A stretch of DNA of 60,044 nt, the filler included, from Sphacelaria rigidula (lineage: Eukaryota): NCBI GenBank assembly GCA_964200075.2. It is 9 parts of 9 records of this genome, joined end to end, with 100 filler letters (N's around TTAATTAATTAA, not from the genome) between each part and the next. Parts side by side here need not be neighbours in the genome. Positions count along the whole stretch, not along the records: positions 46,781 to 53,362 come from CAXNAA020019225.1; 8 more parts are not named here. One strand, written 5' to 3'. Below the pieces are notes generated by a model that worked only from the letters and a program-made list of their open reading frames with translations, was not told the DNA's origin and did not search any database. This document shows positions 1 to 60,044 of the stretch, piece by piece. Numbering within the stretch: the first letter of the stretch is position 1; every line of letters begins with the position of its first letter. Both the position numbers and the translations under genes were made by a program.

Positions 1-25781: not shown

Positions 25782-26632
25782 TCAACGTCTTGTGCCAGTA
25801 GATGACGGGACACCCATGCCCCCATCCTCTGTCCAGGTGATGAGTTTTGAATATCTTCATGCGGGTTTTCTCGGAAATCGAAGCTGCCACGCTGCTTACG
25901 CAGTGCGACCGTGTTTCTGGTAGTTAACTTGTCAAGCTGAAAGGTCTCGTTGTGATTCGTGTGCCCACGATTGCTTCCTTGGTGATCCATGATCTTGCGA
26001 TATCACCCTCATGTTTCCGGTGCGTTGCTATACATGCTGTACTCGTATCCAACCCTGCCGAGGACACGTCTCGTGTACAAGACAACAGTACAGTACCTTA
26101 CAACGACAGCAATGCAGACATAAGACTAATCCTGAATGTAAATCAAGCAAGGGCGACCGACCCAATGCTGTTCGCCTGGGTTGCTGCATGATGCTACTCA
26201 CCAGTATCGCTACTGGGTTTTACCTACGTATGTATCCTGTCTTCCTTACCGAGTTCGCAACGCAGGTGCGGCGCTCGTCGGCACAAGTCGAGTTTAGTTT
26301 AATCACGGACTGGACCCGGACGAGTCCACCAATTATTTTTACCCGAAGCAGGCCGAGATGTAGTTACTTTTCCCGAAAAGTGCTCTCGGGTGACGCTGTT
26401 CATTATTACATCAATCGAAACCGACCCGACCCTAGCCCTAACCCTAACCCCAAAGGTATGCAGACTATGATCTATCGGGCACAGGGAGGTCCATACTTTG
26501 CCAGTCAACGTGCCCGCAGCGCCGTAAGCAAGATTCCGGGTCCCAGGAAAAGTGGTCCCGCACGGGCCCAATAATTGGTATAATAGATGTAAGAGCAATG
26601 GACTAGAAAAGGTATACCTTCTCGTTTTTTGC

Positions 26633-26732
26633 NNNNNNNNNNNNNNNNNNNNNNNNNNNNNNNNNNNNNNNNNNNNTTAATTAATTAANNNNNNNNNNNN
26701 NNNNNNNNNNNNNNNNNNNNNNNNNNNNNNNN
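26633..26732. other. Artificial contig spacer
   Basis: Same 100-bp N/TTAATTAATTAA block. Confidence 0.98.
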
Positions 26733-26859
26733 GGGTGTAGGTGTGCAGGTTGTGGCCTTCAAACTCAATGACTGATGAAAAGCTTCATTTCTCGATCAAA
26801 AATGAACATGAAAGCTTCGGAAGCCCGACTTGTCTCGTCCTCATACTAGAAGGCACGCC

Positions 26860-27725
26860 TCGTGAGGGAGTGTCTTCGCACTGTTTTTTCGATCGATAAA
26901 GTGCGGACGATTAGTTTTTTTTGCCGATCTGATAAGTCCACCGCATTTATGTTCCTTCAAGGCTTCAACTCCAAGTTATAATTAGCGGCGCGTGGACAAC
27001 AATGCAACGAGGTGCAGAAAAAAGTCGTTTTCGATCGGAAACATGCGGTCGAAAGGCACGAAGCGGCGCTTGACTCCTGTCTCACAGACCACCACGCCAG
27101 ATAACACCTGTTCACAGGACCATGCAAACTCCATCCAACTCATTCTCACCTACCTCTGCAACCCTGCAGCATACAGCACGAGTTGAGCACAGGGATAGAT
27201 ACAATACAGTAGTTGGGTGTGCTTTGTTTATTTCTTGTTGGCGAAAACTTGCGCATCTTCTCTCATGGTAGACATCAGGGACGGAACCGCGTGGTACGGT
27301 GGGCAACCAACCGAGTTGCGTGCACACTCATGGTGCAGGCAGTACAAAGCTGCACATTGCGTGATTCCTTTCATGTCGCATTGTAAGCAGAAAGAACTGA
27401 TAGTCCTGGGCTGTCTGCACTGCACGTTGCCCGCTTCTTCTTCATGTCCTCCTGCATGGAACACGCACACACCCACTCAAGACACCCTGTTTGCAAGCAG
27501 TGCAGACAGGACAGACTGTCTGTACAAGTACTGTACACGAGTGATCATGAACTGTTTCACGAATTTCGTTGTCTTTTTTCCATCTAGAGCTTGAAAATCC
27601 ATCCCGACCCAACTGCATCGAAACGAGAAATTTTCGCTTGAATCAATTCCACCGCCTCCTTTTTTCGATCGAAAACTCATGTGCTGGGACAGGCCGTAAC
27701 ACAGGCCCTGACGAGATACTGCCAC
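26860..27725. mobile_element. Unclassified dispersed repeat with recurring TCGATCGAAAA motifs
   Basis: Reverse-complement similarity to 35395-35746 plus 37839-38320 on another contig. Confidence 0.7.
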
Positions 27726-30700
27726 AGCGCCACCAACAAGGACGGGAGAAGGCGAAGAAAGAGCGCCTGATTTGCGGCGGAAAGCCTATATGTTAATGCT
27801 TAGAAGCTCAACTTGAAGGAAAAAACGTGCAGACACAATCAACGCCTAAACGAATCGAGAATCGAACCTGAACTCTCTGCAAATCAATAGTGACAGCAGT
27901 AGTCGGACCATCCTCATTTACAACACCGGGACCTGGCAAACTGTGCGCCTGAACGAAAAAAAAGCGTGACCAAGCCACGCCTTCGTTGAGTTCGAAAGCG
28001 ACAGGACCAGAGCACAAACACGTGATAGCTCGCGCCATAGATGATGAGAATACTCGTGAGCTGTGCTATGTTCCGGTCATTTTGGTGCCGAACTGAAGGA
28101 AAACAATGGCTTGCTTCGTGTTTGCTCGGACATGATAAAATCGCCAATAACACCTCACCCGTCCTTGAGAGCCGCGCCAATTGCCTCTACGCCCTCGAAA
28201 CTGCAAGGTTTCACATGGAAAAACCTCATCATACCAAGCTGAATCGTGCTCAAGTGCCAACTCGCCCTCAATGGTATGTTCATCTCTACGAGAAGATGTC
28301 TACACCTCGCCCAGGACTAATCCGCCGAAGGCTAGACGTGTGCTCTAAAAATGTACATTGGCACACGACGGCCATTTTCCAGGGAGGGCGTACCGGAGGC
28401 TTTTGTACGAGCTTCTATATTTTGTTTCACTACTCCGCTCATTTTATACCGACGCACCTAGGCTTTTCCTTCTTATGCGCGAATATATAGATATGTATAT
28501 ATAAGCGTCCCGTTCAAAAGAGGTCATTTTCAAGTGGATACGCCCACCTGCGCGTTACGATTATTTGATTTCAGTGTGGAAGACCGAAAAACAAGAACCC
28601 ACCATTTATGCGAATCACATGCGCGCATAAAAAGCACATGCCGACTGGTGAGACAAGTACGAGTCTTGCGCCAAAAGAAGAAAAATTACAATAGTAAGAC
28701 GATGTCCGCGTACAAGAATCATAGTATAACACCGGAGGCCGTACCGGACCCAGAGGAAGTAGACGTGCTTCACACGACCGTGGAGCTCCCCACGAAGGAG
28801 TGCCGGGCCGACTACGACACCACGAGGAAAACCCGAGGAAGCCAAAAGCGTCAGTGCTGGTTTCTGGCTGAAAAGGTGACGTTTCAGCGACAAATTACCG
28901 CGTTTGGTGGTATGAACAGTCTTGCTGTGCAGTCGTGTGCTTCGGGCACAATGGCCTGCCGATGTGTGGCTGCAACAAGCAGTTTTGGTGTTTTTGGTGC
29001 GGTATTTTGGAGCTTTGGACGAGTACAGAATTGGCCATCTGGTATCGTTGATTCCGTTCCTCATAACATGTCGCCTAAGGGTCGGTCTAGCAATACAGTA
29101 TCACGAGAGGAACACGCACAATGAGCACAAGACGCCCCCCCTCGGCGCTACTCGTACGAAAATGTCACCTTGGAAAGCTCCACTGCTCTTTTTCGGGCAG
29201 ATTTTGTTTTTGTCAAATATTGTCACTGTTGTTGTTTCTCGTGGAACATCTCATTCGGGAAAATTCGCTTGAGAAATGGATTTGAATATTTTCTCCGAGA
29301 GAGGAATAGTCATGGGTGGCGGGCGCACCACAGTGTATCATATCTACTGTACTGGAAATCGCTCCCCAAAGGTTCATGTATCACGAGGCGATAATCGTAC
29401 ATGACGGATACAGTGTACGGCTACAGCATCGCACCAAGGCGAGAGTCAGTACCAAACGGACGCACAGGACGAGACGTGGTAGTGTCGTACGGGCCAGAAG
29501 CGAGTGGCTAGTAGCTCAACATTCAAAATCATTTCGCGCTGACTGTTTGTTGGGGGAGAGATGTTCCTCGATCATGTCCTGTACTATACTGTACCCCAGA
29601 GGTGCAGGTGCACATACATCGAGGCGGCGAGTCTTTTGTGACATTTCCGCCCAGCACCTCACCACTTAGATACGAAGAAAGCCAGCACAGCATCAATTAC
29701 GAGTATCCGACGGAGACACAGGGAGAGAAAAGAGAGAAAGAAACCAAGTACACCGCATCTATTCGGGCGACAACCTATCTCCCCTCACTCAAGACCGCCA
29801 AAAGCAGTCTTTCCAGCACTGTCCGTGTATGCATCCATGGCCCTCATATTCCTACGGACTCCACTTTTACGGTGTAGTGTTGGGATAGCGTGTAAAACAA
29901 AGCAGCGAAACGTCCAGGAAAGAACGTCTTTGTCCTCTCATTTCCAAGCAATCCCGATCTCTGCAAAGCCTGAACGAATCAAGCTCTGCATTACATGTAC
30001 AATAGAATAAAGTCCAGCAGTACTGTGCTCCTCCATCATCATGCACGAAAAATTCGCTGCGGCTTGTGCCACAACCAGTTATTTGTGCAACAAAAACAGT
30101 ACACACGTTGGCAAAACGCCGATCTGCGTATGGGCGCGCGTGAATTCAAATCAGCTTATCGAACAAGGAGGCTGGTATGCAAGTGCGTTGCTCACACGCA
30201 CGGCAACACAGACAGCACAACACAAGCAGCAAGCACAAGTGTCTTGGGCGGAGGCATGAGCCAGCAACGCACTTGAGTTTCATCAAATGAACGGCAACAC
30301 GTCATGGTGCTGCATCTATCAGAACCGCAAAGGACGCTGGGATGGAAACATGGAAAAGACAAACGGCGTTGCTTGGTTGATTGTGAGAGACAAGGCGCCC
30401 TGGTGGCAGCTGCTTCAGCAGCAGTGCTCTACAGGGGGGAGATGCCTTGTGATCTCATCCCTACACACCAACCAAAAGGTTGAGCTAACGAAAGCCCAGG
30501 AGAATTGCCTGCCTTGCTCGGTTGGGTCAAACCCCCAAACGCTCGATAGCTATACCACAGCCGTCCAACAACCCACGGGCACTGATGCGATGTGCACACA
30601 ATGCCATTCGGCAGACACAATCGTGTGCTCACAAGTAGGCATCCCCTGCGCAACACGCCATCACTACTCGTACCTCAACGCGCGTTTGTTTGACTGTGTA

Positions 30701-32688
30701 CCCACCACTCCTCTCACCATGGACGCGGCTTTGCTGAGCATGCAAAGCTGAAGATCGGCATGGATGAAGTCTCGAGGAGATGTCGGCATCGCTCAGTTGC
30801 AGTCAACTACAGTAACAGTGGAAAGCAGATGCCGACAGCCAGAAAGCAGACGAAGCTTCTTGTGCGGTGCAGTCAGTCTTGCCTCGGGTGGAGAAGTGAT
30901 CGTAATGCAAAGGGTGTGGTGGTTTGACTGAGTGCAAAAGCTAAACACTACAAGCGCAATGCTGCTGTGGAAGCGAGGATGGGGTGATGCTGAAGACTGA
31001 GTGATGGGGGGATGAAGGTCTGATGGGCAACGAGGGGTGAAAGAAGGCGGGGGGCGGGGGGGGGTTGTCGGAGACGGTTACGCCAGCAGGTAAGCTTGCA
31101 TGTAAGAGTCAAACAAAACAAAGATCACACATGTATAATCGTCCGAATGTTAAGCCGCCAAAGATCGAGGTCTCAACGGCAAACGAAATGTGGTCTGTGA
31201 AGTGTATTATAATACTCTAGCCTCAAAGATGGAAATAAATGATTGAAAAATTGCAGTTCGACACTCGTACCGTGGTCGGATAAAAGGTGAGAGTGCAAGA
31301 GAGAGTTCCACCACACGGTCACGGTCAAATTTCCAGCGCTCGAGCGCACTTTATAATAGACGCACAGTACCTCCAACTCGATATGCCCACTACATTTCAC
31401 AGTAATTTGCACTTGAATATACTGACAACTTCGAGTTCAAGATACCTCTATTATAGTGCAGAACCATTACATCCGATCGCGAAGTTACTGTGCAAGTAAG
31501 GGTCCGACAGTAACGGGTGCCCCCATCGTGCTCGCGTGCGCAGCACGTGGTTTTACTTGAATCGGCGCCTGCGGTGCCGATTTGAGCTATGCCGACGTAC
31601 ACCTCACCTAGGGTACGCCGTGTACATGCCTTGCGCGGGGGCTTTTGGTTCATGCCTTGGGTTGTCGTCAGAGTTACCAGGGGTTAGAGTCAAAGCAAAC
31701 CGACCGCTAGAATGGGTAATCTACGTATTCCATTTATTGTTGAAGTGGATATAATGCCGACGATTCTTCTAAAAAAGATCGCATACCCTGGCGGTCATAG
31801 GCTGAGGCTTGAGTCCAACATTCGCCGACCTTGATGATATGCATCCGACGACGGACTCGTGTACACCCGCAAACCCGCCCCCCAGGAAAGAAAAGAACGC
31901 AACAGGAAGCGTCTTCTGTACGAAAGGGACCCATCGATGGGTAACAACAGCACAGCCCATTTTCGCAGTACTGACACACATCAATGACTGAATAAATTCA
32001 AAACAGCAAGTTGAAACAACTTGCTCAAGCAAAATAGCACAACGGTGTGACAGTACTGCTCGTCTCGTCTTCTTCCAGCTGATACTGCCATGGCTCAACC
32101 TCTACATACGGGTACAAGATATGTTCGTTCCGCCCCAGATGCACAGAGGCAATTCCAGCTCAAGACGTGATTCATATTCGTCGTGCGCTAAAGAAAAGAT
32201 GTTTCGTGCCAATTGTTGATGACTCTTCATATCGTCATTTGAGTGTCAGCTGATTTCACAAGGAACAAGCCTGACCCGTTGAACACGACAAAAGATCAGG
32301 ATCCTACCCCTGTGGGAGCAACAGCACAAGAAACAAAAAAAGTGGTGCCTTGACAAAAATGCATTCAAATGGACGGCATCGCAGTCGAACGGATAATTGC
32401 CGATGGTGAAGCCGATGGTTTCTCTTGTTTCCCGGCGGAATGTCGCCACTGTCGTCGTATTACAGCTACTAACAAACGTACGACATGAGCGGAATCATTG
32501 TCCGACAGTGTCACATTATGTGGCACGCTGCAGCCATGGTTTACGAGCCAACAGCATTATTACGTAATTTCAAAGGGTGTCATTCAACCGGGGATGCTGA
32601 CCTCATTTCGGAAGAACGAAGGCAGCGCCTTTGAATCATGCATGGGTTTCGACGACAACCGGATGTCAGATAAAACACTCCACCGGAA

Positions 32689-33119
32689 CTGTAGGTGAAG
32701 TACCGTACCGAGCATACCCCGGTATTTACCGGGGTATCCCATACCGTGGTATTGGTGGGTATCGTAGGTATGAGTTATGAAAAGACCCGATAGAGCGGGT
32801 AAGGTAGGTATTGAAATTTCGAACTACCGTGGTATTATGGGCAATCGTAGGTATGAGTTTTGAAAGCACTACTTGATTGAGCGGGTGCAGTAGGTACTTG
32901 TATCTCGAAATACCGTGGTATCGTAGGTAATCGTAGGTATGGCATTTGAAAAATACCCGATTAGTCGGGTGCGGTAGGTACTTGTATCTCGAAATACCGT
33001 GGTATCGTAGGTTTCGTAGATATGACCGATACCTGATTAGGCGGGTACGGTAGGCGCTGGTATCTCGAAATACCGCGGTAAATACCGGGGGTACGCTCGG
33101 TACGGTACCTTACCTACCG
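32689..33119. mobile_element. TIR element with an internal ~60-bp minisatellite
   Basis: ~48-bp TIR gtaggtgaagtaccgtaccgagcatacccccggtatttacc / ggtaaataccgggggtacgctcggtacggtaccttacctac around about 5 units of cgaaataccgtggtatcgtaggt...cccgattgagcgggtacggtaggta. Confidence 0.85.
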
Positions 33120-33260
33120 TTCCCGGTCATCTTAGCGAGGGAGACAGCGAGACCCAGGGCATGAATCGCAGCTGATGCGCCGTGCGACATGCCTGCGCCC
33201 GTGCTGTTGGAGCGATGCTAGTAGCATATTATTTGGCTCTTGTTTTTATTTTCGTTATTG

Positions 33261-33315
33261 GTCGCCCCGGTGGCTCAGTTGGTAACCTCGTGACCTTCTG
33301 ATGGTTGAGTAGGGG
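33261..33315 (+). mobile_element. Head of tRNA-derived SINE (cut by contig end)
   Basis: gtcgccccggtggctcagttggt A-box-like motif, the same as 33612. Confidence 0.65.
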
Positions 33316-33415
33316 NNNNNNNNNNNNNNNNNNNNNNNNNNNNNNNNNNNNNNNNNNNNTTAATTAATTAANNNNNNNNNNNNNNNNNNNNNNNNNNNNN
33401 NNNNNNNNNNNNNNN
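33316..33415. other. Artificial contig spacer
   Basis: Same 100-bp N/TTAATTAATTAA block. Confidence 0.98.
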
Positions 33416-33541
33416 GAATGAGCGTCACGTATCTATAACAAGCTTATCCGAGCAACCGTTGCTGCTTTTAACGACGATTTGACCTGGAATTTCGTGCAAC
33501 AAATGGCCCAAAATACCCCCCTCCCTATTGTAGGATGGCTC
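33416..33541 (+). mobile_element. Right part of Sola2-like MITE family S2
   Basis: Matches 6500-6583, then ends ccctattgtaggatggctc. Confidence 0.7.
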
Positions 33542-33611
33542 TAGGGTATTTCCTACATTTGGGTATTTTGAAAAAAACGATGTAAAAGTACCCACAACTT
33601 GGGTGGAGTAT

Positions 33612-33968
33612 TGCTCCGGTGGCTCAGTTGGTAACTTCCAAACCGTCTGACGGTTGGGTCGTGAGTTCAGATCTCGGAGCGATCTTGCATTTTTCATCAC
33701 ACCATGCCCAACAGTGGACAGCGACTATGTCGTAGGTACACAAAATTCGACCTAACGGTCGACGAGGGAAAGGGACTGCTGAACCCCTCTCGCGATGAAA
33801 AACAAAGGCAAGCACCGCAGAAGGAAGGTGGGATACTAAAAACAAACAAACAAACAAAAATGCAGTGTTGACCTTCCTCCTGTGTGGCCCCCGGCTGGTG
33901 CGCCCACATGTACCGAAAGGTGTAGACCATCGCCCAGAATAGACGGGACGACAACACAAACACACAGA
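33612..33968 (+). mobile_element. tRNA-derived SINE with (CA)n tail
   Basis: A-box tggctcagttgg, B-box-like gagttcagatc, body shared with 34563-35064, 50094-50260 and 52015-52272. Confidence 0.8.
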
Positions 33969-34092
33969 GTATTGAGACCGTACCTAACAATAACCAGACG
34001 TTGGGCATAAAATTGCGGAATTGCGCGCAACCCTCACTCAGCGCACTACTGGACTGTTGTACCTTGTGGCGTGTGGTATCTGCTGTGTGCTG

Positions 34093-34095
<3 letters not shown>

Positions 34096-34126
<31 letters not shown>
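34096..34126. repeat. (GT)n microsatellite
   Basis: Perfect dinucleotide run. Confidence 0.95.
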
Positions 34127-34127
<1 letters not shown>

Positions 34128-34562
34128 GTTTCGCTAGTGTGGTTGCGCCGCAGGCAAAACCTGGCGTTACACGGCGCAAACGCCTTTTTTATGTCTGGAA
34201 GTATTTCGTCGTAGTCTTCTATGTTGTCATGTTCAACTTTTTCTGTTTCTTAATTTCTTCAGCGAGCGTTTCAGTCTTGTTTTTCCTTGGGTACGTACGT
34301 CTAATCATGTGACCACGGCTGGATCCCTGAGGGGTCAGTTGAAGTGCGACAATCAATCAAGCTATTCAATCAATTCAAGTAATCAGGATTTTTTAATGTA
34401 GTTGATTGATTGTCGCACTTTAATGCATCCTCCAGGAGTCATGATCCAGCCCGTGGTCATTATCCACATGATACGTGGACGTTCCCGAGACAAGAACAAA
34501 AATTGAAACACTCACTCGCTGAAAGAAAGTGACAAAAAGAAAGCAGGAAAGGTACAGCAGAG

Positions 34563-35064
34563 TTTGTGTGTGTGGTCATCCCATCTATCCTGGTCGCCAG
34601 TTTACACCTTTCGGTACATGTGGGCGCATCAGCCGGGGTCACGCAGGAGGAAGGCCAAAACAAGAGTCTTGTTTTTTTCCTTTTGTTTTAGTACTTTACC
34701 TTCCTTCTTCGGTGCGCGCCTTATTTCTCAACGGCGAGAGGGGTTCAGCAGTCTCTTTCCCTCGTGTTATATTTATTTTTTTACATCTTGATGATAAATA
34801 ATACTCCGGAGTACATATTTCAATATTTTACACAGCATTGGTTTAGTTCATTCCAGATTTTTAAAGTAAATAAAAATTTAATCATTAAATCCAAAGATAT
34901 CGACCGTGAAGCCGAATTTTGTGTACCCACGGCATCGTCACTTTTCACTGTTGGGTATGGTGTGAGAAAAAATCCCAGCTCGTGTGACTGCATCGAGATT
35001 CGGACCCACGACCCAACCGACACAACGTGTCGAGGTCACCAACAAAGCCACCGGAGCGACCGGC
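34563..35064 (-). mobile_element. tRNA-derived (CA)n SINE containing a 135-bp AT-rich insertion
   Basis: Colinear with 33612-33968 except for 34765-34899. Confidence 0.8.
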
Positions 35065-35746
35065 CAGACCAAGAAAAGAAAAGAAAGACGACATGAAAAA
35101 TTCTCCGTCTCTCCATCTCTCTCTATATATAAATGCCCGGCCTCTGTGACATGCCTTCGGTCCAAAAGGTCTTACGCCGAAAGCACCTTCATACCCAATC
35201 GCAGCAAGCAACCTGATGATATGATGATCAGTGATAATGATCAAGCGAATCAGCAGAAAGTTCATGCGATGCTGATGCATGACGAAATCAAGTTTTCGAC
35301 GATACACAATGCTGATTTAAAAGGTGATAGGCAACCCCAGGACAGAGTTGCAATTTTCAATTTACGATTTTCACGGATGGATTGCGGGTATTCTAGCCCT
35401 GCTGAGGCGTTGCTAGGGCGGGTCTTGGCACGTTATTTATCGATCGAACAAATGGGGCGATGGAATAGATTTGAGCGAAATGCGCTCATTTTTGTCGAGT
35501 TGGGTCCAATGAGCGAATTTTCAGGCTTTCGATCGAAAAAAGACAGTGAAATTCGTGAAACGGTACATGGTCACTTGTGTACAGTACAGACAACGTGCGT
35601 CCTGAGTCTGTGTTTGCGTGTTTCGTACAGTAGGGTGTGAAAGAGAAGAGGGCAACGTGCAGTGCAGACAGCCCAGAACTATCTGTTCTCTCTGCCTACA
35701 ACGCGACGTGAGAAGGACTTGACCGACGTGCAGCTTTGCACGGAGA

Positions 35747-37839
35747 CCGTAGGTGAGGTACCGTACCGAGCGTACCCCCGGTATTTACAGGGGTATCCCA
35801 GACCGTGGTATGCGTGGGTATCGTGGGTATGAGTGTCAAAAATGCCTGATTGAGCGGGTACAGTAGGTATTCAAATCTCGAAGTACCGTGGTATCGTAGG
35901 TATCGTAGGTATCGTAGGTATGGCATTTGAAAATACCCGATTGGGTGGGTACGGTAGGTACTGGCACCTCGAAATGCCGTGGCACCGTAGGCATCGTAGG
36001 TATGAAATTTGAAACCTGATTGGGCAGGTACGGTAAGTACTGCCATCTCGAAATACCGTGGTATCGTAGGCATCGTAGGTATGAAATTTGAAAATACCCG
36101 ATTGGGCAGGTACGGTAGGTACTGGTATCTCGAAATACCATGGTATCGTAGGTATGATATTTGAAAATGACCGACTGGGTCGGTATCGGTAGGGTACTGG
36201 TATTGCGGTAGTACGTAAGAGCAGGTGCAGTGGTACGAAAGAGCAGGTTCCTCTCCATGTAGTTGTATTTTTTCATACGAGCACCCGGCAATGGCGCACT
36301 ATTTACGGCATATATATATATATATATATGCAAGGTTATTTACTTGGTATTTCGGCACTCTTTGTCTATTTCGTATGCCTCCTGCGGCCCCTCACTTTCT
36401 TTATTAACTTTTCCTCATTTTCGTGCTTTTTTTCTCTCTGCTTGTTTGCACGTGGAAGATTATTGTGTATGATGCTCATGTTTAACATGAATAATGAAAA
36501 AATGTATGGCACCGTAACGTTGATACGATATGTATATCCATTTACCAAGAACATCAGACTGCATAATCATTAGTCAATCGAATTGATCCAAACACGAAAA
36601 ACAGGGGGAACCTCGGTACTGTACATATTGCTTGAGAAAACAAGACGTACCTGCTCCGATAACTTCTGGCCTTTGCGTAAGTTGGGACCAGCTGCTGCAC
36701 CGTGGGGAGTACATCGCGTCCGACTTTCACCGGGTATACCCCCCGTTTTTACCGGGGTATCCCATACCATGGTATGCGTGGGTATCGTAGGTATGAGGTT
36801 TGAAAATCCTCGATTGAGCAGGTGCGGTAGGTATTGAAATGTCGAAAAACCGTCGTATCGCAGGTATCGTAGGTATGAGGTTTGGAAACACCTGACTAAG
36901 CGGGTACGGTAGGTATTTGTGGTGAGCCGAGCTCTCGGAGGCTTTATGGTTTCGTACTGAACCAGTTCTAGTTTAAAAGACGGAATTGTGTACGGGAGAA
37001 TCGGGGTAAAATACGATAAAGTAATCCCTGTCCGGAATACAGAGACTGAATTGTGGTGTTTGAAGATTATGGAAGCATAATTCTAGTTGCGGGCAATAAG
37101 TGGGCTGACGTATTCTATGTTGAAGTAATAAAAGTAAAGGAAAACTTGTATTCCGGATCGGAGGTAGAACAAGTAGCTGTTGGGTGTACTCTGGGGCTGA
37201 AGAGTTAGTTCTTCTAGAGCTAACATCACAGGTTGGTTGTCAAGTACGACGGAAGGGATGAAGAGACACAAGGGTGAGGGCAGAAGGTGTATTCTGCACG
37301 CACCCCGCGCCGCACTCCTCTTCTACTCTTCCTGCTTCGGAGTTCTTTCCGGGGATTGATCATGACTCTGAGTTCGGTGAAAAGTACTTATTTTAGTGGG
37401 AAAACACAAAGTACGGTACAAATCATCAGCGAAAGAGACAGTTCACTATATATTCACCTTCTGGACACATCAACGCTTTTTGTCTTGAGCTTGTTTCGGA
37501 CACGACACTCGACTTCCACAAAAGCGGTTAGACCTACATTGGAGACTAGAGAAACAGCTTCTCTCCCGATATATTGAAATCTCGAAATACCGTGGTATCT
37601 CAGGTATCGTAAGTAGGACATTTGAAAATACCTGATTGAGCGGGTGCGGTAGGTGCTGAAATCTCGAAATACCGTCGCATCGTGGGTATCGTAGGTATGA
37701 CACTTGAAAATACCCGATCGAGCGGGTACGGTAGGTGTTGACATCTCGAAATACCGTGGTATCGTGGGTATCGTCGGTATGACATTTGAAAACACCCGAT
37801 TGAACCAGCAACGGTACCGGGTACCTACCTTACCTACGG
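35747..37839. mobile_element. Compound insertion of minisatellite-TIR element(s) inside the TCGATCGAAAA repeat
   Basis: CCGTAGGTGAGGTACC at the left end and CCTTACCTACGG at the right end; 60-bp units at 35810-36200, 36730-36917 and 37572-37810. Confidence 0.7.
36918..37571. mobile_element. Probable solo LTR (~654 bp)
   Basis: Interrupts the unit ggtaggtatt|gaaatctcg; TATT duplicated at 36914-36917 and 37572-37575; ends TGT...ATA (probably decayed TGT...ACA); no coding motifs. Confidence 0.6.
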
Positions 37840-39054
37840 TGCCTGTGTAGCTTTGTACTGCCTGCGCTGTCCATGAGCGCATACGCAACTCGATTGCTCA
37901 CACTACCACGCAGTTCCGTCGTTGATGCTTACCATGACGGAAGATGCCCAAGTGTTTGCCAACAAAAACTTAATCAAGTACCGCAGTGTATCTACCCCTG
38001 TACTCAACTCGTGCTCTATGCTGCAGGGTTGCGGGGGTAGCTAAGAATGATTTCGATGGAGTTTGCATGGTTCTGTAAACGGGTGGTATCTGGCGTGGGT
38101 GGTCTGTGAGGTAAAAGTCAAGGGCCCCGTTGTGCCTTTCGACCGCATATTTTCGATCGGAAAAGTGTGCTTCTTGTTATTTACTTCTTCGTACGTCACT
38201 AATTATGAAAAATAGTTGAAGCCAGCTAGGAACAGAAATGCGGTTGACCTTACCACAGATTGAAAAACTATTTTCCACCGCACTTTTTCGATCGAAAAAA
38301 AATGTGAGAGGACACGCCCTTAGCGTCGTACAGTCAGTGCAGTAGTGCCGGCTCAAAGTACTCAGTGACATTTTTGACGTGAATTCAAGTGGAAGGATGC
38401 GGCAGTTTTTTTTCAGTCCAAAATTTCGGTTTTCTCGGAAACATGAGCAGTCTACGAGAAAAAAACGCGAATAAACCCTGGAATTGTCTCAACAAGTACA
38501 GCAGGGCGTTCCAAGCTGTAAAACGATTTTTTTCAGTATTTGACTTGTCTCCGCGAAAAATGAGCGGTCTCCGAGAAAAATGCAAGTTTGGAAGAGAAAA
38601 ACAAAACAAGTACAAGAACAACCACAGGAGAACGCCAAGACGTCGTCCTGAAACCGTCCCAACGAGTGCAGCAAGGCATTTCAAGGTGTCAAAAATCTGC
38701 CTAGCCTTTTTCAGGGTGAAAAGGGCACATAAATTCCAAAGAGGCAGTTGTCCAGATTTTTGCCGTACAAAAAGCGGCGTAAACCGCCTCCATAGTACAT
38801 TGAACGGGTAGATGAGCGTAACACTCTGAACAGCGTAGGAAGAGACGATGAGCGACATGAGCGACGGCACTGCGGACACTTTGTCCCTAGCGCCAAAGTG
38901 GACAACATGCGTGGTACGCTATACCTCCTAACCCTACTGCACATCCCGCAGCGATTGAAGGGGGCCTTCTGTTTCTCACCGGATCAACCAGGTTTCGACC
39001 CGTCGTGGGGAATCGACGACACCGCTCGTGGAATATCTCATGTGGAAAGCTCAC

Positions 39055-39180
39055 CTGACAGTCCTTCCCGCACACGCGAAGCCCGTTGCACCCTGAGCAG
39101 CGCTTGCGGCATCCTTGGCTGGTGCAATTCGGATTGTGACATGCCTTCATATCATCCGCTGGACTTGAATAGGATGCCAT
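39055..39180 (-). CDS. First exon of a MYND-type zinc-finger protein
   Basis: ATG...MKACHNPNC...KRCSGCNGLRVCGKDCQ then a CAG|GTGAGC donor (phase 0); the W..H...C half of the domain was not located. Confidence 0.7.
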
Positions 39181-39925
39181 GTTTTCGATACCTTAATGGT
39201 CCACCGGCGCGAATTATTTTTGGTCTACCGTCTGAGAGTGATGGATGTCGCGCAGTGGAATATACAGTATTTAGATGAAGACGGGCATAATGATGTTTTT
39301 GACAGAGTTGCGTCGCCTACCTTTTTTATACACGTTCAGGCCTCACGCCTCCGTATCTTCGGAGTAGATGATGACATGTGTCGCGGATCCTCGGTGAACA
39401 CGGGACACTTGACCCCCATTATCTTCAGGGTCAACTCCGGCAAACAAAGAGTATCACGGACTGTGAGAACACTTGGAATGTACTCTATATGTGGAAGGCA
39501 AAGTATAATAAGTACTCCGGAGGAAAATGAGTCCGCATGGGAAAAGGGAAGCCGGAGTTTGTCACTGATTTGTTGTTTACCACCCCTCCGCCGTCCACCG
39601 GTCGTGCAGCTTCGCGGTCAGGCGAGAGATTGCTGCACCAGTACTATACGGCTTCCTTCTTCATTGAGGTAACAAACATAACCTCGAGGCCATCGGACTC
39701 GTATTACAACAGGCTGAGCGTGTGTATGTATACCTCGCCAACGAAATATCTTGATTGAAGCCGATAACGTCTCGGAAAGATCGAAGGTGCGCAAGATAGA
39801 AAATGGTACTCGAGGCGCCTGTTATTTTCCAGAGTCTTTTCAGTGCTGACGAGTGTTCGACGCCGAAAGTACTGAGTATCCCGCAGTACCTAGAGTATCG
39901 ATTGCCAATACTACTGGATATTCCA

Positions 39926-39998
39926 GAGTGATGCTACGGTAGGGGTACAGAAATAATTTCTGAGGTTAGAATTGTTAGGAGCCCCTTATCTCATCCAA
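39926..39998. mobile_element. End of Sola2-like MITE family S1 (cut by contig end)
   Basis: gagtgatgctacggtaggggtacagaaataatttctgag is the reverse complement of about 876-948. Confidence 0.85.
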
Positions 39999-40098
39999 NN
40001 NNNNNNNNNNNNNNNNNNNNNNNNNNNNNNNNNNNNNNNNNNTTAATTAATTAANNNNNNNNNNNNNNNNNNNNNNNNNNNNNNNNNNNNNNNNNNNN
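39999..40098. other. Artificial contig spacer
   Basis: Same 100-bp N/TTAATTAATTAA block. Confidence 0.98.
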
Positions 40099-40922
40099 AA
40101 CTTGTCAGATTGCAGTGCTACGTGAAGTGAAAGACGCGCGTTGATTTGTAGATTACCACGATGTGTCATAGTAGGCACAACTCGCGATAGATCATCAGTT
40201 AAAACCGGCTGAAGGAAAGTCCGCTTCTTAGGCGGCCAAGCCTGTAGTCGTGATGATTCGTCCTAACCGTGGTAATATGCCATACAGCTTCGTTGTCGGT
40301 GCTCCCGAGGGTTGGAAGACCGATGTTTCTCAAGTCTGGTCGCGAACTAGCATGTCAAATTGTTTTCGTGCCACCAGCGCCGCCACGTATCCTCCCCGAG
40401 TAAGTAAACTCTTTACGTTACTCTGGCTTCGTCTTGTTTTACCTCTTCCAGATGTATCCGGGACACAGGACGACCCCAAGAGGCACAGCGCTATGTCAAG
40501 CGATCACTCAGGATCATGGAGAGTCACCTGGGGTATGACATGGAGGTGTGGACCACGCACTGCGGGCGTACTATGATGTCTTCGGATGCACTCTCGTGTG
40601 CCCGTCTCCATGCAATGCCACGGATGTAATAGCGTTCCCGACCTGTTAAACTCGATCCTGGCCCCTCGGGTGTTGGGTGCATTCCCTCTGATACTTTCTG
40701 CCCCTTGCACGGGGCAGTCGACCCGTGTCTTGCATAGACACGATCTCGGGAACTGATCGTTTCACGTCGGGGGTAGAGATACCTCTCGAATCCGGAGTGA
40801 GTGGACAAAATCGATCATGCCGAACCGTTTACCACGGTAGCGCCTGAATTGCACACAAATGCTGTTCATATCGAGAACGCTTGTTTGGCTGTCCATACTT
40901 CGCACTTACGTCATGCGTGCAG

Positions 40923-43386
40923 GTGGCAGACACGTTGCACGTCCTAGGACGGTGTGTGCAGCAAGCGCATGGGGCACCCGAGGAGGCAGAGGAATATTTC
41001 CGTCGAGCGCTTCACCTCAAAATCGCCGTACAGTCGCGGAAGGAAGGCGACGAAGATCCCCAGGTGAGCCTTTTGAGGTTAGCATGTGCATGTATTTGGC
41101 TCCCGACCGTCTGGCGGGGCAGGGTTGCTCAAGGTGACACTATTGGACTGTCACTAAACCGATCTCCTGTCGCACCATGGCAGAGTGACAAGTTAGAATG
41201 ACGCGCAATAGGTGGGCAGCAGCATCATCGCGTGAGCGATAGAGGCGATGCAGGTACAACGTACTACAGCAATTGCAGTGTGTTCGGTGGCATTCGATAG
41301 GGGACTGATAGCAGAGAACATTTTATCCGACGAACTTCCCCAGTAACTGGCTGGCCTGGAGGTATTGGAACGTTCTACTTGATGACGTGTTACTCCACTG
41401 CCGTTCTTCGGCGTTTTTTTGGAGTGTTGGTTGATCCAGGTCGTCAGCATTGAGGTCGCCTCGCGACCGGTGCATGATTCCAGTAACCTTCATATTATCT
41501 TTTGCTTGCTACGACACTATATTTTGTGGCACCCGCTTTCAGCTGGCGCTCACCCTTTACGAGCTCGGGCGGTGTGTGCGAGAGGTCGGTAAACCGGCAG
41601 AAGCAGAGGGCTACCTCAGGCAGGCGCTTGAGATAAAGGAAACGGCACCGAAGGCAGACCAGCTTGGCATAGCGATGACGCTTCACTCCCTCGGCAGGTG
41701 CGTATCGCTCACCTCGCCATCAACCCGCATGAGCCATCAACTTCTCAGGGGGTCTGACGTTGAAATATCAAACACCATCAATTTATGGATCACACTATGT
41801 GAATCTGGGCGTCATTTTGCAATCAGTGTACATGGAAAAAAGCGTCCACCATGTCAAAAAAGGAAACAGTATCAATCATGGAAGAAATGGAACAGCATCA
41901 ATCGTGACAAAAATATTTTGCATATTCGACGCTCTCTACCCGCGACACCCTCTCACCCATATGCTCAAATGTGTGTCATTGCATATTTATTACAGGTGTC
42001 TCCGAGAGACCAATCGGCCAGATGACGCGGCCAAGTGCCTAGGGCGGGCGTTGGCTATCGCGGAGACAAAGCTGGGTTCTGCTGACGTACACGTCGGAGC
42101 CATACTCTTCACACTGGCGTTAAGCCTTCGAGACGCGGGGCGCCCAGAAGAGGCAGCACCGTTGCTCCGGAGAACCCTGGAGATCGAGCAGACCAACTTT
42201 GACCTTCACGATGCTCAGGTGACAATCGAAGCATGCTGTGCACTTACATATATTCAAATCCCAGCCGAAGCCAGAACATACTCCACGACTCCATTCTACC
42301 CTTTTCCTAAGTTTTTGAAAATCACATTCAGAGCAGTTTGGCCCATTGTTTGTCTAATTTCAATGCACCATTGACTAATGCCGAGATAGCCCCCCCACAA
42401 AAAGTGCCCCGGAGACCATCCGACAAGCCGGCTGCGATCCCACTATTGGGCTCGTCTGCAGCGAAATCATCCACATGAGAGGCGTGTAGCAGTCCGAAAT
42501 AAGCTATAACGCCCAAATGAGTCGCGTCGTGCAGCACGAAACCACGTTTAACGGCGTTCATGATCATCGCCTCCGTGCACGTTTTTGGCCGGTTCGGGGG
42601 GGGGGGGGGGGGGGGGGGGGGTTTTTTTTTTTTTTTTTTTTTTTNNNNNNNNNNGGTGGGGTGGGTGTGGTTGGCTGGCGGCGGCGTACGCATTTGTTGC
42701 TTGCCTTAGTCATTTGACCATTGACCACGCATCCCTTTCGAGACGGAGCATGGCATCTCGGCAGCAGTCCATTGTACTGTTGTAATGCGAAAAGAGGACC
42801 GCGTGCTTAGAGGACCTCATCGGAATTTGAACACCCCTATGGTTAGGATCAGGGTTAGTGTTGGGTTTAGGGTCAGGGGCGTGATCCCTGCGGGGACTGG
42901 CCCGATTGGTTTTGAAAAACGTCGATCCTAACGTGTTTTGAGCTACGATGCGGTCTCCTAAGCACGCGATCCTCTCACGCATTACAGTACATGACTGCTG
43001 TGCGGTGAGTGCGCCCCATATTGCTTAGCGAAACGTCGAATGTACGTACCGTGTGTCTGACATGGGTCCCCTCAATCCAACATCAGGTGGTGGACACTTT
43101 GCGCGAGCTGGAACACTGCGTTCGGGCCATTGGAGGCAGAGAGCAAGAAGCCGAGCGGTATTCCAAACTTGCGGCAAGAGCCGAAGATGAAAGAAATGCC
43201 CACCCGCTAAGACGGTGGATTAATGGAGAGAGTACGAGAAGCTTGCGCGATGATGTGCGACATCCCACCGAAAACGGACGCAAGAGGGATCACAGGGATG
43301 GATCACTGCCACCTTACGAGTCTAATGTCGTTGATATGCCTGGGATTCATGAAGTGTCCGGCAGCACATCCGGCACTACAGAATAG
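40923..43386 (+). CDS. TPR-repeat protein (kinesin-light-chain/nephrocystin-3-type 42-aa TPRs; possibly the 3' end of an NB-ARC-TPR gene). Exons 40923-41063, 41543-41697, 41996-42218, 43087-43386; 5' end is off the contig
   Basis: VA.TL..LG.C......EAE.Y.R.AL.I repeats; all junctions are GT-AG with compatible phases 0, 2, 0; stop at 43384-43386. Confidence 0.88.
42685..42750 (-). mobile_element. Minimal copy of the family A LINE tail (intronic)
   Basis: Reverse complement of tgctccgtctcgaaagggatgcgtggtcaatggtcaaatgactaaggcaagcaacaaatgcgtacgcc. Confidence 0.85.
42781..42987. mobile_element. ~210-bp TTAGGG-containing MITE (intronic)
   Basis: Same TIR and body as 18416-18627. Confidence 0.85.
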
Positions 43387-44689
43387 TGCTCTTCAGACAT
43401 GGGGAGGCACATCCGTATCTGGGACATGGCACCTACTGATGCCGTGGAGAGTGTATTGTCTGATTCAGTCGACATCACGATGGCTACCTGCAACATAAGT
43501 ACGGTACGTCTGCAGGCGTTTAGGTCTCTTCTTGTACCGTGACCGACAAGTCGATGTCGAAGACCTAGTCTGGGCTGTTGATCTGTTGTGCTGTCACGGA
43601 CACCTTCAAAATAGCCCGATGATGTGATTTTCCTTGTAGTGGCATCGTTCGAACTATCCAAGCGCGGGATGACCCTTGATGTTCCCTCGTGCTCGTGTCA
43701 CTACACCCCGTGATCTGGCTTTATCTGGTTTTTGCTGTTTTTATCACATGTGGCGATGATGTTGCTACTTTGATCTGGTGTTTGCTCTTCATCTACAAGT
43801 GATGTTGATTTTTCCACCTTGTGCTGCTGCCATTAATAGTAGGGTTGATGCCCCCTGGAAAACCTAGCGTTTCCCCGCTATTATTGTCCGAAAACCATTC
43901 CCATTTGTACATTGGGCGTTTCCTTGTATGATGCCCGCTTTGTTCCCTTGGTGGGTATAACCTTTTTAATATTGTGATTGTAATTTGGTGTTTCCCGAAT
44001 GCACACTAGAATGTCAGCCATTCGCTTCCACTTCGTGGCGAATCGTGCAGCCGTACTTTTTGCAACGAAAGTAAGCATTTTATTACACGAGATTCATCCG
44101 CGACAATTACAGCTCTGCCGACGGTCGGGAGTCCGAGGCGTTTTAAGAGGTTGCTGGGTACGACCCAAGACGTTAATCGAAGTTTATTTTTACCGGCGGT
44201 CAGAGGCATTTTCATATACTTTTCATCGTCCACCTTTCAGTATACGGCCAAGCGTTTCATGTGTTGAAAACAACCATGTGCTGTACTGTGTACATTCGCA
44301 TATGTTGAACTAGTGTGGGTATTGGAGCATGCAGATGTGGTTTTCACCTGTAGCCTACAGTCATGGTATGTACTTACAATGTGGTTCGGACGGTTCAAGA
44401 TGTCTTTTTGACGGGAATGAGAAAAAATTACGCAGCATATCCGCAACGGGGTCGGGGGGGGGGGGAATTTACGGTAGTGCCAAAGCCGGCGTCCTCCTGT
44501 CCGTCATTCGGTACGAAGGCTAATGTCGATGCGATGCGAACAGATACTACAGTTGTATTCTGTAGTTGTAAATACGAGGGCATCAGCTTCGGTTCGACCA
44601 CTGGTTGGTATGTCGAGAGTTTTTCATGTTGCGAAGTTTCATTCTCCCGAGTTGCTTGTTAATGTCCATGCCCCCCCCCCCCGTGTGTG

Positions 44690-44860
44690 TGTGATATACT
44701 ACGAGATAGATGGTGGCCATAGACGGCGAAAAAGGACGGGCATAAGGACTGTCAACGGTATTTGTGTAATGTATGCAAGAAACGTAATGAGTACCCGAAT
44801 GTTGGAGGTGCGTGGTCAGTGGTCATTCGACGAAGGCAAGCAACGAATGAGTACCACCCT
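44690..44860 (+). mobile_element. 5'-truncated, internally deleted copy of LINE family A
   Basis: Matches 14625-14730 plus the tail; flanked on both sides by C-run + gtgt (probable TSD). Confidence 0.75.
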
Positions 44861-44879
44861 CCCCCCCTGTGTCAGTACG

Positions 44880-45075
44880 CTTCGGGCCGAAATGTATTTG
44901 CAGGATGCAGTTCACCCTTCATGTGACTAACCGAACACACCACGGCGCTTCGCGCTTGGTAATCGATTGCGAGCCTGGTCCGGCGAAAACACGGCGTGCT
45001 CCGTCCGGGCTTTGTAGGGGTGCGAGGTCAATGGTCTGATGACTATGGCATGCAAGATCAGGGATACCTCGACCC
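44880..45075 (+). mobile_element. 3' end of related non-LTR family B
   Basis: Colinear with 53600-53800; shares tgctccgtc...tgcgaggtca...tgacta.ggca with family A. Confidence 0.65.
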
Positions 45076-45740
45076 ACCTAACTCCATCCGCCCCCCGTTG
45101 TTTCGGCGGGTTCGTATAGTGGCGGGTGGAAGCGCGCACGTGTAACCGTAGCATTCGGGCTATCAAATTTTGTTGCTTTTGGAGAAATACTATGGATTAC
45201 ATGCGGCGGCAATTAAGATGAGGATAGGACACGTGCAACGCGTGTAGGGGGAGGCAAACTACAGCCTCATGGTGTTGCTTCTGTCGCCCCGTAGTGTGGG
45301 TTCGGTCTGACTAGGGTGTCCCGCGCCGGACAAACATGCCACGCGTTTTTTTTTTTCTTTCTTATTTTTGTACAAAAATCCTACGATAAAGGGGATGGTC
45401 TTGGGTGCACCAAGGGTTAGTGGGTGTGTCACACCATCTGACACATTCTTTCTGTGCTTGTATGTGGGTGGACTCGTTGTCAAATCGTGTGATACGCGTG
45501 TTTTATTATGCCAGGAGCGTCCAAGAGAAATTCGGTGCTCGCAGTGTCGCTTCAAAGCGGCTCTCTTGTGTAAGACTCATCTCGACCCGGCTGCACCCCC
45601 TTCCCGGAATGACAGGATCAATCATTCTTCATCTATTTCCTCAATTGGATTCCCACTGTAATGTGTGCAGACATGCATGGTTGTTTTTTGGTATTGTTTT
45701 TTTTTCGGTTTCTCACTTCACCTTTCTTTTTTTTTTCTCC

Positions 45741-45788
<48 letters not shown>

Positions 45789-46680
45789 CTTGGTTTTTTT
45801 TTTTTTATCTTGGCGAGGGTTTTCGTTTTGATCATTTATCTGGAGATCACTGCTGGGTCCCTCGGGCATCAGCCAATTATAATTTGTTTTGGTTTGTCGG
45901 TCCAATTCTTTCTACATTGTTTACTCGTTCTTTTGCTTTTTTCCCAGATTATTTTTCTCGTCTCGGTACATGTAGCAAAGGAAGGGGTAGAGTTAAGACG
46001 ATGTGGCATGGTTGTGTCAATACACGCTCAAGGCGTGCCACCCTTGCCTGTGTTCTTGACGCCTGAGTCTTATTGCTTTCTTCTGTGTTGTTTTGTGTTG
46101 TTTTGTGTTGTTTTGCTTTGTTTTGCTTTGTTTTCGTAGCCCGGCAATGGAAAGACGCGCCAATGTCTATGGCCACGGATTCAAGAGGTCGGGCTTACGT
46201 CCGGAAATAAAAGTAATAATTAAAAATAATTAGAACAGTGAGAAATAATAATGATGATAATATGTAATGTTCTCCAGCGAGATTTGACGTTTTGTTCACG
46301 TTGAGTGCATCTATCTTGTGATCATGATTGAGTCCGTCGAGGATCAAATGACGTACGACACTCCGCCAATGAACAAATCAACATACACCTGGCGTTGGAG
46401 GTGAGTCTTTCGTGGAAGGCGAGTTTCCGTTAGGGCGGATCCGGTATTTGTTATCGTTGTTTCAACCGCCCGCCCCCTTGTGTTTCCAATGACTAGTTGA
46501 ACGTCGGGCGTGTTCTTGGACCATCTTTTATGGTAACCAATCCGTATATAATAATGTTTTCGTGAGATAGAGAGTAGAGCGCGGACTGAGAATGACTTTC
46601 ATCATTCGACTGCTGCCGAAATAGCCCACCCCCGAACCGGCCAAAAAAGTGCACGGAGGCGATGATCATAAATGCCGTTA

Positions 46681-46780
46681 NNNNNNNNNNNNNNNNNNNN
46701 NNNNNNNNNNNNNNNNNNNNNNNNTTAATTAATTAANNNNNNNNNNNNNNNNNNNNNNNNNNNNNNNNNNNNNNNNNNNN
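46681..46780. other. Artificial contig spacer
   Basis: Same 100-bp N/TTAATTAATTAA block. Confidence 0.98.
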
Positions 46781-46850
46781 AGGAACGGAGCTCCCTGACG
46801 AGAAGGATGCGTGGTGAATGCTCAAACGACTAAGACAAACAACAAATGAT
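46781..46850 (+). mobile_element. Diverged family A LINE tail followed by an 18-nt C-run
   Basis: aggatgcgtggtgaatgctcaaacgactaagacaaacaacaaatga then poly-C. Confidence 0.75.
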
Positions 46851-47091
46851 CCCCCCCCCCCCCCCCCCATATATCAGACAAGTCATCATCCAGAGGGAGG
46901 GAGATGCACAATCATGAGTACACCTTCCCCCCTCTGGATGATGACTTATCTGACATTGGTGGCACCGTCCTACGATACGCAGAGTTGCTCAGATTCAAGT
47001 ACTCCTTGATTCGAAAAAAAAACTTCTTTCCAAGTATTTGGATATCATACAGCAGAGACACAAATTACACGCACGCGCACAAGATGTTGTA

Positions 47092-47686
47092 CGAGCTGGG
47101 CCAGCCAAGAGTAGGTGTGAATCTCGCTCAGGCGACGCACGGCGCGATATTGAGAGTTGGACGCTGACATTTTGACAGCAGCTTCCTATGATTGTAATCA
47201 GAATATCACCTGAGCAGCAAAGAAAAAAATAAAGAAAACAAAAGTTGTGGGCATTTGAAATTCAGCAAAAACAAGATAATATCATAAGTCCAGGGAAAAA
47301 TGTAGAATCTGCAGCTGCTCACGTGAAGTATCAGTTCTTTGGGTGCAGAATGTCTAGCTGAAATTGCAGCTCAAGAGTCGTCGAATGCGCCGTGCGTGCA
47401 ACATTTTTCCGTGACGCTGCTGCACCCCTGTAGATCAAGTGATGGAAGATTCCAATTATGGAGGTCATGAGTTCGAATCCCGACATATTCTCTTTTTTTC
47501 GTCTGTCGTTAAGGTTATACGTTATGCAGTACATTTTTTTCAATTTTCCTTTCATTCAGCGGCGGTGCCGTGTGTTACCAGGTTGGTCTACACTTCATAA
47601 TGATATGCTTACATTGGGTTCATTCGGGAAAATGGGAAAGCTGTGGTGTGAGTAACTTTCAGCCGCTTTTAAGCTGGCCCCGCTCG
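47092..47686 (+). mobile_element. ~595-bp Tc1/mariner-type MITE with TA TSD
   Basis: TA|CGAGCTGGGCCAGC ... GCTGGCCCCGCTCG|TA. Confidence 0.8.
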
Positions 47687-47919
47687 TATGTTAAGGCTTA
47701 GGGCTGCACCATATGCCGTGCAGTATGCAGTACAGCAGTCCCATGACGCAAGGGTGGCGGGCGTAGGCGGATATGCGCACACTGACCACACAGATCTTGC
47801 AAATACCGTCTGAATGCTTAGCCCGCGGGTTGAGTAAACAAAAAATTGCTTCAAGCAATGAATCAATCACGTGTTGGTTGACTTTTTTTCGTCACACTCT
47901 AACCTACTTTCCTTTCTAG

Positions 47920-50900
47920 GGACAAGGACGAGTCCGTGGTCTCGAGGGATCAACCCATCTCCCCCCGGTACATGCCTTGCATTTTAGTGCCGTGGATTGG
48001 ATCATGACCGGCACTCGCGCATCGCGTCGACTCGTGTGAAGAAAAAAAAACTCGTTCAAATAACTTTTTGTTGTTGTCTAGTCGCGTGCTCATGCTTTCG
48101 ATGGTTTACATTTTTTTTTTGTCTGCTTTGCTTTGGTCGCTGCCAGTTAATTTTTTTTTGTGTTTTTTCCTTGCATCGCTCTCTTCTGCAGGACTTCGCA
48201 GAGGGCAAGAAGGGTGATGAGCTGGGAGCGGACGAAGAGAGGCCGTGCATGCTGTTCTTGGATTCCCTCGACATGCACCAATCCAACAGGATATGGCAGT
48301 ACCTGTGGCGGTGAGTGACATCCTGAACACCGGCAGGGACGCAGCCAAAACTGCGGCATTTGGTCGCACAGACACAAGAAGCGCACGGCACCCCTAGCGC
48401 CAAAGCGATACACTCCAACCTTGCGTGCCTTGAAGTAAATTGAAAGACCTCGCAACGAGAAAAGGCAGGTTTGTGTGTGTGTGCACTTGCTGGACAGGAT
48501 CCCACGAGTCACACTTACAATGACAAGTCACGAGTGATGTCACCACGGTAGGGGTGCACAAATATTTTCCGAGGCTAGCATTTTTTACGAATAGGAGCCG
48601 TTTATCTCATCCAAAACACGACTTATGGAATACGTGAGAGTACGCCAGGATTACACCATTTCAATGTGTTGAAGATATCCCAAATGAGTTTTCGAAAACG
48701 GGGATGCCCTGATGCATATTCTTGTGCATCTAGAATCGTTACGAGCCCCTGAACCTGACAAGATTTTGCGCAAAAAGTGCACCCCTACCGTAGCATCGCT
48801 CTCACCACCACCATCATCACCGAGGAGTACTGACTCCAGTTCATAGCCCCAAATCCATGGTTGAAATTGTTTTAAATGACAATAAAGGTAACCCTAATCC
48901 TAATCCTAATCCTAACCAACCAAGGCATACCGCTAACTCTCGGGCAAGGGGGGTGCAAGGAGTGCCCTAGGCCACGTGTGCGTTAGCATACCTCAAATCG
49001 GCGCCGATTTTGGACAAAAATGCATTTTGCACACGCTAGGAGCACTCGGGACTGTCAGCCTAACCAAATATCCGAATCTCGTTGTTCCCACTAAAATCAA
49101 GGACGTTTCAGCGATGGATTTGGGGGCTACGAACTGGGGTTACATCCGCGTGGACTGCAGAAAGCAATGCATTCCCCCGTTTCTGAGCTCTCTCGGCGTG
49201 GGGGGCTCCAGCTCCCTCACGTAGAGACGATATCACTACTTGTACTCGTAGCATTTTGTCCTTGTGGCAGTATGCGCAAGACGACGGCCAGGAGCAGGTG
49301 CATGATGTGGTACACAATGCTGTGAGAGGTTGCGCAGCACAGCCCTGTACGGTGCGATGGAAGCTGAGTGGAGAATGTCCGCTGTATGCGTTATGTAAAT
49401 TCGGACCAGCAAGCCGATACCCGATCTTCTCTGGTTTCGAAGAGCTGGGGTCCCGCGGTTCACAGCACTAGCCAGATGTTGAGTTCACGTCAGCAATCAC
49501 CCCGCACTGGGTATAATAATAGTGGGGTGCAGCAGCGTCACGCAAATGGTTGCACGCACGGCCCAATTTGACGACTCTTGAGCTGAAATTTCACGAAGAC
49601 CTTCTGCGCTCAAGGAAATGATACATCCCGTGAGCAGCTGCCGATTCTCATCTTTTCCCTGGACTTGTGACATTATCTTGTTTTTGCTGAAACTTCAAAT
49701 TCCTATAACTTCCTTTGTTTTTCTTTTTTTCTTTGCTGGTCACCTGATCTTCTGCATGTCGAGCATTAAAAGCTGCTGTCAAAATTTCAGCGTCCATCTC
49801 CCAATATCGCACCGTGCGTCGCCTGAGCGAGAGAACCACCCATTGTTGGCTGGCCCAGCTCGTATCATCCCGGCGACACAAACTTGAGGATTGTGGTTTG
49901 AGCACCACCTGTTTATTTTTCTCAATACCTATCGACTCTAGCACTTTCGAGTGCTAAGCAAAAACAGTGTAACAATATGCGAGAAGAAAAAAAAAAAATC
50001 ACCGAATTTGCATGCAGACTACTATAGTAGCGATCAACCCAACCCCACGGAAGTGGAATAAGAACCCAACCCACAGAAGTGAAACATGAAGAAATGTGTG
50101 TGTGGTGTTGCCATCCATCTGTTCTGGACGCTAGTTTGCACCATTCGGTACAAGTGGGCGCATCAGCCGGGGTACACACAGGAGGAAGGTCAACACAGGA
50201 GCTTGATTGTAGCTTTCATTTCGTTATTTACCATTCCACCTCCATTCTGCGATGCTTTCCTTACGCTGTATTGTGAGGATTGGTCCATTCGAGCAAACAT
50301 ACCAATGAGTCGGAAGCTGGGGCTGTGTAGTCGCAGGAACCCCGAGAACCGGTTTCTCCGTACGTCGTTCAAAAGTGAATGCAGAAATGATTTTTCCGGG
50401 ATGTGAAGCTGATGCTGGTATCCCCCGAAGGGTCAAACGTTCATTGTGATGAGCGGTTGTTGTTGTCGTCGTTTTCAGAATAAAAACCGTTCCGATATTC
50501 GCGCAGCACGAGTACTCCGCACCGGGCATCTGATGCCAACGCCCTCGGTGTTCACAAGCTAACTATCCGTCGTGACGTACTTCCTCTATCCCATAAGTAA
50601 AGGTACCTAAATTTGTACGGGCTCTTACCGATGTCCGATCGTTTTTTTTTTGTAATGAGCTCAACGGTGTTATTTGGGTTAAGAAAACGTGTTTAAAATT
50701 CGCAGCTCGTGCTTGAACCATGCAGCCGCGCGGCCGAGTTAAAGTAGGTCGGCCCAAAAACGGCCATTTTTCGCTCGTTTTCCCAGGAAAGCATGATAGA
50801 CCCGGGAACACGAAAAACCGCGAAAAATGGGCCGATAAATGTGAAAATCGCGAAACCACCGTTGATTTTGGATATGTCCGTGATATTAAGCTACGCACGC

Positions 50901-51803
50901 CCCATCCAACATTTTGTCGACATGTAATTGCTCTTGCTTGGCGTGAAAACGTCCAAAATCGGTCAATGATGGGGGGAAAATGGATAAAAAAAAGGATCAA
51001 AATGGGGTATATTGTATTTCGACATAGTTTTAGTGATGGAAACAGGTTTTTGTCACATTTTTTTTCATCAGCTTTGTCTGCGCTTTGCCTTTCTAACGAA
51101 CCCAACCACAACATCGTGACCACCACTGGCATACCTGAACAATGTATCGCCGTTAGGTACCTTTACTTGTGGGACAAAGGAAGTAAAATATTGACGAAGA
51201 AGAGGACCTACGAAAAAGTTCCCAGACGCGACATACATTTGTGCTTCCTTGGGATGTAGGGATTTTTCACGTTGACACTAATTAGCTCTCATGATTGCTG
51301 TCTTTCATTTGCGTTTTTGATGGGGCGGTCAAGGATTTGAACTCACGACTTGAAAAAAGGGATTTACAAAAATTTCATCGTGCGAGACACGTCGCGATAT
51401 ATTGTTGGGGTGTAAGTATCCGATTTGTCCATGTTTCCTTTTGTTGCCTACGGAATGATGTTTTCCCCCTCATGCTTTTCTTCCTCTGGATGCTGGCGGA
51501 GGGAAGTGTGGTGATGACACGCTATATTGCCGCCCTTAATTTGCACTTGTTATAGCGTTGGGCGGGGATTTGAACTCATGACGTTCTCATCATGAAGCGG
51601 CTAGACTTATCCCGCAGTGTCGATGTGAAGGGAGGACCTCACGAAATTCTGAGCAGATTTCCCACCTTATATATTGTAGCATCCAACAAACAGTCAACAA
51701 CATCGACGATCAAAACGAAAAGTACTTCATTCGTCCATCAACATGAGGGCGTGGTCAGCGATATTGTCGACCGCGACCGGTGATGTATATATATATATAT
51801 ATA

Positions 51804-51839
<36 letters not shown>

Positions 51840-52240
51840 CACTTGTTTTGTTCTGATTTTTATATCCCAATTCTTCTTTTCTTTGTTATCTTCTTTTGTC
51901 GAGCTTCGTTTAGCGATTATTTCCGTTTGCTTTTACCTTGGGTACTTATATTTACGTTGTGACCACGCGGCAGTTCTGCGCTATTCTAGGCCACGTTTTT
52001 GAAACTTTTGAGTTCAACGACACACCAAATTCTACTTCATGGTCAACGAGGGAAAGAGACCGCTGAAGCCCTCTCGCGATAAAAAATGAGGCAAGCATCG
52101 CAGAAGGAAGGCGGAGAATTAAAACAAGATGAAGAGACAAAAAAAAAAAACTCCGGTGTTGGCCTTCCTCCTGTGTGGCCCCGGCCGATGCGCCCAAATA
52201 TCCGAACGATGTAGACTCGCGTCCAGAATAGATGGATGAC

Positions 52241-52274
<34 letters not shown>

Positions 52275-52732
52275 GTTGACGCTTTCAAGTTTGGTCTGCT
52301 TCTCACGTTCTCATGTTTTCGAAACGACGGAATCAGATACATATCATGTATACAAGAACAAAAAAAAATGGGATGTGCCGGGAGTCGAGCCCTCAAATCC
52401 ATCCTCACGAGTTCTACAAAAAATAATGCCCTCATTAATTAATTAGATCGCCGGTAATCGGCGGCATGGTTAAAGTAGACAAGATAAAAATGAAAATGAT
52501 TTCATGCTAACGTGTACCTTGTTCAATATTCTGTGATCGTTTTTTTTGTTTTTTCGTCCAACATTTCATACATGGGTACAAAACTGCTCACAGTTACTTG
52601 CAAATGAAGTGGGATGGCATATCCGGGAACAAGGAGATGAGCTTTCGAGACGTGTTCCCACTTGTGAGGCCCAAGGCGCCTACCCAGATCAACGGCTGCG
52701 ATTGCGGGGTCTACGTTCTGCGCTACGCACAG
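47920..52732 (+). CDS. Ulp1/SENP family (peptidase C48) SUMO protease, internal exons 47920-47967 (tentative), 48192-48310 and 52594-52732
   Basis: Spliced product ...RPCMLFLDSLDMHQSNRIWQYLWR-YLQMKW...PKAPTQINGCDCGVYVLRYAQ contains the catalytic Asp motif and Q-x-N-x-x-D-C-G; phase-2 GT-AG intron 48311-52593. Confidence 0.85.
48532..48801. mobile_element. Sola2-like MITE family S1 with 4-bp TSD TCAC (intronic)
   Basis: TCAC|GAGTGATG...GCATCGCTC|TCAC; body is the reverse complement of 692-948. Confidence 0.88.
49520..49862 (-). mobile_element. Partial inverted copy of the 47092-47686 MITE (intronic)
   Basis: ~340 bp of reverse-complement similarity to 47092-47430; ends GGCTGGCCCAGCTCG|TA. 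Confidence 0.8.
50094..50260 (-). mobile_element. 3' fragment of the (CA)n SINE
   Basis: Matches 34563-34720. Confidence 0.7.
50580..51183. mobile_element. Stowaway/mariner-like MITE with TA TSD (intronic)
   Basis: TA|CTTCCTCTATCCCATAAGTAAAGGTACCTAA ... TTAGGTACCTTTACTTGTGGGACAAAGGAAG|TA. Confidence 0.88.
51786..51839. repeat. (TA)n microsatellite
   Basis: Near-perfect dinucleotide run. Confidence 0.95.
52015..52272 (+). mobile_element. 3' part of the (CA)n SINE with an expanded CA tail
   Basis: Matches 33735-33968. Confidence 0.8.
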
Positions 52733-52934
52733 GTACGTAGTCATGCTTCACGGTAGCACATGATCGCACCCCAGGTAGTTTAGAGGTTCTCAGGACACTT
52801 CGAAGTGTCGAGCATTTCGGGGTACAGTCGACCCCGCTTTGAAGACGCTCTGGTTAAGTCAAGTCAACTCCCCGCGATAAAGACGCAAAAAAAATCAGAA
52901 CCGTGGTGCCCCGCAGATGTAATGTAGGTGGGGG

Positions 52935-53001
52935 GCGTACTCATTTGTTGCTTGCCTTAGTCATTTGACCATTGACCACGCATCCCTTTCGAGACGGAGC
53001 A
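52935..53001 (-). mobile_element. 67-bp minimal copy of the family A LINE tail with an 18-bp TSD
   Basis: atgtaatgtaggtggggg duplicated at 52917-52934 and 53002-53019. Confidence 0.92.
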
Positions 53002-53311
53002 ATGTAATGTAGGTGGGGGTCCGGAATCTTGAAGACGATTCCCCGCGTTTAAGACGCTTAAAAAAAAATTACGTGCGTCTTTAAAGAGTGGTCGACTGTA
53101 TCTAGAATATCGACTGCGTACTGAATATTTCATGGTACCTAGGATATCGACTCCCCAGGGTGCTGGGTAGTTTTGGGTGCGCTCCAAGCCACACACTGAA
53201 CTTTACCCCAACTTCATCACCTCTGCGAGTATATTTCATGTCTGTTGTTAAGCACTATGTATACCAGAGCTAAACGCAACCAATTCGGGAGGGTAGGTGG
53301 GAGGGGGGGAG

Positions 53312-53362
53312 GGCGTTCTCATTTGTTGCTTGCCTTGGTCGTGTGACCATTGACCACGCATC
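53312..53362 (-). mobile_element. Family A LINE tail next to a G-tract (cut by contig end)
   Basis: gcgttctcatttgttgcttgccttggtcgtgtgaccattgaccacgcatc preceded by G-rich sequence. Confidence 0.8.
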
Positions 53363-53462
53363 NNNNNNNNNNNNNNNNNNNNNNNNNNNNNNNNNNNNNN
53401 NNNNNNTTAATTAATTAANNNNNNNNNNNNNNNNNNNNNNNNNNNNNNNNNNNNNNNNNNNN
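53363..53462. other. Artificial contig spacer
   Basis: Same 100-bp N/TTAATTAATTAA block. Confidence 0.98.
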
Positions 53463-53599
53463 CTGTTCCTCCCCCCCCCCCCCCCCAACCCCCAGACACC
53501 ATGAGCATGAGGCAATGCAACCTGTAGCTTGTCTCTGGAAGTGGTGATACCAGAAAAGGGGCAACTCATTGTACTCAGTCATGTATATGCAAGATTATT

Positions 53600-53810
53600 A
53601 GCACGCTTTGGGCCGAACAATCCTAGCAGGATGCAGCTCACCCTTCATGCAGCTCGCCGAACACATGACAGCGCTTCGCGCTCGATGATTAATGGCGAGC
53701 CTGGTCCGGCGAAACCCGGCGTGCCCCGTCCCGGCTTCGTTGGGATGCGAGGTCAACGGCCATATGACTACGGCACGCAAAATAAATGAGTACACTCTCC
53801 CCACCCCCGT
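53600..53810 (+). mobile_element. 3' end of non-LTR family B followed by a C-rich tract
   Basis: cgtgccccgtcccggcttcgttgggatgcgaggtcaacggccatatgactacggcacgcaaaataaatgagtac then ctctcccaccccc. Confidence 0.7.
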
Positions 53811-54370
53811 CACAGTCGAGTCAGGAGAACGAACACACGTTGGAACCTCCAAAGCGGCCGTGTCTCGGTTTTAGCACTACTGAACAATCTTCTCGGATTT
53901 TCTTTTCCTCCCCGTCCTTCCTTGTGTGCATGCGTGCGCGTTCATGTAACAAATGAATACGTCAGAGGTATGACCCTGAGGGAACTGAAGTTGCTCACGG
54001 CGCTAGGTCGACCACTCAGGAGGGGAGTGCGGGACGGACACATGAATGACTCTCTCGGGGGAATTATTACGGTATCCTCCATTTTAAACGGGGATTACTC
54101 ATTGAAGTCTAGGATGTGGGGGCGGGGGATAGGGGAGGGGAGGGGGCATGGTCATATTTTGCGTTGTCGTAAGAAGGGGGGGTGGACATCTCTGTCACCT
54201 AGAGGGGCGGGCGGCCCCTTGCAACCCCCTCAGATCGATGGCAGTTCATTTTTATCCGGCCCATTTTCCTGTACTACGCCGGGTGGTTGACAATTGCAAA
54301 CGCTTGAGGTGGGAAGGCAGCCCGGTGCTCTTTACCTTCACAAGAAACGGAGAATGTGTTGGAGTTGCGT

Positions 54371-54374
<4 letters not shown>

Positions 54375-54405
<31 letters not shown>
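54375..54405. repeat. (TC)n microsatellite
   Basis: Perfect dinucleotide run. Confidence 0.95.
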
Positions 54406-54408
<3 letters not shown>

Positions 54409-56639
54409 TTTGTTATTTGTAGGTACTTATCGCCCACAGTGTTCACGGTATGGTTCTTTGAAGAGTTTTCTCCCGTCATCCCTGTGTGTGCTGCTAGACG
54501 TTTGCTTGTAGAATTCGGTGGTTTCACAACGACTTACAGTAATTAGGACATCCTCACCGATCGAGACCGACGTTGGAAACGTTGCGGTTTTTTTGCGTGT
54601 ACGAAGTTTGCAATAAGCAGTAATTGTAGGGACACGCGTAACGCCACAGTACACCGTGGTGTTTTTTGCACGGTTAGTCGTTTGCGGAGGGAGGCGTGCC
54701 CACGGAATCTCCCGCCCTTGTAGAAATGCTGAGGCATTGCTGCCCCTCCTTCTATGCCCCCTGGGTTGAGTTTTTGTGTTTCCGCAATCGCTTTTGACGG
54801 AGTCGGCCCGTTTCAGGTTTTTCGATATATAGGTGTGCTTGGCTCTTCTTGAGAAAACTGCATAGTAGATGATGAACTGCCCTCAGAGTAACTCCGTGCC
54901 CCCTTCGCGTAGTTTTCCTAGACGCGCTGTTGAGTATCTGCACAGATGTCGAAACAGCACCCCGACCCGCCACCATAGGATTGTGGTGGTTCTTGAAGGG
55001 GGAAGTGCGGCGTGTGTCCGTTGCTGGTGCTGTGGGCCCTCATTGCGCGTCCTGTTTGCTTCCCCCCCATCGACGTGCGCTTATTTTGTGTTTCGTACGA
55101 AGTCGTTCGTTTGAAGTTTTTTGTCTTGTTGTGAATGTATCTGGTGCTTGTGCAGTAATGTTGGGCACACAATATGGCCTGGTCTACTGTGTTGGGGATA
55201 CTGTACGCGTAATACTTTTGCTCATTTTGTGTGTGAATTACAAAAGTAGTGCTCGTAGGCGGCATCGATGGCTACATGTTAAAGTATGTTGCGCAGCGCG
55301 CTGTGTGCGCGACGGAAGCAGGGGCACATCGATGTTCCTTTTTCTTGACAAAATTACTTACTTCACGTGTCATACTCCTCTCGTCTCTGTCCGTCTATTT
55401 GCTGTCTCTTCTCTCTTTTCTCTCTTTTTTCTCTCTCTCTGTCGTGCGGGAGTTCGGGCGCAAATGTTTGCGCCCACCAGTCCTAGTCAACAATCTCCTC
55501 GGATGAGTAGGTCACGATGCCCGGTACAGTATCGCTCCGAGCGTTACCGTGTTGCTGAATGGCTGTGCACGAGGGGCGAGCCATATGTTCGTCCCAAAGA
55601 CATGGCTAAGAAAACGAACATCACACACAAGAGTTGATTCATCGGGGTAAGGATAATCTACACTACAGTGTGCATCCGCCAGGTGTTCTGAATACTGTTG
55701 GCGTGATTGAGGGGGACAAAATATGGACATACACTGGAGACAGAACCAACCAACCGTGGAGTGGCCCTGTTTTCCGGTTCCCAGCTGCGATCGCCTGTAT
55801 AACTCGTTATCCACACACATGAAGAGGTTCTTCGAGAACACGTTCTGCCGAAACATGCAGAATGTGCCGCGAAATTAATTTGGCAAAAAAAAATCAACAA
55901 ATATTCAATACGTACGCCACCTCGCCCTGCCCGTTTCTCTTCGTGTTTCCCAAGGTTGCTCTCTGTAGGGTAATACTTCTTGTAGACCCGGGGCATTCAC
56001 TCGGGTATGACTCTTACCCGACAATCCCGAGTTCTGTAAGCCTCCCATATTGCGGTACCCGATATTTTTGTGAGATTTTCCAATTTTCCAATTGGTTGTT
56101 GTCTCAGGCCCTTACAGATTCGGCATAGGCATTCTGTGACAGAAAAGTGTTTCGTTTTCATCAAACTATATTTTCAGGACCAATCAGAACTTTTCAAGAA
56201 TCAATTTTGCTGGGAATTACCCCGAGTTTCGTGCTTGGGTAGCGTATCTCTACCCTCGTGTTTCATACCTTGCCGAAGATCCTGGAAATGCACCACTCCT
56301 GGCGCTGCATGATGTTTCCTGACCCTACGGTAACCACCAACCTTTCTTTTAGTGATGCCGCGATAGTTCCCCCCCAAACCAACCCTCGGCCCACTATGGG
56401 ATTGGCGTCGGTTGCCAATGGCGCTGTGAACACGCCACTCACTACGTAGGCTAGGCAACCAGTTTACCGTTTATAATGGGAATTGTGTTGTAGTCTCACA
56501 TTGACGGGAGCGGCTCCCGCGCAACCCGCGGTGACTGAAACAAAAGTCCTGAAGCTAGGTCCGTCCTGCGAAGTTATGCTCAAGGAACAATCGAAGTATT
56601 CTCTCGTGCTCTTTGGTGCTTCTGGTGCGACCTACATGG

Positions 56640-59555
56640 CAGTGTTTGCTCTGTTGCCGTCCGAGGATCAAGGCTTCGGCGGTTCTTTGATCACGGTGGT
56701 GCTGGTGGATAGTGGCGCATCGGAGCACTTCGTCGACTCCCTTCTCATCCCTGACTTGCACAAGCACACGGTGGAGTACTGTGCCCTGCCAGTTCCTCAC
56801 AAGATAATCACTGCTGGGCAGCATGTGCTGGAAGGTTTTGCGAAGGGTATCGTCCAAGGTACTGTCCGGGACTCCGTTGGCACTAATCGGAGAGTAGAAT
56901 TCCCTGCCGTTGTCGTACCTTGTCCTGGGAAATACTTGTTCTCCGTTGCCGCGTCGTCGAAAATGGCAGTCGCGCCAATTTTCGATTCTGTTCAACCGCG
57001 ACTGGGGGAAGATAATACGCTTTACTCTTTTTCGGTTGAGACTACAAGGGTGTGGCTTTACGAGCTGAGACTGCGGATATGTGGCACCGCCGCGTGGCGC
57101 ACATCAACTCTGGGAGTATGAACGTCCTGCGGCGGACACCCGGCAACGGTGTCGAATACAACAGAGAAGCGGAAGCATGCGACACCTACGCTCTCGGCAA
57201 GAGCGCACACCATGCACACCCCAAGAGGGCATCTTACAACGTTCAGCGACCTTTTCAGCTGATTAGTGCCGATCTCATGGGGCCCATCATCCCGGAAGCG
57301 CTGAGTGGCTTCGCGTACGCCGGAAAGTTTGTCGACCAACATACCAAGTGGGTTGATCTCTTCCTGCTCAAACGAAAGCAGGATGCAGTTATCACCTTGC
57401 AGCTCTTCGTTCAATCCCCGACTATCCCGAGCGGGTTGCTTCTGGAGCGTCTTCGACCCGACAAAGGTTGGGGTGTACGCGGGTTCGGCATTCCGCCAGT
57501 ACTGTCTGGATATCGGCGTGAAACTCGAGTTTGCTCCCACCAACACCCTTCAGCAGATTGGAGGTAACGAACGAGCCGGGAGGTCACTAGCTGGAGTTGT
57601 GCGCTGCTTGCTCTCGGATTCCTGTCTACCGCATTTTCTTTAGGGGGAGCAGTTCATGCAGACGGCCGTCTACCTCGGCAATCGATCACCGCACGCGGCC
57701 GTGGACACCGCAACGCCGTACGCAACCTTCTACGGCCAAGAGGCGAATCTTAAACACCTTCAGACCATCGGGGCCAGAACGTTTGTGCACATTGAAACGC
57801 ACACCAGAAAGCTGCAGCCTTGAGCCTGGAGAGGTCGCCACGTCGGGTACAGCATGGATGGACAGCAAGCCATTTCGCATCTACAACCCCGAGAAACGCA
57901 ACGTGTGAGAGAGCCGCATCGTGATCATCATCGAGACACCATCCACCGTGACTGAGCTTGACTTGGTGAATGATTGTGGTTTTGACGAGAGCAAGTTCAC
58001 CTATCTCGACCAAGACAATCTTGTGAGGGACATGCGAGATTACACTTCGCGTCTCGATCTCAGCTCCGAATCTAATCAGCACAAGACTGCAAATGAATCG
58101 GTGCTCGAGCTCCTACGTCTGACCCACGAGACAACTAACCGTGATCTCAAGGTGAGCCCTTCGAGCTCAGTGTCACCACCAACTCCTCCGATCACTGCTT
58201 CTCCCATACGTTTTCCACACTCTTCAGGGGGATTGACCTCGTCTGCTTCAAGAGGGATCACTGACGCGCCTGGCAGTGCTGCACCTCACGCGAGAACTTC
58301 TCGGGAACTCCGTTGTTTGGCGTACTACACGAAGATAGTTTTTCCGGACGTTGCTCATCGGGATGCTTCCGCAAATTTGTCGAATATACATATGCGGCAA
58401 CCAGCATCTAAACCAACCGTCGTTCGGAGAAGGAGAACGTCCAGATCATCCCCAACACCTTCAAGGAGGCCATGGATTTGCCGGAAGCCCAGAAATGGAA
58501 AGAGGCATCTGAGGTGGAAATGAGGAGTCTCCGAGACCTCGAGGTATTTTTTCTTGTACCACGTTCAAGCGTTTCTCCGGGAAAGACGATAAGAGGGTCG
58601 AAGTGGGTGTACAAGGTGAAGTCGGATGGTACCCACAAAGCGCGCCTAGTTGCTCAGGGTTGGAACCAAGTACCAGGTAGAGATTGCGGCGGCACCTATT
58701 CCCCAGTGTGCAGGCTCCAGAGCATCAGGACGGTTCTTGCCCTCGCAGCGGAGAAAGACTGGGTAATATACCAATTGGACGTTCAGACTGCTTTTTTGGA
58801 CGTAGATGTCGACGAGGAGGTTCACGTGAAAATGGAACCAGGCTTTGAAGCCTCGAACGAGAGCGGAGATCCTTTCGTGACGAAGCTGCAGAAAAGCCTC
58901 TACGGCTTAGCTCAAAGCCCCCAGAACTGGTGAAAAACAATCGACCCCAGCCCGGTGGAAATCGGATTTGTGCCCTTAAGCCGTCGCGCCCCGGTGGTGT
59001 AATGGTCCGACGGTCGCCATTAGGGTGGAGAGAACGGGGGTTCGATTCCCGATGCGTTGGGTCTTTTCTTCGTCATGTATGATTTTCACCGTGGAAAGCG
59101 TGAGAACGTGAGTAAACAAAAGTAGGCGACTGGGTTGTGTGACGTGAGTTGACGTGGTGCGGGAGTGCTGATCCAATCCGCGAGATCAATGAAAGGCTCG
59201 TACCGGGGGAGAGATGGGTTGATCCCTTGAGACCACGGACTCATCCCGAAGAAGGAGAGGGGTTCAAAGTGTGGGGAAAAACAAAAAAAGTCTGACACCT
59301 GTGCCTACATCGACAGTTGCAACAACACCGTCATCATCCTGACGCGCTGTACGTGAATGATCTTCTCCTAATCGGGGGGGATATTCGCGAGCTAGAAAGT
59401 ATCAACAAGAACTTGATGGGTAGATTCAAGATGAAGGGTTTCGGAGATGTGCAGCATTTTCTGGGCATGGGAGTCACGCGTGACCGAAAGAACGGCACGT
59501 TGGCAATCAGCTAGGAAAGTTACACCAGGTCTATTCTGGAGCGGTTTGGTGTGGC
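56640..59555 (+). mobile_element. pol: Decayed Ty1/copia LTR retrotransposon pol (protease, integrase, RT)
   Basis: VDSGASEH; WHRRVAH; ISADLMGP; RLR.DKG; QQIGGNER; KWVYKVK...KARLVAQG; QLDVQTAFL; LQKSLYGLAQSP; LYVNDLL (YVDD decayed); copia domain order with stops and frameshifts. Confidence 0.93.
58981..59287 (+). mobile_element. tRNA-derived SINE inserted in the copia RT
   Basis: A-box tggtgtaatgg, B-box ggttcgattcc, A-rich tail; splits the GFVPL-KSDTCAY motif, with AAG on both sides. Confidence 0.8.
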
Positions 59556-60044
59556 TAGCACACAACAGACCAACTGTTCATCCAGAAAAGGTATGCAAAT
59601 ACAACCGTACCGTCTGTGCCGTCGGAGTGGCGCCTCTCATGACAGCACGAGTTCCGCCCTGATGTACCCCCTTCAGGATCTCGACCGCCAATAATATCAT
59701 ACATACGCGGAAAACCGATTGGGCGGCACACGCCCGTAACGTTGCTTCCGCTGCACATAAACCACTCTACCATCGATTTCGTCGACGCGACGTACTTTCG
59801 TCGACTAGAAAGCACCGCTCAACTCACCACTATCAGAGATTGACAACTTAAGGAATGGAAGCCAAGTTGGATTGGACGTGAGGGAGTACACCCTTCAACA
59901 ACGAATTTTTTGCAGATGCTTTCGAATTTTGTCACATTATGCACTCCCGCCCCTCCCCCCCCCGACTTGGGGGGGGGTATGGGGGGGTAGGGAAAACCTC
60001 ATGAATCACCCGTTCGAAAACAGTGTGACAAAATTCGAAAGCAT

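Follow-up and report, generated by a model that had tools for sequence, protein, structure and literature searches.

An abundant LINE that ends in a C-run and inserts at C-runs in the genome of Sphacelaria rigidula

The window and its LINE copies

The window analysed here, a stretch of 60,044 nt joined from nine records of the Sphacelaria rigidula genome (assembly GCA_964200075.2), carries eight copies of the 3′ tail of a LINE (family A) and two of a partner (family B) with a common 3′ motif (Table 1). The focal copy lies within a target-site duplication (TSD) that the sequence-only reading had called perfect, and it is: 52917-52934 and 53002-53019 agree at 18 of 18 positions, with no extension on either side. 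In the comparison of 52300-53360 with contigs of four runs, no insertion-skipping joint was found among the 15 of 94 joints listed; contigs from another sample break at the identical TSD edges.

All eight tails had been held to run into C-rich sequence without poly(A), which counting confirmed: at least nine C occur within 15 nt past the tail in 8/8 copies, against 0.9% of random 15-mers from the window, and poly(A) is absent from all eight. The copy at 44690 had been described as bordered by a C-run plus GTGT on both sides; its 5′ side reads as described and its 3′ side is a C-run plus TGTGT, which makes a TSD with one mismatch. Inspection by eye shows the 5′ flank of the copy at 42685 to lack a C-run, so that a C-tract is not universal among targets.

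Pfam searches with the RT and C-terminal fragments of the long copy (13367..14820), which are broken, gave no significant match. A fragment resembling a second, RTE-type RT was seen by eye directly downstream of this copy (15000-15200). The window also holds degraded LTR-retrotransposon-like ORFs (58-2131, minus strand; 56477-58933, plus strand; Gypsy-like and Copia-like by eye), a family of repeats that contain a tandem unit of ~83 nt and are partly inverted (32684-33123, 35741-36200, 36707-36920 and 37572-37803), and a MITE-like element of ~210 bp with 38-bp terminal inverted repeats (18415-18622, 19061-19273 and 42780-42990).

Table 1. Family A and family B features in the window.
Position	Strand	Feature	Remark
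1..58	+	Tail copy and C-run	At edge of the window
13367..14820	+	Long degraded copy, interrupted by assembly gap	RT half, CCHC motif, coding tail
13367-13920	+	RT C-terminal half of long copy	Frameshifts and stops
about 14460-14510	+	CCHC motif of long copy	
14821..14835	+	C-rich 3′ junction of long copy	C at 12/15
22943..23029	-	Short diverged copy	3′ flank C-rich
42669..42750	-	66-nt-type copy	3′ flank C-rich; 5′ flank without C-run
44690..44869	+	Short copy	Internal deletion; decayed C-run/GT TSD
44874..45078	+	Second family B copy	Directly 3′ of the 44690 copy
46781..46865	+	Tail copy adjoining assembly gap	C-run pure
52917..52934	-	TSD, 3′ copy	Match to 53002-53019
52935..52935	-	Single surplus C on sense 3′ side	Absent from target (tail-derived)
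52936..53001	-	Focal 66-nt LINE 3′ unit	Last 19 codons and stop of EN-RT ORF, plus 5 nt
52936..53001	-	Predicted three-way junction in focal unit	Fold prediction
53002..53019	-	TSD, 5′ copy	Exact 18/18 match to 52917-52934; original target a 5-C run, then 13 unique nt
53297..53362	-	Tail copy adjoining assembly gap	3′ flank C-rich
53600..53805	+	Family B, partner with common 3′ motif and C-rich end	RTEX-N1-like

Abundance, C-run targeting and placement

The element is very abundant, of brown-algal type, ends in a C-run and inserts at C-runs. A 20-mer from its tail has 3,768 exact matches in the 244-Mb genome (control, 0), and an RT search gave 1,525 first-look RT candidates. Genome-wide, CCC comes next after the tail plus one base in 3,429 cases, with both strands equally represented (1,720 versus 1,709), and a triplet free of C in 33, of which a single one is AAA (mixed triplets left uncounted). 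In an unselected set of 93 first-listed copies, six of which were left out for contig ends or N, a C-run of at least 5 follows the tail in 75 of the 87 readable 3′ flanks, and an A-run of at least 5, an outcome that the sequence-only reading had set against itself, in 0/87.

The 5′ flanks consist purely of target. A C-run of at least 5 lies within 25 nt in 53 of the 76 that were readable, against a background of 2.2% of 12,291 windows, and a G-run in 2/76. Since these flanks are enriched for C-runs but not for G-runs, the targeting is real and strand-specific; it is genuine and does not depend on the tail. The earlier view that the C-run is partly the target itself is upheld, with the addition that the element contributes C too (23/38 sites, below).

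In long copies, an endonuclease lies upstream of the RT, and a C-terminal motif follows. Pfam detected RVT_1 in three segments (L146, E=4e-28; L134; L144) and Exo_endo_phos in three (L135; L137, E=2e-5; L149), the curated cut-off being passed by L137 only. We take the endonuclease to be of the APE type and the C-terminal motif to be CCHC. No GIY-YIG domain was found in the eight segments scanned. None of 20 long copies from this genome has an intact ORF, and endonuclease, RT and CCHC are all broken; the closest homologues are single ORFs, 73% (P0003, intact, 1360 aa) and 71% (P0004, 1328 aa) identical over the RT. The closest named homologues are Ectocarpus proteins, the best RT match reaching 61% over 88% of the query. 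In a quick tree of 104 RTs, whose references are homologues, none of them labelled RTEX, the RT from this genome (P0001) groups with the Ectocarpus-labelled P0007, P0008 and P0044 (SH-aLRT 100). Viral contigs gave 0 matches. Residues 8-100 of P0003 form an N-terminal domain ahead of the endonuclease that is RRM-like by eye, with no Pfam or Atlas assignment; the N-terminal 93 aa gave one ESM Atlas match at 0.78, a lead at most.

Three features of RTE-X elements are found here, namely an APE domain upstream of the RT, a (C)n 3′ end with C-rich TSDs, and a partner with the last ~60 bp in common. We consider the element probably a brown-algal RTE-X-type LINE of the stringent kind, with one EN-RT ORF and a C-terminal CCHC motif. 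Three other assignments were rejected. For the L1 clade, neither the poly(A) tail nor the TTTT/AA target was found (A-run of at least 5 in 0/87, AAA in 1/33); for the RTE clade, represented by Ectocarpus RTE-1/2 with a (CAA)n tail, the tail here is a C-run instead; and for the Chlamys PLEs, an APE domain is present in place of GIY-YIG in the eight segments scanned.

The sequence-only reading had left open whether such behaviour was already described, and its novelty does not stand, by the condition that it had itself set, a described family of like behaviour. In the supplement of a 2025 study (PMC12477816, MOESM3), RTEX-1_Ec32 of Ectocarpus is entered as "single EN-RT ORF; (C)n 3'" and RTEX-2_Ec32 as "(C)n termini/TSD", the TSD is given as "C-rich" for all RTE-X, RTEX-N1 has a 60-bp 3′ end in common, and (CAA)n is listed for RTE-1/2. 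RTEX-1/2_Ec32 thus resemble the present element in their single EN-RT ORF, (C)n 3′ end, C-rich TSD and thousands of copies, and RTEX-N1/N2_Ec32 in being non-autonomous partners with ~60 bp of common 3′ end; they differ in belonging to another genome, and the comparison is with their annotation entries (PMC12477816). The C-tailed, C-targeting habit is therefore already annotated in a related seaweed, and only finer details are new: the entries for these elements in that table are silent on TSD length, nick site, surplus of the tail and a 66-nt mode, and the main text has no instance of "C-rich" (PMC12477816). Within the literature searched, outside which lie Repbase, Dfam and subscription journals, we found neither a mechanistic account of a C-tailed LINE nor a GGGG/A-like nick preference or a sharp 66-nt copy length.

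The 66-nt unit

The 66-nt tail is coding: it encodes the protein's final 19 residues, and its stop codon is separated from the C-run by 5 nt. The 1360-aa homologue P0003 ends in the same peptide, which is also present in many relatives of 45-50% identity behind a highly variable linker (C-termini of P0010-P0046); the conservation of this short peptide across distant homologues suggests a constraint at the RNA level on the last codons. A three-way junction is predicted for the unit, with z-scores (-0.05 to -2.06) not clearly better than those of shuffles, and in the MAFFT alignment the 5′ half of the RNA unit is misplaced. An Rfam search with the last 170 nt of one copy gave no credible family or ribozyme (one chance match, E=2), so that self-cleavage is unsupported.

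Family B has a C-run end in 23/24 copies and its 3′ motif in common with family A. The two families are often inserted in each other's C-tails, producing head-to-tail clusters (L022, L026, L029, L060, L061, L172, L178 and L198). A pattern scan of metagenomes gave six matches, comprising four close relatives that terminate in this C-run too, one chance match and one distant relative. The last (L275:868-945), found in one contig only, is 30% identical to P0003 and has the same 3′ motif with an (ATT)n end; the same three-way junction is predicted for it, again with weak z-scores.

Most copies stop sharply at the unit's 5′ edge. Among 131 copies unselected for length, a set that includes 30 non-C loci, 69 end at 60-72 nt with a peak at 66, and 74 of 79 young copies end at 66-70 nt. 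The first 21 nt of the unit have 2,933 exact matches, of which 640 run on into six upstream LINE bases; allowing for divergence, we estimate that, of the copies in which the 5′ end of the unit is retained, about three quarters stop there. Long copies are under-assembled or collapsed in this assembly, which may inflate the short share. The sharp mode of 66-67 nt coincides with the 5′ arm of the predicted closing stem, for example at 52936-53001 and 42685-42750. A second mode at ~120 nt, apparent in 8/28 copies of a selected set, was unsupported otherwise (only 2-3/131).

The length mode could also be explained if the short copies were not aborted long ones but a self-renewing, promoterless micro-SINE made from host read-through RNA that is trimmed as far as the folded unit with its bound protein. 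The 60-72 nt ends and the extension of only 640 of the 2,933 matches agree with this, as does the position of the edge at the predicted stem arm, where trimming, rather than RT stalling, would be expected to stop; head-to-tail units are, moreover, present in contigs of other runs. Against it, the next upstream base is the LINE's own G in 58/120 short copies, no informative donor flank is common to the 120 (two low-complexity pairs only), 0/24 family B copies begin at the same stem edge by eye, and under-assembly of long copies may inflate the mode. We regard this account of the length mode as unlikely.

Insertion junctions, tail origin and implications

The young set comprises 90 copies with an exact 65-mer, of which 79 were usable after 11 were left out for contig ends or N. 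TSDs, required to span 8 nt or more and to include 4 or more bases other than C, were called in 44/79 (shuffled mean 2.5, maximum 5) and in 15/71 unselected copies (0.9 when shuffled); by eye, uncalled copies mostly have C-rich flanks too simple for this filter. Six of the 44 calls were excluded by eye before counting (one tandem self-match, five broken by mismatches), leaving 38 clean sites. There, the TSD has a median of 15 bp and starts in a C-run with at least 3 C, the target run having 3-17 C. Compared with the target run, the 3′ run is longer at 23 sites, equal at 3 and shorter at 12, and there is no correlation between their lengths (rho 0.04), as expected if the tail is the element's own. 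Surplus 3′ letters over the 38 sites amount to 103 C and 2 T, and tails of 7-11 C are common where the target has 3-5 C. At 14/38 sites the TSD starts directly past the tail, and at some non-C exceptions the tail joins the target through a short match.

A check on empty sites, suggested earlier for orthologues, could be made on paralogues in a dispersed repeat, and among the paralogues listed it bore out a short target C-run: each has one TSD copy, with 4 C against 10 C when filled (L239) and 3 C against 8 C when filled (L235). The C is supplied by both target and element. The same repeat has several short C-runs and has received repeated independent LINE insertions (flanks of L163, L232, L234, L235 and L239).

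At the 24 sites where the nick could be placed, the top-strand base preceding the run is T in 15, A in 7, G in 1 and C in 1, with G depleted (p=0.011); the bottom-strand nick therefore reads GGGG/A or GGGG/T, a preference that is based on n=24.

The likely explanation is an RTE-X-type LINE in which a nicked G-run primes on the C-run of the RNA, with a C-tail templated by the genomic run of the source copy. The element's protein would bind the folded 66-nt RNA unit, which overlaps the last codons and is common with the partner family. The bottom strand would be nicked where a run of at least 3 G ends on its 3′ side, mostly before A or T; the site is read from the junctions, and the APE endonuclease of the element is the presumed agent. 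The RNA would offer a short C-run at its 3′ end, on which the freed G-run would pair and prime reverse transcription, as the surplus C at the 3′ junctions suggests, and a second nick, placed by the junctions about 14-15 nt away, gives rise to the TSD. The C-run of the RNA would most likely be copied by read-through of the genomic C-run behind each source copy, such that tail and target may renew each other in the manner of the microsatellite tails of other non-L1 LINEs. Judging from the length mode, most events end at the 5′ edge of the unit.

This bears on the earlier proposal of a G/C mirror of L1. The C-tract targeting stands, and the 3′ surplus is nearly pure C as G-strand priming predicts; the analogy is nevertheless loose, because the element is not L1-type, only 5 nt separate the stop of its ORF from the C-run, and (ATT)n forms the tail of a relative. 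Given that relative, a tail of microsatellite type describes the C-run better than a homopolymer added by a polymerase does. The element would then resemble stringent LINEs, its microsatellite tail being mononucleotide, more than it mirrors poly(A) in the true sense. Human LINE-1 is comparable in that its APE nick, too, falls where a homopolymer run ends (TTTTT/AA; PMC10830416), in its TSD of about 15 bp (PMC4245944) and in a tail that exceeds the target run. It differs in that ORF2p itself binds poly(A) (PMC10830416) and in being a relaxed LINE with a real 3′ UTR, whereas the recognised unit here is coding and common with a partner family; the RT match to it reaches only E about 1e-14. Stringent LINEs (I, UnaL2, green-algal RTEX) have a conserved, structured 3′ end in common with SINE-like partners and a short-repeat tail without poly(A) (PMC3747384), from which the present element differs in having one C as its repeat unit and a strict, strand-specific run as its G:C pairing target. 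Chlamys PLEs likewise show targeted insertion at (C)n repeats and very short 5′-truncated copies (median 128 bp; PMC8557442, PMC9977147), but combine a GIY-YIG endonuclease with a PLE RT, in contrast to the APE endonuclease and non-LTR RT found here.

It is rather unlikely that the surplus C is untemplated, added as oligo(C) by a host nucleotidyltransferase or by telomerase-like RT slippage on a very short C-tract. The purity of the surplus (103/105 C) and the frequency of 7-11 C tails at 3-5 C targets speak for such addition, as does the finding of 3′ transduction in 0/35 uncalled copies (one spurious tandem match; 25 of them seen only ~70-160 nt downstream), though read-through templating might give some. 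A genomic C-run is, however, already behind every source copy, so that no enzyme is necessary for the tail; moreover, the tail is a trinucleotide repeat in the relative that has the same motif, and the tails of green-algal RTEX are varied microsatellites (PMC3747384, Table 3).

We think it quite unlikely that the 66-nt unit is a promoterless micro-retroposon replicon, excised from longer RNA at the edge of the three-way junction and copied by the RTE-X protein into G-tract nicks, with a C-tail that may be untemplated and a predicted junction conserved from brown algae to the distant (ATT)n-tailed lineage. A C-run consisting of target alone, with an element that ends at the last tail base and an RNA without C-tail, would suit the 14/38 sites with no intervening C and the non-C exceptions that join by short target match; it is very hard to sustain against the 23/38 sites with more C than the target, the surplus C at short targets, which contradicts it, and the surpluses of 5-6 C over paralogous empty sites. 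Homopolymer assembly error or expansion of the C-run after insertion, conceivable in a short-read assembly with many gaps near copies, is most improbable given a surplus confined to the 3′ copy of the TSD, equal counts on both strands and the same end in independent metagenome contigs.

The element is not a new class. Under the reading preferred here, G:C homopolymer pairing can sustain target-primed reverse transcription over thousands of insertions, a behaviour so far recorded, among the literature searched, only in an annotation table, and it comes with testable figures: a GGGG/A-like nick, a stagger of 14-15 nt and a 66-nt RNA handle. Untemplated C addition, if true, would be a genuine mirror of poly(A); the micro-retroposon, if true, would be among the smallest retroposons, with an RNA handle that stays fixed while its tail and the endonuclease specificity switch in concert. 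Relatives that have one RNA motif in common, with C or ATT tails, offer a natural test of how tail and target change together in LINEs, and the LINE accounts for part of the C/G-run landscape in such genomes.

What the first reader, a model, noticed from the sequence alone, without database searches (positions are those of the whole stretch)
52935..53001. Conserved three-way-junction RNA at the LINE 3' end, with independent mini-copies starting at the same nucleotide
Seen: the sense sequence folds as a closing stem TGCT/GGCA, hairpin CGTCTC-GAAA-GGGATG, junction CGTG, hairpin GTCA-(9 nt)-TGAC, junction TAA. Three copies on three contigs (5' ends at 23029, 42750 and 53001) all begin exactly at TGCTCCG, the first base of the closing stem, although random 5' truncation should scatter the ends. 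Inference: a defined ~67-nt RNA is being mobilised (a processed or self-cleaved product, or a promoterless mini-SINE), or RT reproducibly terminates at the base of the structure. The topology resembles a type III hammerhead but lacks the CUGANGA/GAAA core, so it is not a canonical hammerhead.
Basis: partly seen in the sequence, partly recalled or inferred. Interest (0 to 1): 0.7.

Follow-up and report, generated by a model that had tools for sequence, protein, structure and literature searches.

The report
Head-less 66-nt LINE-tail mini-retroposon
The last 66 bases of a brown-alga-type jumping gene (an RTE-X-like LINE) have been copied into the genome many times as tiny stand-alone inserts that nearly always start at the same base, which is real and unusual, but there is no sign that the piece is a ribozyme.

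Summary
Three short copies (53001, 42750, 23029, minus strand) start at the same T of TGCTCCG. The copy at 52936-53001 has a perfect 18-nt target-site duplication.

Public contigs laid on an intact relative show the same thing. The best-supported 5'-side break in 1.2 kb of LINE 3' end lies at this base in two of three DNA runs. Head-to-tail unit-(C)n-unit joints peak there within ±2 nt in all three.

The unit is not a 3' UTR. It is the last 20 codons, the stop codon and 5 nt of a 1382-aa endonuclease/reverse-transcriptase ORF. Target-derived C runs follow it. This matches the published Ectocarpus RTE-X LINEs, which have a (C)n 3' end, C-rich duplications and non-autonomous partners sharing about 60 bp of tail. 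A roughly 190-nt SINE-like element in the window shares the same tail.

The three-way junction and the ribozyme idea find no support. Folding energies are no better than shuffles, no pair covaries, Rfam gives no hit, and the base before the break is G.

Best reading: this is the reverse-transcriptase recognition module, and cDNA synthesis mostly ends at its edge. What sets that 5' end is unknown.

The parts
52936..53001 (-). Mini-copy E: the complete 66-nt unit (TGCTCCG...GAGTACG), identical to the tail of intact LINE copies
   Evidence: identical to the tails of L051 and L177
53002..53019 (-). 5' copy of the 18-nt target-site duplication of E (CCCCCACCTACATTACAT)
   Evidence: 0 of 500 shuffles as high
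52917..52935 (-). One extra C (52935) plus the 3' copy of the 18-nt duplication of E. The 'poly(C) tail' here is therefore almost wholly target DNA
42685..42750 (-). Mini-copy D, same first base, one difference from E (GCG for GAG). The 3' flank is C-rich and then cut by an N gap
22959..23029 (-). Mini-copy C, same first base. Older copy: 6 substitutions and a 5-nt insertion. No detectable duplication
13367..14821 (+). Copy B: degenerate 3' part of the LINE (RT C-terminus, CCHC motif, frame broken), cut by the piece start. The unit lies at 14756-14821
   Evidence: 76% identical to L177 over 1467 nt
1..42 (+). Copy A: 3' part of the unit, cut by the window start, so the 5' end cannot be read
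53314..53362 (-). Copy F: 3' part of the unit, cut by the end of piece 8, so the 5' end cannot be read
46781..46849 (+). Copy G: diverged copy that runs 8 nt upstream of the unit start (AGGAACGG) and is then cut by the piece start. Hairpin 1 is destroyed
44687..44856 (+). Copy H: a 5'-truncated LINE copy starting about 135-150 nt upstream of the unit. It has a 43-nt internal deletion that removes unit nt 1-20 and a C-rich/GTGT duplication
44873..45062 (+). Element I: a roughly 190-nt SINE-like element whose last ~66 nt are a frame-shifted homologue of the unit
53600..53796 (+). Element J: second copy of the same SINE-like element (80% identical to I, same 5' start). Its tail is at 53722-53796

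Best explanation
The 66-nt unit is the 3'-terminal cis module of a single-ORF LINE with an apurinic-type endonuclease and a reverse transcriptase. The LINE is of the kind annotated as RTE-X in the brown alga Ectocarpus. The unit comprises the last 20 codons, the TGA stop and 5 nt.

Shown: the LINE integrates next to C runs, so copies are followed by C tracts and have C-rich duplications.

Inferred: the LINE's reverse transcriptase recognises this module. That would explain why a head-bearing SINE-like element carries the same module, and why it is better conserved than the coding sequence just upstream.

Inferred: most integration events copy only the module. cDNA synthesis ends at its 5' edge, where in the LINE RNA a predicted 6-bp hairpin (GGAGUA/UGCUCC) meets its loop. 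This gives dead-on-arrival, head-less mini-copies with one common first base.

Inferred: each insertion duplicates the C-run target, so new copies land beside old ones and build head-to-tail arrays of unit-(C)n-unit.
For: Identity of the element:
- The intact copy L177 has a 1382-aa open frame with Exo_endo_phos (E 8e-11) and RVT_1 (E 7e-32). The frame ends ...NGAPSRKGCVVNGQMTKASNK* inside the unit, 5 nt before the C run.
- Its nearest named relatives are Ectocarpus proteins (71%, 52% and 47% identity over the last 483 aa).
- The Ectocarpus TE curation lists RTEX-1/2 as 'single EN-RT ORF; (C)n 3'', with C-rich duplications. It also lists RTEX-N1 (607 bp, 'can be present in tandem', 60 bp of 3' end shared) and RTEX-N2 (188 bp).

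Common 5' end:
- Three of four readable 5' ends in the window lie at unit nt 1, and copy E has an 18-nt duplication.
- In one search, loose ends at L177 position 173 (= unit nt 1) number 379 contigs in X1 and 314 in X4. This is the best-supported 5'-side break among the six rows shown per run. The letters beyond the break are C-rich on the sense strand.
- Among the joint rows shown, joints from 170-175 back to 95-101 number 171 contigs in X1, 51 in X4 and 128 in X3. Of these, 100, 36 and 79 start at exactly 173.
- Summed word depth over the unit is 21.5 million in X1, against 4.4 million in the next bin and at most 2 million elsewhere. X4, X3 and X10 show the same shape.

Cis role of the module:
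- Elements I and J keep the tail at nucleotide level although a 5-nt insertion shifts the frame.
- Among long LINE copies the unit is more conserved than the 157 nt upstream: 62/66 against 126/157 for L177 versus B, Fisher p 0.009.

Hairpin at the boundary: predicted, in the sixth fold.
Against: - The mechanism that ends the cDNA is inferred only, and no RNA data could be read.
- RT pausing is usually expected at the 3' foot of a stem. Here the break lies after the stem's 3' strand has already been copied.
- The predicted folds are no better than shuffles.
- One search uses assembled contigs, not reads. Only the best rows are printed (15 joints shown, 787 more not shown; 24 loose-end rows shown, 2830 more not shown). 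Depth is one figure per contig and is not a copy number.
- For run X3 the six loose-end rows shown do not include position 173, although rows with only 80 contigs are shown.
- The unit's higher conservation could also reflect a constrained C-terminal peptide. 'VVNG' persists in relatives of 31-52% identity.
- RTE-X membership was not tested by phylogeny.
Confidence: 0.5

Rival explanations
1. A discrete short RNA is the template. The LINE transcript, or a transcript running through a LINE copy, is cut by a host nuclease just 5' of unit nt 1, in the loop of the GGAGUA/UGCUCC hairpin. Alternatively a short RNA starts there. The reverse transcriptase then runs off the 5' end. End-to-end template jumps onto other RNAs would give the unit-(C)n-unit arrays and the SINE-like chimeras.
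For: - The 5' ends are sharply peaked within ±2 nt, as expected for run-off on a defined RNA end.
- The boundary of the mini-copies lies at, or within a few bases of, the point where elements I and J join the tail.
- Head-to-tail joints lie at exactly this base.
- The break falls at a predicted loop/stem junction.
- Template jumping by non-LTR reverse transcriptases is established knowledge. It is recalled here; the papers in the listing were not read.
Against: - No RNA evidence was available. All runs are contigs, which cannot show RNA ends.
- No known processing signal was found: no tRNA-like gene and no Rfam match.
- The arrays are explained equally well by repeated insertion at the duplicated C-run target.
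Confidence: 0.25
2. The mini-copies are a self-propagating, promoter-less mini-SINE lineage. Copies lying inside host transcripts are recognised in trans by the LINE reverse transcriptase and copied again.
For: - The unit is very abundant compared with the LINE body (depth; 8 family copies in 59 kb).
- LINE-dependent non-autonomous families are the most abundant TEs in Ectocarpus.
Against: - A template embedded in a host transcript gives no reason for the cDNA to stop at unit nt 1. Copies should then carry variable 5' flank sequence.
- Mini-copies D and E carry no mutation that separates them from intact LINE tails. E is identical to L051 and L177, as expected if each is made directly from LINE RNA.
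Confidence: 0.12
3. The unit, or the unit with its upstream neighbour, is a self-cleaving ribozyme that releases an RNA starting at unit nt 1.
For: Only the sharp common 5' end and the fact that a multi-stem fold can be drawn.
Against: - No ribozyme family of Rfam 15 matches, even at E up to 10, on the degenerate copy or on the intact copy.
- The CUGANGA/GAAA core is absent from the consensus unit.
- The base before the break is G, not the H of a hammerhead NUH site.
- The only complement to nt 1-5 lies at nt 60-64. That leaves no room for the P4 and P2 strands of an HDV-like fold (read directly from the sequence).
- Fold energies are not above shuffles, and no pair covaries.
Confidence: 0.03
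4. Ordinary random 5' truncation. The three shared ends in the window are a coincidence.
For: LINE copies are commonly 5'-truncated, and copy H shows that other end points occur.
Against: - Three of four readable ends share one base.
- The same base is the top 5'-side loose end in X1 and X4, and the peak of the tandem joints in X1, X4 and X3.
Confidence: 0.02

Closest known systems
RTE-X LINEs RTEX-1/RTEX-2_Ec32 and their non-autonomous partners RTEX-N1 (607 bp) and RTEX-N2 (188 bp) of Ectocarpus (Genome Biol 2025, PMC12477816; I read passages of the main text and part 1 of supplementary file 1)
   Same: - A single EN-RT ORF, a (C)n 3' end and C-rich target-site duplications.
- Non-autonomous elements sharing about 60 bp of the LINE 3' end.
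- Tandem arrangement is noted for RTEX-N1.
- A SINE-like partner of about 190 nt (I/J here, against 188 bp for RTEX-N2).
- Ectocarpus proteins are the closest named relatives of the ORF.
   Different: The passages and table part that I read list no element made of the tail alone, and no common 5' break point. Here the bare 66-nt tail is itself the most abundant form. Parts 2-3 of that table, the consensus FASTA files and the PDF supplement were not read or cannot be read here, so such an entry may exist there.
Stringent-type LINE/SINE pairs that share a 3' tail recognised by the LINE protein: eel UnaL2/UnaSINE1 and zebrafish L2 LINEs (PMC1636434, PMC4176376; only the abstracts in the listing were seen)
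   Same: The LINE and its non-autonomous partner share a conserved 3' tail of some tens of nucleotides that contains a hairpin. Here the shared stretch matches the mobilised unit.
   Different: - Those tails lie in a 3' UTR and end in short repeats. Here the tail is coding sequence followed by a C run.
- Recognition by the protein has not been tested here, and the hairpins have no covariation support.
Ordinary dead-on-arrival 5'-truncated LINE copies
   Same: Co-linear with the LINE 3' end, flanked by a target-site duplication, and lacking a promoter.
   Different: Their 5' ends normally scatter. Here they pile up on one base, within ±2 nt.
Zepp LINE clusters of Chlorella, where new copies insert into the tails of older copies
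   Same: Head-to-tail arrays of 5'-truncated LINE copies built by a preference for the element's own tail sequence.
   Different: Zepp uses poly(A) tails and the copies vary in length. Here the target is a C run and the copies have one fixed, very short length.
Type III hammerhead ribozyme, and retrozyme-like small tandem repeats (features recalled; Rfam models tested)
   Same: A small unit, tandem arrays and a multi-stem drawing.
   Different: There is no catalytic core, no NUH cleavage site and no Rfam match.

Membership tests
RTE-X-type LINE with a (C)n 3' end (as RTEX-1/2_Ec32) | A single ORF with an apurinic-type endonuclease followed by a reverse transcriptase | tested here: met
   L177 has a 1382-aa frame with PF03372 (E 8e-11), PF14529 and PF00078 (E 7e-32)
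RTE-X-type LINE with a (C)n 3' end (as RTEX-1/2_Ec32) | A (C)n or C-rich 3' terminus instead of poly(A) | tested here: met
   All 12 tails read (10 in the window, aligned or read, plus L051, L105 and L177) are followed by C-rich tracts
RTE-X-type LINE with a (C)n 3' end (as RTEX-1/2_Ec32) | C-rich target-site duplications | tested here: met
   Copies E and H have duplications that begin with a C run. C and D show none. The 5' flanks are C-rich
RTE-X-type LINE with a (C)n 3' end (as RTEX-1/2_Ec32) | Placement of the RT inside the RTE-X clade in a phylogeny | not tested
   No Repbase or RTE-X reference proteins were at hand. The link rests on Ectocarpus homologues and on shared structural features
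SINE (LINE-dependent non-autonomous retroposon) | A 3' tail shared with a partner LINE | tested here: met
   The mini-copies are identical or nearly identical to the LINE tail
SINE (LINE-dependent non-autonomous retroposon) | A 5' head with an internal RNA polymerase III promoter (derived from tRNA, 5S or 7SL) | tested here: not met
   The mini-copies have no head at all. ARAGORN finds 0 genes and Rfam has no match in the window
Hammerhead ribozyme | The CUGANGA and GAAA core, and a cleavage site after NUH | tested here: not met
   The core is absent from the consensus unit and the base before the break is G. Rfam gives no match at E up to 10
Hammerhead ribozyme | A three-way junction supported by covariation | tested here: not met
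   0 of 14 pairs change on both sides, and all 500 shuffles reach the observed score. The power is low: 8 sequences, and elements I and J are misaligned in the 5' third
HDV-like and other self-cleaving ribozymes in Rfam (pistol, hatchet, twister and others) | A match to the family's covariance model | tested here: not met
   Models without pseudoknots can miss HDV-like folds
HDV-like and other self-cleaving ribozymes in Rfam (pistol, hatchet, twister and others) | Self-cleavage in vitro | not testable with these tools
   Needs a bench assay
Randomly 5'-truncated LINE copies | 5' ends scattered along the element | tested here: not met
   There is a peak at one base

The most novel reading that the evidence does not exclude
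The unit is released in vivo as a discrete RNA of about 70 nt. It would be cut at the loop/stem junction just upstream of the last 20 codons, or formed as a fixed-length 3' fragment of a message whose stop codon lies 5 nt from its end. This head-less RNA would be the real template. That would make it one of the smallest retroposons known, amplified to a very high copy number in a brown alga. It would also be the seed from which SINE-like partners are built, by template jumps from its 5' end.
Probability: 0.2. Interest if true: 0.7.

Novelty: new variant of a known kind. Interest (0 to 1): 0.45.

Why it matters
If the LINE's reverse transcriptase really stops, or runs off, at the edge of a 66-nt module in most integration events, that module marks the minimal RNA the enzyme needs. 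This is of interest for three reasons:
- It bears on how stringent-type LINEs choose their template.
- It bears on how SINE heads become fused to LINE tails at a fixed point.
- Brown-algal genome annotation may scatter a very abundant 66-nt repeat with C-run flanks among 'LINE fragments', simple repeats and assembly breaks. Three of the nine window pieces begin or end inside this repeat (pieces 1 and 8).

The family itself, its C-run ends and its non-autonomous partners are already in print for Ectocarpus, so the advance is modest.

Tried and rejected
Laid contigs stand in for it.
- The single metagenome scan used a 17-nt degenerate pattern that was too short. Only 2 loci (L051, L105) are the LINE. 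Two more (L036, L087, E 2.7e-4 over 33 model positions) were not examined, and the other 114 gave no nhmmer hit at E ≤ 1e-3.
- A 20-nt pattern in genome contigs gave 53 loci. Of these, 52 share a protein-coding context (...MGCVVNGPGE...) that I take, from memory, to be the bacterial ispG/gcpE gene. They match only because the LINE's C-terminal peptide contains GCVVNG. One locus (L156, fetched whole as L177) is the LINE, sitting in a contig binned with a bacterial MAG.
- A second pattern found only that same contig. Both patterns found nothing in viral contigs.
- The records behind L051 and L105 are not held.
- The search of earlier findings returned nothing.
- Rfam gave only chance-level rows with E of 4.5-7.5 (snoR118, H19_3, serC, sR39, skipping-rope).
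- One search used a mistyped structure, with the closing helix three columns off, and is void. One search is the corrected count.
- In one search the second sequence (element J) was given coordinates that start 14 nt inside its tail, so that fold is not used.
- Microhomology at the 5' junction does not explain the shared first base. The three upstream flanks end in ...CCT...CCA and ...CAT, and the T is not part of E's duplication.
I draw no conclusion on expression from them.
- X10 showed no hot spot at position 173 among its six loose-end rows and no 173 joints, but only 412 contigs of that run were laid.

Full report
WHAT THE WINDOW IS

The 60,044 bases are nine pieces of about 6,583 nt joined by N44-TTAATTAATTAA-N44 linkers. 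No whole genome is held for it.

THE OBSERVATION

On the minus strand at 53001-52936 lies TGCTCCGTCTCGAAAGGGATGCGTGGTCAATGGTCAAATGACTAAGGCAAGCAACAAATGAGTACG.

- The 26-nt 5' part occurs four times in the window at up to 3 mismatches, and the 30-nt 3' part five times. None is expected by chance.
- A profile search finds ten copies. I label them A-J.
- A blastn of an intact element (L177, see below) against the window puts the 5' ends of copies C (23029), D (42750) and E (53001) at the same element position, 5087. The DNA in front of each is unrelated.
- Copy E is flanked by a perfect 18-nt duplication, CCCCCACCTACATTACAT, which none of 500 shuffles matched. It is therefore a retroposed insert in its own right.
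- C and D show no duplication above shuffles. D's 3' flank is cut by an N gap.
- Copies A, B, F and G are cut by piece ends.
- Copy H starts about 135-150 nt further upstream and has a duplication that begins with a C run.
- So three of the four readable 5' ends of this family fall on one base.

WHAT THE UNIT BELONGS TO

A 20-nt pattern scan of prokaryote genome contigs brought one true match, a 5,259-nt contig binned with a bacterial MAG (locus L177).

- L177 carries an uninterrupted 1,382-aa frame with endonuclease (PF03372, PF14529) and reverse-transcriptase (PF00078) domains and a C-terminal C-x2-C...H...C motif.
- The frame ends ...NGAPSRKGCVVNGQMTKASNK*. Its TGA is unit nt 59-61. The unit is therefore the last 20 codons, the stop and 5 nt, not a 3' UTR.
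- Two metagenome loci (L051, L105) show the same arrangement.
- After GAGTACG every copy continues with a C-rich tract. In copy E, five of the six Cs belong to the duplication, so the C 'tail' is at least partly target DNA.
- The closest named relatives of the ORF are Ectocarpus proteins (71%, 52% and 47% identity over the last 483 aa), and there is a short Undaria match. Together with TTAGGG-type repeats and 'algae metagenome' holders, this points to a brown alga.

WHAT IS IN PRINT

The curated Ectocarpus TE library (PMC12477816) was read as main-text passages and as part 1 of supplementary file 1. It lists:

- RTEX-1 and RTEX-2 as 'single EN-RT ORF; (C)n 3'', with C-rich duplications.
- RTEX-N1 (607 bp): 'can be present in tandem', with a '60 bp 3' end' shared with RTEX-1/2.
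- RTEX-N2 (188 bp): 'could be SINE'.

The LINE kind, its C-run ends, its tail-sharing parasites and tandem arrangement are therefore known. In what I read I found no tail-only element and no fixed 5' break point. Parts 2-3 of that table, the FASTA libraries and the PDF supplement were not read or cannot be read here. The searches turned up no such description in the titles and abstracts listed.

A PARTNER ELEMENT IN THE WINDOW

Elements I (44873-45062) and J (53600-53796) are 80% identical over about 190 nt and start at the same base. Their last ~66 nt are homologous to the unit from TGCYCCGTC onward. A 5-nt insertion in the first hairpin shifts the reading frame, so the likeness is kept at nucleotide level, not protein level. 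No tRNA, 5S or other Rfam head was found.

IS THE COMMON 5' END GENOME-WIDE?

Contigs of four public runs were laid on L177:60-1300. The runs were X1 and X4 (organism A), X3 (an algae metagenome) and X10 (organism C, possibly RNA). The element lies on the minus strand there, and unit nt 1 is position 173.

- Summed word depth over the unit (bins 102-185) is 21.5-21.6 million in X1. The next bin has 4.4 million and every other bin between 0.0015 and 2 million. X4, X3 and X10 have the same shape. This figure is one value per contig and is not a copy number.
- Among the six loose-end rows shown per run, the 5'-side hot spot is position 173, with 379 contigs in X1 and 314 in X4. The letters beyond it are G-rich on the laid strand, which means C-rich in front of TGCTCC on the sense strand.
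- The row at position 206 has a LINE-like consensus. It reflects subfamily divergence, not a break.
- For X3, position 173 is not among the six rows shown. The answer says that not everything was counted for X1 and X3.
- 'Goes back' joints run from 170-175 to 95-101, that is, unit-(C)n-unit head to tail. In the rows shown they number 171 contigs in X1, 51 in X4 and 128 in X3. Of these, 100, 36 and 79 start at exactly 173.
- X10 shows none of these joints.
- Only 15 joints are shown (787 more are not) and 24 loose-end rows (2,830 more are not).
- Contigs that enter a high-copy repeat break after about 30 nt. The numbers of 5' and 3' junction contigs therefore cannot be compared.

With these limits, the laid contigs agree with the window: one base is the strongly preferred 5' end.

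STRUCTURE AND RIBOZYME

- The unit's MFE is -15.1 kcal/mol, z = -0.76, and 39 of 200 shuffles fold as well. Longer contexts and variant copies give z values from -0.09 to +1.2.
- The only recurring elements are GUCUC-GAAA-GGGAU and UGGUC-AAAU-GACUA.
The shuffles reach the observed covariation score in 500 of 500 and 471 of 500 cases (one search was mistyped).
- Most copies are dead on arrival and I/J are misaligned in the 5' third, so this test has little power.
- Rfam gives nothing at gathering score in the window, and only chance rows (E 4.5-7.5) around copy B, around the intact tail and around element I.
- The base before the break is G, which excludes a hammerhead site.
- The only complement to nt 1-5 lies at nt 60-64, which leaves no room for an HDV-like fold.
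- Copy G reads CTGACGAG where the others read CGTCTCGA. This looks like a hammerhead box, but it is a decayed copy in which the first hairpin is lost.

EVIDENCE FOR A CIS ROLE

- Among long copies the unit is more conserved than the 157 nt of coding sequence just upstream. L177 versus B gives 62/66 against 126/157 (p = 0.009). L051 versus B gives p = 0.005, L105 versus B p = 0.034, and L177 versus L105 p = 0.11.
- A relative that is 73% identical over the last 483 aa keeps 18 of the last 19 residues. 'VVNG' persists in relatives of 31-52% identity.
- That pattern could reflect a constrained peptide, a constrained RNA, or both.
- The frame-shifted tails of I and J speak for the RNA.

HOW IT MOST LIKELY WORKS

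Shown:
- The element is a single-ORF EN/RT LINE.
- The unit is its 3' end.
- Insertion sites are C-rich and are duplicated.
- Mini-copies have one preferred first base.
- Units stand head to tail, separated by C runs.

Inferred:
- The unit is the RNA that the LINE protein must bind, as in stringent-type LINE/SINE pairs (abstracts of PMC1636434 and PMC4176376 in the listing).
- In most events cDNA synthesis ends at the 5' edge of this module. In the LINE RNA, unit nt 1-6 (UGCUCC) are predicted to pair with GGAGUA seven bases upstream, and the break falls exactly at the loop/stem junction.
- Each insertion duplicates its C-run target. A new target is therefore left on both sides of every copy, which would build arrays without any further mechanism.

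I give this reading about 0.5. The main rival, at 0.25, is a discrete RNA that begins at nt 1 and is copied to its end, with template jumps making the arrays and the SINE-like chimeras. A self-propagating promoter-less lineage (0.12) does not explain why cDNA would stop at nt 1, and it is not backed by diagnostic mutations. A ribozyme (0.03) and chance (0.02) are unlikely.

VERDICT

It belongs to a published kind of element. The head-less, fixed-length tail copy and its sharp 5' end are a new variant worth a bench test. The three-way-junction and ribozyme reading is not supported.

Noticed in passing
window 6584-6683, 13267-13366 and six more joints: The window is a concatenation of nine equal pieces (~6583 nt) joined by N44-TTAATTAATTAA-N44 linkers. 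Piece 1 begins inside the LINE-tail repeat, and piece 8 both begins and ends inside it.
   Followed up: yes
window 44873-45062 and 53600-53796 (+): Two copies (80% identical, same 5' start AGYACGCTTYGGGCCGAA) of a ~190-nt SINE-like element. Its tail is homologous to the LINE unit. No tRNA, 5S or other Rfam head was detected. It is similar in size and design to the published RTEX-N2_Ec32 (188 bp).
   Followed up: partly
window 60-75 and 14841-14856 (+): Copies A and B are both followed, right after their C tracts, by TATCG(T/C)AGGATGACTC (15 of 16 identical). After that the flanks diverge. This could be a shared target motif, a subfamily 3' extension, or chance.
   Followed up: partly
window 44807-44811 (copy H): Copy H lacks 43 nt: the last 23 nt upstream of the unit plus unit nt 1-20. 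The deletion lies between GGAGGTG and GGGATG, which suggests a microhomology-mediated deletion or a template switch.
   Followed up: partly
L119-L171 except L156 (genome contigs): The 20-mer GGGATGCGTGGTCAATGGTC of the unit matches 52 bacterial genomes exactly, always inside a coding context ...MGCVVNGPGE.... I take this, from memory, to be ispG/gcpE. It is a codon-level coincidence with the LINE's C-terminal GCVVNG.
   Followed up: partly
L177 (G001:C43, 5259 nt): A contig binned with an uncultured-bacterium MAG is almost entirely a full-length eukaryotic (brown-alga-type) LINE with an intact 1382-aa ORF. It is probably binning contamination.
   Followed up: partly
window 58-699 (-): A different retroelement RT frame (RVT_1, E 1e-16) lies on the opposite strand directly next to copy A. 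Further long frames lie upstream of it, up to about 6385.
   Followed up: no
window 18475-18518, 42830-42880, 48889-48917: Short or degenerate TTAGGG/CCCTAA telomere-like repeats lie inside the pieces.
   Followed up: no
window 32741-33080, 35802-36155, 36729-36920, 37575-37803: An 82-86-nt tandem repeat family (…GGTATCGTAGGTATGA…) is shared by pieces 5 and 6.
   Followed up: no
window 41733-42374 (+): A frame with tetratricopeptide repeats (TPR_12, E 1e-8) lies about 300 nt from mini-copy D.
   Followed up: no
L177:95-130, run X10: In the run of organism C, a high-depth joint goes from 130 back to 95 with 8 other letters between. This suggests a shorter (~36-44-nt) tandem derivative of the tail's 3' part in another species.
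   Followed up: no
window 42596-42655, 53463-53490: Long homopolymer runs (A22, C26/G26, G-rich) abut N gaps. They look like assembly or scaffolding artefacts at C-run repeat ends.
   Followed up: no
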